64,000 nucleotides of DNA, from positions 1,472,001 to 1,536,000 of the forward strand of contig CAWDSK010000003.1 of the NCBI GenBank assembly GCA_963804995.1. The letters run 5' to 3'. Both the position numbers and the translations under genes were made by a program. This stretch comes from an uncultured Acidobacteriota bacterium. Its GTDB lineage: Bacteria > Acidobacteriota > Terriglobia > UBA7540. The notes under the pieces were generated by a model that worked only from the letters and a program-made list of their open reading frames with translations, had not been told where the DNA came from and searched no databases. This document shows positions 1 through 64,000 of the stretch, piece by piece (positions within the stretch are counted from its first letter, which is position 1; each line of letters begins with the position of its first letter).

Positions 1-1232
1 TCTCCGGAGATCGCGACACCGCGGTTCGTACCAAGCGACATATCCCCCACCAGTCCCCGGCTGCGCGGTCGGGTAAATTCCCAAATCTCCCGCCCCGTTC
101 GGGCATCCAGCGCGAAGACCCGCAACGCCCCGGTGATATACATGACGCCGTCGGCTACCAGGGGTGTCGTTTCGAGGCCAAAGTACTTCATGTTCTCGTT
201 AAAGTAGGCCGTGTCGGGGAGCAGATTCCTCCACAGCGGAACCGTGAAGATCCACTTCGGCTCAAGTTGATTTACGTTGGTCGTGTTGATCTGATTCAGC
301 TCACTGTAACGGTTGGCATTGAGAGTTCCGTTGTAGGTCAACCAGTCACCTGGCTTCGGATGCAGGATGCGAGCGAAGTCAATGTCGCCTTCCTGATGGG
401 AAGCGGTGGGGGCCAGAACGCCGGGCTTAACGCCGGTCAAGCGGCTGAGGTAAGCGATGAGATTTTGCAGTTCCTCCGGCGTGGCTGCAACCGGCGGCAT
501 GACCGCTCCCTTTTCTTCCTGGATTGAAGCAATCTGCCCCGGCTCGAGCAGGTGCAACTTTCCCTGCAGGTCTTCCACCCGGATATCAAAATTGGTCCGG
601 CTCCGGGCGAAGCCTCGAATGGCCTTTCCATCCCGCAAGTGCACGGTGACCAGCTCGTAGCCAGGGGTGATGCGCGTATCGGGTTTCGCCAAGGTTGATT
701 GTATTTCCGCAAGCGTCAATTCATGTCCCAGGCTCAACAAGTCCGGTCCGATTGGAGACCCGTGGCCTGAAACCATGTGGCAGGAACCGCATTTCCCTCT
801 GCCGAAGAAGAACTGCTCACCCGCTGCGGTGTCGCCGGGCACGTTGCTATCTGCCGCCTGGGCATTCAGGGAGCGCACAAATGCGGCGAGGGCGTCGAGT
901 TGTGCGTCGGGAAGGTCAAAAGGCGGCATGCCGGTGTTGGGAATCCCGTTCTTGATGGTGTTCCGAATCCGCTGACCGCCCCGGCCACGCAGTCGGCGGT
1001 CCCCGGCCAGTGGTGGGCCTTGGTCCGTACCCCGGGCATCAGCGCCATGACAACCAATGCAGTTTTCCGAAAATACTTTCTGGCCGAGAGCCAGATCCGC
1101 CGGCGCGGCAGGAGGGTTCTGCCCCCAGAGGAGCGAGGGGCTGAGGGCCAGCGCGAGGATTGCTGCACTCAGTCCCATGCATCGAGCGCGGCCAAAAGCG
1201 ATTGAGTCATTCTTGTTCATCATGTTTGTCAT
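1..1232 (-). CDS. PQQ-dependent dehydrogenase with two N-terminal cytochrome c domains (3' part outside window)
   Basis: Manual translation of the minus strand from the ATG at 1232: signal peptide, CIGCH and CGSCH heme-binding motifs, then PQQ-propeller motifs (DWLTYNGTLNANRYS, LETTPLVADGVMY, NRGVA). It is absent from the ORF track because it runs off the edge. Confidence 0.85.
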   Translation of the reverse strand, partial: MTNMMNKNDSIAFGRARCMGLSAAILALALSPSLLWGQNPPAAPADLALGQKVFSENCIGCHGADARGTDQGPPLAGDRRLRGRGGQRIRNTIKNGIPNTGMPPFDLPDAQLDALAAFVRSLNAQAADSNVPGDTAAGEQFFFGRGKCGSCHMVSGHGSPIGPDLLSLGHELTLAEIQSTLAKPDTRITPGYELVTVHLRDGKAIRGFARSRTNFDIRVEDLQGKLHLLEPGQIASIQEEKGAVMPPVAATPEELQNLIAYLSRLTGVKPGVLAPTASHQEGDIDFARILHPKPGDWLTYNGTLNANRYSELNQINTTNVNQLEPKWIFTVPLWRNLLPDTAYFNENMKYFGLETTPLVADGVMYITGALRVFALDARTGREIWEFTRPRSRGLVGDMSLGTNRGVAISG

Positions 1233-1533
1233 GGGCTGAAAACGCTGAGGGGGAAATTCCAATCACGCGCCCGCCGGACGTTACCCCCTCTGGCGACGCT
1301 GACATCCAAGAAGCTTGTTTAACTTTTGCCCTGTATTCCTTAGGCTAACGGCAACCCGACTACACGAAACTAGCTCCGTTTTTTTGAGACTCGTAGTATC
1401 CGCAGCCTATTAAGGCCTTGTCAAGCGGAAACCCGGGTGTCGGGTAAAGACGAGACTCAACATTGGCTAGCTGCAGGTCAAATTCCGGGTTCCGAGTTTC
1501 GAATTTCGAGTTTCGCCCCTGACACCTGATTCT

Positions 1534-3006
1534 CTAACCCGCGCCCAGACCCACGCCGTTAAGCTCGCTCGTGTCCATGGTTCCATCGGTGATATGGAAA
1601 ATCCCCGGGAGTTTCTTCTCCCAGCCGGCATTGGCAGAGGGGATGAACTGACGGGCGTTAGCTTCAATCGCAGCCACGCCGGGCACGTGGGCGGAAAGGC
1701 TGGCGGATTGGACCAGCGAGGCTCCCGGGCAAGTGAGGTCCTGCACGCAGAGAAACATTTTGTATTTCTGTGCCGCCGCGGCAATCAACAGCGACTCGCT
1801 CTGCCCTTTGCAGGTTTTCATCGCCACACCCGTGTAACCCACCTCTCGCGCCAGCCGCAACCGATCGAGTCCGGTCAGTGATTCGTCAATGACCACCGGC
1901 TTCAGTTTCGCGGCTTCGAACATCACGTTTTGCCGGTTGTGCTCGAGATCGCGCGCTGTCGGTTGTTCAACATATTGAATGCGGTCATAGGTCCGGGAGG
2001 ATTTCTCCTTCACCTGGTGGAGAAAATCCAGCAGGTAAGCGACGTTCTTGCATCGCTCGTTGAAGTCCAGCGAAAAGACCCACTGATTGACGCCGCGCTT
2101 GTGCTCCGCCTCCTCCACCACCCGGCCAATGGCGTGCACCCGGTCCACATCCCAATTCAGATTGTCGCCATCCAGCTTGATTTTAAAATGGGTCAGGCCG
2201 TTGTAGGGGATCCATTCCGCCAGGGTTTCCGGAAGCCCGTCGTTGATGGGTTTCTTGACGTCGGAAGCGACCAGAGGGTCAACCGCTCCGATCAAATGGT
2301 ACATGGGCATGCGAGGCCGCGGTTCTTTCAGGAGGTAGTGATCGAGTTGCTCGCCCTTGAATTCCGGACCATTGTAGTGCGCAAGGTCATAGGACATGAA
2401 TTCCGGGCCATACGTGTGGTAGCAGTTCAGGTGATGGACTTTGCCAAACGCGTCGTGTACGGCGGCATCAAAGGGGCTGGCGGTGACCAGCATGCAGAGC
2501 TTGGGAATGGGCTCCGCCAATTTCATTTCATTCGAGACGTCCGCAGCCGCCTGAAGGTACGCCGGCGCCAAAGCCCAATTGATGTCGATGGGGTGACCCG
2601 CCTTCGGGTAAGCGGCGGTGATCTTGGAAATACGTTCGGCCAGCGCTTTCATGGCCTCCAAGGTAGTTTCGGACGACACGACGGCAGAAGGAAAGGACCA
2701 GATATTGCCGAGGGGCATGGCGCCAAACCCTTGGGCGGTGTGACCACCCACGGTGCGCACCGTGCAGTTTACGGTTATGACCGTTGAGTGCGTAACCACC
2801 CTGCCGCCGAACTTCAGGGGCGTCCGCAGGACATAATCGTCATACTTGTAAGTGACGCTCTCAATGCGGATGTCAGTAGGCTTGGGAGTGACGAAACGTG
2901 AATTGCCAATCGCACGAGCTGAAGCCATAAGCGGTGCACCCAGGGCCGCGCGGAGGAATCCGCGACGGTCAGAATTCTGCATTTTGAAAACCTCCCGAAG
3001 AAACAT
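1534..3006 (-). CDS. Enolase-superfamily (mandelate racemase/muconate lactonizing-like) protein with Tat signal
   Basis: DRRGFL twin-arginine motif; FKIKL, LDFNE, VEQP and IDES metal-ligand pattern. Confidence 0.75.
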   Translation of the reverse strand: MFLREVFKMQNSDRRGFLRAALGAPLMASARAIGNSRFVTPKPTDIRIESVTYKYDDYVLRTPLKFGGRVVTHSTVITVNCTVRTVGGHTAQGFGAMPLGNIWSFPSAVVSSETTLEAMKALAERISKITAAYPKAGHPIDINWALAPAYLQAAADVSNEMKLAEPIPKLCMLVTASPFDAAVHDAFGKVHHLNCYHTYGPEFMSYDLAHYNGPEFKGEQLDHYLLKEPRPRMPMYHLIGAVDPLVASDVKKPINDGLPETLAEWIPYNGLTHFKIKLDGDNLNWDVDRVHAIGRVVEEAEHKRGVNQWVFSLDFNERCKNVAYLLDFLHQVKEKSSRTYDRIQYVEQPTARDLEHNRQNVMFEAAKLKPVVIDESLTGLDRLRLAREVGYTGVAMKTCKGQSESLLIAAAAQKYKMFLCVQDLTCPGASLVQSASLSAHVPGVAAIEANARQFIPSANAGWEKKLPGIFHITDGTMDTSELNGVGLGAG

Positions 3007-3275
3007 TCTGACCTAATTCCTGTTGCAGGCGATAACTATATTTGGCCACTACCAAGCTGTGGTCAAAGGCGAACGCCCTGAACTGTGGCGCCCCATTTTC
3101 GGATTTTTTTGATGTTCTACTCCGGGACCTGGGTTATTCATTCTTTGATGATCTGCGCCTCAGAGTGGGATATTCTTCAGGGCTCGGAGCCATGCGATCG
3201 TTTTGATAACATATTTACGCGCGATACAAGACTTGAATCCGGCGAGGTTGATTATTCTGATGAGGAGGCGCGCCC

Positions 3276-6011
3276 ATGCCCAGGAAGCGAAATGGAACAA
3301 AGTACAAGCGTCGAGACTTTCTGAAAAAAGTCGCGGTGAGCGGAGCCTTGGCGACAACATCCAGCGGCTTGCCTGCCGCAGCCAAAGCGGCGAAGCCTTC
3401 GCGTGCGCAGGGGGTTTCCGGGCTGAACGCTCCCCGGGCATCCGACTCCGCAATCAATTACCCACGAGCGTTCACTGGTCCTCATCTGAAGACAATCGCT
3501 TTCCCCCTCGGTGGGATTGGTACCGGCACTATTTCGCTTGGCGGGCGGGGGCAACTGCGTGACTGGGAAATTTTCAATCGGCCCGACAAGGGTAACTCTC
3601 CCAAATACGCCTTTGCTGCTGTTTGGGCACAGGCCGAAGGCAGACAACCGGTAGCTCGGGTCCTGGAAGTGCAGCTTACGCCCCCCTACGAAGGAAGCTC
3701 CGGCCTGGGGGCGAACAACGTCCCGGGCCTGCCCCGGCTGGAAAGTGCCACGTTCACCGGTGCTTATCCTTTCGCGCGCCTTCAATTTCAGGACGCCAGC
3801 TTCCCTCTCGGCATAGAACTTGAGGCGTTCAACCCGCTGGTCCCCTTGGACGTTGAAGCCTCAGCCCTGCCCGTCGCCATCCTGCGCTATACCCTCAAGA
3901 ATCCGCAATCGGTACCGGTCAAAGTGGGTTTGGCGTGGAGCCTGGAGAACCCCGTGGGCAAAGAGGGAAGGCAGACCGCCTTTCGGCAAAATGAGGCGGT
4001 GGCGGGGTTGTATATGGACAACCCTTTCCTGCCCGCTCAAGATCCGCTTAAAGGGTCCATCGTGCTTGGAGTTATGGGTGGGGACGCGGCACGTATCAGT
4101 TACCTGCGAGGATGGAAGAGGGCGGCGTGGTGGGATGGGCCGCTGACCTTCTGGGATGACTTTTCAGCCGACGGCGCACTGGAAAGCGGCTCACCTGCGC
4201 TCAGCCCGGTGGGGTCACTTGCCACCACTCAATCCATCCCCGCGGGTGGCGCCGCGTCTGTCACCTTTTTCCTGAGCTGGCACTTTCCCAACCGCACGCC
4301 TGAACGTTGCGGGTGGGAGGCAGCAAGCGACGAGGACAAGAAACTAGTGGTCGGAAATGCCTATTGCCAGCGCTTCAAGGACGCCTGGGAAGTGGCTCAG
4401 TTCCTCGCGCGTGAACTTCCTAAGCTCGAGGGCCGGACCCGTAAGTTTGCGGAGGCGGTTGAATCTTCCACGCTGCCGCCGGTCGCGCTGGATGCGGCAA
4501 TGAGCAATCTTTCCACCCTGCGCACCGCCACGGCTTTCCGTACGGCCGACGGCGAGTTCCACGGCTTCGAGGGCTGCGACGATGTAAGTGGATGCTGCCA
4601 CGGTAACTGCACGCACGTCTGGAATTACGAGCAGGCCATGGCAAATGTCTTCCCCTCCCTGGCACATTCGGTCCGTGAGTCGGAATTCCTGCGCAATACC
4701 GCCGCCAACGGGTTTATGGGATTTCGCTCCTACCTCCCTGATGGCAAGAAGATATTTGAGACAGCCGCCGCGGACGGGCAGATGGGTTGCCTGATGAAGC
4801 TTTATCGTGATTGGCAGCTTTCCGGCGACACGGAATGGCTGCGGCGCCTTTGGCCGAGCGCCAAACGCGCCCTGGAATTCGCGTGGGTTCAATATGGCTG
4901 GGATGGCGACCGTGACGGTGTGATGGAGGGCGTCCAGCACAACACGTACGATGTGGAGTTTTACGGCCCCAACCCTCTCTGCGGCGTGTGGTACCTCGGC
5001 GCTTTGCGGGCGGGAGAGGAGATGGCGCGGGCCCTGGGGGATGAGGTCTCCGCGCGGGAGTACCGGCGCCTTTTTGAGGGCGGCTCGAAGTGGATCGATG
5101 CCAACCTCTTCAATGGGCAGTTCTACATTCAGAAGGTGGTCGGCCGGCCCGCCGCACAGGTTCTCCCGGAATTCTGCGGCGGCGATGGCGCGGCCAACCC
5201 CGAATCGCCCGATTACCAGATGGGTGAGGCCTGCTTGTGCGACCAGTTGTTGGGACAGTACATGGCTCACCTGGTGGGCTTGGGTTACCTGCTGGACGAA
5301 GACCATGTGCGCACCACGGTTCAATCCATTTACCGAAATAACTACAGGCCTACTCTGACCCACCACGAATGTGTGCAACGGACTTACGCTCTGAACGACG
5401 AGGGGGGTGTACTGGTCGCAACCTATCCTTTGGGGAAGCGGCCGGAGATTCCATTTCCCTATTTCGCTGAGGTCTGGAGCGGCATCGAATATCAGTTTGC
5501 CACGCACCTGATTTGCGAGGGCATGACAGAGGCGGGACTGGCCATCGTGGAAACGGTTCGTCGCCGTCACGATGGCGAGCGCCGCAATCCCTGGAATGAG
5601 CCGGAATGCGGCCACCATTATGCACGCCCCATGGCAAGTTGGGCGCTCGTGATTGCCTTGAGCGGCTTCCATTATTCCGGCGTGGAAGGAAAGTTAACTC
5701 TGATTCCGCGCGTTGCTGACTCGAACTTTCGCTCGTTCTGGACGGCCCCCTCGGGCTGGGGAAGCTTGGCGCAGTCACGTTCGGCCGGCAGCCTCGACAC
5801 GCAGGTTACTGCGGAGGAAGGTTCGCTGACCGTTCGCAGGCTTGTGCTGGGTCGCAATGGCCAGGGAGGGCTGAAGAACGTTTCGGCAACGCTGGGTGGT
5901 GAAACGGTCGAGGCCGAGCTGCGCCAGCAAGGAAAAGAGCGGCTCATAACTTTCCGAAGGGAACTGCGCCTCGTTCCCAATCGTCCCCTTGTTATAAATC
6001 TGAAGGCGTGA
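3276..6011 (+). CDS. GH116-family glycoside hydrolase, Tat-exported
   Basis: KRRDFLK Tat motif; FPLGGIGTG, HGNCTHVWNY, GVQHNTYD and ECGHHYAR motifs typical of GH116. Confidence 0.88.
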   Translation: MPRKRNGTKYKRRDFLKKVAVSGALATTSSGLPAAAKAAKPSRAQGVSGLNAPRASDSAINYPRAFTGPHLKTIAFPLGGIGTGTISLGGRGQLRDWEIFNRPDKGNSPKYAFAAVWAQAEGRQPVARVLEVQLTPPYEGSSGLGANNVPGLPRLESATFTGAYPFARLQFQDASFPLGIELEAFNPLVPLDVEASALPVAILRYTLKNPQSVPVKVGLAWSLENPVGKEGRQTAFRQNEAVAGLYMDNPFLPAQDPLKGSIVLGVMGGDAARISYLRGWKRAAWWDGPLTFWDDFSADGALESGSPALSPVGSLATTQSIPAGGAASVTFFLSWHFPNRTPERCGWEAASDEDKKLVVGNAYCQRFKDAWEVAQFLARELPKLEGRTRKFAEAVESSTLPPVALDAAMSNLSTLRTATAFRTADGEFHGFEGCDDVSGCCHGNCTHVWNYEQAMANVFPSLAHSVRESEFLRNTAANGFMGFRSYLPDGKKIFETAAADGQMGCLMKLYRDWQLSGDTEWLRRLWPSAKRALEFAWVQYGWDGDRDGVMEGVQHNTYDVEFYGPNPLCGVWYLGALRAGEEMARALGDEVSAREYRRLFEGGSKWIDANLFNGQFYIQKVVGRPAAQVLPEFCGGDGAANPESPDYQMGEACLCDQLLGQYMAHLVGLGYLLDEDHVRTTVQSIYRNNYRPTLTHHECVQRTYALNDEGGVLVATYPLGKRPEIPFPYFAEVWSGIEYQFATHLICEGMTEAGLAIVETVRRRHDGERRNPWNEPECGHHYARPMASWALVIALSGFHYSGVEGKLTLIPRVADSNFRSFWTAPSGWGSLAQSRSAGSLDTQVTAEEGSLTVRRLVLGRNGQGGLKNVSATLGGETVEAELRQQGKERLITFRRELRLVPNRPLVINLKA

Positions 6012-6211
6012 GCCCCTTTCGCTGGCGCCACGATGGGGCTCACAAAGTGGCAGGCTTCCCTTGGTTCGTAGGCTAAGGTCATAAGCCGAATCTTCTCGCT
6101 CTGGGCGGGAAAAGGTATTCGAGCCGCGCGCCAATGCCTCGGAGTAGTGATACTATCTCGCGGGGATGGCTTGATCACTGGGTTGCGGCTCCACCGCGCT
6201 AAGCTACCTGC

Positions 6212-7570
6212 TTGTTGGAAATCGCGAAGGACATCGTGGTGATTAATTCCAATCCGAAACCGACCGTGGTGCGAAAGAGAATCCTCGCCATCCTCGTGCT
6301 CTTCAGCCTTTTCTGTTATCTGCTCAGGATGAACATCTCGGTCGCGCAGCAGTTCATGGTCCCTGAGTTGGGATTGAGCGACATTCAAGTCGGTCAAATC
6401 TTCAGCGCGTTCATGGTGGGGTACGCACTGTTCCAAGTTCCCACCGGCGTTTGGGGAGATCGCAAAGGCCCGCGCTTCGTCCTGGCTGTGGCAATGCTGA
6501 GCTGGGGTGTCATGTCTTTGCTGACGGGGCTTATACCCGGACTCGTGGTGCGGGGTGCAGCCGCCGCCTTCATCTCCTTGTTGATTTTGCGCTTCCTGTT
6601 GGGCGTGGGAGAAGCCGCGATGTATCCGGTGGCGGGCCGGGTGGTAGCCAACTGGATGCCCGTCCAGGAACATGCGTTCTCGAACGCGGTGGTGATGGCT
6701 GGTAATACGGTCGGCTCGGCCCTGGCGCCGCCGCTGATTGCCTACCTGATGCAGAACTTCGGCTGGCGATTCTCTTTTTACCTGACAGGCTTCTTCCCTT
6801 TTGGCCTCGCGCTGCTGTGGTGGTGGCAAGCCCGCGATCACCCGGAGCAACACCCCGCAGTGAACCAGCAGGAACTCGCCCTGATTGCGGGTGGTCGGAA
6901 GGCAACGAGCGCAATGAGTCACGCTTCCTCCTGGTGGGCCTTGTGCAGGAATTGGAATATCGTGTTTCTTTGCCTGAGTTACTTTCTCACCAGCTACGTC
7001 ATGTTCGTCTTTGTATTTTGGCTGTACAAATACTTCGTGGACGTGCGGAAGTTTACGGTCATGGGTGGGGGTTGGGCCCTCAGCCTGCCCTTTGTAGTGG
7101 CCACGGTGGCGCTGCCGTCGATCGGCTACCTGAGTGACCGTCTCGCAGCCCGCCGGGGAGCCCTTACCGGACGCCGGACAGTGGCGATGGGCTGTTTGGT
7201 GTTTTGCGGGCTCATGCTGCTCGCGGGAGCGGAGGCCACCAGACCTTGGATGGCAGTCGCCACCATCTCGCTGAGCGTCGCCTTCCTGTTCAGCACCGAG
7301 GGCCCCTATTGGTCGACGATCATCAGGCTGGCAGGCCCGAATGCCGGCGCCGCGGGTGGCCTGATGAATATGGTGGGCAATCTCGGTGGTGCGGTTTCGA
7401 CTGCGGTGGTGCCGTTCCTGGTGCATATGATGGGTTGGCTCGGGGCGCTCGCCAGCGCATCGCTCTCGGCCTTCATCGGTGCGGCCTTCTGGCTGCTCAT
7501 CCGCGCTGACTCCAAATTGCCGGTTGAGACGTTGAGCGGGACAGAGGCGACCGCGGGAGCAGCAAGTTGA
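6212..7570 (+). CDS. MFS transporter (ACS / sugar-acid type)
   Basis: About 12 hydrophobic segments; GVWGDRKGPR motif A; RFLLGVGEA. Confidence 0.9.
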   Translation: MLEIAKDIVVINSNPKPTVVRKRILAILVLFSLFCYLLRMNISVAQQFMVPELGLSDIQVGQIFSAFMVGYALFQVPTGVWGDRKGPRFVLAVAMLSWGVMSLLTGLIPGLVVRGAAAAFISLLILRFLLGVGEAAMYPVAGRVVANWMPVQEHAFSNAVVMAGNTVGSALAPPLIAYLMQNFGWRFSFYLTGFFPFGLALLWWWQARDHPEQHPAVNQQELALIAGGRKATSAMSHASSWWALCRNWNIVFLCLSYFLTSYVMFVFVFWLYKYFVDVRKFTVMGGGWALSLPFVVATVALPSIGYLSDRLAARRGALTGRRTVAMGCLVFCGLMLLAGAEATRPWMAVATISLSVAFLFSTEGPYWSTIIRLAGPNAGAAGGLMNMVGNLGGAVSTAVVPFLVHMMGWLGALASASLSAFIGAAFWLLIRADSKLPVETLSGTEATAGAAS

Positions 7571-7658
7571 ACTGTCGAACCCAAGCCGACGAACCGTATT
7601 AGCTCCAATGCTGTTCACTTATGACCTCTCAGGGAGAATGTTTCGTGCTTGAACTAGA

Positions 7659-7795
7659 ACCCCCTCACCCCCGGCCCCTCCCCCAAAGGGGCGAGGGGAG
7701 AGTTGATTTGAATATACTGCCCTCGCCCCCTTGGGGGAGAGGGTGGACCGTCGCCGGCGTTTTCATCAGCCGGGGCGGGACGGGTGAGGGGGTCA
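7659..7795. repeat. CCCCTCACCC...GGGTGAGGGG palindromic repeat
   Basis: Multi-hairpin element; related copies at about 29945-30103, 38682-38813 and 50610-50780. Confidence 0.8.
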
Positions 7796-7914
7796 CCCAG
7801 TAGCATATTGAGAAAACATTTCCGGAAGCCTCTTGAGTGAACAGTATTGCTATTTGCGCGAACTTGTCTTGGTTTTGACCGCCAGAAGAAATCGATAAAA
7901 CGGGGTGAATATTC

Positions 7915-9358
7915 ATGAAGGGCCAAGCGATCGGTGAACATGCGGACATTGCGTTGAGAATGCTTACACTTCCGCAAATTGAAAAAATTCATCAGGCGAC
8001 GCTCGATATTCTGGAGCGGACTGGGGTCCAGGTGCGTGATGCTGAGGCACTCGCGCTCTTGAAACGAGCGGACGCGAGCATCGAGGGCGAGCGGGTTCGC
8101 ATGCAAGCCCAGCTTGTGGAACGCGCCCTTCGGACGGCCCCGCGAAGCATCCCGATTTACAACCGCAGCGGTGAACCGGCCATGTGTCTTGAAGGTTGGA
8201 AATCCTATTTTGGCACGGGGTCTGACTGCCCCAGCGCGATCGACCCGGATACAAACGCGCATCGACCGAGCACCAAGGCCGATGTCGGCCGCATCGCGCA
8301 ACTCTGCGATAAGTTGCCCAACATCGACTTCTGTATGTCGATGGGCATTGCTTGGGACGTCAGCACGGTGACGAGTTTTGTGCACCAGTTTGACGCCATG
8401 GCACGCCACACCTCGAAACCTTTGGTCTACACCGCTCAGGACGTAGACGAACATGCGCGACATCCTGGGGCTCGCTGAGATCGTCGTGGATGGCGGCAGC
8501 CGTGAGCTTGAGGAGCGTCCCCGCTACATTCATTACAATGAGCCGATCAGCCCCTTGCACCACAGTCCCAACGGGTTGGCCAAGCTCCTGTTCTGCGCCG
8601 AGCATAAGATTCCGATGATCTACATCGGCAGCCCCATGATGGGAGCCTCCGCGCCCGCGACCATGGCGGGGTGTATCGCTTTGGCGAATGCGGAAGCGCT
8701 GTCGGGTCTGGTGATTCATCAGATGAAGAATCCGGGCGCTCCGTTTGTGTTCGGCGCTGACGCCACGCTGATGGACATGCGCACCGCCATCTTTGCTTAT
8801 GGCGCGCCGGAATTGCAGATCATGAACATCGCCTTCGCTGATCTTGCGCACCACTATCATTTGCCCTTCTTCTGCATTGCGGGGGCCACGGATTCCAAGG
8901 TGCTGGACGCTCAGGCCGGAGCGGAAATGGCGGCCTCCCTGCTGGTGAGCGCGCTCAACGGCTGCAACCTGATTCACGACGTGGGGTATTTGGAAAGTGG
9001 ACTGTGCTGCTCGATTGAAAGCGTGGTCATGGCAGATGAGATTATCGGCATGGTCAAACGCTACCGCAGCGGGTTCGAGATCAGCTCCGAGACGCTGGCT
9101 CTGGACATCATCGACGAGGTCGGCCCGCAAAAGGATTACCTCGGCCACGCGCACACAGCCGAGCATTTCCGGAAAGAGGCGTGGTATCCCGAAGTGTTTG
9201 ACCGCGGGAGGTATGAAAGCTGGTTGGAAACCGGAGGCGAACCCATCGAGGCGCCGCTTCGCAGGAGGGCGCTCAAACTTCTTGCCACCGCCGAGCCGCA
9301 GACCTTTACAACGGGTCAAATGGTAGCAATGGAGCATATTCTGACGCAAAGAGGTTAA
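7915..9358 (+). CDS. Trimethylamine methyltransferase (MttB superfamily, non-pyrrolysine); +1 frameshift near 8450
   Basis: Two overlapping ORFs (7915-8478, 8453-9358) give the N- and C-halves (IHQATLDILERTG; APATMAG; TDSKVLDAQAG; GYLESG). Removing one A in gacgaacatg restores a single frame. Confidence 0.85.
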
Positions 9359-9406
9359 TATTGGGGATCTATCCCTAAGCCCAAAAGTACCCGAAACCTG
9401 GAACCT

Positions 9407-9545
9407 AACCCCTTTTATTTTCATAAACATCTTAGAAAGCCAACTATAACTATCGTATTTTCAATAATATGGTAGAAAGCCGAAAATCAGACATTTTTTC
9501 TATACTTGTTTTCAACAACATAGTTAAACATACCTTCATTTTTAC
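9407..9545. repeat. AT-rich triple direct-repeat element (TTTTCAwnAACAT-like x3), copy 1
   Basis: Repeats end at 9430, 9470 and 9521; homologous element at 21952-22100. Confidence 0.7.
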
Positions 9546-9791
9546 CCCCCGCGTTTTGGATCCCCCAAGCCGACCCATCCTGCTAACTGGTTTAATTGCA
9601 ATGGCTTGACAATTTTGGCAAGTCACCGTGAATTCTACTAAGCGCCTTTATTATCATCAACATAGTCTGAGGAAAACTTTTCCCTTTCCCGCCATAACAT
9701 TTCAAACCACTTCTTCCCCCACCCCATTTCCCAGCCACGAATCCCACATCTCTAAAGCTTCCATCCTATGTTGGTGGCTTTTGCGTGGGCC

Positions 9792-9994
9792 GATAGTGGT
9801 GTCATTTACTGTGCCACGGGCGGGAGAAGCTGTGAAAGAATCCCTGAACGAACAAAAGCATCTCGCGCCGAGACGCAGAGGCGCAGAGAAAACAAATCAG
9901 TTATTAAATCTCTGCGCCTCAGCGGCTCTGCGCGAGATTATCTATTTTTTCACAGCTTCGGACGCCCGTGGCACTTCCTAATGACACCACCACC
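9792..9994. mobile_element. Nested MITE/REP composite
   Basis: Outer IR gatagtggtgtcatt/aatgacaccaccacc; REP gtgccacgggc..gcccgtggcac interrupted by an inner element gaagctgtgaaa..ttcacagcttc (9826-9959). Confidence 0.65.
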
Positions 9995-10132
9995 CACCGG
10001 GCTCGCAAAAAAGTTGGAATCTCCCATTCTCCCCATGAACTGCGCGTTGGGAAGTGTGAGCCTGATTTCCCCAGCAAGTTTCGGGTACCTCGGTGGCGGA
10101 CTGCCTCGCAACAAAACAATTCTCCACTTAAT

Positions 10133-10160
10133 AGCCTAACAGGGGCCCGGCCATTGTCAA
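10133..10160 (-). promoter_or_regulatory. Putative sigma70 promoter (TTGACA-16-TAGGCT, extended -10)
   Basis: Minus strand ttgacaatggccgggcccctgttaggct. Confidence 0.45.
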
Positions 10161-10199
10161 GAGAGATATCTATACATGGGCTACCGGTAGCCCAAATCG

Positions 10200-10320
10200 T
10201 AAAGGAGGAGCGGGAACGATCAGGGCGTGCCAGTGGTCCGGCATGAATACGTAACCGGTAAGGAGGAACTTCCCACGTGTACGTACGCCCCTAATCGCAC
10301 CCGCCAGGCCCTTCGCCATA
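10200..10320 (-). pseudogene. REP-associated tyrosine transposase (RAYT/Y1) fragment
   Basis: GKFLLTGYVFMPDHWHALI contains the HUH motif typical of RAYT; both ends of the gene are missing. Confidence 0.7.
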
Positions 10321-10480
10321 GGGGGAGTCGCCGCGGCGACCCGTCCCCTGGTTCTGCTGCACCATGCGGAACGCCGGGTAGGGCAACCTGTCCCGACGAA
10401 GTCGGGAGCCCTACCCCTACATCGCGTAGTCGCATTCACCCGTTCGAGCGGCGCCTGAGGTGGTGTGACCCGGAGGTGGC
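10317..10480. repeat. REP-containing direct repeat, copy 1
   Basis: 10365-10480 is highly similar to 11235-11350. Confidence 0.85.
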
Positions 10481-10617
10481 AACGTATCGCAACGGGTCCA
10501 TCTTGAATCATTGGCGAGGACGGAGCTTTCCAACCTGAAAAGCGAAACGCCCGGCATCTTCCGCTGACCTGTTCAACGGAGTTGCTTCGGAGCTGCTTTT
10601 CCCGTATTCTGGGAGCC

Positions 10618-10857
10618 ATGGAAATACATTTCACCCCCGAGCAGGAAGCGCAGCTTGCGCAAATCGCCAGTGATGCAGGCACCGACGCCGAGCAGTTAGC
10701 GAAGGGTGCCGTATTGCGTCTGCTTGCGGGAGATACTGGTTTCCGTGCAGTACCTCCCGGCAGTGTGGTTGCCGAGATGCGTGCGTTACGCGCCCGCGTC
10801 AAACCTGACCCCGAAGGCTGGACAACGCGCGATTACGTCCACTACGGTCGCCGCTAG
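10618..10857 (+). CDS. Putative antitoxin (small protein upstream of PIN toxin)
   Basis: 79 aa (MEIHFTPEQEAQLAQIA...); stop codon abuts the PIN gene start. Confidence 0.6.
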   Translation: MEIHFTPEQEAQLAQIASDAGTDAEQLAKGAVLRLLAGDTGFRAVPPGSVVAEMRALRARVKPDPEGWTTRDYVHYGRR

Positions 10858-11067
10858 ATGCCTCTGGTCGTCGATGCTTCCGTTGCCCTTGCCTGGGCTT
10901 TGCCCGATGAAAGCAGCGCCTATGCCGACGCCGTTTTAGCCGTCGCTGAGCGGGAAGGTTTACGTGTCCCCGAGCTTTGGGCGCGGGAAAGACTGACCCT
11001 TGCCACTCTCGATACGGCGATGCGCAAGGCTGCCGAACAATCCGGGGTGACGATTTTCCGGCAGTAA
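10858..11067 (+). pseudogene. vapC: VapC/PIN toxin with internal deletion
   Basis: VVDASVALAW N-terminus joined to LATLD..AA..GV C-terminus; only 69 aa, with the central YD motif region missing. Confidence 0.7.
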
Positions 11068-11193
11068 GCAGGTAGCTATCACGGTCAATTCGCCTTTGGA
11101 TTTGACCGTCGGTTCGTCGTCGAAGGAAAAGCGCACCTTCACGAAAGTATTGACCGTGGCTACGCGCTATTTGGTGATCGAGTTGCTCAAGGC

Positions 11194-11350
11194 GTAGGGG
11201 GACGGCTCGCCGCCCCCTGGTTCCCCATTCACCTTGCGGAACGCCGGGTAGGGCAACCTGTCCCGGCGAAGTCGGGAGCCCTACCCCTACATCTCGTACT
11301 TGCCTTCACCGGTTCGAACGGCGCCTGAGGCTGTGTGACCCGGAGGTGGC
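11194..11350. repeat. REP-containing direct repeat, copy 2
   Basis: Highly similar to 10317-10480. Confidence 0.85.
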
Positions 11351-11441
11351 CACGGCCAATTCGTCTTGGGAATTGACCGTAGGTTCGTCATCGAAGGAAA
11401 AGCTTACGGCCACATAAGCAGTGACCGTGGCTGCCTGCCGG

Positions 11442-11786
11442 CTACGGTTCATTTAGGAGCGATTGCACTTCGCGGCGCAGGGTGGGCAGATTGGTTTCAA
11501 GGACGCCCCAAACCACTTCATCGGAGACGAAAGCGTAACCATGAATCAGCCGGTTGCGAAAGGCGACGATCCGGCGGCAGTCGCTAACATGCTGAGTGAG
11601 GTCAGGGTACAGGCGGAGGGCTTGATTGAGGGCCTCCCCCATGATTTCGAATTGTCGCTCCACCGCCGATCTCAGAAGAGCGTCCGCAGTATAGTCAGTA
11701 AAGGCTTTACCACGCGTGAACTGAGTGAGCAGGTCACAAGCCTGAGCGATATCGAACAGGTACTTGCGCACTTCAAGCGGCAACAT
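11442..11786 (-). CDS. HepT-like HEPN RNase toxin (DUF86)
   Basis: AVERQFEIMGEA and RNRLIHGY (RxxxxH) motifs. Confidence 0.9.
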   Translation of the reverse strand: MLPLEVRKYLFDIAQACDLLTQFTRGKAFTDYTADALLRSAVERQFEIMGEALNQALRLYPDLTQHVSDCRRIVAFRNRLIHGYAFVSDEVVWGVLETNLPTLRREVQSLLNEP

Positions 11787-12084
11787 AAAGCTGTACCTGG
11801 GTCTTTTCGATCGCCTGCCGAAAATAGGGATTGCGAATCGGGCCGGGTTCAATTAACTCAATGGGCACGCCAAAAAGCCGCTCCAGGTCCTCTTGCAGTC
11901 CAAAGAAATTGTCCGCATGCTGACCAGGACGTACCGGCTGGAACTCGACAAGGAAATCAAGGTCGCTGGACGCGGGGTCGAACCCACCGCTCGCTGCCGA
12001 GCCAAACAGAGCCAGGCGACGCACGCCGCGGTTGTTGCACAGCGCCACCAGATCCTTGAGCTTTTCTTGCACAACCGCCGTCAT
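11773..12084 (-). CDS. MNT minimal nucleotidyltransferase antitoxin
   Basis: LFGSAA..SDLDFLV motif; overlaps the HEPN gene. Confidence 0.9.
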   Translation of the reverse strand: MTAVVQEKLKDLVALCNNRGVRRLALFGSAASGGFDPASSDLDFLVEFQPVRPGQHADNFFGLQEDLERLFGVPIELIEPGPIRNPYFRQAIEKTQVQLYVAA

Positions 12085-12244
12085 CGCTCCCTCTTTCCCT
12101 ATCATACCTCAGTTCGCGGCATGAATATTGTTTTGCCAAGGGTTCGCTGCCAGAAATAACAAACGTGGCGCGGACCTGTTTTGTGAGCCCACGGCACTCG
12201 GGCGTAACCGAACCGAAAGCCGCAGAGCTTGAAATGCGGCTCTG

Positions 12245-13690
12245 ATGTTATGAAAGCGGCGATGCCTCCTCGGGTGCCGCTAAACTGGAGGTGGTCCAGT
12301 TTAGCGGGCCCTCGGGTTCAGACCGAGAGTTTTGCATCGAGGAGACAAAGCGATGAAGAAGAGTATAACGCCCATTGGAACGCCGGTGGGAGTGGATGTT
12401 CACAAGCGTCGTTGCCAGGTGGTGGAGCTTGATCACGGAGAGATTAAGGCACGGAAGTCGATCGCCAACACGCGGGAGGAGTGGCTGGAGATGTTGACGG
12501 AACTTCCTCCCGACGCCGAGATCGGCCTGGAGGTGAGCACGGCAGGCTACTTTGCCATGAGCGTGCTGGAAGAGGCGGGGTGGCGAGGGCGCGCGCACTG
12601 GGTGCACACGGCGGGGATCGACAGCAACCGCCGGCAGAAGAATGATCGTTTAGATGCCGAGCGGCTGGCGCGCAAGCTCGCCGCGCACCATCTGGATCCA
12701 CTGCCGGAGGCGTGGTTTCCGCCGCCGGAGATTCGCGCCCTGCGTCTGCGCGCACGCCAGCGCTGCTGGTTGGCCCTGCTGCGCACCAAAGCCAAGAATC
12801 ACCTGCAAAGCTTGCTGGGGATGCATGGCTTGCAGGCGCCGGGGACCGACCCGTTCGGAGCGGCCGGGGAGAAGTGGCTGGCGGAACAGACCTTGCCGAT
12901 GCCCTTGGGCGAAAGCATCCCTCAGATCCAACGCCTGCTGCAGTTCCTGGAGGAGGAGATCGGAATCAGTGAGAAGTACTTGCAGGCGGTGGACGGACAA
13001 TTCCCCGAGTTGGCGCTGCTGCGCACAATCCCCAGCATCGGCCCCATCCTGTCCCCGGTGATTTGGAGTGAGATCGGCACGATCGAGCGGTTTCGTTCCG
13101 CCAAGGCCTTGGCCAACGCTACGGGGCTCGTCTCCAGCTTTTACGACAGCGGGGAAGTGAAGGTGTCGGGTCCCATCACCCGCCAGGGATCGCGCTGGCT
13201 GCGCTGGGCCTTCGTCACCGCCGCCCATGTCGCGATTCCATACCCCCATCCTTTCGCGCGGCGCTACCACCGCCTGCGCCGCAGCAAGAAACCCAACGTG
13301 GCCAAGGCCGCCATCGCGCACTCCTTGGCGCGTTGTGCGTATGGAGTTTTGAAGCACGGCTGCCCTTATCGGGAAGACCGTTGGGGCCGCCAAGTCGGCG
13401 TACTGGAGCAGGAAGCCCGTGCTGGCGCTAGGTACACCAAGACCGCGCTCTGATAGGGACCTGCTCCCGAACAACCTCATGGGGACCAGGACAACCTGGC
13501 TAGCCCGTAGAGATGAAAGGGACCGAACCGACTCAGCAAACTCGCATGGCAAGAGCAAGAACCCAACGCCCACGGGGCCGTGCTTCATCCCCGGCAGGCG
13601 GCGGGGAGCCAACCCTCCCCGCCCCCCGGGCTCTACATAAAGGAGGAACGACTATAACTTGGAATAATTCTATAAGATAATACGTACAGA
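12245..13690 (+). mobile_element. IS110-family element (ends approximate)
   Basis: Transposase with structured non-coding flanks; 13-bp perfect stem at 12277-12307. Confidence 0.65.
12353..13453 (+). CDS. IS110-family recombinase/transposase
   Basis: RuvC-like DEDD (GVDVHK, LEVST, KNDRLDA); C-terminal IPSIG and GLVSSFYDSG with the catalytic Ser. Confidence 0.93.
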   Translation: MKKSITPIGTPVGVDVHKRRCQVVELDHGEIKARKSIANTREEWLEMLTELPPDAEIGLEVSTAGYFAMSVLEEAGWRGRAHWVHTAGIDSNRRQKNDRLDAERLARKLAAHHLDPLPEAWFPPPEIRALRLRARQRCWLALLRTKAKNHLQSLLGMHGLQAPGTDPFGAAGEKWLAEQTLPMPLGESIPQIQRLLQFLEEEIGISEKYLQAVDGQFPELALLRTIPSIGPILSPVIWSEIGTIERFRSAKALANATGLVSSFYDSGEVKVSGPITRQGSRWLRWAFVTAAHVAIPYPHPFARRYHRLRRSKKPNVAKAAIAHSLARCAYGVLKHGCPYREDRWGRQVGVLEQEARAGARYTKTAL

Positions 13691-14004
13691 ATGGCAGCCG
13701 ACGGCGAAGTCGGCAACCCGCCACTTTGCCGATGGGGTCCGGCGCGTTTTTCAGGCATGGGGAAGCTGTGCCCAGAGCTTGGGAGGGGGGCGACCGCAGG
13801 CCGCCCCGGCGTCGTTTCCATCAGCCTCCGACCGGCTATTCCTCAGCGGGTTGCTCGCCAGCAGAGCCCGCCTCCGCTTCACCGGCTGCAGGCCATTCTG
13901 AAGTCGAAGGGGGAAGTTTGTCAAAGGCAATTAAGAAATTCAAAAAATCGGCTTGACACGGCATCGCGGTTTCAGAGATGCGCCAGCCCGCCAGCAGAAA
14001 GTTC

Positions 14005-14033
14005 TTGACAGTAACAAACGTAAGTAGTAGGTT
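14005..14033 (+). promoter_or_regulatory. Promoter of blaI-like operon with possible BlaI-type operator in the spacer
   Basis: TTGACA-17-TAGGTT; spacer AACAaaCGTA resembles TACAnnTGTA. Confidence 0.55.
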
Positions 14034-14054
14034 CACACACGGAGATAGTAGGGT

Positions 14055-14441
14055 ATGGCGCTACCTAAGTTGACAAGACTGGAATTGCAGATCATGGAAG
14101 CCCTCTGGGATCGGGACCGGGCCTCGATCCGGGAGATTCAGGAAACATTTCCTGCCAACGATAGGCCCGCGTATACGACCGTACAGACCACCGTGTACCG
14201 CTTGGAAGCCAAAAAAGCGGTCCGCCGAGTCAGGAAGATCAGCAACGCACACATCTTTGAAGCCGTGGTATCGCGCAACGCAGCGCAACGCAGACTCATC
14301 GATGATCTGCTGGGATTGTTTGGCGGTCGGACACAGCCGATCATGGCGCACCTGATCGAATCCGGCAAGCTCACCCTCGACGATGTCCGGGAAGCGGAGA
14401 GATATCTCCGCGCACTTGCGAGGAAGGGCGAATCGCGATGA
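14055..14441 (+). CDS. BlaI/MecI/CopY-family repressor
   Basis: ELQIMEALW, PAYTTVQT and RLEAK motifs. Confidence 0.92.
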   Translation: MALPKLTRLELQIMEALWDRDRASIREIQETFPANDRPAYTTVQTTVYRLEAKKAVRRVRKISNAHIFEAVVSRNAAQRRLIDDLLGLFGGRTQPIMAHLIESGKLTLDDVREAERYLRALARKGESR

Positions 14442-16145
14442 TCAATGCACTCTCGTCGGTGACGTGGATGGTCCTGGGGCCCTTCGCCAACCATCTTTGG
14501 CAATCGACTCTTTGTGCTGTCGTGGCAGGTCTGGTGACCCTCGCACTAAGAAGCAACCGCGCCCAGGTTCGTTACTGGCTCTGGCTCATTGCAACCGTCA
14601 AGTTCCTAGTACCCTTTGCGTTGTTGATTTGGGTCGCCAGCCACCTGGCGTTCCGCTCCGCTCCCACAGTCCCGCAACCTGGCCTGTCCTTTGCGGTGCA
14701 AGAGATCACCCAACCTTTCGCCTCACCCGTTGCTCCATCCCCGGGTGCTCAATCCGCTCCCGACCAGGTCGCGGTTAATCCGATTCGGGCCCTTTTATTG
14801 GTTGTGTGGTTTTGTGGATGCGTCGCTGTCCTATTTAACTTGTGCGTGCGTTGGCGGCGGGTCAATACAGCGGTCAAAGCAAGTCTTCCATTGCAGGAAG
14901 GCCGTGAAGTCGAGGCCCTTCATCGTTTTCGTTCGACCGCCGGAATACAGAACAAAATCGACCTGCGGTCCTCTCCCGCACATTTGGAGCCTGGGGTCCT
15001 CGGAATCTGGCGACCAGTTTTGCTCCTGCCCGCAGGCATCTCAGAGCGCTTGGCGGATGACCAGTTGGAGGCAATTATCGGACACGAGGCCTGTCATGTC
15101 CGCCGTCGCGACAACTTGGCCTCAGCAGTTCAGATGGCAGTGGGAGCCATCTTCTGGTTCTACCCTTTAGTGTGGTGGATGGGAAGGCGTCTTATTGACG
15201 AACGAGAGCGTGCCTGCGACGAAGAGGTGTTGCGACTGGGCTGCAAACCGCAGGTATACGCTGAAAGCATCCTGCACGTCTGCAAGTACTACCTGGAGTC
15301 ACCCCTGGTCTGTGTGGCCGGGGTAACTGGCTCAGATCTTAAGAAGCGTATGGAGAGAATTATGAATCATCGTGTCCCGAAGAAGCTGGATTTTGCGCGA
15401 AAGCTATTGCTCGTTGCCGTCGGGACAGCACTGTTTGCCGTCGTGATGGCTTGTACTAACCAGTTCCGTGACGAGTTTTCTGGGAAGTTAAAACCGGGTT
15501 GGCAATGGATCGACCCCCGAGGCGATAGTTCGATGAGCCTGGACGCACGCGACGGATTCCTGCGAATCACAGTCACCGGTTATCACGATCTATGGCCGGC
15601 GAATCGCAACTTTAACGCCCCCAGACTAATGCGTAAGGTAGAGGGAGATTTCATAATAGAGACGAAGATAGCTGGCCCGAGCCGCTGGTGTGGGGGCCTT
15701 CTAGTGTGGAAAGATGAGAACAATTACGTGCGGTTTGATCGCGGGATTCATTTTAGGAACGAATTGAGCCTCGAGAGTGCTATCAATGGAAAGTTTAAGT
15801 CCCTGGCCCGCGATTATGCAGCCGGTGATCCTACGTGGTTGCGCGTGGCACGCAAGGGATCAACGTTCACAGCAGCCTACAGTTTTAATGGTGTCGAGTG
15901 GCTGCCGCTGAAACGCCTCTGGACCTTGTTTGGGTTTAAAAAACAGCCCCCGGCAGGTCGAGGACGGCCGGAGCATGTTAGCAGAGGAAGATCTCATCTT
16001 TGAGCCGGGTGTGAGTTCCACTGAAATGACTGCAGACGGTCCCCTCCTGGTCGGTGTCAGCGGGCTCGTCCCCGCGGTTGCCCCCCCGATAGGGCTGAAG
16101 CAGACGGTGACGGACTACGATTACTTCGCGATTCTCAAACCGTGA
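14438..16145 (+). CDS. BlaR1-like M56 peptidase with C-terminal ConA/DUF1349-like beta-sandwich; +1 frameshift near 15940
   Basis: NHLWQS, HEACH and ERERACDE motifs; the C-terminal domain continues in ORF 15930-16145 after an A run. Confidence 0.85.
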
Positions 16146-16230
16146 TCTCGGGTGTGGGGTTACCTAAACGGTGTGTCTACTGCTTTCGCACTTTTTCTGG
16201 TATCTCCGTTTGGGGCGCAGACTTTGATTC

Positions 16231-16353
16231 GAAGCCGTGAGGTAATAGACCCTTCTCACCAAAGAGGCGCGGAGGCACGGATATTTGAAGAGCGAAGGCC
16301 TTTTCTCTGTGTCTCCGCGCCTCTGCGTTTGAGATAGCAATCCCTCACAGCTT
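16231..16353. repeat. Inverted-repeat element (gaagccgtga...tcacagctt) with internal palindrome
   Basis: Same end type as 9826-9959. Confidence 0.55.
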
Positions 16354-16404
16354 GAAAAACCCGAGAGCCGTCATTTGCCCGACCTGTTCCCCACGGAAGC
16401 GGAG

Positions 16405-16719
16405 TTACATGTGGGTATCGCTTGCGCCTGCGGCCTTGAGGGTTTGGATAAAGTCCTCCGCCGGGGCGAAATCAATCCCGCGCTGCTCGATCAGCTTGGC
16501 GCCCGACTCGTCTCCGAATCCGTCCCGCACGATGTTACTGACCTGCTCCTGGGTAAAAGGCTTTGCCGGGCTGGAGATCGCTGTCGTAGCGCTGACCTTG
16601 AGGTCAGCACATGCCGACCTGAAGGTCGGCGCTACAATTTTCTGGTGCGCCCTCAGGGGCAGCGTCAGAATCATGGGTATGACGAGGATGAGCAGGAATA
16701 ATCGGGGCCGCATCGGCAC
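16405..16719 (-). pseudogene. Truncated secreted protein with an in-frame REP insertion
   Basis: Signal peptide, then a REP-derived stretch (16586-16635), then KPFTQEQV..RGIDF..LKAAGA and an early stop. Confidence 0.5.
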
Positions 16720-17097
16720 CTCCCGAAAGCGGGAATCGAACGACGTGTGGGCATTCTACCACGGGAGGTTCACGCATTCTGATTCCTGCACCAGGGCTCC
16801 GCCAGACAGGTTGAAGAGACCCCTCACTCGCCCTCCTACGTCGGGCACGAAGGAAGACTGCAGGATGCGGAGAGAGTGTATGCAAATTTGGAAGCGGAGA
16901 TCGATCGCCTCAAGCCGGAGATGGAATCCCTGGTGAGCGGCGGAATGGCTTCCGGCTCCTTGGTGCTGCATGGCGTCGGGCATTCATAGACCGCGCTTCC
17001 CCGCCCCGCCCGCCCTTCACCTCACAAGTGAGGGGCCCGGCTGAGGGCCAACACTCTTCACTTGGTTGTTGTCACGGATTAGGAAATCTAATTGCGG

Positions 17098-17224
17098 GCG
17101 AAGCCCGCTTTGGACTGCGGTAGCAGCAGCTACCGCTTTGCTTTCCACTCGCCTTGCACATTTGCCGTATGGACTGAAAGCGGAAGGCGGTAGCTGCTGC
17201 GACCGCAGTCCAAAGCGCTTCGCG
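17098..17224. repeat. REP-like palindrome (ttggactgcggt...accgcagtccaa)
   Basis: Long imperfect inverted repeat downstream of the operon. Confidence 0.75.
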
Positions 17225-17266
17225 CAGGTCCAGAGCAAAACGCGCGTTGAGTGAAAAGTAGGGGGC

Positions 17267-18076
17267 TCAGGGCTTGGCCAGCTTCTTCTCCAGTTGCCGG
17301 GCCTGGGCGTTAAGATCGCTCAACTGGCGAAGGTCATCGTCCGCCAGGGAGATGATGTTTTGGATGCGGGCCAAAGCCTCGCTGTTGAAGCCGCCGGGAT
17401 TCGGATTGCGGCTTGAATCCAGCATGCCGCTCATGGCGGTGAACTGACTGGTAATATCCCGATAGCGGCGCATGATCGAGGTCAAATAGACCTCGCGACG
17501 CTGATCCACGTCTTGCAGGCTCGAGGCCGCGCGGCGAAATTCAGCGGTGTGGTCAGAACCCTCCGGGTTTTCGCCCCGCAACTTGGCTCTCTCCGCCTCC
17601 AGAGCTGCCACGCGCTCCCGTGATGCCTGTACGTCAGCTTGCGCGGTGTCGAGTTCCTTTTGCAAGGCGTCGAGGCGGCCCTGCCAATCGGCTTGCAGCT
17701 TCCGATCATGCTCCTCGGCACTGGCAAGCGCCTTCGTGTGTTCTGCTGTAGAGGCAGCCAGTTGAGTTTGGAGCCCGGTAATCTCAGTACGTGCTTCGCC
17801 GAGGTCATTGGTGAGTTGTTGGATCGTAGCGTCACGCTTGGCGAGCATCGCGCCTTCATTACCATCCGGAGTCAGCGTTTCCGTCGATACGGGCGCCTGC
17901 TGAAGCTCGTGTTGCCGCAAGGTCTCCCGAAGCTCACCCAGGGATTTTGCATCCGCCTCGTGCTGACGCCGCAAGCTCGAGAGTTGTCGCCACTGAAAGA
18001 AGTCCACCCCCGCCGCACCCAACAGGGCAAGGGCCAGAACCAGGATAAGGTTGAGTTGCAATCGCCAGGGCCGCAT
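17267..18076 (-). CDS. Membrane-anchored long coiled-coil protein
   Basis: N-terminal hydrophobic helix followed by about 230 aa of heptad-like Q/E/L/R/A-rich sequence. Confidence 0.8.
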   Translation of the reverse strand: MRPWRLQLNLILVLALALLGAAGVDFFQWRQLSSLRRQHEADAKSLGELRETLRQHELQQAPVSTETLTPDGNEGAMLAKRDATIQQLTNDLGEARTEITGLQTQLAASTAEHTKALASAEEHDRKLQADWQGRLDALQKELDTAQADVQASRERVAALEAERAKLRGENPEGSDHTAEFRRAASSLQDVDQRREVYLTSIMRRYRDITSQFTAMSGMLDSSRNPNPGGFNSEALARIQNIISLADDDLRQLSDLNAQARQLEKKLAKP

Positions 18077-18080
18077 GGGC

Positions 18081-19019
18081 TTATCCTCCTTTCGGATGGA
18101 AGCGCGTACGCCAGGAGAGGCGCAGATCTGTGTCATGGCATGGAGCGCTTAAATGGATTTGGGCGTTGTAGAAAAGCTTGGGGGGCAGCTCCAGGGTTAC
18201 CCTCCAAGCGCTCGATATTCGCGCGAACGTGGCAGCGATCGCATCCGGAATTTCGCCCACGGACCGGCAGATGCTGGCTCTGCCGCCCGTAGCGTCAGCC
18301 AGCGTCTCCAGACCATTTTGGTAGATGAGGTTGAGGCGATCCTGCCGGTAATTGAGATGAACCACAAACAGTGGCGCCTCAAGCGAGCCCTCATCCTGCA
18401 CGAGCTTCGCGATCTTCTCCTGCACCAGCGACCCGGGAAAGCGCCGGCTGAGATCATGGGGATCACTCTGATTGATGACGGGATTCGTGTAGTCCTCACG
18501 ATACCTGTAGATACTGCCGTCGGTAACGTAGAGGACGGCGACGCGCACGGGAGCCTTGCGCAGTAGCGCGTCCGCAAGCGAAAGCGCCTCCGGCACGGTT
18601 TCCAGCAATCCCGGCTCACCATTATTGGGAAGAGCATGCAGGGCGTCGAGCAACGGCTGGCGATTCGCCCCGGGGTCGGCCAATACGTGCAGCCCATCCT
18701 GGTCACGCAGGAGGCCCACCCAGGCGTTCTGAGGCAACTTGGAGATTTGCGCAGTGACCGCTTGCTTGGCGGCATCGATCAGCGAAAGGTCACCCGTGAG
18801 GTCGAAGATCACCAGAATGATTTGATCGCTGGTTGGACCTAGCTGCTCCGTGACGGGCACCGCCTTGCCGTTCAAGGTGGCCTCGAACTTCGCCGCAGGC
18901 TCGCAATCATTTCCCTCCACCCAGGCCGGAATGGAAATACTGGCCGCTTGGGCGTAGACGGCGGTTGGCATGGAAAGCGCCAAGAGTAGAGCCGCGAGAA
19001 AGACACCGAAGCGAGACAT
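18081..19019 (-). CDS. Secreted VWA-like domain protein
   Basis: Signal peptide; ILVIFDLTGD, VLYVTDG and LETLADATGG (degenerate MIDAS). Confidence 0.75.
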   Translation of the reverse strand: MSRFGVFLAALLLALSMPTAVYAQAASISIPAWVEGNDCEPAAKFEATLNGKAVPVTEQLGPTSDQIILVIFDLTGDLSLIDAAKQAVTAQISKLPQNAWVGLLRDQDGLHVLADPGANRQPLLDALHALPNNGEPGLLETVPEALSLADALLRKAPVRVAVLYVTDGSIYRYREDYTNPVINQSDPHDLSRRFPGSLVQEKIAKLVQDEGSLEAPLFVVHLNYRQDRLNLIYQNGLETLADATGGRASICRSVGEIPDAIAATFARISSAWRVTLELPPKLFYNAQIHLSAPCHDTDLRLSWRTRFHPKGG

Positions 19020-21814
19020 TAGAAGCTGAACTTTAGCCCCAGTTGCACGACGCGTCCACCATGCGAGCCGATGATCTTGCCGGCATCAACGTTGGGTGCG
19101 TCAGCGGGGCCGATGTTGGGATCGGGATAGTTCCAGTTGCCGTGATTCAAAAAGTTGAAAGCTGTAGCCGTGAACTCCAGAGCGCGATCGCTTCCCATGC
19201 GCAGGCGCTTACCCAGGCTGACATCCATGGAATTGAAGCCTGGCCCTAACAGGTCAGGCTCCGTGCGGGGGCCGTTGCCCAGGGTGAAGTCAGGTGGCTG
19301 ATCGAAGGCCGCGGGGTTATACCACCCGGACGGCCCCGGACTTGCCACGTGCGGGTCGACACCCGGCACCACGTTGACGTTCAGGGTGGTCAGCACGCCT
19401 CCCGTGTTGTTGAATTCCGGATGCAGGCCCAGGGGTGTTCCGTCGTTCCAGTAAGCCGTGCCGCTCAGCGACCAGCCACTCAGCAGCGCTCCGCCCAGGC
19501 CGGGAAAATGGAGCCAGGGCTGGTCGGCGCCAAAGGGCAGCTCATAAATATAACTTAGTTGTAAATACTGAGGCGTGTTATACGACGTTAACGCCCAATC
19601 GTTACGAAAGTTGAGGAAATCCTGGTTCCCATAAGGTCCCGAATAGTCGTCGAGCTGCTTCGAGAATTCGTAGTAAGCCGTGAAGGTGAGCCCGAAAGAG
19701 GCGCGCTTCTCTAACCTGACAAAGCCGGAATCCCGCTGGTACCGGCCTGCCGGGTAGAGACCGTAAACGTCGAAACCCCAGAACTGCGGGTAGGGTTGCA
19801 GGGTTTCCCGGAAGGTTTGGGTATAGAGCGCGTCCCCGTAACTCAGGTTGCTGGGGTTGATGGCATTGGGGTTGGCGGCCGCGTTGCCCACCAGGGTGTC
19901 CCGGCCGTAGGTGTGGTGAGCCCCCGCCGAAACCACCAGGGAGAAGGGTATCTCACGCTCGACAGATAGCACCGCCGATTGATAGACGGGCTCCCGCTTC
20001 GACAAATCAATGAAATCCGCCGTCGTATTGTCGGCAGCCGAGGGGCTGAGATCCGGCAGCGGCATGCCCAGCGGCGGCAGGGGGGCCGCGAGGTTGAGCG
20101 CGGGACTGAGCTGAGTGTTCGGTGAGATGAAGGTTTGGCGGGCGTTAAAACCCTGCGTGCCCCACTGGCCGTCGTAAATTGGAACCTGGGTGTGCCAGCG
20201 GTCGAAGGAAGCCCGCACCACGGTTTTGGGATTGCCGCGGGGGTTCCAGGTGATTCCCACACTGGGGTCGAGATCGTAATTGGTAGGGCGCAACCCGCGA
20301 GAAATCCCGCCCACCCCAGCGAATACCAAGGCGCCGGGAAGCCCGTTCGAAGGGTCAATCACCACGGGATCGATGGTGCTTTGACGATTGTACTTCTCTA
20401 CCCGCGGTGTATGGAGATTGAAGGTAAGACTGGCGTTCACGATCAAGTTCTTCGAGAGCGCGTACTTGTCACCCATCGTAAGGGAATCATTGGAGTGACG
20501 AAAATAGGAGGGCGAGGTGATGAATGTGCGTTCCGCATAGGCCGGCAGGCCCAATAGAAAGCTTGCAAAGGGATATCCGGTGTCGATGATCCCCGGCAGG
20601 CTGGTGATATCCGCTGAGAATTGGAACTCGCCGGAGGGGTAGGCCGCATTGAACGAATTTACCGCGTAGTGAAAGAGTTCAGCCGTCAACCGCAAGGAGT
20701 GTTTGCCCTTTTGGGCCGACAGCTCGTCGCGAAGGTCGAGCCAAATATGGGCGTTGCGAGTGTCCGGATATCCCGTGCCCATGGAAAGATAGTCGCCGAG
20801 TTGATAATTTGGGAAGGCGGCTTGAGTATTGGCTCCCGACTGCACCACGCCGGAACTTGCCGTCAGGCTTACAGAGTTGACGGTCTTGGAGCTGGCTGTA
20901 TAAACGTAGTCGAGCTCCGTGCGCCACGTGGAAAAATGTTGTTCCGGCGCCGTGGGGCTCGCGAGGTTCGGAAAGTACTTGGCGGAGCTCAGAAAACCTC
21001 TGGAAATCGTGGTGAGCAAGGTCAGCCGGTGCCGGTCGCCAAAAGGATGGTCAAGCTTGGCAATGATTCCGTCCGCAGTGTCTAATTGCGGGGCATTGAC
21101 GAAGTAGTTGTTTTGAAAAAACGGCCCGATGTCGGTGTTGGGCGCAGGATAAAGGGATAAAGCCTGCTGGACGTTCGCGGCCAGGCGGGAGGACGGAATA
21201 ATGTTTCCGGGAAACTGCGAACGCAAGTACTGAAGGTTGGTCGTCGAGACCGCCTGGGTCGGATCGTAAGCCGGATTGGGAGTAGTCGCGTTCGGGTCAT
21301 AAATGGGCAGCGGCAGGCCGGCTTCGTCCACCGTTTGCGAGAAATCACCCTGGCGTTCCGCCATCGTGGGGACGGTGTGCAACGAGGCACGGAAGATACT
21401 TTCGCGGACGCCTTCGTAAGACACCATGAAGAAGGTGTTACCGGGTTTCGCCATCAGATGGGGGATGAAGAGGGGGCCGCCCACATTGAATCCGAATTGG
21501 TTGCGGCGTAGAGGAGAGTTGCTCTCGCCATTTTGCCTCACTTCGTGGGGAATGGCATCGAGCACATCGTTCCGGAAGTTTTCATAGAGGCGGCCGTGCC
21601 AAAGCATCTTCTTGGCGCGTTGTTGTTGTACAGAGGGAGGACTGTCAGGGCGCATCCCTAAATCGCGGGTCAGGACCTTGAATTCGCCAGCCGCTTCCGC
21701 CAGGGGGTCAGGCTGCTTGGTGAGAGAGGGGCCGCCGTCCAGCGCCGCCAGGGGCAACGCGACGGTGAGTACAGTGAGGGCCAGCCACCAAAACCATCGA
21801 ACCAAAGTTCTCAT
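19019..21814 (-). CDS. Oar-type outer-membrane beta-barrel lacking carboxypeptidase-like and plug domains
   Basis: HGRLYENFRND..RRNQFGFNVGGP barrel start only about 50 aa after the signal peptide; terminal RVVQLGLKFSF. Confidence 0.85.
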   Translation of the reverse strand: MRTLVRWFWWLALTVLTVALPLAALDGGPSLTKQPDPLAEAAGEFKVLTRDLGMRPDSPPSVQQQRAKKMLWHGRLYENFRNDVLDAIPHEVRQNGESNSPLRRNQFGFNVGGPLFIPHLMAKPGNTFFMVSYEGVRESIFRASLHTVPTMAERQGDFSQTVDEAGLPLPIYDPNATTPNPAYDPTQAVSTTNLQYLRSQFPGNIIPSSRLAANVQQALSLYPAPNTDIGPFFQNNYFVNAPQLDTADGIIAKLDHPFGDRHRLTLLTTISRGFLSSAKYFPNLASPTAPEQHFSTWRTELDYVYTASSKTVNSVSLTASSGVVQSGANTQAAFPNYQLGDYLSMGTGYPDTRNAHIWLDLRDELSAQKGKHSLRLTAELFHYAVNSFNAAYPSGEFQFSADITSLPGIIDTGYPFASFLLGLPAYAERTFITSPSYFRHSNDSLTMGDKYALSKNLIVNASLTFNLHTPRVEKYNRQSTIDPVVIDPSNGLPGALVFAGVGGISRGLRPTNYDLDPSVGITWNPRGNPKTVVRASFDRWHTQVPIYDGQWGTQGFNARQTFISPNTQLSPALNLAAPLPPLGMPLPDLSPSAADNTTADFIDLSKREPVYQSAVLSVEREIPFSLVVSAGAHHTYGRDTLVGNAAANPNAINPSNLSYGDALYTQTFRETLQPYPQFWGFDVYGLYPAGRYQRDSGFVRLEKRASFGLTFTAYYEFSKQLDDYSGPYGNQDFLNFRNDWALTSYNTPQYLQLSYIYELPFGADQPWLHFPGLGGALLSGWSLSGTAYWNDGTPLGLHPEFNNTGGVLTTLNVNVVPGVDPHVASPGPSGWYNPAAFDQPPDFTLGNGPRTEPDLLGPGFNSMDVSLGKRLRMGSDRALEFTATAFNFLNHGNWNYPDPNIGPADAPNVDAGKIIGSHGGRVVQLGLKFSF

Positions 21815-21951
21815 TTGGACTTCCAACCACCTCGAATATATACTTCGGCCCTTAACGTCGCAAGCTTTCGGAGAATACGGTAGTGGCGCCAGTACATTCC
21901 AGCACTCATTCGCATCGATAGTTTCTTCCCTATTCTTCCCCTAATTTTTAT

Positions 21952-22100
21952 CAACTCCCTTTCTTTTCATAAACATTCTAGGTTAGCAGCGATAAGTAGT
22001 TTATTTTTGTGCAACATTCAAGGTTCAGAGTGAATTTGCGCCAAGTCAATTTTCTATCTGATTTATTTTCATCAACATTCAAGGTTATACCTGCATTTTA
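21952..22100. repeat. AT-rich triple direct-repeat element, copy 2
   Basis: Repeats ..AACATTCwAGGTT with AACAT ending at 21976, 22017 and 22078. Confidence 0.7.
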
Positions 22101-22171
22101 ACATCCTATTTTCATTCGGAATGCCATCAAGGGGGGGATTTAAAGGGTTATGGGACTTGCCGAGTCCCCCA

Positions 22172-22275
22172 GGTAGTGGTGCAGTTTGATGTAGAGGCGT
22201 TCATCCCGATCTGATCGGGACGCCGCCATATGGCGAGGTAAACTCGCCGCTACAACATCAAACTGCGCGCCTGCC
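22172..22275. mobile_element. MITE (GGTAGTG-type ends) carrying a GTAG REP
   Basis: Imperfect terminal IR; flanks gtccccca/atccccca. Confidence 0.7.
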
Positions 22276-22424
22276 ATCCCCCAACTTCATTCGACAATTT
22301 TGCCACCTGGGCGTATATCTGTTTTTTTCTCTTTAAGGGGATCGCCACAACCTAAACGATGATTGCCGTCCAGGCGCACGAGTCTGCCGACCGTTGGTAG
22401 CTCGGCCGCCACCCAATTCATTTT

Positions 22425-22535
22425 CGGGGGGAGTACTGCCGGAAACCGCGGCCGAAATCGGGGACGTGCAGGTTCGCAATAAGGGAACGCTGGGCGGGAG
22501 TCGGGCAACGGCTCATCCTGGGCGCCGCCCGGCAA
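22425..22535 (+). pseudogene. Fragment of xanthine/CO dehydrogenase FAD-binding subunit
   Basis: LPETAAEIGDVQVRNKGTLGGS matches the conserved CoxM/XdhA motif; no full-length ORF. Confidence 0.65.
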
Positions 22536-22664
22536 ATCGTGAATCACTTCTTCACCACGTTCTCAAAGGAAGTCCAACAGTCATCACTCCAACCAGATTC
22601 TGACGTACACGGACAGGCTTGAGGGCGGCGAGCGGCCAGCCCCTTGATGCCCCGCGCAAAAATC

Positions 22665-23825
22665 TTACCCCGCTTGCTGCGAAACCAGGCGCAGGCGCTC
22701 CCCGATGATTTTTGCCGCGGAAGGACATCCGCGAACGAACCCGTAAAAGGGGCCAAAGTCCTGGGAAGCTACCAAGCCCGTCAAGAACAGTCCGGGCACA
22801 CTGGTTTGGAAATCCTCGTTGAGGATGGGGTAGCCGCCATGAACTTTCAGATGAGACAGGATGGTGGCCTTGGAGAGGTAGGGCACTTGACGCATATTGA
22901 CGTGATAGCCGGTGGCCAGGATGATGTGGTCCACTTCTACTGTTTCCCCATCCGTAAGGCGCACGCTCAGGCCTCCGTCGGGTAAGACTTTCGAGCCCTC
23001 GACGCTCCGATGGGGCCAGAGTTTGACATTGGGTTTGCTGACGCGCGGAGCGAGCCAGGGTTCCAATTTCAAACGCCCCTCGGCCCAGAAACGCTTTTCA
23101 ATCGCCTCTCTCTCCTTGGGGGGCAAATGGCGGTACCAACCGCGCACCCTGACCGTCAAATCCATCAGGGGATCAACCCAGGTCCAGTCCGACGCCGTAA
23201 ACAGCGGGGTGTCATGTCGATAAACGAGGTGCACTTCCTTGACGCCGGCCTCTGTCATCAGCGCTGCCCATTCGAAAGCGCTCTGGCGGCCCCCAACGAT
23301 GAGGCACCGCAGGTCGCGCAGCGCTTCAAAGTTCACCGTCTCACAGGAATGCGTAAAGCGGCCTGCGGGGAGCTTCGCAACCAGGTCAGCGGGGACATTC
23401 CGGAAAAAGTTCAGCCCAGGCGCGGCCAACACGTTTTTTGCGATCACGGCTTCACCGCTGTCGAAGAAGGCCTCGAACTCGCCATGGCGCCTTTCCAACC
23501 TCCGCACGTAGGAAGGGATGGTCTTGATACCAACCTCTTTGATAAACCAGTCAACGTACTCAACGTACAAGTTCACCGAGATGGGATCCACCTGCGCCGG
23601 CTTCAGGCCCTTCGTATCCAGGAAGCGCTCAAAGGTGTGGATCTCCAGCGCATCCATGTGCCAGTTGGAGCCGGAGCGCAGATGCATACCTTTGGGCATG
23701 CGGTTCCGCCAGAATTCCATGGGCTTGCCCAGAATGGCGAAGTCAATTCCGAGGTGCTTCGCATAAGCCGCGGTGGCAAGCCCGTAAGGTCCCGCGCCAA
23801 TGATAAGCAGTTGCTTCCTCGCCAT
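22665..23825 (-). CDS. FAD/NAD(P)-dependent oxidoreductase (flavin monooxygenase-like)
   Basis: GAGPYG, GGRQSA and ATGY motifs. Confidence 0.85.
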   Translation of the reverse strand: MARKQLLIIGAGPYGLATAAYAKHLGIDFAILGKPMEFWRNRMPKGMHLRSGSNWHMDALEIHTFERFLDTKGLKPAQVDPISVNLYVEYVDWFIKEVGIKTIPSYVRRLERRHGEFEAFFDSGEAVIAKNVLAAPGLNFFRNVPADLVAKLPAGRFTHSCETVNFEALRDLRCLIVGGRQSAFEWAALMTEAGVKEVHLVYRHDTPLFTASDWTWVDPLMDLTVRVRGWYRHLPPKEREAIEKRFWAEGRLKLEPWLAPRVSKPNVKLWPHRSVEGSKVLPDGGLSVRLTDGETVEVDHIILATGYHVNMRQVPYLSKATILSHLKVHGGYPILNEDFQTSVPGLFLTGLVASQDFGPFYGFVRGCPSAAKIIGERLRLVSQQAG

Positions 23826-24119
23826 AGGATTGATTGCCCCCTGGGCGCAAGCGCCAGCACAAGTTGCTCCATGCTTACGGCCTGATACAGTTGTAAGGTT
23901 TTGAGCGGTTGACCGCTCGCCGATGCGGACACCTCATTCTAAGTCATCCCGCAAATTTCCGAAAGAGGTTATGTATTATTTCTGTAGGCCAGCACAGAAC
24001 AAGTAACCGAAGAGGTATTGGGGGTCTAACCCGGGTTCCCGCCGGTGAGTGGAAGGGTGCGGTGGCTGGCTTGTCACGGATCCCGCCGCACTCCCCCCGT
24101 GCGACGCTGCTGGAAAATC

Positions 24120-24238
24120 GGCAGTGGTGCAGTTTGGTTTTTTGTAGCAGCGGTCGGAGTTTACCCCGCAGGAGCGGGGACCGCCGAATTCGCCAACGGC
24201 GATCAGAGATCGCCGCTACAGCAAACTGTGCCGCCACC
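24120..24238. mobile_element. MITE (GGCAGTG-type ends) carrying a GTAG REP
   Basis: Terminal IR with 8-bp direct repeat GGAAAATC on both sides. Confidence 0.8.
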
Positions 24239-24432
24239 GGAAAATCCGCACATTCGAGGGTGATGGGGATAGAATTGTAGAGACCGCGAGGCGCGGCCCC
24301 GCTCCGCCCAAGCAACCCGGTCGCCTGGTTGAGAAATCCAAGCAAGTGGAAACGGACGGCGGAAATGACAACAGCGATCTAACCAACGCTTACGGCTGTC
24401 CGAAGGACTCCATACGAGGTAGAAAGGTGAAC

Positions 24433-25743
24433 ATGCTGGAGCACCCTGTAAACTCAGCAGTGAAGCACAACGTGAACTCGTCTCGTGTGGCGACGGTTGT
24501 CACCTTACTGGCGACGTTGCTTTTTCTGCACCCGGCTGCATCATCCTGGGGTGCGGCTAATGGCAAGCCACTCGCGGCGGGGGCGGCCACCCTTCCCGCG
24601 GGAACCATCCTCTACTTGCACCTCAAGAATGCGGTCAGCACCAAGACTTCGAAGCCAGGACAAGCCACAACTGCCAGCTTGGTGCGCGAAGTGGCAGCGC
24701 AGGGGGGAATAGCCATCCCTCTCGGCTCGACGTTGAACGGTACCATTGAGAAATGCGCCCAGCCGTCCACGTCGACGGAGCGGGCCCAGCTCCTGCTGAA
24801 TTTTGGCCAGATCTCGATCCCGGGCGAGGGGACCTTCAACGTGAAAGGGCGCGTCAGCGAAGTCAGCAACGCGCGAGAATCGCTGCTCGCGGACGGGACC
24901 ATCGTGGGAGTTCAGGAGAGCGAAGCTCCGGCCTCGCTGCTGGGTGGAGCTTTGGCTAAACTTGGCCAGATGGATCCCTCCATTAACGACCAGATCCAGA
25001 AGCAAAAGATCGGTCAGGTCAACACCGCGATCGAATATCCCGCGGGCGCCGATTTTCAGTTCACACTCACCGAGCCTCTGACGGTGAGGCAGCTCCTCGC
25101 GTCCTCAGGACCGGGCCGGCTTCCGTCTGACCTGCGAGGTGCCGTCGAGAACGTCCTCGGCAATGCTCCCCAGCGTGCCGTAAGCAAAGACCAGAAGCCT
25201 GGCGACCCGATTAACCTGGTCTTTGTGGGTACCGCGCAAGAGATCAGACAAGCCTTCACTCAGGCCGGCTGGACTGAGCCCAAGAAGAAGAACCAGCAAT
25301 CCATTTGGAAGACCGCCCAGGCCGTGATCAACGATGAAGGGTATGGCATGGCCCCGGTTTCCGACCTCTACTGTTACGGGCGGAAAGAAGATATCGCCTT
25401 TGAGAAGACCCTCAACACCTTCAACAAACGCCACCACCTGCGGCTGTGGCAAACACAGGCGAACGCCCCCGACGGCCGCCCCATCTGGTTGGCCGCCGCA
25501 ACCCACGATATCGGTATCGATGTCCACCCTGGAGTCGTTTCACACGCTACCGACCCCAATCTCGATGACGAGCGCACGCAGGTGGGCGCTGACCTGGTTG
25601 CGGCGCAGGCGGTTATGGCCGCCGAACCCGTGGCCCCCCCCAACCCTTTGAGCAGCGGCATGACCGCCACCGGTGGGCAGTGGCATACCGATGGTAGGCT
25701 GCTGGTAATTGACGTGAAGGCCGGTGCGGCGGCGTCCCTGTAA
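24433..25743 (+). CDS. Secreted protein with LssY C-terminal domain
   Basis: GDPINLVF, APVSDLY, RHHLRLW, AATHD and TDG motifs. Confidence 0.8.
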   Translation: MLEHPVNSAVKHNVNSSRVATVVTLLATLLFLHPAASSWGAANGKPLAAGAATLPAGTILYLHLKNAVSTKTSKPGQATTASLVREVAAQGGIAIPLGSTLNGTIEKCAQPSTSTERAQLLLNFGQISIPGEGTFNVKGRVSEVSNARESLLADGTIVGVQESEAPASLLGGALAKLGQMDPSINDQIQKQKIGQVNTAIEYPAGADFQFTLTEPLTVRQLLASSGPGRLPSDLRGAVENVLGNAPQRAVSKDQKPGDPINLVFVGTAQEIRQAFTQAGWTEPKKKNQQSIWKTAQAVINDEGYGMAPVSDLYCYGRKEDIAFEKTLNTFNKRHHLRLWQTQANAPDGRPIWLAAATHDIGIDVHPGVVSHATDPNLDDERTQVGADLVAAQAVMAAEPVAPPNPLSSGMTATGGQWHTDGRLLVIDVKAGAAASL

Positions 25744-26002
25744 GACCGAGAGTGGCCACGGGCGGAAACAAATTAGGCAGCGCTAATCTTCGTGCGGGAT
25801 GGCATCCCGTGCACCACCCGGTGGACACTTCGCCCACTACAAATCTCCTCAAGTTTATCTGTGCCTGGCCGATAGAGATAACAGTGGCATAACCCGCCAG
25901 CGCGGCTGATTGACCCGCCCAATGGCAGCGCTGAGCCCTTGGCGGCAAGTTCGACGACCCCTTCGCCCCGACGAACACCCCTTGCCGCCAAGGCACCCTC
26001 CT

Positions 26003-26130
26003 CTAGCAGGCTGTTGAAGAACCCTTACGGTGCGAAGTAGCGGCGGGTTTACCCCGCCATATCGCCAACGATTTCAACCGCGGATGGCGGGGTAAACCCG
26101 CCGCTACGTCGTTTTTCATCAGCCTGCTAG
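26003..26130. mobile_element. CTAG-flanked MITE carrying a GTAG REP
   Basis: ctagcaggctgttgaagaac ... gtttttcatcagcctgctag. Confidence 0.75.
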
Positions 26131-26196
26131 AAATCTCCACCCCACGCACCCGTAGCCGGTCAGCCTCCAAGTGCGACTTATTTCCAAAGCATCTGA

Positions 26197-26225
26197 TTGT
26201 GCCCATTTTGGGAACATGGTAAGAT
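26197..26225 (+). promoter_or_regulatory. higBA promoter with palindromic operator
   Basis: TTGTGC-17-TAAGAT; CCCAttTTGGG in the spacer. Confidence 0.55.
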
Positions 26226-26231
26226 GGGCGG

Positions 26232-26555
26232 GTGCGCGTCATCGCCCGGAATACGCTCGTTCGGTTCATCGAGAATTTGACCGGCCATAGGGATCATCGC
26301 GCCGTCAAAACCGCACTGGACGCTTGGTTCCACGAAGCCAGGCAGGCGGAATGGAAAAAACCGGCCGATGTGAAAAAGTATTATGGATACGCCAGCCTCG
26401 TGGGGACTGACCGGGTGGTCTTTAATATCAAGGGGAACGACTATCGCCTGGTCACTGCCATCGACTACCGTCGCGGTATTGTATCTATTAAATGGCTGGG
26501 CAGCCATAGGGAGTACGACAAGATAGATGCGAGGACGGTGCAATATGCTGATTAA
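26232..26555 (+). CDS. higB: HigB toxin
   Basis: RVVFNIKGNDYRLV and GSHREYDKID motifs. Confidence 0.92.
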   Translation: MRVIARNTLVRFIENLTGHRDHRAVKTALDAWFHEARQAEWKKPADVKKYYGYASLVGTDRVVFNIKGNDYRLVTAIDYRRGIVSIKWLGSHREYDKIDARTVQYAD

Positions 26556-26922
26556 ACCCATCAAGACTGAAGCCGATCATGCGGCGGCGCTCCACGAAAT
26601 CGAACGCCTTTGGGGAGCGGAGGAGCGGACTTCAGAGGGAGATCGACTGGAGGTCTTGACAACTCTGGTCGAGGCCTACGAGCAGGCACATTTTCCTATG
26701 GATGCTCCCGACCCCATTGAGGCCATAAAGTTCCGGCTGGAGCAGCAGGGAGCGGATAAGAAGACGCTGATCGGCGTGATCGGCAATCGGACGCGAGTTT
26801 ACGAAGTGCTTCGCCGGGATCGGCCCCTGTCATTGGGCATGATCCGCCGGCTGAATCAGACCTTGAATATTCCCGCCGAGGTCCTGATTCGCCCGGTCCG
26901 CAAACGTAAACGAACCGCGTAG
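26545..26922 (+). CDS. higA: HigA antitoxin (HTH)
   Basis: IKPIKTEADH, PDPIEAIKFRLEQ and LSLGMIRRL motifs. Confidence 0.92.
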   Translation: MLIKPIKTEADHAAALHEIERLWGAEERTSEGDRLEVLTTLVEAYEQAHFPMDAPDPIEAIKFRLEQQGADKKTLIGVIGNRTRVYEVLRRDRPLSLGMIRRLNQTLNIPAEVLIRPVRKRKRTA

Positions 26923-27144
26923 TTATCTGCTATCGTTCTGGCAGCAATAGTGGGAAACGCCGACACGGGAGGTCGTAAACCCAACGAAACAGGGTCTGCG
27001 CCGGCCAGCGTAGCGAAGCCGCGCCAGCCGTGCCGAGGGCGGTGCGTCAGTTTTAATCCAAATTGAACCATTATCCCCACGCTGCATCGTCTCGCTCCGC
27101 CCAAAATCTGTTAGAATGACTATTCGGGCTACTCAGCAGAAGAC

Positions 27145-27510
27145 ATGCGCATCGCCATCCGATTCCTGGCCATTCTGACCATTGCCGCGCTTTTTGCACC
27201 CGGCGTGCGCTGGGTGGCCGTACGCGATGGCGGGGAATCGTGTTCTCCCGTGGTCTGCATGTGCCCAAACCATCACCAGGGCACTTCCGGCCAGACGATG
27301 CCCTGTTGCGCGGGTAAAGGCGGGCAGTGTGGACTCGATTCGCCTGACAGCGTCATCAACTCCCTTCTCAGCAACCTGATCTTTGTTCCCACGGAGCATC
27401 ACTTGTCGCGCCCCTTGAAGCTCTGGGCTCCCCACCCAGTGGCGGCCAGTTCGAACCTCTTACCCTCACACGATCAACCTCTTGACCAGCCTCCGCGCCC
27501 CACTCTCTGA
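27145..27510 (+). CDS. Small Cys/His-rich exported protein, DUF2946/CutF-like leader
   Basis: N-terminal hydrophobic segment; CSPVVCMCPNHH..CC..C; C-terminal DQPPRP. Confidence 0.65.
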   Translation: MRIAIRFLAILTIAALFAPGVRWVAVRDGGESCSPVVCMCPNHHQGTSGQTMPCCAGKGGQCGLDSPDSVINSLLSNLIFVPTEHHLSRPLKLWAPHPVAASSNLLPSHDQPLDQPPRPTL

Positions 27511-27647
27511 TTCCTCATTGAAAACCATTTTGCGCGCCTTCTGTCGCAGGAAAAGGTGAAGGACCCTAGGACATCATCAGATGTCCGTGGTTACGGAATC
27601 GTCCGCGCCCGGCGCTCAATTCATATCCATACTTTCACGAGGTGCAC

Positions 27648-29852
27648 ATGAGGCAGAGGGTTCAATTTGCCGCGCTGCTGGGCTTACTAATTTCCTCGGC
27701 AGCGCTGGCCACAGATTCGGGACAGGTCCGGGGAGTCGTTCACGATCCTCAGCACCGTCCCATCGCGGGCGCGACGGTGACCCTTCACGCTCAATCCTCT
27801 TCCTGGTCTGCGGCCACTCAATCCGATTCCGAGGGCGAATTCCACTTTGCCAACGTGCCAGTCGGGGACTACACCGTGAACGCCACGGCGCCGGGATTCA
27901 GCGCTCAGGAGCAATCCATTTCCGTGGTCGTGGGGAAGTCGCCCGTCTTCCATTTTCCTCTGGAGATTGCCGCGTCGCGCCAGGTGGTGGAGGTCACGGA
28001 CCAGGAAAGCAGGCTCAAGACGCAATCCTCCACGGTGCAGACCATGGTCTCAACCCAGGAGATCGCCCACACCGCCGGCGCTGACCAGACCAACAGCCTG
28101 GCCATGATCACCGACTTCACCCCTGGGGCTTACGTGGTTCACGACATGCTTCACATGCGCGAAGGGCACCAGGTGAACTGGTTTTTCGACGGCATTCCGG
28201 TGATCAACACCAGCATCGCTACCAACGTGGCGCCTTTGATCAATCCCAAAAACGTGGAATCGCTCGAGGTCGAACGCGGCGGCTACTCCAGTGAATATGG
28301 CGACCGAACTTACGGGTTTTTCAATGTGGTTACGCCTTCGGGATTCGATCGCAATCGACAGGCGGAGTTGGTCACGTCCTACGGCAACTTCCACACGACG
28401 GACGACCAGTTGAGCTTCGGCAATCACACGGAACGCTTTGCCTACTACGCCAGCGTGGATGTTAATCGCTCTGACCTGGGCCTGACCACACCCACCTCCG
28501 CAGTGATTCACGATCAGGACAGCGGACTGGGTGGGTTTTTGTCATTGCTCTACAACGCCTCGCCGCACGATCAGGTGCGCTGGATCGCCTCCTTGCGCAG
28601 CGACCATTACGCTATCCCCAATGACGCGGATGCCCAGGCGCAAGGCATTCGCGATCTCGATTTGGAAAGCGATGACCTACTAGGCTTCCAATGGGTTCAT
28701 ACCGCACCCGCAGGGTTGATCCTTACGGTTTCCCCCTACTTACACTTCAACAGCGCCCACTTCCTGGGTGGACCCGGAGACACACCCACAATCCTGAACG
28801 AGAACAGCCGATCAGACTACGTGGGGGTGCGGGCCATGCTCCAGGCACTCAAGAAGCGTCACAACGCACGTGTCGGTATCGAGAGTTGGGGGCAACGCAA
28901 CAACGCTCTGTTCAACTTGACCGCTAATCCTGGCACCCAGATGCTTCACCAACAGGAGATGCACTGGGGGAGCACGGAGTCACTATTTGCGGAGGACACG
29001 TACCGGCCGACCTCCTGGCTCACGCTGGATGGCGGAATCCGGCTGGTTCATTACGGTGGGCTGCTCAGTGAGAATGCGGTGGACCCGCGCCTGGGCGGTG
29101 GCATCCGCATCCCGCATCTCGGGTGGACAGTGCGTGGTTACTACGCCTACTACTATCAACCACCACCCCTGGATAGCTTGACCGGCCCGCTGCTGGGTTT
29201 CGCCTTACAACAAGGGGTTAGCTTCACTCCTCTGCCGGGCGAGCGCGACATCCAGCATGACGTCGGCCTCACCGTGCCTTTCGGCGAGTGGATGCTGGAT
29301 GTTGATAACTACCACACCAATGCCCGCAATTTCCTGGACCACGACGAGGTGGGCAACTCCGACATCTTCGTCCCACTTACCGACGTCGCGGCACTCATCA
29401 GCGGCACGGAGATCACCCTGCGCACGCCGGAACTTTGGGGCCATGCGCGATTGCGGATCGCCTACGCGAACGCCGTGGGGAAGGGGCTCGGCCCCATCAC
29501 GGGAGGCCTGATCGAGTACGCGCCCACTAGTTACTTCTACCTCGATCACGACCAGCGCAACGGCTTCAGCACCGTGCTTCCGCTTAAGCTGCCACGCGGT
29601 TTCTGGGCCACACCCAGCGTCAATTTCGGCTCCGGCTTCGTGAACGGGAACGGTCCCGCACATTTGCCCCCACACACCACGGCGGATCTGGCCATGGGCA
29701 AGGACTTTGGAGAGAAGTGGTCATGTTCCCTGAACGGGACCAATGTGCTGAACAGCCGCTTTCTGCTGGACACCAGCAACACGTTTGGGGGAACCCACAC
29801 CGTAAACCCACGGCAGATTTATCTTGAGGTGCGGTACCGGTTCCACTACTAA
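27648..29852 (+). CDS. TonB-dependent receptor (probable metal uptake)
   Basis: Signal peptide, carboxypeptidase-regulatory-like domain, plug (LEVERGG), terminal aromatic strand YRFHY. Confidence 0.88.
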   Translation: MRQRVQFAALLGLLISSAALATDSGQVRGVVHDPQHRPIAGATVTLHAQSSSWSAATQSDSEGEFHFANVPVGDYTVNATAPGFSAQEQSISVVVGKSPVFHFPLEIAASRQVVEVTDQESRLKTQSSTVQTMVSTQEIAHTAGADQTNSLAMITDFTPGAYVVHDMLHMREGHQVNWFFDGIPVINTSIATNVAPLINPKNVESLEVERGGYSSEYGDRTYGFFNVVTPSGFDRNRQAELVTSYGNFHTTDDQLSFGNHTERFAYYASVDVNRSDLGLTTPTSAVIHDQDSGLGGFLSLLYNASPHDQVRWIASLRSDHYAIPNDADAQAQGIRDLDLESDDLLGFQWVHTAPAGLILTVSPYLHFNSAHFLGGPGDTPTILNENSRSDYVGVRAMLQALKKRHNARVGIESWGQRNNALFNLTANPGTQMLHQQEMHWGSTESLFAEDTYRPTSWLTLDGGIRLVHYGGLLSENAVDPRLGGGIRIPHLGWTVRGYYAYYYQPPPLDSLTGPLLGFALQQGVSFTPLPGERDIQHDVGLTVPFGEWMLDVDNYHTNARNFLDHDEVGNSDIFVPLTDVAALISGTEITLRTPELWGHARLRIAYANAVGKGLGPITGGLIEYAPTSYFYLDHDQRNGFSTVLPLKLPRGFWATPSVNFGSGFVNGNGPAHLPPHTTADLAMGKDFGEKWSCSLNGTNVLNSRFLLDTSNTFGGTHTVNPRQIYLEVRYRFHY

Positions 29853-29944
29853 CCTGGCGCCGGCAGCGCTGTAGAGGAGCGCCTCACCTGCCCTCCTTCG
29901 TCGTGGGCCGTCTCTCCAAGGGTAGGGGTGGATTTTGCGATTCC

Positions 29945-30103
29945 TAGCCCTCTCCGAGGGGTCGCAGATTCCGCCGCGGCGGGGAGAGGGTGTCCCGCGG
30001 CTGGCGCTCTTACCAGCCGGCGCGGGACGGGCCTACGCCCACCGAAGGGACACCTGAGAGCAGTAAACAACCTCAGCTTCGGCCCGCAGGCGGGTGAGGG
30101 GTC
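29945..30103. repeat. CCCTCTCC/GGGTGAGGGG palindromic repeat with internal insertions
   Basis: Similar to 7659-7795. Confidence 0.65.
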
Positions 30104-30151
30104 CCTTCTTATGTGGTGCGGACCTGATATGATGGGGGTGGGAGGTCTACG

Positions 30152-31039
30152 ATGCGTGCGCAGAGGTTAATGGCATGGCTCGCGGGCTTTGGCCTGCTCT
30201 TCGCTCTAACTTCCTGCCACACGCAGCCGCCCTTGCCGCAGCAGCGCTTCGAGGTGAAGGGCAAAGTGGTTGCGGTCGACAAGAGCGGCGGCACGGTGAC
30301 GCTCGAGCACGAAGAGATCCCGGGCTACATGGCTGCCATGACCATGGCCTACTCACTCAAGGATAAGTGGGCTTTTGATGTTTTGAAGCCGGGCCAGAGC
30401 GTGCACGCCACCCTGGTAGTCGCGACCGATCACGCCTGGCTGGAAGGGATCGTGGTCACCGAGGAGGCGAAGCCGGAGAGCACTTCGCTCGCGCCGCCCC
30501 AGGCTCTTCGCCCTCCCGAAACGGGCGCGGCTGTCCCGGACTTCCACCTCTTCAATCAAGACGGCAAGACCATCGACCTCCATCAATACCACGGCAAAGT
30601 TCTGCTGCTGACCTTCATCTACACGCGCTGCCCGCTTCCCGACTATTGCCCATTGATGAGCAAGAACTTTGCGAAGATCCGGGACGAACTGCATCGCGAC
30701 AACTCCCTGCCGGGTTCCATGCACCTGTTGAGCATCAGCCTTGACCCCGACTACGATACGCCCGCCGTCCTGCGCGCCTACGGGCTGGAATGCGTGGGCA
30801 AATCCGCAAGCGACCCGTTCAAGGATTGGGAGTTTGCCAGTGGGACCCCGGAGCAGGTTAGGAAGCTGGCGGAGTTTTTTGGCTTGAGCTACTGGAACGA
30901 CCACGACCAGATCGTGCACGCCCTGGTCACAGCGCTCATTGGCCCGGACGGAAAAGTGCGGAAGATTTATCCCGGCAACCAATGGCAGCCCGCTGATGTG
31001 CTGGGTGACTTGCGCAACCTGAAAGGGACTCGCGGATAA
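30152..31039 (+). CDS. SCO-family lipoprotein with N-terminal CusF-like copper-binding domain
   Basis: Lipobox LTSC; HEEIPGYMAAMTM; YTRCPLPDYCP; IVH. Confidence 0.9.
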   Translation: MRAQRLMAWLAGFGLLFALTSCHTQPPLPQQRFEVKGKVVAVDKSGGTVTLEHEEIPGYMAAMTMAYSLKDKWAFDVLKPGQSVHATLVVATDHAWLEGIVVTEEAKPESTSLAPPQALRPPETGAAVPDFHLFNQDGKTIDLHQYHGKVLLLTFIYTRCPLPDYCPLMSKNFAKIRDELHRDNSLPGSMHLLSISLDPDYDTPAVLRAYGLECVGKSASDPFKDWEFASGTPEQVRKLAEFFGLSYWNDHDQIVHALVTALIGPDGKVRKIYPGNQWQPADVLGDLRNLKGTRG

Positions 31040-31113
31040 CCCGCATATCGTCCTTCGAGCGAACTGCCACGCGCCTCGGCGGCGCTGCCGTAGCCACCCT
31101 ACGGTCTACCGTA

Positions 31114-31220
31114 ACCACCCCGGCGCTCTGAGCGCCACCCCTCCTAAATCAGGAGGGGAGTTGCATAGGAACTCCCCTCCTCAGATGAGGAGGGGTGGCG
31201 CGCCAAGCGCCGGGGTGGTG
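31114..31220. repeat. Palindromic repeat (accaccccggcgc...gcgccggggtggt)
   Basis: Multi-hairpin inverted repeat between convergent genes. Confidence 0.75.
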
Positions 31221-31306
31221 CTGACAGAATTAAGTGGTCGTGCTGACAATGACACCGCCAACAATTTTTTCTGTCAGCCCTAAAGCCCCGCCCTTCAAGG
31301 GAACCC

Positions 31307-32158
31307 TCAAGCCCCCCGGCGGATGATCGGCTTCAGATCGTGCGGTGGGGGCGTGAACATATTCTTCGCGGTCAGCCCGCACTCCTTCGCCATTTGAATG
31401 CTGTACCCTAATCGGCCCACCTCTTCCCCGTGGGTATTGGAGCCAAACGAAAGTTTGAGTCCCGCGGTCTTGGCTTTCAAAATGAATTTCTTGCTGGGCA
31501 CTTTATAGGCACAACTGATTTCCATGGCGATGGTGTGCCGGCGGGCGGTCTCAATCACCTTTTCCATGCGCTCATTCGTCCAGAGCGCGCCGTAATCGTG
31601 CAGGATGTCGTCAGGCAGGAACGTGGCATGGGCAAGGATATCAAGCGGCTCCACGTTCATCACCTGAAGAGTGAAGGCTACGTATCGCTCCATGAAATCC
31701 TGCGCGTCGGTGATCACGGCTTCGGGCGTCCAGAGCTTGATCAGCCTGCCGTCTTTGTCGGGGAAGTTGAGCGCGTCGGAGAGAACATAATCCAACCGGG
31801 CGATCATTTCCTTTGAGAACATCTTCGCCCAGGTCAGTCCCCCGCCCTGCATGCCGCGATAGACCGGCTGGCCCTCCCAACGCGCCAGGTATTGCTCGAT
31901 GTCCGCGTCGGTCTTCATGCCTTCACCCACTCCGCCATGTTCCGCGACGCCAACTTTGACCCCACGCTGGCGCGCCAACTGCAAGACGTGCTCGATGGTC
32001 GTGGCGCCCTCCACATGCACGTGAAAATCAACCAGAGGGAAGTCGAGACCGGTTGCGGCAGGCGGCGGCTCCTGCGCATGCAGTGGAGTGAACGAAAAGG
32101 CAGAGACTGCGCCGGCGAATCCAAGAAAAGTGCGTCGTGAGATCGAAGAAGTGAGCAT
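31307..32158 (-). CDS. PHP-like metallohydrolase with Tat signal
   Basis: SRRTFL; DFHVH, AEHG, LAH and GSNTH metal ligands. Confidence 0.7.
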   Translation of the reverse strand: MLTSSISRRTFLGFAGAVSAFSFTPLHAQEPPPAATGLDFPLVDFHVHVEGATTIEHVLQLARQRGVKVGVAEHGGVGEGMKTDADIEQYLARWEGQPVYRGMQGGGLTWAKMFSKEMIARLDYVLSDALNFPDKDGRLIKLWTPEAVITDAQDFMERYVAFTLQVMNVEPLDILAHATFLPDDILHDYGALWTNERMEKVIETARRHTIAMEISCAYKVPSKKFILKAKTAGLKLSFGSNTHGEEVGRLGYSIQMAKECGLTAKNMFTPPPHDLKPIIRRGA

Positions 32159-32613
32159 CAATGCGGGCCTCCATATCGGATTTTCACCGCGCATGTTACT
32201 ACGACTTGGGGGCGACAAGAACCCCCGTTTGAGTTTGGGCGCCCTGCCAGGCGATTGGGCCGGAGATCTGGGACATCGAGAAAAGGCGAGAGTTCGTTAA
32301 TGGGACAGGCGGGGGGCCGGGGAACGCCAGTCTACGCGTGACTTGGTGGGACAGGTGTCCCATATGTTCTTCTCCCAGAGGCTCCGGGGGCGTTGTCCCA
32401 CCAAATAACCAAGGTCCCGCCGAACCAGTTGTCCTTCGAGCGATCGGAACGACATAACCTCAGCCTCACCGCAGAAGCGCGCCACCTACGATGGAGGTCC
32501 CTCATCTTTGCCAGCCCTTGAAGATGTTTAAAGATGAATCCGGGTGAGGTAGAATATATTCATCGCAGATTTAATCCAACTCATTCCTCCGGATTACTCA
32601 TCACGAGGAAAGC

Positions 32614-33447
32614 ATGTTTGAGAGATACACCGAAAAGGCCCGAAGAGTAATCTTTTTCGCCCGCTACGAAGCCAGCCAATTTGGCAGCACTTATATTGAA
32701 ACAGAACACCTGTTGCTGGGGATGGCCCGGGAAGACACAGCCATCGCCAAGCGTTTGTCGCGCCCTCCTTTCACCATCGAATTCATCCGCCAGCGCATCA
32801 AAGAGCAAACCACCGCTCGGGGAAAAATTCCCACGTCTGTTGACCTGCCCTTAAGCGCTGGATGCAAGCGCGTTTTAAATTACGCTGCGGAAGAGGCCGA
32901 TCGCCTCGGGGACAAGCACATCGGCACCAACCACCTGCTGCTCGGGTTGATAAGAGAAAGAGGGGGACTCGCCGCCAAGGTTCTGTCTGAGGCTGGGATT
33001 AACGCCTCTGAACTCCGCAGCGAAATTGGGAGGATGAGTGATTCCTCCTGGAAAGTCGCGCACCCCCAGCAAGCCAGGCATGAAGACTACGTGGAAATCC
33101 ATGGAGAGTTATGGGGCGCTGAATCGGTTCGCGAGCTGAGCGAATACTATCAGAAGTTTCATTGGGAAAATCGCCAGTGGGTCGCGCGCGATGCGTTGGT
33201 CTACCGCTCAAACTCAGATCTCTATCTCTATTCCGGGCAGGCGTATGACCCGGAAAAAGCCGACATCCTCAAGGGTGGGTGGATTGAAGACCACTGCGCG
33301 ATCTGTTGGTGGAGGCTTTTCGAGTCGGAGGAAACCGAGCACCGCTGGGGTTTCACCAACGGGCAGGATTGGCTATGCGTGGAATGCTACACAAGATTTA
33401 TCGAAAGTGACGCAGCGGACGGAGAAACCCTCGCTCCTGCTCCGTGA
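32614..33447 (+). CDS. Clp N-terminal domain protein fused to a CxxC..CxxC domain, no AAA+ module
   Basis: MFERYTEKARRVIFFA..TEHLLLG double Clp_N repeat; C-terminal HCAICW and WLCVECY. Confidence 0.85.
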   Translation: MFERYTEKARRVIFFARYEASQFGSTYIETEHLLLGMAREDTAIAKRLSRPPFTIEFIRQRIKEQTTARGKIPTSVDLPLSAGCKRVLNYAAEEADRLGDKHIGTNHLLLGLIRERGGLAAKVLSEAGINASELRSEIGRMSDSSWKVAHPQQARHEDYVEIHGELWGAESVRELSEYYQKFHWENRQWVARDALVYRSNSDLYLYSGQAYDPEKADILKGGWIEDHCAICWWRLFESEETEHRWGFTNGQDWLCVECYTRFIESDAADGETLAPAP

Positions 33448-33455
33448 TGCGACTT

Positions 33456-34568
33456 CTATTTCGCATGCGTCAATGCCAGCACGGCGTATGCCGTAGCGGC
33501 GTCGCTCATGAAGCGGCCGGTCTCAGGTGAGTTGGGCTTTTCCTTGTTCAACGAATATCCCATCCAACGGCCATCGCTCTTGTCCTGGTTCGACGCCAGC
33601 CAATCCAGGCCGCGTTTCATCCGGGGTTCGTTGCTTTTGACCCCTGCCTGTTGCAGGACGTAGGTGACGACCCCAGTGGCATAGCCGTCGCTCTTGGTCA
33701 CGAGGGGCGTGCCATCATGGCGCTTCCACCCACCCACAAAAGAAGAAAGACTGAAACCACCGTCTGACTGTTGCTTGCTAAGCGCTTCCTGGATGATGGC
33801 CTGCTTTTGCGAATGGGTCAGAAGATGGGGCACCTTCGTCGACGCCCAGAGCAGAATCAAGCGATTAATCAAGATCTGCGAATCGCGCTCCTTCACCAGG
33901 TATTCGCGCAGCAACGTCATGCCCTCGCGAATTTGTGGGGATGAACGATAATTTCCGGGTGCGGTCCCCACGACCAGGGCGGCGAGCGCGGCTCCGAAAT
34001 ATTGCGAATCACCCTCCCAGGGCGAGTTGTGAAACTGCAGCCAGGACCATGCGCCCCGCGCCTCGCCCGCTTTCAGTTGGAGCGCCCACATGTTGTCAAG
34101 CGCCAGGCGAGCGTCCGCACTCAGCTTGCCGGTTGGCGCGTCATAACCCACCAGAACCACAGCGTTCAGAACGGACTCGGTTCCGCGCGATTCCGCCGTC
34201 TTGGGGACGCCTCTTTTCTCGTCGGGATAAAATGGCTCGACTTCATTCCACAGCCGGACGCGTTTCGTAACGCTGGCGAGAAGCCTTTGTTCCTGGGGCG
34301 AGGGAGCTTGCTCAGCAAGCGCCGATCGAAGGGAGGGTCGGGCCATGGCGTAAGGCAACACGGTATGGCAGGATACACAGAAGGTTTCATGGTCGCGGGC
34401 GGCGGTGGGCCAGCTCACCCACCAGTCTTCCCGCCCATCGAGGTAGGCGGCGGCCGCCTTGGGGCTCCAGGAGGGAGAGTTCACGGTTGACGGGGGACCA
34501 TCAGCCGCGAATAGAAAAGCAGCAAGAAATGCGGCCAGCATGCAGGTCGCAAGTGTAACTGTCTTCAT
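33456..34568 (-). CDS. Exported prenyltransferase/squalene-cyclase-repeat (alpha/alpha barrel) protein
   Basis: QQSDGGF and NQDKSDGRW QW-like repeats; SDGYATG; CVSCH. Confidence 0.7.
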   Translation of the reverse strand: MKTVTLATCMLAAFLAAFLFAADGPPSTVNSPSWSPKAAAAYLDGREDWWVSWPTAARDHETFCVSCHTVLPYAMARPSLRSALAEQAPSPQEQRLLASVTKRVRLWNEVEPFYPDEKRGVPKTAESRGTESVLNAVVLVGYDAPTGKLSADARLALDNMWALQLKAGEARGAWSWLQFHNSPWEGDSQYFGAALAALVVGTAPGNYRSSPQIREGMTLLREYLVKERDSQILINRLILLWASTKVPHLLTHSQKQAIIQEALSKQQSDGGFSLSSFVGGWKRHDGTPLVTKSDGYATGVVTYVLQQAGVKSNEPRMKRGLDWLASNQDKSDGRWMGYSLNKEKPNSPETGRFMSDAATAYAVLALTHAK

Positions 34569-34795
34569 TAAAACTCACCTCCGTCACACGTTACCAAGTG
34601 GCTCAAAACCAAGGTAGTGCCAGCCGGGTTCACCTATCCCCTGTTCCAGATCGCAAAGGACGGCGTACGCCCAAACGCCCCATCAATAGCTTAGTGGAAC
34701 CCAGTGCCCCGCAAAACAACCCCAACCCCTTCCCGTCGAAGGGAGCCTTCCCGAGTATAGCGCCTCGGAGCTTGGTTCACAATTCCGAAGTCGAA

Positions 34796-34885
34796 GGTAG
34801 TGACGCATTTTGAAGTGCCACGGCCATCTTGGCCGTGACCCGACACGGGCGGGACGCCCGTGGCACTTCAAAATGCGTCACTACC
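34796..34885. mobile_element. MITE (GGTAGTG-type ends)
   Basis: Perfect 28-bp IR; 8-bp direct repeat AAGTCGAA on both sides. Confidence 0.88.
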
Positions 34886-34978
34886 AAGTCGAACATTGAC
34901 TTGACGCGGGTGCGAAGGGCTTGGATAATTACCCAGCCTCATGGGGGGCAAACATTATTCAATTCGAGGGAGGTTCGT

Positions 34979-36794
34979 ATGGCAGCACCACGGGGAGCCC
35001 TGGGCGTCTGCTGGTTGGTCGTCTCGTTAGGGCTTGCGCCCCTGGCCTTGGCACAGGAAGTTACCACGCAGACCATGCGCCCGGTGATTCGGGGACGACA
35101 GGCCGCGGTATCATCCATGAAAGCCGAGGCCACCGAAGCGGCCCGCCGCATATTGGCAGAAGGCGGGAACGCTTTTGACGCGATTGTGGGGGGCCAAGCG
35201 GCGCTGGCGGTGACGGACTTCCCCAGCAATGGTGTGGGCAGCGACGCGGTTGTGCTTGTCTACGTGGCGCGGGAGAAGAAGGTGATATCCATCAATGCCG
35301 AGCCGCGCGCTCCGAAACTCGCCACCATCGAGTGGTATGAAAAAAATAACGGCGGCAAAATTCCTGAGAGCGATGGCTTGCTCTCCGGCGGGATTCCGGG
35401 GGTCGTCGACGCATGGTACATCCTATTGGACCGCTGGGGCACGATGAGCTTCGAGCAAGTTCTCCAGCCCGCCATCGAGCTGGCGGAAAACGGATTTCCC
35501 TTGAGCGAGGTTCGCGCCCACGCTATCGCCAATACCGAGAAGATTCGCAAGTACCCTTCTACCGTGAGAATTTATCTTCCCAACGGCCAGGCCCCGAAGG
35601 CCGGTGAGATTTTCAGAAATCCCGACCTCGCCCAAACCATGAAAAAGCTGGTCGAAGCCGAAAAGGCGAACCGCGTGAAAGGCCGCCACGCGGCGCTCGA
35701 GGCAGCACGCAACCGTTTCTACAAAGGCGATATCGCCCGTGAGATGGCGGCCTTTTCGGAAGCCAATGGGGGTCTGTTCCGTTATGACGATTTCGCGGCA
35801 TACACCGCGGAGGTCGAGAACCCCGTCTCGACCGATTACCGCGGCTACCAGGTATACAAGAACCCTTCCGCCACCCAGGGACCGACCGAACTTTTCGCCC
35901 TCAATATCCTTGAGGGCTTCGACCTGAAAGCGATGGGCCTTAACAGCATCGATTTTATTCATACCAACGTTGAGGCCATGAAGCTGGCGATGGCTGATCG
36001 CGAGAAGTATCTGGGTGACATGGACTACATCAAGATTCCTTACGACGGGCTGCTGTCAAAAGATTACGCGCGCGAACGCCGAAAGTTGATCGACCCGGCC
36101 AAAGCTTCGCTCGAATTGCGGCCGGGGTCGCCGGAGAAGTTCACGAGCGGCACGCCTCCGTCGGACCGGCATGTGCAAGTGGTTCTGGAGGGCAACGCGG
36201 ACCACACCGGCGACACCAGTTACATAGGCATCGTGGATAAAGATCGCAACATGGTGAGCTTTGAGCCGAGCCTCCACAGCGGCTTCGGAACCGGGGTCGT
36301 GATGGGCAACACCGGTATCATCTTCAACTGCCGCGGTGACTACTACTCCCTCGTGCGGGGCGAAGCGAACGCGCTCGAAGCCGGGCAAACGGCCGCGCAG
36401 CACGCTGCAAAGCACGCTGGTTATGAAAGATGGGGAGCCTTTCGCGATCCTGGGAAGCCCCGGCGGCGACGATCAGGTGATGCGCACCATCCAGACGCTC
36501 ATTAACGTGGTCGACTTCGGCATGAACATTCAGCAAGCCATTGAGGCGCCGCGCTGGACAACCAGCAGTTTTCCGGCATCGCCGTTCCCGCACACTATGT
36601 ATCCTGGCGCCATGGCCGTCGAGGCGCGAATCCCGGAGGCCACACGAAATGCGCTTATTGACCGTGGACACAAACTGCAGGTGGCGGGGCCGTGGTCGCT
36701 AGGGTCGAACGCCGGTATCATCGTCAATATGAAGACAGGCGTGCTGAGCGCCGGCGCCGATCCGCGTGTCGAGGCGTATGCCTGGGCGTGGTGA
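34979..36794 (+). CDS. ggt: Gamma-glutamyltransferase family protein; +1 frameshift near 36378
   Basis: GGNAFDA; GDTSY catalytic Thr; PGKRPRST, GSPGG and GADPR in the second frame. Confidence 0.9.
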
Positions 36795-36800
36795 AGCGAG

Positions 36801-37000
36801 CGTAGCGCGGACCTCCGCTTTTGAGGTCCGCGGCTCTTCCTGCGAAAAACCGCAGATCTCAACCATGGGGCCTGCCCTGAGATTCGGTGGCATGAATCTG
36901 ATGAAGAACCGCAGATCTCAACCATGGGGCCTGCCCTGAGATTCGGTGGCATGAATCTGATGAAGAACCGCAGACCTCAAAAGCGGAGGTCTGCGCTACG
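36801..37000. repeat. GTAG-type REP pair with internal 59-bp tandem duplication
   Basis: cgtagcgcggacctc ... gaggtctgcgctacg; 59-bp unit at 36848 and 36907. Confidence 0.85.
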
Positions 37001-37157
37001 GTTGCTCATGGGCGGAGTATTTTGCGTCAAACTGCGACACTATCCGCCGGCCTTTTGCCTTCCCATCTTTTCTCAAATCAACTAGCATTATCAGTTTCGA
37101 CTCGCGTGCTGGATTGCTCCTGCGCGAAAGCCTCAATGTATGGTGCCAGGTTTCGAT

Positions 37158-38645
37158 ATGACCTCCTCCCCCGTCCGTGTCCGCTTTGCGCCTTCGCCCA
37201 CCGGTTACCTGCACGTGGGCGGCGCGCGCACTGCACTTTATAACTGGCTTTTTGCGCGTCACGTGGGCGGTGTGTTGATCCTCCGCATCGAAGACACGGA
37301 CGTAGACCGTTCTAAACCCGAGCTCACCACGGCCATTCTGGAAAGCCTGGAGTGGCTCGGGCTCACTTGGGATGAAGGGCCCGTTTATCAATCGGAGCGC
37401 CTGACCCGTTACCGCGAGATGGCCGCCAACCTCGAGGGACTGGGTCACGCCTACCGTTGTTTCTGCACCCCGGAGGAACTTCAGGCCAAGCGCGCGCTGG
37501 CCGAAGCCGAACGCCGTGCCTGGAAATACGATGGCACGTGCCGCTCGCTCTCCCCAGTAGAGAGTGAGCGGCGGCGCAGTGAGGGCCGCCCCGCAGCGGT
37601 TCGCTTCCGGGTGCCGACAACGGGCCAGACGAGTTTCCATGACCAGGTCTTCGGGCACATCGAAATTGAGAATCACGACCTCGAGGATTTCGTCCTGCTG
37701 CGTTCTGACGGCCACCCCACGTATCACCTCGGGGTTGTAGCGGATGACCTCAACTTGCGCATCACCCATGTGGTTCGGGGCGCCGACCACATTTCGAACA
37801 CGCCGAAACAAATCCTTATGTATCAGGCGCTGGAAGCGCCGGTACCGGTCTTCGCCCACCTGCCGCTGATTCTCGGGCCCGATAAACAGCGGCTCTCGAA
37901 GCGGCATGGCGCAACGTCGGTAGGGGCCTATCGCGAACAAGGCATTTTGCCGGAAGCACTGGTCAATTTCCTGGCGCTGCTCGGGTGGACACCCCCCGGC
38001 CAGAGAGAGATTGTCACGCTAGAAGAAATGATTCGCGATTTCGAGCTGACTGCGGTTTCGAAATCGAACGCCGTCTTCGATCTCGAAAAATTGGCATGGA
38101 TGAACAGCGAGTACGTGCGCCACCTTTCGGCAGAACGGCTGTTCCCCGTGGTCGAGCACGAACTCCGCAGCGCGGGGCTGTGGCGCGACGCCTTCACGGG
38201 TGAAGAACGAGAACGCTTTGAGAGTTCCGCCCGCTTACTGCAAACCCGCGCCCGCAGTGTGCGAGACTTTTCCCAATCCGGCGGTGCGTTCTTCACGGAC
38301 GAGTTTGCTTACGACCCTGATGCGGAGAAGAAGTTTTGGAAGGATGCGGCGTTACCCGTGTTGCTTAAGGAGCTAGCGGAGCGTCTGGCTAAGACCCAAC
38401 CGTTTGACCTCGCGTCAACGGAGCAGGCTTTGCGGGGGCTGGCAGAGGAGAAAGGCGTGAAGGCAGGATTGTTAATCAACGCCACGCGCGTGGCGCTGAC
38501 CGGTCAGGCGGTGGCGCCCGGATTGTTTGAGGTGATGGTGGTGCTGGGGCCGGAGCGCGTCACAGCCCGCCTCCGCCGCGCCGCGACGCATTTGCGGGCT
38601 GGCAGTTCAAGAGCAGAGGCCAATCCTGAATCGCCTTCGAGCTAG
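37158..38645 (+). CDS. gltX: Glutamate--tRNA ligase
   Basis: RFAPSPTGYLHVGG, RIEDTD and LSKRHG motifs. Confidence 0.97.
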   Translation: MTSSPVRVRFAPSPTGYLHVGGARTALYNWLFARHVGGVLILRIEDTDVDRSKPELTTAILESLEWLGLTWDEGPVYQSERLTRYREMAANLEGLGHAYRCFCTPEELQAKRALAEAERRAWKYDGTCRSLSPVESERRRSEGRPAAVRFRVPTTGQTSFHDQVFGHIEIENHDLEDFVLLRSDGHPTYHLGVVADDLNLRITHVVRGADHISNTPKQILMYQALEAPVPVFAHLPLILGPDKQRLSKRHGATSVGAYREQGILPEALVNFLALLGWTPPGQREIVTLEEMIRDFELTAVSKSNAVFDLEKLAWMNSEYVRHLSAERLFPVVEHELRSAGLWRDAFTGEERERFESSARLLQTRARSVRDFSQSGGAFFTDEFAYDPDAEKKFWKDAALPVLLKELAERLAKTQPFDLASTEQALRGLAEEKGVKAGLLINATRVALTGQAVAPGLFEVMVVLGPERVTARLRRAATHLRAGSSRAEANPESPSS

Positions 38646-38853
38646 TGTGGTGTCACGGTTAATATTTGACAAGGCTGTCCAACCCCCTCACCCCCCAGCC
38701 CCTCTCCCCCAAAGGGGCGAGGGGAGAGTTAATTCTCTTGCCCTCGCCCCCTTTGGGGGAGAGGGTGGCTGGTCGAGGCGTTCTCATCAGCCGAGGCCAG
38801 ACGGGTGAGGGGGTTCTACCCATTGTCAACTCTAACTCGGGACACCACACTAG
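38642..38853. mobile_element. CTAG-flanked MITE carrying a CCCCTCACCC palindrome
   Basis: ctagtgtggtgtc..ttgacaa ... ttgtcaa..gacaccacactag. Confidence 0.75.
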
Positions 38854-38989
38854 GAACCCTTGGCCTCGCCCATCTTTTTCCGCAGCGCTTGGTAAGTTTC
38901 CACGGCCACAATCGCTGCGGCAAGCACGGCGCCTACGGTCGTCAGCACTTCCGTGGTATTTTTCAAAACCCTCAGTAGCTTCCACACGG

Positions 38990-39220
38990 TCATAGCCCTC
39001 CCAGGGGCAGCCACACCTCGCCCGGCAAGTCTTCATTATACCGTTCCAGGCCCATAAATGTCGCGCGCACGGCCAGGACGGGCGCAATCGCGCGAAGGTC
39101 GTCGAGCAACTGCGCGGGCCCCACGTCACCGGCGTGCAGGATTTCGTCCACGCCATCGAAAAGTGACGAAAGAGCTGGGTCAAGGTACCCGTGTGTGTCT
39201 GAGACTACTCCAATTTTCAT
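38990..39220 (-). pseudogene. Truncated metallophosphoesterase (YfcE-like)
   Basis: SDTHG and HAGD present; GNxD motif lost and C-terminal half missing. Confidence 0.7.
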
Positions 39221-39266
39221 AGAAGCCAAGAGTCAGAAGTCAGAAGCCAGTATAGGAACGCCATTC

Positions 39267-39710
39267 TTACTTCTGGCTCCCGGCTTCTGACTCCTGACTT
39301 CCGCCTCTTGACTCCTCCGCGACGATCTTTTCCACCAAGCCCTTGCAGAGGGGACAAGCCGCATGGCTAATCCGGCAGGCGGCGATACTCAGATTGCAAC
39401 CGCATGGGCAGGGCTCCATGTTCAAACGGAAAAGAATATGGTTTCGTTGCTGGTTGGAGAACGACTTCAAATCGACACCGGGAGCCTCGGTCACATCGGA
39501 AGGAATAAAATCGGGGATGTTCTTCGGGCACTCATTGGGAGCCGGGCGGAGCGGGGCGGGTTCGATTTTCAATCGCGCTGGAGCCATCGCCCACACGAGC
39601 GCACCCAACAGCCCCAGGGTCAGCAACACGAGCACCCGCGAGCTTTGGGGTTTATTCTCACTCGGCACGGGGGGCGGAGTGCTACTCGAGTTGGGTTCGC
39701 TGGAAGACAT
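39267..39710 (-). CDS. Membrane-anchored protein with CxCGC cysteine domain
   Basis: Single TM segment; PGVDL..CPCGC..C..CPLC. Confidence 0.75.
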   Translation of the reverse strand: MSSSEPNSSSTPPPVPSENKPQSSRVLVLLTLGLLGALVWAMAPARLKIEPAPLRPAPNECPKNIPDFIPSDVTEAPGVDLKSFSNQQRNHILFRLNMEPCPCGCNLSIAACRISHAACPLCKGLVEKIVAEESRGGSQESEAGSQK

Positions 39711-40242
39711 CGGAGTTCACAGGCTTCACCGGCACATTGCGCGGAACAACTTTCACCGTCAGCGCCAGAGGGACACTCGCCGGCGGGAAGCAGGCATGAT
39801 CATTGCAAGCCTGGTAAGCCAGTTTTCCTTTCAGGTCATAGGATCCCGGCGCCACACCCTTCCCGACTTGCAGCAGCGCCCCCACCACCACCGTCCCCTC
39901 ATAGACAGAAAGCGAGATGTCGGAAAAAGCGAACTTTTTGAGCGATCCCTTGGGGTAGACGACGTTGGTCACAGTGATTTCTGAACTGGGATCGAGTTTG
40001 AGGTCGGTGGGAATCAGGTAGTTCAAGGAGGGCTTGTGGTCGTTGATGTGGTATCCGGGCGCGACCTCGGCCACCACAGCGATTTTCAATGGAGAGTTGG
40101 GATGGGCAGCGTCGGCCGCCAATACGGCATGTGCCTCTACTACCGGGTTGTTGTTTTGGGCCTGTCCAAGGCCCGCGGCCATCAGGGCAAGTAGCATGCT
40201 TCCAAAGAGCATCCGCATAGGCTGAGAATCTCGCTCCTTCAT
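39682..40242 (-). CDS. Stand-alone DsbD N-terminal (alpha) domain protein
   Basis: PGYHIN, VYEG and YQACNDHACFPP motifs. Confidence 0.85.
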   Translation of the reverse strand: MKERDSQPMRMLFGSMLLALMAAGLGQAQNNNPVVEAHAVLAADAAHPNSPLKIAVVAEVAPGYHINDHKPSLNYLIPTDLKLDPSSEITVTNVVYPKGSLKKFAFSDISLSVYEGTVVVGALLQVGKGVAPGSYDLKGKLAYQACNDHACFPPASVPLALTVKVVPRNVPVKPVNSDVFQRTQLE

Positions 40243-41153
40243 GATTTTTTATTCTTCAGGAACGTTTCCAGTTGGTCCTTTGCCAGCTTCAGGCTGATGC
40301 CACACTTGCGGTCAACCTGCCGGCATTTGAGCAAAGTAAAGTTGCAACCACAAGTACAGTTCTGGCCCGCCAATTGTTTTTTGAACGCTTCCCTCTGGTC
40401 CGCATTCAGCTTCGAAAGATCGATGCCTGGGATCTCCGAATCGACCACGGACGGGTCGCCCAATTCGATCTTGTCCTCCGCGTAAACCTGCCCGGCTTGA
40501 TGAAAGGTCGTCGCCCCTCCACCCGGACTCATGGCCAGCAACTGCTTGATCTCCGCCTCGAAAACGTCATAGCCGGATGCGCCAACGTGCTTCGCATAAA
40601 TCCGCCCGTCGCGCCCGATCAGGAAAGTCGTGGGCAGGCCCAGCACTCCGCCGTAAAGCTCTCCCAGACGGTCGTTGCCCACGGCCACGGGGTAATTCAT
40701 TTGAAATTGCTTGTAGAAATCGACAACGGGCTCAGCGCTGTCGTCCATCGAGATTCCAATCACGGCAAAGCCTTGCGCCCCATAGCGCTTTTGTAGTTCA
40801 ACGAATCCCGGGATTTCGATCCGGCACGGGCCGCACCAGGTCGCCCAGAAATCAAGCATTACGACTTTCCCTTGGTAATCGCTCAGTTTCAGTGGCTTGC
40901 CCGTGATGTCGGTCAGTGAAAAAGCCGGGGCCATGGGGTGGTCGCTGCTGCCTTTCGACTGCGCCCGGACGGCGGGCGAAATCCAGTAGCGATTCACGAA
41001 ATACAGGCCCACAACCAGCAGCACAGCCAGCAGGGCGCCCACCAGCAACTTCCACTGCTTCCCCGCTTTCGGTTCCTGCGGCAGATTCTCTGTCGCTGGG
41101 GGTGGATTGTCCACTGATTGCGGCGAATTCTCCACCGCCTTCGGTTCTTCCAT
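40239..41153 (-). CDS. TlpA/ResA thioredoxin with C-terminal CxCGC domain
   Basis: FWATWCGPC, LPTTFLI; C-terminal CTCGC..C..C. Confidence 0.9.
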   Translation of the reverse strand: MEEPKAVENSPQSVDNPPPATENLPQEPKAGKQWKLLVGALLAVLLVVGLYFVNRYWISPAVRAQSKGSSDHPMAPAFSLTDITGKPLKLSDYQGKVVMLDFWATWCGPCRIEIPGFVELQKRYGAQGFAVIGISMDDSAEPVVDFYKQFQMNYPVAVGNDRLGELYGGVLGLPTTFLIGRDGRIYAKHVGASGYDVFEAEIKQLLAMSPGGGATTFHQAGQVYAEDKIELGDPSVVDSEIPGIDLSKLNADQREAFKKQLAGQNCTCGCNFTLLKCRQVDRKCGISLKLAKDQLETFLKNKKS

Positions 41154-41179
41154 GGCCTACACCTCACAATCTTACCATT

Positions 41180-42091
41180 TTAACGCCGGGCGCGTTTAGG
41201 CGCGGGCACCCCAGCATTCGCCGACCTGGGTGCTTGGCCAGCAGCCTCCTGCTGCAAAACAGGCCCGGCATTTCCATCGTTCGGGCCAGCTACTCCCGCG
41301 TTCCGGCTCAGACCATGCCGCATCTGCCGCCAAATCATAACTGTCGCGACGCCTGCCATCGCTATCAACGCGATGAACTGGGAGGTCGAGAGCAAGTGAT
41401 GAAACATAAATCCACGGTCCTCGTCACCCCGCAGGTATTCCAAAAAGAATCGCGCCACAGCGTACAAGCTCACGTAAGTAAGGAACACTTCCCCATCCCA
41501 ACGCCTTCGGGGAAATCGCCAGAGCACGATGCCGAAAATCACGAAGGTCGCGAAGGATTCGTAGAGCTGCGTGGGATGCAACCGAATTCCCAGGGGAACT
41601 CCAGCAACCTCATGCGCAAAAGTGCTGGTAAAAACCACGCCCCACCACGCGGTCGTGGGCTTCCCGTAGTCACAACCCGCGCTGAAACACCCCAAGCGCC
41701 CGATACTTTGCCCTACCGCCACCGCAGGCGCCAGCACATCCGCCAACTTCCAAAAATCCAGTTTCTGGACCCGCACGTACCACACTACAAAGAAAAGTGC
41801 CGCCAGAAACCCACCATAGAAAACTCCACCCGCCAGCAGGGTGGAAAGGCTGAATATTTCGCCGGGATTGGCTCGGTAATAGCTCCAGTCCGACAGGATC
41901 ATCAGCACCTTGGCGCCCACCAAAGCCACCAGGATGATCCAGGTGCAGAAGTCCAAGATCTGACCGGAATCCAAACCGATGCGGCGACCCAGTCGCATGG
42001 CCGTAAAGATCCCGGTCAATATCGCCAACACCAGCAGGATACCGTAAGTCGGTAGATGGAAGGCTCCGAGGCTGACTAAAATCGGGTGCAA
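41180..42091 (-). CDS. lgt: Prolipoprotein diacylglyceryl transferase
   Basis: GRLGCF, HPTQLYE and RFFLEYLR motifs. Confidence 0.93.
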   Translation of the reverse strand: MHPILVSLGAFHLPTYGILLVLAILTGIFTAMRLGRRIGLDSGQILDFCTWIILVALVGAKVLMILSDWSYYRANPGEIFSLSTLLAGGVFYGGFLAALFFVVWYVRVQKLDFWKLADVLAPAVAVGQSIGRLGCFSAGCDYGKPTTAWWGVVFTSTFAHEVAGVPLGIRLHPTQLYESFATFVIFGIVLWRFPRRRWDGEVFLTYVSLYAVARFFLEYLRGDEDRGFMFHHLLSTSQFIALIAMAGVATVMIWRQMRHGLSRNAGVAGPNDGNAGPVLQQEAAGQAPRSANAGVPAPKRARR

Positions 42092-42101
42092 ACTTTATCC
42101 C

Positions 42102-42827
42102 TTACAACGAGAATCGGTTCAGAAATGAAAAATAGCCGGAGATGATGGTGAACTTGTTGAAAGCCATCAGGACCCCCAGCACGATCAGCAGCACCCCTGA
42201 AGCCACTTCCACCACCTGCAAGTGTTTGCGGAATCCACTATAGAATTTCAAAAAGGTGGTGAGCCCGAGGCTGGTCAGAAGAAATGGTATGGCCAGTCCC
42301 GCCGAATAAATCGCCAGCAGGAACATGCCCTGAAACACCGTTTCGCGTTGGGCAGCAAGCGCCAGGATGGCCGCCAGGATGGGCCCGATGCAAGGAGTCC
42401 ACCCGAAGGCGAACGCGAATCCGAGCAGGAATGACCCGGTCAATCCGCGCCGCGGTGCACCGGTGTCCAGCCGAGCCTCACGGTACAGCAAAGGGATTTT
42501 CACCAGGCCGGTCAAGTGCAATCCAAAAACAATGATGACGATACCAGCGAGGATATTGAAGGCGGTCCGCTGGGCCAGCAGAAACTTCCCCACCCAGGTT
42601 GCCGACGCGCCCAGGATCACAAAAACCAGGGAAAATCCCGCCACAAAGGCCAGGGAGTTACGCAGGACGCGGCTCAAGAGCTGGTTGCTGGCATCGCTCT
42701 TCAGCTCTTCGATCGAGGCCCCGGAGAGCATGGAAATGTATCCGGGCACCAAAGGCAACACGCAGGGGGAAAGGAACGACACGATCCCTGCTACAAAGGC
42801 AATCGGAATGCTGAGTTCGTGATTCAT
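42102..42827 (-). CDS. ccdA: CcdA thiol-disulfide membrane transporter
   Basis: SFLSPCVLPLVP and GWTPCIGP motifs. Confidence 0.95.
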   Translation of the reverse strand: MNHELSIPIAFVAGIVSFLSPCVLPLVPGYISMLSGASIEELKSDASNQLLSRVLRNSLAFVAGFSLVFVILGASATWVGKFLLAQRTAFNILAGIVIIVFGLHLTGLVKIPLLYREARLDTGAPRRGLTGSFLLGFAFAFGWTPCIGPILAAILALAAQRETVFQGMFLLAIYSAGLAIPFLLTSLGLTTFLKFYSGFRKHLQVVEVASGVLLIVLGVLMAFNKFTIISGYFSFLNRFSL

Positions 42828-42984
42828 GCGTCGTAAGAATCCCTCACCTTATTGGACGCAGCAACTCTCTTTCTGGCTGCGTCAGGAGCACTGGAGCACG
42901 ACGGCGAGCCCCTCCGCACTTGTTACTTATTCCAAATCAAGTGTACCATAGCAGCGTGAATTGACGATTGCCGATGGACGATTT

Positions 42985-43075
42985 GGTGCTGTCCTAATTT
43001 GAACGTAGCGCCCCGATGCATCGGGGCTCAATGCCGGCTGGAAGCCGGCGCTACATTTCGAATTAGGACAGCACC
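42985..43075. mobile_element. MITE (GGTGCTG-type ends) carrying a GTAG REP
   Basis: 15-bp IR; 8-bp direct repeat GACGATTT on both sides. Confidence 0.85.
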
Positions 43076-43202
43076 GACGATTTTCGGTCTTTTGAATCGT
43101 CAATCGGGCCTCGAAATTCGACCCTAAGATGACACAACGGCTAAAGAGTAATGTAAGTCAATTCACCCCATTATCTGATAAAAGACTAGGAGCCTGCCCA
43201 AC

Positions 43203-43889
43203 TTGCTACGTGCCATAATCTTCGACTTCGACGGAATTATTGTCGATAGTGAACCCATCATCTTGAAACTGACCCAGGAAATGGCAGCCCAAGAAGGTTG
43301 GACGGTCAGCGCCGACGAGTACTATCGCGATTACCTGGCGCTGGACGACCGCGGCATTCTTGAGCACCTCTACGCCAGCCATAGGAAACCCTTGAATGTG
43401 GCGCGCCGCGATGAATTGGTGGCGTGGAAAGCTGCGCGTTATCTGGAAATCATTCGCGACGGGCTGCCGGCTATCTCGGGTGCGGTCGAGTTCGTCACGG
43501 AAATGGCCAACCTGTATCCCCTGGCGATTGCAAGTGGCAGCCTGCGGGTTGAAATCGAGCACTTGCTCCGCAAGCTCGGGCTGCGTGAAAAATTTCCTGT
43601 CCTGGCGACAGCGGATGACTGCCAGCATTCCAAGCCTGACCCGGAAGTGTATCTCCTGGCCCTCGCTCGCCTGCGCGCTCTTCCAATTTTCCGCGATAAC
43701 CCCTTGCAGTCCTCAGACTGCATGGCGATTGAAGATGCTCCCTTGGGCGTGGTTGCCGCACAGGCCGCCGGGTTCAAGTGCCTGGCGCTGACGCATAGTC
43801 GGCCGGCCGACGAACTCCAGCATGCCGATTGGGTGACTCGCGAGTTCGCAGATGTTCGCATAAGTGAGATCCTGACCGGCTTCGCGTAA
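43203..43889 (+). CDS. HAD-family phosphatase
   Basis: FDFDG, KPDP and IED motifs. Confidence 0.92.
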   Translation: MLRAIIFDFDGIIVDSEPIILKLTQEMAAQEGWTVSADEYYRDYLALDDRGILEHLYASHRKPLNVARRDELVAWKAARYLEIIRDGLPAISGAVEFVTEMANLYPLAIASGSLRVEIEHLLRKLGLREKFPVLATADDCQHSKPDPEVYLLALARLRALPIFRDNPLQSSDCMAIEDAPLGVVAAQAAGFKCLALTHSRPADELQHADWVTREFADVRISEILTGFA

Positions 43890-44072
43890 GCATTAATGCC
43901 GATGGCTTGGTCTCCCTTTTCTACTCACATGCCTTTTGGGTGTGTGAGGTGGACCACGCCGCGCGCAATGCTTGACAAGGGCTTAATAGGATGATGAAGA
44001 CTTGATAATCATTCAATAGGCCACTAGATTCTTTGGAGGATCACGGCTATACCTGGTAATTTCAAAGGTGAC

Positions 44073-44570
44073 ATGGTGATTGAGGTTCCCGGCGGTCCAT
44101 TATCCCCCTCTCCGGCAAACGCTGTTCCGGTATGCAAGCAGTGCAGTTACACCGGCATAGAGGAAGGCTATGAGTTCCCCCTCTGCTGGGATTGCCGGCG
44201 CAGATTGTCTATGCGGGCCTTCCCTAGGGCGATCATAGGTATCGGAGCGCTGGTACTATTGGCGCTCATTTTTGCAGCGACGTACTACCCCGATACAATC
44301 CGAGCCTCGATGACCTACGCGGAAGGCCGGCGCGCGGAAAAGGCCAAGGATTTCGACAGGGCCGTCTTCGATTACGAGACCGTACTGTCAACCTTTCCCC
44401 ACTCCCCGCTGGTTACGATGCATTTGGGAGTTGCCTACTACCGCAACGGAAATGTCCCACAGGCTGTCATGATCCTTCGCAATCTCAGGGAGCGAACAAT
44501 TCCCCTCGAAGTCGTCAAGCAGGTTGACGCCATATTAGCGGAAATCCAAAAGCCCACCGGAGTCAAGTAA
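44073..44570 (+). CDS. Membrane protein with N-terminal CxxC..CxxC and TPR-like domain
   Basis: CKQC..CWDC, TM helix, TPR-like helices. Confidence 0.65.
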   Translation: MVIEVPGGPLSPSPANAVPVCKQCSYTGIEEGYEFPLCWDCRRRLSMRAFPRAIIGIGALVLLALIFAATYYPDTIRASMTYAEGRRAEKAKDFDRAVFDYETVLSTFPHSPLVTMHLGVAYYRNGNVPQAVMILRNLRERTIPLEVVKQVDAILAEIQKPTGVK

Positions 44571-45098
44571 ATGACCTGGGCTCTCCCCAGTCAAATCCTC
44601 GCCGTCTTGACGTTCCCCGGCGTAGTGCTCCACGAAATCGTCGAGCAGTTCTTTTGCCGTCGGATGCGTGTCGCCATTTTCAAGGTGTGTTATTTCCGCT
44701 TCGCGAGCCCTCCCGGCTTCATTGTCCATGAACCCCTGCCGCGCTTGCGGCAGTCGCTATGGCTCGGCCTTGGCCCTTTCTTTGTAAGCTCGGCGTTGGG
44801 CGCACTCATTGCCTTCCCCGCCATCGTGGCGGCGCTCGAATTCCGTGTGTACACTCTGACAGGTTACGTATTGGCATGGCTGGGTATATCGATCGCTATG
44901 CACTCCTTCCCCACCGTGGATAACGCCCTGGACCTTTGGCGCGCCGTTCGGAGTCACCCTAGTTCGCCTCTGCTTTCGACACCCCTGGCCGGGATTTTGT
45001 ACGTCGGTGCGGTTGGGCGCCTCTTCGGTGTGGATCTCCTCTATGGCATCGGCGTGGTAATCCTGGCTCCGGCCCTACTCGTTGCCCTCCTCCCCTGA
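44571..45098 (+). CDS. Membrane metalloprotease-like protein (degenerate HExxH)
   Basis: FPGVVLHEIVE; GPF; SIAMHSFP. Confidence 0.6.
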   Translation: MTWALPSQILAVLTFPGVVLHEIVEQFFCRRMRVAIFKVCYFRFASPPGFIVHEPLPRLRQSLWLGLGPFFVSSALGALIAFPAIVAALEFRVYTLTGYVLAWLGISIAMHSFPTVDNALDLWRAVRSHPSSPLLSTPLAGILYVGAVGRLFGVDLLYGIGVVILAPALLVALLP

Positions 45099-45326
45099 GT
45101 TACCGCTGCTTGTTCACACTCGAAGGTCTTGCCTGGCCACGAGCATCAGTGGTGGTGCGGCGAGTGTCATTTCGAACCCTCTGCAAGAAATCATCCAGCG
45201 CGCGTTCTATCCAAGGAGGGGTTGACCAGACCGTGGAAATTGGCTGGCTATCTTTCCTAGTCAACAAGAGGTAGTCTGCTTGCCTCCGAGTTCTTATAAA
45301 AGTGACCTTCACAGGGAAGGTGGAAA

Positions 45327-46775
45327 ATGATGAAACCACGATGCACGCTGCGGCCCATCGCCGCGATGGTTCTTGCCGGGTGGCTTTGGACGGGAGTGGC
45401 GCAGGCCCAAACCACCGTGACCTCCAGCCAGGGGGACCAGCAAGAATTGGCCGTCACCGTTTATAACTCGAATGTCGCCCTGGTGCGCGATGTCCGTCGC
45501 CTGCGGCTGCCCACTGGCACAATCGATTTGCGCTATATGGATATCGCCGCCCAGGTCAATCCTGCCACGGTCCACATTGTTTCCTTGACCGCTCCGAAAG
45601 AACTGAACGTGATCGAGCAGAATTACGAGTACGACCTGCTCAGCCCGGAAAAGCTCTTACAGAAATACGTCGGGAAAGAACTGACGCTGGTGCGGGTTAT
45701 CAGCGAGAACAATTCCACCAAGGAAGTTCCCGTAAAAGCCTTGCTCCTCGCTTACAACCAGGGACCCGTTTGGAAGGTTGGCAATGAGATCATCACCGGC
45801 ATGGGTGCAGACCGCTACATCTTCCCTGACCTGCCGGAAAATCTCTACAGCAAGCCGACGCTGGTCTGGCTGTTGGATAATCGCCGGACCGGTGAGCAGA
45901 CCGTGGAAGCCTCTTACCTGACGAATGCGGTGAATTGGAATGCCGACTACGTGCTCACGGTGCACTCCGACCAGAAGGCTGCGGATTTAAATGGCTGGGT
46001 CACGGTCGTGAACCAAAGCGGCACGGCTTTTCGCAACGCACAACTGCAACTGGTGGCGGGTGAATTGAATCGCGTGCAACCGGAAAATGGCAGGGGGCTA
46101 CGCATCATGGCCTTGAAGGCGGAAAATGCTCCGGCGCCGCAATTCGCCCAAGAAGCGCTTTCCGAATACCACCTCTACACGCTCGAGCGTCATACCGATA
46201 TTCAGAACAACGAAACCAAACAAATCAGCCTGCTGGCTGCGGCCGGCGCCACCGTAGAGAAGGTCTTCGAAGTCGACGGCCAGTCGTATTACTTCCAAAA
46301 CCCCGTGAGCCCCGGGCAGCCGGTGAAGGAACCGGTGAAGGTGCTGATCAAATTTAAGAACGCGGAAGCCAATTCGCTGGGTGTTCCCCTGCCGGCCGGA
46401 ACGGTGCGCGTCTACCAGGGCGATTCCAAAGGCCACCTGCAATTCATCGGCGAGGATCGCATTGACCACACGCCCAAAGACGAAACCGTGAGCCTCCACA
46501 TCGGCAACGCCTTTGACGTGGTGGCGGAACGCAAGCAAACCGACTACCAGCGCCTCGGGCCCCACAATGTGGAAGTTGCCTACGAAATTTCCATCCGCAA
46601 CCACAAACCGGATGCCATTACCGTGCTCGTCAACGAGCCCATTGGCGGCGACTGGTCGATGCTCGATTCGAGTTTCAAGTATGAAAAGACGGCGGCTTTC
46701 GCGGCGCGCTTCACGGTGCCCGTGGCCGCCAACGGTGAGGCATTGCTCAAATATCGCGTGCGGGTTCGCTGGTAA
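45327..46775 (+). CDS. DUF4139/DUF4140 domain protein
   Basis: LAVTVYN..ALVRDVR, EQNYEYDL, EYHLY and PLPAGTVRVY motifs. Confidence 0.88.
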   Translation: MMKPRCTLRPIAAMVLAGWLWTGVAQAQTTVTSSQGDQQELAVTVYNSNVALVRDVRRLRLPTGTIDLRYMDIAAQVNPATVHIVSLTAPKELNVIEQNYEYDLLSPEKLLQKYVGKELTLVRVISENNSTKEVPVKALLLAYNQGPVWKVGNEIITGMGADRYIFPDLPENLYSKPTLVWLLDNRRTGEQTVEASYLTNAVNWNADYVLTVHSDQKAADLNGWVTVVNQSGTAFRNAQLQLVAGELNRVQPENGRGLRIMALKAENAPAPQFAQEALSEYHLYTLERHTDIQNNETKQISLLAAAGATVEKVFEVDGQSYYFQNPVSPGQPVKEPVKVLIKFKNAEANSLGVPLPAGTVRVYQGDSKGHLQFIGEDRIDHTPKDETVSLHIGNAFDVVAERKQTDYQRLGPHNVEVAYEISIRNHKPDAITVLVNEPIGGDWSMLDSSFKYEKTAAFAARFTVPVAANGEALLKYRVRVRW

Positions 46776-46785
46776 AGAGGCGCCG

Positions 46786-46820
46786 GGTGTCAGGTGCCAG
46801 GTGTCGGGTGTCAGGCACCA
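46786..46820 (+). repeat. Heptamer tandem repeat (GGTGTCA-like x5)
   Basis: ggtgtca ggtgcca ggtgtcg ggtgtca ggcacca. Confidence 0.75.
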
Positions 46821-46828
46821 GGCTGGCG

Positions 46829-48740
46829 GTTGCGGTAGGGATACCGGTTACCCGGTACCCCCCGCACGGATCCGTACGTGCGCTGGTTAGCGCATACGGC
46901 TCTTATCTCGGATGTGTGGCGGCGAACCGTTGGGATGGCCAAGGATGCACAACGTGCGGAGCAGGCAACCAGCAGGCCGCAAGCTTCCCCAGTCGGTCCC
47001 AGTTGAGGCGGTGGCGTTGACTGCGTTGACGCAGTTGTGTTCGCCACAGTCGGGTCAACCGTTCCCGAAAGATTCGCAGGCGGTCGAGGTTTCCCGGTAC
47101 CGCGTGATAGTTGAAGTAGCCTTGCACGACCGACCGGAGCCATTTACCCGTATCCGCGATGGGATCGTGCCGACGCTGCCGGAGTTGTTGCTTGAGTTCC
47201 TGCAACTTCCCCCGCAGGCGCTTGCTGATCGTCTTCCGCTTCACGGTAAATTGCCCCCTCCGGTTCTTCCCGCTGATATGCGTGAAGCCCAGAAAGTCGA
47301 ACGTCTCCGGCTTACCTTCTCCTCTCCGTTTCCGGTAAAGTTCGGCAAACGGCCCGAACTCGATCCGGCGCGTTTTGTCAGGATGCAGTTCCAATCCAAA
47401 CTTCCCCACCCGCTCCCGGAAATCCTCCAGAAAGCGGTCGGCTTCCGTCTGCGATTGGAATCCAAGGACCGTATCGTCGGCATACCGCACCACGACCACG
47501 TCTCCCCGGGCGTGCTTCTTGCGCCACGCCTGCACCCACAGGTCAAAGACGTAGTGCAGATAGATATTCGCCAGCAGGGGCGAGACCACCGCCCCTTGTG
47601 GCGTACCCATCTCCGTCTCCGACCATTCGCCTTCCTCCCTCACCCCGGCTTTCAGCCATTTCTGGATGAGCCGGAGAATCCGGGGGTCGGCGACGCGATG
47701 CTGCACGAACTTGAGCATCCATTCGTGGGATATCGAATCGAAAAATCCACGAATGTCCGCGTCAAGAACGTAGTTCACGTGCTTCACCGTGAGCGCGTAC
47801 GAGAGCGCGTCCAGCGCTTGATGCTGGCTGCGTCCCGGTCGAAAGCCATACGAGAAGCCCAGAAAGTCTTCCTCGTAAATCGCATTGAGGATGGTGACCA
47901 CGGCCTGTTGGACGATCTTGTCCTCCAGTGCCGCAACCCCCAACGGACGTTGCCGCCCGTCGCCTTTCGGGATATACGCCCTTCGCGAGGGCTTCGCTCG
48001 GAATGCTCCGCGGTGGACCCGGCTGTGCAGATCGACGAGTCGACCTTCCAGCCCGCTTTCATACTCCTGCCACGTCATGCCGTCTACTCCCGGTGCAGCT
48101 TTTCGCTTCAAGGCGTAAAAGCTTTCCCGCAGCAGATCGACCGTTAAGTGGTGGAGCAAGGCCGTGAACTTCATCTCCCTGTGTTCCTTCGCGGCTTTCC
48201 GCACACCCGCGAGTCCCTGGGACACGCGTGCCCCGCTCTGTGTCGGGTGCGTGTTAGGCCAACGGGTGTTCTCCTTGATCAGCGGCCTTCCCTCCTCATT
48301 CTCCGCCAACGGCTTCCCGTCTTTGTTCAAATGATTCATCGGTACTGTTCCGCTGTCCGACTCCTCGAGAGCGTGCAGGCGGGCTGTACGGCCATCGCCT
48401 TTTCCCGCCGTCCGGCCACGATCTACGGCGGCCGGCGCCTCCGAGGTCTCCCGGTTCTCGTGCAGAAAGTGTCTAGGCGTGTCTGGGGTCTACGACTACG
48501 CAGGACTGTGCCGGAACTCGCGTTGGCGTCCCGGCCTCATGTTGCCTTCCGTTTAGTCTGAAAACGTCGGCGTCCTGATTGGACATTTTCGAAGCTCAAT
48601 ACCCAGCCCACCTATTCCCCTGTTTACGCTTCACCGTGCGCCTCACGACGCCCAGCGCAAAACTCGGGGCCGAGTGGATCGCTACTCCTTCCTCGTGAGA
48701 AATTTTCATTCTCTGCTTTCTGCCGGTTTATCCCGGCGCA
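46829..48740 (-). mobile_element. Group II intron (IIB-type domain V)
   Basis: 5' GTGCG at 48740; domain V gagccgtatgcg..cgcacgtacggatc; domain VI ending ctaccgcaac at 46829. Confidence 0.93.
46903..48339 (-). CDS. ltrA: Group II intron reverse transcriptase/maturase (no endonuclease domain)
   Basis: APGVDG, RPLG, PQG, YADD and FDFLGF motifs. Confidence 0.96.
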   Translation of the reverse strand: MNHLNKDGKPLAENEEGRPLIKENTRWPNTHPTQSGARVSQGLAGVRKAAKEHREMKFTALLHHLTVDLLRESFYALKRKAAPGVDGMTWQEYESGLEGRLVDLHSRVHRGAFRAKPSRRAYIPKGDGRQRPLGVAALEDKIVQQAVVTILNAIYEEDFLGFSYGFRPGRSQHQALDALSYALTVKHVNYVLDADIRGFFDSISHEWMLKFVQHRVADPRILRLIQKWLKAGVREEGEWSETEMGTPQGAVVSPLLANIYLHYVFDLWVQAWRKKHARGDVVVVRYADDTVLGFQSQTEADRFLEDFRERVGKFGLELHPDKTRRIEFGPFAELYRKRRGEGKPETFDFLGFTHISGKNRRGQFTVKRKTISKRLRGKLQELKQQLRQRRHDPIADTGKWLRSVVQGYFNYHAVPGNLDRLRIFRERLTRLWRTQLRQRSQRHRLNWDRLGKLAACWLPAPHVVHPWPSQRFAATHPR

Positions 48741-48876
48741 CCAGACCTCCGCCGTTGAGGTCTGCGGTTCTTCCCGTGCAACATGAGCGAATGTACCGTG
48801 GCGCGGCGCAGAGGTGCATGCATGACATTTGCAGTTGGAAGAACCGCGGACCCCAAAACCGGGGGACCGCGCTACG
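48741..48876. repeat. GTAG-type REP pair interrupted by the intron
   Basis: cagacctccgccgttgaggtctg ... gaccgcgctacg; same family as 36801-37000. Confidence 0.8.
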
Positions 48877-48900
48877 AAACAGGTCCGCGCCTCCCGTTCG

Positions 48901-48977
48901 CTGCTTACTGCCTTCTGCTTGCTGCCTACTGCCTTCTGCTTACTGCCTACTGCTCTCTGCTTACTGCCTACTGCTCT
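48901..48977 (+). repeat. Heptamer tandem repeat (CTGCYTA-like x11)
   Basis: 11 consecutive 7-mers; the array includes the stop codon of the next gene. Confidence 0.9.
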
Positions 48978-50514
48978 GAAGCAAGCGATAACTCACGAAG
49001 GCCAGGCGTTTGCTGTCCGGCGACCAGGAGGGCACATTGATCGTCCCCTGCCCTCCGAAGAGTTTCACCAGGACACGCGGCTCACCGCCCGCCACGGGCA
49101 TGAGGCGCAGCATGACGTCCTGGTCAGCCGGATGCCCCTTTACCGTCTTGTCGTAGGAAAGGAACACGAGCCATTTTCCGTCGGGTGAAGGATGTGCGAA
49201 CCAGTTGGCGTAGTCGTCGCGGGTCACTTGCTCCTGCGCGCTTCCATCCGGGTGCATGCGCCAGATCTGCATCCAGCCGGTGCGCTCGGAGTTGAAGTAA
49301 ATGTATTGGCCATCGGGCGAATAATCCGGCCCATCGTCGAGACCCGGCGCATCCGTCAATCGCTGTGCTTCACCCCCCTCCACAGGAATCGAGTAGATAT
49401 CGCCGTTGCCGCCTCGAATCCCCGCAAACGCCAGCGTCTTGCCATCCGGAGACCAGCCGTGCCAGTAAGAGGGGCCCGTCTCCGTAACCTGCCGAGGCTT
49501 TCCCCCGCCTGCCGGAAGCACATAAACGAAGGGAATGTGATTCGGCGAGTGGGTAATCGCCAACCACTTGCCGTCCGGCGAGAAGCCGTGATCATTGTTG
49601 CAGTGGATGGCATCCCCGGTATCGAGCAGGCGTGGTTCGCCACCTTTAATCGGCACGGTATAGAGTTTCCCCTCACTATTAAAGAGCAGAAACTTTCCGT
49701 CGCGCGACCAGTTGGGCGCCTCAAAGCGTTTCTGTGCGTGATAGACGACGCGCCGCTTGTGCCCGTCAAGGGAGATGATTTCCAGGCGGCTTTCGACAGG
49801 CTGCGGGTGGGCGTGTTCCTCCTTGCCGCCCAGCACGTTCACATTCGAAAACACGGCCTCCTCCTCGGCGGCGGCGTCATGCGCACATACGGCCAGGCCC
49901 ACATAGACAGGGTCATGCAGAGGAACTTCCACCGTACCGGCCAGCTCGAATTGCCCTCCAGCAGGCGCGGCCCAAAGCGAAAAGGTGTTCCCCAGCCGAA
50001 CCAACCGAATGGTTTCCGGATTCGAGATCTTCGACTGAATCTCCTGGGTCGTTCCACCTTCCGTCAGGCGATATTGCAGGGCCGTGAGCCCGCTGCCGTG
50101 CACGACCAAGTCAGCATAGGGGGCGCTTGGACCCAAACCTTGCCGCACCATCCATCCTGCCTTGCGATGGGCATTGCCGCCGGGATGAGGAAATTTCACC
50201 TGGGTGGTCAAGGTCAGGTCTCCCGTGGCCTGCCGCCACAGGAAGTGGAAAGCATCCGTCTCCTTCCACATGTTGGCTCCGCCTCCGGTAATGTGGTACT
50301 CACCGTGTGCAGCATCGAAAGTTGTCGAACCTGCGAGGAGCGGCCCTCCGACGTCGGATTCGCCTTCGAAGTCGCCGAGTGAGGCGGGCGATGCAGCGAT
50401 CAAGGTCGCGAAGAGGATGCACACGGCAAGCGCGAGGAGCCGCCAGACGCCTCGTGGCGGTTCCAGATGGTTCGCGCGCTGGATGCGAATCGAAAAGCGA
50501 TGCAACTGAATCAT
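48961..50514 (-). CDS. TolB-like PD40 beta-propeller protein with N-terminal ConA-like domain
   Basis: Repeated WSPDG/FSPDG/YSPDG; N-terminal beta-sandwich. Confidence 0.88.
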
Positions 50515-50575
50515 GACGCCCCCAGTCTTGAGCAAAAAGATAGTCGAAAGGCCAGTGGCTTGCAACCGTGGCGCG

Positions 50576-50864
50576 GGTAGTGTCCTAGTTTGGAAAGAAG
50601 CCCCAAGTGACCCCTCACCCGTCCCGCCCCGGCTGATGAAAACGCCGGCTGCGGTCCACCCTCTCCCCTCGGAGAGGGCGGTTACTCAAGGTAAGGTGCG
50701 GCGCCGTAGCCACCCTGAGATCATAGCCTTCTCCCCAGGGGAGAAGGTGGCTGACGTAGGAGGCCGGATGAGGGGTTACTTGCACCCGCAGGGCGTCGAA
50801 ACAATTTGCAACCTATAAATTCAAAAACCATTAGCCCGGTGCTGCGTCAAACTAGGACACTACC
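50576..50864. mobile_element. MITE (GGTAGTG-type ends) carrying a CCCCTCACCC palindrome
   Basis: 17-bp perfect IR; 8-bp direct repeat GTGGCGCG on both sides. Confidence 0.88.
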
Positions 50865-51011
50865 GTGGCGCGAAGCGATGCTCCGGAGTCAAGAACCCTC
50901 TGCTATAATCTGTCGTTTATCGCAGCGCAAGCGCTTCTGACTGTAGGGGCGCCATTCGTGACGGCTTGGCGGTGCGGCATCGAGCCGCCGTCGCAACGGG
51001 GGAGCAGCTTC

Positions 51012-52998
51012 TTGTTACCGGAGATCCAACAAAAGATTCGCTCGAAATTTGTAGAGGCTGTGCGCGAGGTCTTCCATGTGGAAGTAGCCTCTCCCGCGCT
51101 CGTTACTCCGCCCAATCTGGAGATGGGTGACATCTCGCTCGCCGCTTGTTTTGAGCTGGCGAAGCAGTTGCGGCAGGCGCCTCGCAAGATCGCAGAGCAA
51201 CTCATGGCGCCCCTCTCCGCCGTCGAAGGCATCGAGCGCGTGACCGTGGCCGGGGCCGGCTATCTGAATTTCCATCTCCAGCGCGCCCAGGCCGCGGCGC
51301 GCCTTTTCGACCGGCGCAGTTCCCCGCCCACCGCGCAGACCAGCGCGCACGGGAAAATCCTGGTCGAACACACCAGTATCAATCCCAACAAGGCAGCGCA
51401 CATCGGCCACCTGCGCAACGCTGTTTTGGGGGATACGTTTGTTCGCCTGCTGCGCTTTCAGTCCGACCTCGTGGAAGTCGAAAACTACATTGACAACACC
51501 GGCGTGCAGGTTGCAGACGTCGTCGTAGGATTCCTGCATTTGCAGAAGAAGACTTTGGCGGAAGTTGAGGCGTTGACCCACGACGCTTCGGTTCGCTTCG
51601 ACTATTACTGCTGGGACCTCTACGCGCGAGTTTTCCAGTGGTACGAAGAAGATAAGGCGGCGCTCGCCCTGCGCTCACAAGCCCTGAAAGATATCGAGGA
51701 AGGCCACGGTGAGCCCGCCGCCATGGCCGAGGTGATCTCCACCGCCATCGTGCGCGCCCACCTCAAGACGATGCTGCGAATCAACATCCAATACGACGTA
51801 TTGGTTCAGGAAAGTGAGATTCTTAAACTCAACTTCTGGAAATCCGCGTTCGAGTTGCTGAAGAAGAATGGCGCGGTGCGCTTTGAGGAGAATGGCAAGA
51901 ACGCCGGTTGCTGGGTCATGGATCTGGCAGAAACTTCCGCAGAAAGCGAACCGGCGGATGGCGATGATATCAAGATTATAGTACGTTCGAACGGCACCGT
52001 GACCTATGTTGGCAAGGACATCGCCTACCACCTTTGGAAATTCGCCTTGCTCGACAAGGATTTTGGATACGCGGCCTTCCACCGTTATCCGGACGGCCAC
52101 GGCGTTTGGCGGACCACCGTCGCAGGCGAAGCTGACGCGCCGCCCTTCGGCCACGCGAGCGCAGCCTACGCCGTCATCGATACGCGCCAGTCCTACCTTC
52201 AGAACATCGTCAAAGCCGCATTCCACGCCCTGGGTTACCACGAGCGCGCCCGTAACCTCCACCATTTCGCATACGAGGTGGTCGGACTCACGCCCGTTTG
52301 CGCGGAGGAAATGGGAATTACGCTCAACCCGGATGACCGCGAACGCTCTTACGTGGAGGTTTCCGGACGCAAGGGGCAGGGCGTCAAGGCGGACGACCTG
52401 ATCGACACCCTCATCGCGCGCGCCTCAGAAGAAGTGGGCTCACGCGGCATGACCCAGGATCCTGTTCGAGCAACAGGACTACGCGCGCAAAATCGCTGTG
52501 GCGGCGCTGCGCTACTTCCTCCTGAAGTTCACGCGCCGCGTCATCATCGCCTTCGACTTCAAGGAGGCGCTGGCCTTCGAAGGTGAGACCGGACCTTACC
52601 TGCAATATAGCGTGGTGCGGGCGCGAAATATCTTTCGTAAATTCCAGGAGTCGCACCCGGAGTTCCAAGCCGCGGACCTGCCACGCACCTTCACTTCCGA
52701 ACAGTCACAGGGATTTTTCCGGGGAACGGATGGCTTGGCGTTTTGGGAGCTAACGTTGCTCGCCGGCCAGTTGGAGATAGTCGTAGACCAGGCCATCACC
52801 TCTGAAGAGCCTGCGGTGGTGGCGAAGTACGCCTTCCGCCTCGCCCAGGCCTTCAACAATTTCTATCATCACTTCCACATCCTGAGCGAAACGGATCCCG
52901 CCCGCCAGCAATTCCTGCTTTACCTTGTCTACCTCACGGAACGCACGCTCAGCCTGACCGTCGAACAAATGGGCATGGGAATTCCCGAACGCATGTAG
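51012..52998 (+). CDS. argS: Arginine--tRNA ligase; +1 frameshift near 52465
   Basis: EHTSINPNKAAHIGH, SGRKG; second frame GETGPYLQY..IPERM. Confidence 0.95.
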
Positions 52999-53109
52999 GT
53001 ACGCAGCTCCACGACCCGCGTATCAACTCGGCCTCACGACTTCCCCAATTGGGATTTGTTACCAGGCCATGGACTCGAAATCCGCGAGGGCTATACCGGT
53101 CGGGTATTT

Positions 53110-53529
53110 TCACCTGTGGGGCAGGTGAAGTTGGATGGGGAGGACCTTTGCATAATTCTTGAAATCCGGATCCAAAGTAAAAATTGACCACCGGCGGGAA
53201 AGCGCGACTGCACATATCAAGATGTCGACCGTAGAAACCACAATTCCCTTTGACCGGCACTCATTGCCGGCTCTTGCGGCCGTTTCGTAATCTGAGGTGG
53301 CGATCGGTTGATCCGGAAAGGCTCGGAGCTTTAGCCGAAGCTTTTCGTATTGCTCCGGGGTTTTAATCCCGGACAACAATTCCTGGCGCACCGGGCCGAT
53401 CATGCGACCGCGGCCTTCTTGGATCACTTCCGTCAATTCAGCAACCATCGACCGCTCAACCGCACTCAAGTCCTGCGGCTTACGGCGCAGCGCAAGTGAC
53501 CACACTGAAGTATCAATCAGTGTATTCAC
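53110..53529 (-). CDS. vapC: VapC PIN-domain toxin
   Basis: IDTSVW, QELL, VDILI and TLDPDF motifs. Confidence 0.92.
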   Translation of the reverse strand: MNTLIDTSVWSLALRRKPQDLSAVERSMVAELTEVIQEGRGRMIGPVRQELLSGIKTPEQYEKLRLKLRAFPDQPIATSDYETAARAGNECRSKGIVVSTVDILICAVALSRRWSIFTLDPDFKNYAKVLPIQLHLPHR

Positions 53530-53732
53530 GCTAGTTTCCTCGAGCGCTCGCGCTTGTAATCATAGGCCCGATCATACTCAATCGTTCCAAACAGGGATAA
53601 GACACCTTGCTGCTTCCGGCGCTGAATATACTCATCAAGCGCTGCGTTCACGGTATCCTTCTTGGTGCGGTGATGGCCCAATTTTCGGGCCTCTTCAATC
53701 AGGCGGTCGTCGATGGCAAGGTTCGTCGGCAT
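53526..53732 (-). CDS. vapB: VapB antitoxin (RHH)
   Basis: MPTNLAIDDRLIEEA..TKKDTVNAAL. Confidence 0.92.
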   Translation of the reverse strand: MPTNLAIDDRLIEEARKLGHHRTKKDTVNAALDEYIQRRKQQGVLSLFGTIEYDRAYDYKRERSRKLA

Positions 53733-53749
53733 AGGATAATCCCTCAATG

Positions 53750-53778
53750 ATTCTACACATAGGAGTGTGTGATATCAA
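53750..53778 (-). promoter_or_regulatory. vapBC promoter with ACACA-N6-TGTGT operator
   Basis: TTGATA-17-TAGAAT on the minus strand with a palindrome in the spacer. Confidence 0.65.
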
Positions 53779-53840
53779 GCGCATCTTTATGTGTGGATAG
53801 TTGACAGTCCTGGGAAGAATCCTAGTGAACAATATCGCGG

Positions 53841-55325
53841 TTACGACCCAAGATCCGTCAAGAGCTGTACGAGCGTGCGCACGCCGTGACCTGTCGGGCC
53901 CTTGGCGCGATAAGGTTTTTCCTCACCCGCCCAGCGTGTGCCGGCGATGTCGAGATGCACCCAGGGCGTATCACCGGCGAATTCCCCGATGAACATGGCG
54001 CCCGTGATGGCTCCTCCCCAACGTCCGCCGGTGTTGGCAAGGTCGGCGATCGTGCTCTTGTACAGGTCGCGATACTCATCGTCCACGGGCAGTGGCCACA
54101 TCTTTTCTCCGGCGGCGTTGGCAGCGGCCAGCACGCGATCCACCCACTCCTTATTCCATCCGAAAACGCCGGTCGTGATGTTGCCGAGCGCCACCATCAC
54201 GGCCCCCGTCAGCGTGGCCGCGTCAATCAGCACCGTGCAACCCAACTGCTTTGCAAAGGTCAGCGCGTCGGCCAGCACCAAGCGGCCTTCCGCATCGGTA
54301 TTCAGGATCTCAATGGTCTTTCCGGACATCGAAGTGATGACGTCACCGGGCTTATAGGCTTTCCCGCTGGGCATATTATCAGTGGCGGGGACAAGCGCAA
54401 TCACTCGCACCTTGGGCTTAAGCTGTGCGATGGCTTGCATGACGCCCAGCATGGTGGCGCCGCCCGCCATATCCGTTTTCATCTCGTGCATATTCTCCGC
54501 AGGCTTGATGGAGATGCCGCCGGTGTCAAACGTAATTCCCTTCCCGATCAGGCCCACTACGGGTTGTTCCGGCGCGCCTTCGGGCGTATAGCGGATCACA
54601 ATCATCCGGGCAGGCTCGTCACTGCCTTGGGCGACGGCCCAGAAAGCGCCCATCTTCAGCCCTTGTATCTCGGCAGGTCCAAGCACCTGGCATTCCAAGC
54701 CGCAGCGTGACGCCATAGCCTCAGCGCGCACCGCCAGCATAGTGGGCGTCATCAGATTCGACGGCTCATTGACGAGATCGCGCGTGAAGTTCTGGGCCTC
54801 AGCAATGATGCGGCCCTGCTCCAGCGCGTCTACCGCCCCGGCGGGGAGAACTTCGCCGCCTGTCGCCAGTTCGAAGCGATCAATTCTTTTCTCAGAATTG
54901 CGCTCCGTCCGGTAACGGTCCGCGTCGTAGTCCGCCAACACCGCGGCCTCGGCAATCGACTTGACCGCAGACGGTTCACCCTTGCCTACTACCCAGGCCA
55001 GGTCCCGCACGCCACGCGTCCGGAGGGTTCTGACCGCCGTCCCCACCAGATTGCGAAGCTGTGCATCGTTAAACTTCTCGCTCTTGCCGGCCCCCACGAC
55101 GACGAGTTTGGACGCCGCCAATCCCACCGGCAGGTGAATCAATGTGCATTCAAAAGCCTTCCCGGTAAGTTCTCCTGCCGCCTGCAACGCTTCGAGGAAC
55201 CCCCGCGTTTCCACCGGCAATTGCTCCACGGTGCCGCTCAACTGCGGAGTGCCCTCGAAGGCAAAAACCACCAGCGCCGAAGTGACAAGCTGCGACAACG
55301 CCTCAGGTTGAAATTCGATCTTCAC
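53841..55325 (-). CDS. pepA: Leucyl aminopeptidase (M17)
   Basis: GKGITFDTGG and NTDAEGRL motifs. Confidence 0.96.
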   Translation of the reverse strand: MKIEFQPEALSQLVTSALVVFAFEGTPQLSGTVEQLPVETRGFLEALQAAGELTGKAFECTLIHLPVGLAASKLVVVGAGKSEKFNDAQLRNLVGTAVRTLRTRGVRDLAWVVGKGEPSAVKSIAEAAVLADYDADRYRTERNSEKRIDRFELATGGEVLPAGAVDALEQGRIIAEAQNFTRDLVNEPSNLMTPTMLAVRAEAMASRCGLECQVLGPAEIQGLKMGAFWAVAQGSDEPARMIVIRYTPEGAPEQPVVGLIGKGITFDTGGISIKPAENMHEMKTDMAGGATMLGVMQAIAQLKPKVRVIALVPATDNMPSGKAYKPGDVITSMSGKTIEILNTDAEGRLVLADALTFAKQLGCTVLIDAATLTGAVMVALGNITTGVFGWNKEWVDRVLAAANAAGEKMWPLPVDDEYRDLYKSTIADLANTGGRWGGAITGAMFIGEFAGDTPWVHLDIAGTRWAGEEKPYRAKGPTGHGVRTLVQLLTDLGS

Positions 55326-55371
55326 GGGTCATGGCTCCTTATTGGGATTGAGAGATACTTGCCAGCGCCGC

Positions 55372-55863
55372 TTAAGAGTGGCGCCGGCGGTGTTCCTGGA
55401 TGTCCTGCTGGGTTTCTCGTTCAATCGTGCGGCGCCGCGATGTCTCGCGATGGTCGTAAACCTTCTTGCCTTTCGCCAAGGCAATCTCACACTTGACCAT
55501 GTTCTTCTTCAGGTAGACCCGGGTCGGGACCACCGTGAGCCCTTTTTCCTGGGTGCGGGTCGCCAGCTTATCAAGCTCCTGCCGATGCAGCAGCAGGCGC
55601 CGGTCACGAAGCGGATCGTGATTGAGATAGCTTGCCGCCGTGTACGGGCTGATATGACAGTCAATCAACCAAGCCTGGCCCTTCTGAAAGTCAACGTAAC
55701 TGTCTTTGAGATTGATCTTCCCATCGCGAACCGACTTGACTTCTGTACCCGTCAATTCCATCCCCGCTTCGAATTTCTCCAGGAGATGATATAGGTGCTG
55801 CGCTTGCCGGTTGACGGCAAAGTGCTTCGGAGCGGGTTTGGACGGTGTGGACACAAAGCGCAC
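55372..55863 (-). CDS. smpB: SsrA-binding protein
   Basis: EAGMELTGTEVKS, RRLLLH and AKGKK motifs. Confidence 0.96.
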   Translation of the reverse strand: MRFVSTPSKPAPKHFAVNRQAQHLYHLLEKFEAGMELTGTEVKSVRDGKINLKDSYVDFQKGQAWLIDCHISPYTAASYLNHDPLRDRRLLLHRQELDKLATRTQEKGLTVVPTRVYLKKNMVKCEIALAKGKKVYDHRETSRRRTIERETQQDIQEHRRRHS

Positions 55864-56049
55864 CTGACTGCGTAAACCAGCCTGTAATAACAGGCCATCT
55901 TAGCATAGGCCGGCGAAGACAGGGCGGCGCGTCTCGAAAAATGGCGGGAGGCAACTCCTGGGCACAGGCAGCAATCACAGTTGATGCCTCCGCCCCTTGC
56001 AGGTTCGCTTGGGCAGGCGCAGACGTTGTGGAAGGATCTTGGGTAACTG

Positions 56050-59000
56050 ATGGACGGAACTGGAGTTCTTCTATCGACTGACTCAGAAGCTGGCGCGCTG
56101 GTCTTGCGTGGACCCAACCGGCCGGATTTACTTCGCGAGGAATGTCTCGCTGACATCCTGATGGCATCCGCGCGGCGTCGCCCCCATCACCCGGCGCTGG
56201 TCTGGCGCAAGCGAGTTGTCACTTACGTGGAGTTGGACGCGTCGAGCCAGGCAGTGGCAGGAGCGCTAGTCAACCGTGGGGCGGCCGCCGGCCAGATTTT
56301 GGGATTGTTCATGCCGCGCGGTGCGGATTTGCTGATCGCGCAAGCCGGCATCACTCGGAGCGGTGCAGCCTGGCTGCCCTTTGATGCTGAGGCGCCGCTG
56401 GCCAGAGTCAAGATATGTCTTGAATCCGCCCAAGCGTGCGGCATGGTAACTTGCCGCGCCTGGTTGCCGCGTCTGGCGGAATTATCCGTGCCCGTCTGGG
56501 CCATAGAAGACCTGCTGGCCGAGGGTGATTCCACCCTGCCCTGCGTGGGGGCGAAGCCTTCTGACCCCGCTTACGTGATTTACACTTCCGGATCGACGGG
56601 ACAGCCCAAAGGCATTGTCATCAGCCACCAGAGCATCTGCCATTTCCTCCGCAGCGAGAATGAACTCCTGGGAGTGGATGAAAACGACCTGGTCTATCAA
56701 GGATTTTCGCTAGCCTTCGACATGTCGTTCGAGGAAATCTGGATTGCCTACCTGGCCGGCGCAACTCTGTGGATTGCTCCCGCCTCGCTGGTGGGTGATC
56801 CCGATTTGCTGGCCGAGACCTTCAGGCGGGAGTGCATCACCGTGGTGCACGCCGTGCCCACGATGATGAGTTTGATCCTCGACCCGCTGCCCACGGTGCG
56901 GCTGATCAATCTGGGAGGTGAAGCCTGTCCCGATGCGCTGGCTGAACGATTGACGCGGCCGGGGCGGCGAGTGTTTAACACATACGGGCCGACGGAGACC
57001 ACCGTGTCCGCCACCCTGGTGGAGTTACAACCAGGCGAGCGTGTGACCATCGGCATGCCGCTCCCGAATTACGGCCTAATGGTCGTGGATGAACAGCGCC
57101 AACCCCTCCCGCCCGGAGAGATTGGGGAGTTAGGCATCATAGGGCCGGGCCTCGCCCTTGGCTACCTAGACCAGCCCGAGTTAACGGCCGAACGGTTTAT
57201 CCCCAATCCCCTCGCCACGGGTCCTGACGATGCGCGATTGTTCCTGACGGGCGATCTGGTGCGCATGGAACGCGGCGGTCCGGTCCATTGGTTGGGACGG
57301 GCGGACAATCAAGTAAAGATTCGTGGATACCGTGTCGAGTTGGATGAAATTGCCGCCGCTCTCGCCGCGCAGCCTGGCGTGGCCGCAGCGGCCGTAGTCT
57401 TACGCCCCTTGGCGGGCACGGACCAACTGGTGGGATTTATCGTCCCCGCCTCGGATTTCAAACCAGACCGGGCTGCACTGCGGCAGGCATTGGCTCCCCG
57501 TCTTCCCGCCTACATGGTACCGGCGCACCTGGAGGTCTTGGCTGAACTGCCCCGCCTGCCCTCCGGCAAGCCGGACTTGCACGCCCTCCGCGCTATGCCC
57601 CTTAACGGTAACGAACCCAGCGGACACGAGCGGGCGAAGCCACGCAACGAAGAAGAAGTGGCGTTGTACGCTGCACTGGCCAAGCTTTTTGCCCATCCTC
57701 TGCTCCACCCGGACGCGGATTTCTTTGATGACCTGGGCGGACACTCCTTGCTGGCGGCGCGGTTGGTATCGATCCTTCGCACGGATACGCGCTACGCAAC
57801 CCTGAGTGTGCAAGATGTCTATCGCGAACGTCAGTTAGGCAAGATCGCTGCGGCCATGGAGCGACAACGCCGGCGCGCCCCCCAAGCCCTCGGGCCGGAG
57901 CGTACCGAAGTCCCCTGGCAGCGGCGCCTGGTATGCGGGATGGCGCAGTCCGTGGTAATTCCTTTCTTCGTTTTATTTCACATGGCCGACTGGCTGGGTC
58001 CGTTCTTTGTCTATCACTATTTCACGGGCAGTGAAGGCGACAGTATTCCGCTCGCAGTGTTGTACTCACTTTCCACCTTCCTGCTGGCGCGACTCCTGAC
58101 CTTCGGGATAGCCATCACCGGCAAATGGCTGGTGGCAGAACATTTGCCTGCCGGCCGATATCCATTGTGGGGGGTTACGTATTTTCGCTGGTGGCTGGCG
58201 AACAAGTTCTGCGAATTGCCAGATGTCTATTTGCTCGCCGCCAGTCCCTGGATGCCCTTGTACCTGCGCGCTCTGGGCGCGCGCATTGGACCGAACGTGA
58301 TGATTGATGCCATCACTCTGGGCGCGCCGGAACTGCTGACCGTTGAAGAGGGGGTCAGCATCGGCACTTTTGTGAACATCGAGAACGCCCGTGTTGAGGG
58401 CGGCATGCTGATCATTGGCCCGGTACATCTCGGCCGGGATTCAGTAGTCGATTCGTATGCCGTGCTTGAGAACGACACGAAACTCGGAGAGCGGGCGCGC
58501 CTGGGCGGGCAATCGGCACTGACCGCGGGGCGACGGATTCCCGATGATGAAACCTGGGAGGGTGCTCCGGCACGACCGGTCGATCGTCCCAAGGAAGTAT
58601 TGCCCCCGCGCCCACAGGTTGGAGTCATGAAACGGTGGGGGATGGCAGGCGTCTTTGCGGTAACAGCGATCGTGGTATCGGTGTTGTTCTTCCTCCCCAC
58701 CTTCCCAGCCTTCATGTTGATTGACTGGATGGACGCTCACACTTGGGATGTTTTCGAATCGAACCTCAGCCCGCTCACCGCTTTCGGAATATTTTTCATG
58801 ATGTCAATTCCCGCCAGCGCCTTATTTGTGTCCGCGACCATGCTCATAACCGCGGGCCTGCGCTGGCTCTTGCCGCGTCAAGTCCCCGGACTTTCCTCCG
58901 TGCAGAGTGTGGCCTTTTGGCGCAAGAAGCTCATGACCATGGTTCAGGACAGCAGCCTCAGTGCTCTGCATGGACTCTACGCCTCGGTCTATGCGCCCCT

Positions 59001-60054
59001 GTGGCTGCGCTTCCTGGGCGCCAAGGTCGGGCGGCACGCGGAAATCTCCACCGCTGAGGGTATCGTGCCCGAACTGCTCGTCCTGGGTGACGACAGTTTT
59101 ATTGCGGATGGCGCGATGTTGGGCGACGAGGAGCAGTACGGGGGCTGGATGGTTTTGAAACCCACGAAAGTCGGCCATCGTTCTTTTGTCGGCAATGGCG
59201 CTTATGTTCCTGACGGCACCACTCTGCCCGACGACGTCCTGATCGGTGTGCAAACCCGCACGCCCTCCAACGATCAGCTCAAATCCGGCCAGACCTGGAT
59301 GGGCTCACCGCCCATGCTCCTGCCCGCGCGCGAGCGTCTGACCGGTTTCGACGCCTCACTTACCTTCCGGCCCTCCCTCCTCCGCCGCTGGGGGCGCGGA
59401 CTCGTGGAGGGTTTGCGTATTGTGCTGCCGCTGGCGTTCGTGATTGCCAGCGGTTATCTAATCATCATCTTGGTGATGCCCCTGGCCGAGGACAAGGGGT
59501 GGGGGATCAAAGTGGCGATTGCACTCTCCATTGCCGGCTACCTGTTCGGGTTCGGATCTTTCCTGCTGGTGGTGGCGCTCAAATGGATTCTCATCGGGCG
59601 TTACCGCCCGCGCGCGGCCCCCATGTGGACACCCTTCGTCTGGATCAGCGAAGCGGTTACCAATCTATATGAATCTCTCGCCGTCCCGAATTTCCTGAAC
59701 CTCCTGCGCGGCACTCCCCTGCTGCCCTGGGCGCTACGCCTGCTCGGGGTGCGGATTGGCAAAGGCGTCTACATGAATACCACGGACTTTACCGAATTCG
59801 ATTGCGTGCGGATCGGTGACGAAGCGGAACTTAACGCTTGGTCCGGACCCCAAACGCACCTGTTTGAAGACCGCATCATGAAAATCGGGATGGTTGAGAT
59901 TGGCGCCCAGGTGACAGTGGGCGCACGCGGCATCATCCTGTACGACACCCAGGTAGGTGACCGAGTGCGTCTGGGCCCGATGACCTTGGTGGCTAAGGGA
60001 GAACGCCTGCCCGCCGATACCCGCTGGGAAGGTTCACCCGCCGTGCCGGCTTGA
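56050..60054 (+). CDS. Pls/PosA-type membrane NRPS (A-T-transmembrane/C1-C3 beta-helix)
   Basis: YTSGSTGQPKG, YGPTE, TGD, GGHSLL; three RxLGAxIG-type repeats with TM helices; QTHLFEDR. Confidence 0.93.
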   Translation: MDGTGVLLSTDSEAGALVLRGPNRPDLLREECLADILMASARRRPHHPALVWRKRVVTYVELDASSQAVAGALVNRGAAAGQILGLFMPRGADLLIAQAGITRSGAAWLPFDAEAPLARVKICLESAQACGMVTCRAWLPRLAELSVPVWAIEDLLAEGDSTLPCVGAKPSDPAYVIYTSGSTGQPKGIVISHQSICHFLRSENELLGVDENDLVYQGFSLAFDMSFEEIWIAYLAGATLWIAPASLVGDPDLLAETFRRECITVVHAVPTMMSLILDPLPTVRLINLGGEACPDALAERLTRPGRRVFNTYGPTETTVSATLVELQPGERVTIGMPLPNYGLMVVDEQRQPLPPGEIGELGIIGPGLALGYLDQPELTAERFIPNPLATGPDDARLFLTGDLVRMERGGPVHWLGRADNQVKIRGYRVELDEIAAALAAQPGVAAAAVVLRPLAGTDQLVGFIVPASDFKPDRAALRQALAPRLPAYMVPAHLEVLAELPRLPSGKPDLHALRAMPLNGNEPSGHERAKPRNEEEVALYAALAKLFAHPLLHPDADFFDDLGGHSLLAARLVSILRTDTRYATLSVQDVYRERQLGKIAAAMERQRRRAPQALGPERTEVPWQRRLVCGMAQSVVIPFFVLFHMADWLGPFFVYHYFTGSEGDSIPLAVLYSLSTFLLARLLTFGIAITGKWLVAEHLPAGRYPLWGVTYFRWWLANKFCELPDVYLLAASPWMPLYLRALGARIGPNVMIDAITLGAPELLTVEEGVSIGTFVNIENARVEGGMLIIGPVHLGRDSVVDSYAVLENDTKLGERARLGGQSALTAGRRIPDDETWEGAPARPVDRPKEVLPPRPQVGVMKRWGMAGVFAVTAIVVSVLFFLPTFPAFMLIDWMDAHTWDVFESNLSPLTAFGIFFMMSIPASALFVSATMLITAGLRWLLPRQVPGLSSVQSVAFWRKKLMTMVQDSSLSALHGLYASVYAPLWLRFLGAKVGRHAEISTAEGIVPELLVLGDDSFIADGAMLGDEEQYGGWMVLKPTKVGHRSFVGNGAYVPDGTTLPDDVLIGVQTRTPSNDQLKSGQTWMGSPPMLLPARERLTGFDASLTFRPSLLRRWGRGLVEGLRIVLPLAFVIASGYLIIILVMPLAEDKGWGIKVAIALSIAGYLFGFGSFLLVVALKWILIGRYRPRAAPMWTPFVWISEAVTNLYESLAVPNFLNLLRGTPLLPWALRLLGVRIGKGVYMNTTDFTEFDCVRIGDEAELNAWSGPQTHLFEDRIMKIGMVEIGAQVTVGARGIILYDTQVGDRVRLGPMTLVAKGERLPADTRWEGSPAVPA

Positions 60055-60066
60055 GGAGGAGCAAGG

Positions 60067-60654
60067 ATGCCCATCGCCGTTACCACCCGGATCTCGAATT
60101 GGCCGCAGACACCTTTGTTGCCGTCACCCGGCCAAGCGGTGCTGGTCCGCGTGAAGACAGCGCCCTCGCGAACGATCGCACGGCAGGAACTGCGAACCGT
60201 CCTGCGCGAAGTGCTGGCGAAGTGGAGCGATCTCGCCCCTGACCAACTGCCTCTCGAAGAGTCACGGCGGGGGCCGGTTTGGCTCGGCCAACTCGCCGGG
60301 CAGACTCTGGACATCAGCCTGGCTTACCACGAGCAAGAAGGTTGGATCGGCCTGTTGCGGGGTGGGTGGATTGGTGTCGACGTCATGCGGGCCGAACTCG
60401 TAGCCGAAGCGAACGACGTAGCACGCCACTACCTGGGTCCTGCGGCCATGGCATCCCTGCAACAATCAACTGACCCCACGCTCGCCTTCGCTGTGGCTTG
60501 GACGGAACTGGAAGCGCAGCTCAAATGCCTGCGACTTGAATTAGTTGAACGGCCTGCCGGGCAAACGCTTGCGGCAACCCCGTGCACCCTCGATAGCATC
60601 TTCCTTCCTGAGCGTTTGGTGGTGACTGTGGCAACCCATTCTCCTTTGGCGTGA
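60067..60654 (+). CDS. 4'-phosphopantetheinyl transferase (Sfp-like)
   Basis: IGVDV and WTELEAQLKC motifs; 12 bp downstream of the NRPS. Confidence 0.8.
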   Translation: MPIAVTTRISNWPQTPLLPSPGQAVLVRVKTAPSRTIARQELRTVLREVLAKWSDLAPDQLPLEESRRGPVWLGQLAGQTLDISLAYHEQEGWIGLLRGGWIGVDVMRAELVAEANDVARHYLGPAAMASLQQSTDPTLAFAVAWTELEAQLKCLRLELVERPAGQTLAATPCTLDSIFLPERLVVTVATHSPLA

Positions 60655-60942
60655 TGGTGAACAGCGCGGCGGGGTCATTCATGAAAATTCGGAGGGTAAA
60701 AACAGGCGGATTTGGTGGGACAAGGGTCGCGTAGCCCCTCGGAGAGCTACAAGTGGGACAGTCCCACATTGATGACAAAAAGTGGCGGGCCTTCAAAAGT
60801 AGGGCAGGAAAGCACCCGAGGCGGAGCGCAACCTCCTTGCCCCGCGTTGAGCCGAGCGTGCAGATTTTCCGCCTCCGGCTGTCACGCAACGTCTTGTCAG
60901 AACGTGGCAGGCAGTGCAGGGGTCCCGGCCAGCCGGCCCTTC

Positions 60943-61380
60943 TCACTTTCCAAGCGTCACGGTGAAACTCGGATGGCAATCGGCGGCGGGATCGCTAGTT
61001 ACCGACTTAGTCGCGTCGCCGCTGCGGATGGTGAATTCCAGGGGAGGCTTCTTCAGCTTTTCGGGCAGACCTTCCATCCGCGCCCTACCGTCGCTGTTGG
61101 TGCCGACTTCCAGGTCGGTGTCCCTCTTGCTCATGAAACCGTACTTGACCTTGAGGTGGACCTTGGCGTCATAAACCGGCTTATTGGATGCGTCGACGAC
61201 GGTGAACTCAGCGGTACATGGTCCCATGCCGCCATTAATGGTTGGCACGTCGACCGGGTTCCCAGCCACGGACCGGGCACCCGCTGCGCTGAGGAAGAGG
61301 GTGGCCAGCATCCAGAAGGCAATCCTGGCGACGCGGGATCTGGAAGGCCTGACGTCCGGTGCGCTCACGGCAAGGTTCAT
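60943..61380 (-). CDS. Small secreted beta-sandwich (carboxypeptidase-regulatory-like) protein
   Basis: Signal peptide; VVDASNKPVYDAKV; GTNSDGRA. Confidence 0.65.
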   Translation of the reverse strand: MNLAVSAPDVRPSRSRVARIAFWMLATLFLSAAGARSVAGNPVDVPTINGGMGPCTAEFTVVDASNKPVYDAKVHLKVKYGFMSKRDTDLEVGTNSDGRARMEGLPEKLKKPPLEFTIRSGDATKSVTSDPAADCHPSFTVTLGK

Positions 61381-61615
61381 AGTCATTCTCCTGGGTGAAT
61401 TGAAGGAAGCCTTGATTATAGGACATGTGCCGCCACTTTGGAGCTCAAAACGAGGCCTTTGGATTTGGCGTGTAACCCGATTCGTGTTAATGTGTTCGTC
61501 GAGCGTCCGTTCGGCGCAAAACGTACCATCAGTCGGGGTGGTACGAGTGCGTGGAAGTCTCGGGCACGGTTCGATTTATTGCATTCTTGCAGATTTCATA
61601 GAGAGGTTGAATCGG

Positions 61616-64000
61616 ATGATGAGTTACTCGATTCGACGCGCTTTGCCATGCCTAATAATTTTCGTCGGCGTAGGCTGCATGCTGGCCCATGCCCAGACCT
61701 TTCAGGGCAGTTTCACGGGCACCATCACGGATCCCATGGGGGCTGTTATCCCTGGCACTGCCCTGACCATTGTGGAAGTAGATAAGGGATTTTCCCGCAG
61801 CGCGGTCACAGGAAATGACGGTAGTTTTGAGATCCCCCTCTTGCCGCCGGGAAGATATCGCCTGACGGCCCAGAAGCAGGGCTTTGAAAAGACGGCCCGC
61901 GGCCCCCTGACCCTCCTGGTGAACCAGCACCTGCGAGTAGACATTTCTCTCAAGATCGGCCCCCAGGCAACGACCGTCACGGTCGAGGCATCACCTGCCA
62001 CGGTCGAGAGCCAGACCTCCTCCGTAGGAACCACCATCGACGAGCAGAAGGTGACTGAGGTCCCCCTGAATGGCCGGAATTTTCTGGAGCTGGCGTTGCT
62101 CGTCCCCGGCGTATCCCCCGGGACGGCGGGCTCCCATATCAGCTCCCGGGGTGGCGCCATCAACGTGAATGGGATGCGCGACTCGATGAACTCCTATTGG
62201 CTGGACGGCCTGGATGACACCTCGGTGGGCGTTGGCCAATACACCGTCGCCCCGCCGCTCGACTCCGTGCAGGAGTTCCGCATGGAGACGGGAGTATACG
62301 AGGCCAAATTCGGCGCCCACGCCGGGGCCGAAGTCAACATGGTGACCAAGTCAGGAACCAACGATTTACACGGCAGCGTCTATGAGTTCGCCCGCAATAC
62401 GGATTTTGACGCCCGCAACTTTTTTGACCCCTCGGTAGCGCCCATGCACCGCAACCAGTTTGGCGGGACGCTGGGGGGGCCCATCGTGCTCCCCGGTGTT
62501 TATGACGGACACGACCGCACGTTTTTCTTTTTCGCTTACGAAGGCACGCGTGAGCACCGCGACTTCTACGACAACTTCCTCGTCCCCAGCATGGCCGAAC
62601 GCCAGGGCCACTTCACGGATCTCCTGAACCCCAACTGTTCCAGCCAGACCCTGCTTCTCAATCCCCTGGGCGGAGGACAACCTTTCACCAACATCAATCA
62701 AGTCCTGCTGCAGGCGGACCCCGTGGGGCAAGCCCTGGTCAATCAGTACCCCGAGCCCAACATTCCGACCGCCACGTGCGGCGCGGCCAACTACCAGGCG
62801 CTGGTCAACCGGCAGGTCACCTACGACACCATGACGGGACGGGTCGACCATCAGTTCAACAGCAAGGATTCCGTGTTCTTCCGCTACAATCTGAACTTTG
62901 ATTGCGAGTTCTGGCCCACGGGCACAGTTCCGGAACTCACCACGACGATTCCGGGATATGGCCGCTTCTCTCACGATTCCTATCAGATGGGGGGCGTCGA
63001 TTGGACCCACATCTTCAACCCCAAGCTGGTCAACGAGGTCAAGCTTGGTTATAACCGCTGGCAAATCCGAGAGGTTGACCAGGATTTGGGGAGCACCTTG
63101 GCCTCAAGCCTGGGGATCATGGGCGTCGCGAACATCGGCTCGGTTCCCGCCGGCGTCCCCAACATGAACTTTTCGGGATACGCCAACCTGGGAGCCGACG
63201 AAACCACCCCCCAAAGTGGCGCGGTGAATACCTTCCAAATCGGCGACACGCTGACGCAAGTGCTGGGGTCACATACGATGACCTATGGCGCCGATATTCG
63301 CGAAGTCCGGCGCGGGAATTTTTCCGTCGACACCATCTCCCGGGGAGAATTTGATTTTACCGGATTCCTGACGGGCGGCCTGGGCCAGGTCTCGGCAGCA
63401 CAACTGGGCTGCCCCACCTGCACGCTCGGTAACAGCGTCGCGGATGCGTTGCTGGGCCTTCCCCAATACTGGCTGAACGGATTCCAGGAGTACATCTCCG
63501 GCCAATTTGGTGAATACGACTTCTTCGTCCAGGATGATTGGCGGGTTCGCCCCCATCTGACCGTCAACCTCGGCTTGCGTTACGAGTACAAGAGCCTAGT
63601 CACGGAAGGGTCGAACGGCTTTTCCAACTTCGATTTCAGCAACGGAGACTTGATAGTGGCCGGGAATAAGGCGGCAACCCTGTGGAGCTTTAACCCCAGC
63701 ATCAATCCGCTTACCGGCCAGTGGCAAATCAGCCCGGCGCCTTGCACGTCTCAAACTTGCAGCCAGCAAACGATCAATCTGGGAAGCACGGCAAGCAACC
63801 GCTCGCTGCAGAAGCCCGACCGCAACAATTTTGCGCCGCGCGTGGGGATAGCCTGGCAACCCTTTAAGAGCTCCAAAACCGTGCTGCGCGCCGGCTACGG
63901 GGTGTTCTACGATCAGACCTTCGGCGATGTCTATTTCCAGAAGGCTGCCAACCCACCCTTCGTTCAACTGAAGGAAGGCAACTCTCCCGCCGTGCTCGAA
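61616..64000 (+). CDS. Oar-type TonB-dependent receptor (3' part outside window)
   Basis: Manual translation: signal peptide, GTITDPMGA, VPLNGRNFLEL plug, VQEFRMET, LHGSVYEFARN, RNQFGGTLGGP. Confidence 0.9.
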   Translation, partial: MMSYSIRRALPCLIIFVGVGCMLAHAQTFQGSFTGTITDPMGAVIPGTALTIVEVDKGFSRSAVTGNDGSFEIPLLPPGRYRLTAQKQGFEKTARGPLTLLVNQHLRVDISLKIGPQATTVTVEASPATVESQTSSVGTTIDEQKVTEVPLNGRNFLELALLVPGVSPGTAGSHISSRGGAINVNGMRDSMNSYWLDGLDDTSVGVGQYTVAPPLDSVQEFRMETGVYEAKFGAHAGAEVNMVTKSGTNDLHGSVYEFARNTDFDARNFFDPSVAPMHRNQFGGTLGGPIVLPGVYDGHDRTFFFFAYEGTREHRDFYDNFLVPSMAERQGHFTDLLNPNCSSQTLLLNPLGGGQPFTNINQVLLQADPVGQALVNQYPEPNIPTATCGAANYQALVNRQVTYDTMTGRVDHQFNSKDSVFFRYNLNFDCEFWPTGTVPELTTTIPGYGRFSHDSYQMGGVDWTHIFNPKLVNEVKLGYNRWQIREVDQDLGSTLASSLGIMGVANIGSVPAGVPNMNFSGYANLGADETTPQSGAVNTFQIGDTLTQVLGSHTMTYGADIREVRRGNFSVDTISRGEFDFTGFLTGGLGQVSAAQLGCPTCTLGNSVADALLGLPQYWLNGFQEYISGQFGEYDFFVQDDWRVRPHLTVNLGLRYEYKSLVTEGSNGFSNFDFSNGDLIVAGNKAATLWSFNPSINPLTGQWQISPAPCTSQTCSQQTINLGSTASNRSLQKPDRNNFAPRVGIAWQPFKSSKTVLRAGYGVFYDQTFGDVYFQKAANPPFVQLKEGNSPAVLE

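Follow-up and report, generated by a model that had tools for sequence, protein, structure and literature searches.

How a TonB-dependent transporter is sealed and powered is set by its plug and its TonB box. Other large outer-membrane barrels, LptD-LptE and SprA-Plug of the T9SS, are closed by a separately encoded protein, and their barrels and plug folds are unrelated to those at the locus described here; LptD matches our barrel model with a Z of only 15.1, at an rmsd of 7.1. Oar of M. xanthus, which exports PopC, is a 22-stranded barrel of the PF25183 family (PMC6434023). The original prediction took it that TonB-dependent receptors need a plug, a premise that is not absolute: the Type S fructan importers of Bacteroides are lidless and plug-reduced, small barrels that have CAZyme genes as neighbours and a minor plug-like element inside, and a plug-less SusC mutant is viable, showing that plug-less barrels can serve as open importers without any partner (10.1101/2025.11.13.688124). 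VWA proteins are found in envelope systems as well. The lipoprotein CglB is functionally tied to the small OmpA-like barrels GltA/B/H in a system with a proton motor (10.1101/2020.07.22.216333), and membrane-tethered vWA force transducers of the inner membrane, encoded in the operons of TolQ-like motors, have their VWA domain in the periplasm as part of a trans-envelope arrangement (PMC12204202).

The window, that is the whole stretch of 64,000 nucleotides that was analysed, contains an operon of a kind found in many Acidobacteria. Its features are as follows.

19019..21814, minus strand: outer-membrane barrel of Oar type with 22 strands and no plug, 931 aa, ending in Phe (PF25183 only)
21743..21814, minus strand: residues 1-24 of the barrel, likely a Sec signal peptide (read by eye from the sequence)
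21662..21706, minus strand: N-terminal stub helix of the barrel (residues 37-51), left over from the final motif of the plug (alignment and model)
18081..19019, minus strand: secreted VWA protein, 312 aa (Pfam VWA_2, 27.2 bits)
18438..18503, minus strand: invariant loop that follows the second MIDAS Asp of the VWA protein, residues 173-194 (alignment and model)
17267..18076, minus strand: coiled-coil protein with a membrane anchor, 269 aa, the optional third component (generic coiled-coil matches only)
17996..18058, minus strand: single N-terminal hydrophobic anchor of the coiled-coil protein, residues 7-27 (alignment)
17279..17518, minus strand: Arg-rich, conserved pair of C-terminal helices (residues 187-266) in the coiled-coil protein (sequence pattern)
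21835..21863, minus strand: weak sigma-70-like promoter match 5' of the barrel gene (promoter scan)

The tight coupling claimed for these three minus-strand ORFs is borne out: the barrel and VWA genes overlap in TAATG, and the VWA and coiled-coil genes are separated by the 4-nt gap GCCC at 18077-18080, with AGGAGG within the final VWA codons. The promoter scan gave 3 sites against 1.8 +/- 1.4 expected, which is not above chance, and the same holds for the terminator scan. Compared with Oar (PMC6434023), the barrel has no CarboxypepD_reg domain, plug, TonB box or adjacent tonB/exbBD but a fixed VWA partner, and it descends from plugged members of the shared family. Like the Type S importers it is a TBDT-like barrel without an annotated plug, whereas its 930 aa, large loops, dedicated VWA protein and lack of conserved CAZyme neighbours set it apart from them (10.1101/2025.11.13.688124). 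The lipoprotein, small OmpA-like barrels and proton motor of the CglB system have no counterpart in the operon (10.1101/2020.07.22.216333), and the VWA protein, unlike the vWA proteins of TolQ-like motors, is free and secreted, with no adjacent motor gene (PMC12204202). It shares its overall architecture with the acidobacterial VWFA family TIGR03436 but scores below the cut-off of that family (16 bits, E 0.0065, against 81.25) and has its own invariant loop. We found no description of the operon in the literature within our scope; subscription papers and supplements lay outside it, and a supplementary table of an Acidobacteria proteome study could list the proteins.

The first gene encodes an intact Oar-type barrel without plug, extension or TonB box. 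Its model (pLDDT 91) has 22 strands by DSSP count, TBDT barrels are the best matches in a fold search (Z about 22), and PF25183, at residues 72-924, is the sole Pfam match, so that the scan that had been suggested found neither Plug nor CarboxypepD_reg. As Pfam Plug is insensitive for the Oar-type family, a plug-only profile was built for such barrels; it gives 40-125 bits for intact paralogues and 3-4 bits for this barrel. The ordinary receptor at 61616, said to carry a carboxypeptidase-like domain and a plug, does have both, with CarboxypepD_reg at 68.6 bits and 121.6 bits on the plug-only profile, its Pfam Plug match of 16 bits being below the cut-off. The first barrel motif had been placed about 50 aa past the signal peptide, and H73 of HGRLYENFRN indeed lies about 49 residues past the likely cleavage site (after A24, read by eye). 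Without a plug there is therefore no TonB box: the deletion includes the stretch where it would lie, and the residues ahead of the stub helix are unconserved. The stub, described as a short and probably helical peptide, is a single low-confidence helix in the model (residues 37-51, pLDDT 49-57) but is not novel sequence, as it aligns with the final plug motif. The helix is conserved and amphipathic, with A41 in 61/62 sequences and an aromatic residue at 45 in 62/62. A sequence search against solved structures returned nothing significant for the barrel or for the VWA protein.

A recent deletion, a pseudogene or a misassembly could also produce a barrel without a plug, and such artefacts do occur in this assembly: three other Oar genes that seem plug-less are frameshifted, with the plug in another frame. 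Against this stand hundreds of intact, independent homologues with the same short N-terminus, which reach down to about 40% identity across Acidobacteriota. The nearest homologues, the comparison on which the original prediction was to stand or fall, are likewise plug-less; PF25183 is the only domain in all of the 120 best matches, and 109 of these are 900-1000 aa long. In a tree, 32 plug-less barrels form one clade among 73 plugged ones (FastTree support 1.0, stem 0.54). The artefact is thus refuted by homologues, tree and conserved loci, and its remaining probability is negligible. Judged from the sequences, the plug was lost long ago, and its absence is under selection. Strand positions that are conserved in plugged Oar relatives, many of them charged, are lost in the clade (R322, K375, R381, Q448, D450, R464, R518, R882 and E884 among them, taken without regard to the side they face), as would be expected if plug contacts were gone.

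There is a second such barrel. The same genome has 47 Oar-type barrel ORFs, only two of which are plug-less, and a VWA gene follows each. The second falls outside the clade described above and is plug-less at all 23/23 loci whose sequence includes the N-terminus; this barrel and its VWA gene occur in the same 51/61 genomes. The second pair lies at C6:1952132-1955554 and 1949827-1952121. Two independent plug losses, each paired with a VWA protein, amount to convergence. A VWA neighbour alone does not mean plug replacement, since related VWA genes follow fully plugged barrels in two cases (G035 and G051). These encode the nearest VWA relatives found; the pairs were rejected as direct ancestors because their barrels are not sister to the plug-less clade in the tree.

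The VWA protein consists of a VWA core (residues 62-271) set within a small beta-sandwich (model pLDDT 84). The core has the Rossmann-like VWA fold (4fx5: Z 18.9, rmsd 2.5, 178 aligned); the tied best matches, which are generic to all VWA domains, include those of pilus tips. Relative to DxSxS...T...D the MIDAS appears non-canonical: both Asp are present in 62/62 partners of plug-less barrels, position 75 is T, V, A or S, position 77 is Asp in 52/62, and the Thr is absent. The loop after the second Asp is 17-20 residues long and has N183, D186, D189, S191 and R192 invariant in 62/62 partners. It is missing in 4/4 distant relatives, two of which follow plugged barrels, and is the low-confidence part of the lone VWA model (pLDDT 57-73). 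We regard it as a candidate barrel-binding or plug-replacing element. Fused VWA forms, sought at 644-2000 aa only, numbered 0 among 7998 candidates, which is weak evidence.

A complex prediction of barrel residues 36-931 with a 104-residue VWA fragment (134-237) scored 0.44, against 0.00 for the best of three controls; at least 90% of contacts recur between runs, the partner has a pLDDT of 50-55, and no interface was returned. The mark for this score is reached by 116/157 solved pairs and 2/215 mismatched pairs, with 18 of the passing solved pairs and both mismatched pairs at or below 0.60; at a score of 0.44 a pass is thus likelier to be false than true, and the prediction weakly favours binding. 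Inter-chain covariation over 62 paired rows, an effective number of 35, did not recover even intra-chain contacts. M. xanthus Oar fails to accumulate without its extension and plug (PMC6434023), and the natural plug-less version therefore likely needs a replacement. The proposed part of the VWA protein as plug or adaptor is likely, given the invariant loop, the second plug-less pair and the weak complex score.

Our best explanation for the whole, to which we give close to an even chance, is that the VWA protein replaces the plug in trans, with the coiled coil as an optional tether. The Oar-derived 22-strand barrel, having neither plug nor TonB box, would form an outer-membrane pore that works independently of TonB; the secreted VWA protein is predicted to bind it via the invariant loop and, at or in the lumen, likely stands in for the plug, gating and stabilising the barrel as a protein made separately. 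The coiled coil would span the periplasm and hold the two in place but supply no energy. Direct binding, the place of the VWA protein at or in the lumen, gating and the tether role are the steps that we infer. As to function, export or surface delivery could account for about half of our expectation, with nutrient import a lesser possibility and no transport the least likely; export is judged somewhat likelier than import because the operon is single copy and has no conserved catabolic neighbours.

The conservation of the barrel bears on where the VWA protein might act. Family-specific conserved positions number 42/478 in loops, 12/319 in strands, 1/61 in periplasmic turns and 0/37 in the stub, and they centre on extracellular loops 1, 2, 5, 10 and 11. 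This pattern fits an outer-face partner, a ligand or a loop lid better than periplasmic docking, and the VWA protein might work on the outer face. It could then be the barrel's own cargo, passed through or held on top as a surface lid or adhesin (a SusD-like lid or CglB-like display), on a platform anchored to the inner membrane by the coiled coil. We consider this unlikely, if a serious competitor. Oar exports a 50-kDa protein (PMC6434023), in M. xanthus a VWA adhesin depends on a barrel to be exposed at the surface (10.1101/2020.07.22.216333), pilus-tip domains are among the top fold matches, and the weak complex pass is silent on which side the VWA protein binds. However, the VWA partners lack a lipobox (2/62 chance-like matches only) or other anchor, Oar export requires plug and TonB box (PMC6434023), the fold matches are those of any VWA domain, and an adhesin would be expected to have a variable binding face, whereas the VWA face is invariant.

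The conserved loops and the amphipathic stub helix would also suit a passive channel for small solutes that is either open or gates itself with its loops or stub, with the VWA and coiled-coil proteins as periplasmic accessories such as a binding protein or an assembly factor. The natural plug-reduced importers and the functional plug-less SusC mutant of Bacteroides give this some footing (10.1101/2025.11.13.688124). We think it quite unlikely, as a 15-residue helix is too small for a lumen of 35-40 A (PMC6434023), the two independent plug losses, both with a VWA protein, are left unexplained, and the single-copy operon has no conserved sugar-enzyme, CAZyme, ABC or regulator neighbours among the clustered flanking ORFs at the examined loci, the clusters being named by eye and not all by Pfam.

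If replacement in trans is true, it is an undescribed way of gating a large outer-membrane pore without TonB. Loss of plug and TonB box in a widespread lineage that retains a tightly conserved barrel and has a fixed VWA partner, together with the second independent case in the same genomes, suggests an alternative principle of gating that is general. It would also provide the VWA families of Acidobacteria, large and so far unexplained, with a first role that can be tested. With only two genes, the core should lend itself to expression and structure determination, and a 22-strand barrel that is naturally hollow and stable would be of interest as a nanopore scaffold. A bolder form, which is possible but rather doubtful, is that Oar-type transporters were turned at least twice into two-part TonB-independent pores with VWA as plug, and that in this lineage the coiled coil grips the VWA protein from the inner membrane; machines of this kind, for export or gating across the envelope, would form a class of their own that is new.

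The core is barrel plus VWA, and the coiled coil is optional. A plug-less barrel directly precedes the VWA gene in 39/40 further loci, the 40th being at a contig end, so the genes do stay together as foreseen; the trio is not obligatory, for the coiled coil adjoins the pair in 20/20 loci of family f5 and in 0/20 loci of f103/f108, and a profile did not find it in five further barrel+VWA genomes. TonB/TolA-like energy transducers have a conserved His/Ser motif in their membrane helix. The coiled-coil anchor has no conserved His/Ser or other polar residue across the aligned homologues and is replaced by a lipobox in 2/50 of them (L136 and L137). Pfam and NCBIfam give no TonB/TolA C-terminal domain, and for an HlyD/PqiB-type adaptor there are only sub-threshold generic coiled-coil matches; the C-terminal helical pair was assigned from sequence pattern. 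Absence in several lineages and lipid anchoring in two genomes argue for an optional tether rather than a TonB-like motor arm. No tonB/exbBD or motor gene adjoins the operon. It is likely that the coiled coil spans the periplasm and tethers the pair.

Tethering might even be the whole purpose, the three proteins forming a non-transporting strut between outer and inner membrane in which the barrel is merely an anchor; about 140 coiled-coil residues could span the periplasm. The genes are single copy and inherited all-or-none in 134/137 genomes of the window's order (all three in 67, none in 67, partial in 3 fragmented assemblies), and some families have housekeeping surroundings (lpxD at 10 loci and ATP synthase genes at 5). 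Yet half of the order's genomes do without all three genes, whole lineages retain barrel and VWA without the spanning coiled coil, and the extracellular loops are the most constrained part of the barrel, which makes a strut improbable. An Atlas search returned Acidobacteriota clusters only, and PF27241 is precomputed on many coiled-coil homologues. A gene for a coiled coil with a two-helix anchor was not supported as a homologue of the third gene, since profiles aligned generic coiled coil only and the C-terminal parts matched no better than a reversed control; it lies convergent behind the VWA gene in 6 f103 loci and elsewhere in 4/5 other f103 genomes.

Re-reading the sequence confirmed the barrel's short N-terminus and all three genes with their junctions, as originally described:

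19019-21814, minus strand: Oar-type barrel, 931 aa
18081-19019, minus strand: VWA protein, 312 aa
17267-18076, minus strand: coiled-coil protein, 269 aa

The barrel is a derivative of Oar transporters that fails the tests for plug, CarboxypepD_reg extension and TonB box. An HMM scan returned Pfam PF25183 as its sole match, from residue 72, with neither Plug nor CarboxypepD_reg; in the ordinary receptor at 61616 the extension is recognised and Plug gives a weak match. Because the Pfam Plug model has low sensitivity here, a plug-only profile was built from 73 plugged relatives, and it gave the query 3-4 bits vs 40-125 bits for intact paralogues in the same genome (G000). The AlphaFold2 model (92-row alignment, mean pLDDT 91) has 22 strands by DSSP, and every one of its top fold matches is a TonB-dependent transporter barrel. 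Residues 37-51, modelled as a single low-confidence helix, form a stub that lines up with the final motif of the plug (A41 in 52% and F45 in 84% of plugged relatives); 9 of 12 stubs, one protein being counted twice, fall on the same plug-profile positions, ~83-104, every score being non-significant.

The short N-terminus is not a recent deletion or misassembly, since the nearest matches are themselves plug-less and of the same form. The N-terminal 176 residues match 768 proteins among 1353 candidates; in the best 120 of these, PF25183 is the sole domain throughout, and 109 are 900-1000 aa long. The first 20 rows of a 50%-cluster library are plug-less members or their fragments, and plugged relatives begin at 271 bits vs 891. 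A tree was built on 802 barrel columns, arbitrarily rooted, after removal of rows with >35% gaps and of two thirds of the closest relatives. Set against 73 plugged rows, it places 32 plug-less ones in a single clade (support 1.0) whose sister group is plugged (0.986). Named records come from Terriglobia, Bryobacteraceae, Solibacteraceae, Blastocatellia and Terriglobales. Three further Oar genes in G000 have their N-terminal part in another frame, a real frameshift or an assembly error (C3:644099-646939, C6:1977737-1980754, C6:877501-880644).

The system is real and widespread. All three genes occur in 67 of the 137 genomes of the order, nearly always as single copies, none in another 67 and a part in three fragmented assemblies (G395, G312, G331), although these genomes are kin and not 137 independent tests. 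Among 16 loci found with the VWA gene, the barrel lies upstream in 15 (the remaining contig starts too late) and the coiled coil downstream in 13 (one contig ends, two are without it). In a class-wide sample VWA was found in 94/400 genomes, by family f103 29/30, f5 29/72, f1 32/73 and f108 4/7, and was absent from f2 (76), f3 (78) and f104 (33). In 40 loci picked from these genomes for diversity, a plug-less barrel stands immediately upstream of VWA in 39, and a coiled coil follows in 20/20 f5 loci vs 0/20 f103/f108 loci. Barrel and VWA stay together, while the coiled coil is missing from several lineages. Profile searches did not detect it in G016, G251, G270, G494 or G493, nor convincingly in G744 or G792; the wider profile was positive in 3/3 control genomes. 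No flanking gene was conserved beyond single families in the loci examined; lpxD lies back to back with the operon start in 10 loci (L029 3282-4394 plus nine more of f5 type), and in five f103 loci (L113, L114, L122, L149, L152) the operon sits between ATP synthase and ribosomal-protein genes. G493 (L093 5357-11735 and L094 1-1294) has two plug-less barrels in tandem; its VWA gene comes after the tail of a barrel where a separate contig begins.

The reading we favour, at close to an even chance, has the VWA protein bound to the barrel in place of the plug, one of the roles originally proposed for it. Large barrels closed by a separately encoded protein include LptD with LptE and SprA of the T9SS with its plug. 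The strongest argument is a second, independent plug loss that also has a VWA partner. Among 47 Oar-type barrel ORFs in G000, the three frameshifted ones aside, only the query and C6:1952132-1955554 are without a plug. The latter falls outside the query's clade, retains the extension and has in place of the plug a Gly-rich linker, which contains a short conserved motif (23/23 loci with N-terminus covered, of 25 fetched). It is followed by a 764-aa TIGR03436 VWA gene (pair C6:1949827-1955554), the only one of 18 TIGR03436 loci in G000 to adjoin an Oar barrel, and both genes occur in the same 51 of 61 genomes from the order. Against such a functional swap stand the plugged barrel and VWA pairs of G035 and G051, where an operon runs from a GWxTD-domain gene through the plugged Oar barrel to VWA (L035 6152-12124, L036 944-8116).

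The VWA protein, with an apparently cleavable signal, no lipobox and a non-canonical MIDAS, was modelled as a small beta-sandwich enclosing a VWA core. Five residues of the loop after the second MIDAS Asp are invariant in 62/62 partners (a motif regex matched 59/62), and it is at this loop that the model of the protein alone has its lowest confidence. G035 and G051 have four distant relatives without the loop, two behind fully plugged barrels and two without a barrel; the GWxTD-operon proteins are the nearest VWA relatives found for the query. A complex prediction (barrel 36-931, VWA 134-237) gave weak support, scoring 0.44 vs 0.00 for the best control; passes as low as this came from 18/157 solved pairs and from both of the two passing mismatches among 215; partner pLDDT was 50-55, at least 90% of contacts were common to the runs, and no interface was given.

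Compared with the 73 plugged relatives, the clade is without many conserved charged strand positions, which would fit the loss of plug contacts on a presumably lumen-facing side. Newly conserved positions lie mainly in extracellular loops (42/478 loop, 12/319 strand, 1/61 turn). Periplasmic docking is thus not favoured, and surface display of the VWA protein, perhaps as a lid, stays alive as a rather unlikely alternative to plug replacement. The surface exposure of a Myxococcus xanthus VWA adhesin is barrel-dependent (10.1101/2020.07.22.216333). Oar exports PopC and needs plug and TonB box (PMC6434023), a 50-kDa protein being exported by Oar (PMC11658791, PMC6434023). Oar without extension and plug fails to accumulate (PMC6434023), so a natural barrel of this kind probably requires a substitute. 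A self-gated channel appears distinctly unlikely; in its favour, plug-reduced importers are described as natural and a plug-less mutant as viable (bioRxiv 10.1101/2025.11.13.688124).

The coiled-coil protein has one hydrophobic anchor, then a coiled coil of ~140 residues and a C-terminal part that is conserved and rich in Arg. In L136 and L137 a lipoprotein signal replaces the anchor, which places the rod outside the cytoplasm and suggests that the anchor merely tethers; that the whole system is a pure tether we consider very improbable. Inner-membrane vWA proteins are described as force transducers of TolQ-like motors (PMC12204202), and PMC3174227 only has VWA and TonB among its listed paralogue families. 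No account of a barrel, VWA and coiled-coil operon was found in the main texts searched, and the system is apparently undescribed.

A family-f103 protein without a Pfam match starts with two hydrophobic segments, has a coiled coil and ends in a conserved helical part. Its gene stands convergent behind barrel and VWA in six loci (L116-L120, L151), and elsewhere in L153-L156; profile comparison did not show homology with the third gene, generic coiled coil alone aligning. In genus g215 the operon is immediately preceded by another Oar-like barrel (L099 3739-6645, L101 12374-15325), which keeps an extension but whose plug region is short and diverged, at 20.8 bits on the plug profile for L099. 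Just 3' of the coiled-coil gene in the window is a long imperfect inverted repeat, REP-like or terminator-like (17100-17225, one arm scored). Elsewhere in the window, 14055-16003 holds a BlaI/CopY-type repressor and a BlaR1/M56 protein that carries a fused concanavalin-like (DUF1349) domain, and 56050-60654 a 1334-aa protein joining adenylation domain, carrier and hexapeptide-repeat membrane protein, followed by a phosphopantetheinyl transferase.
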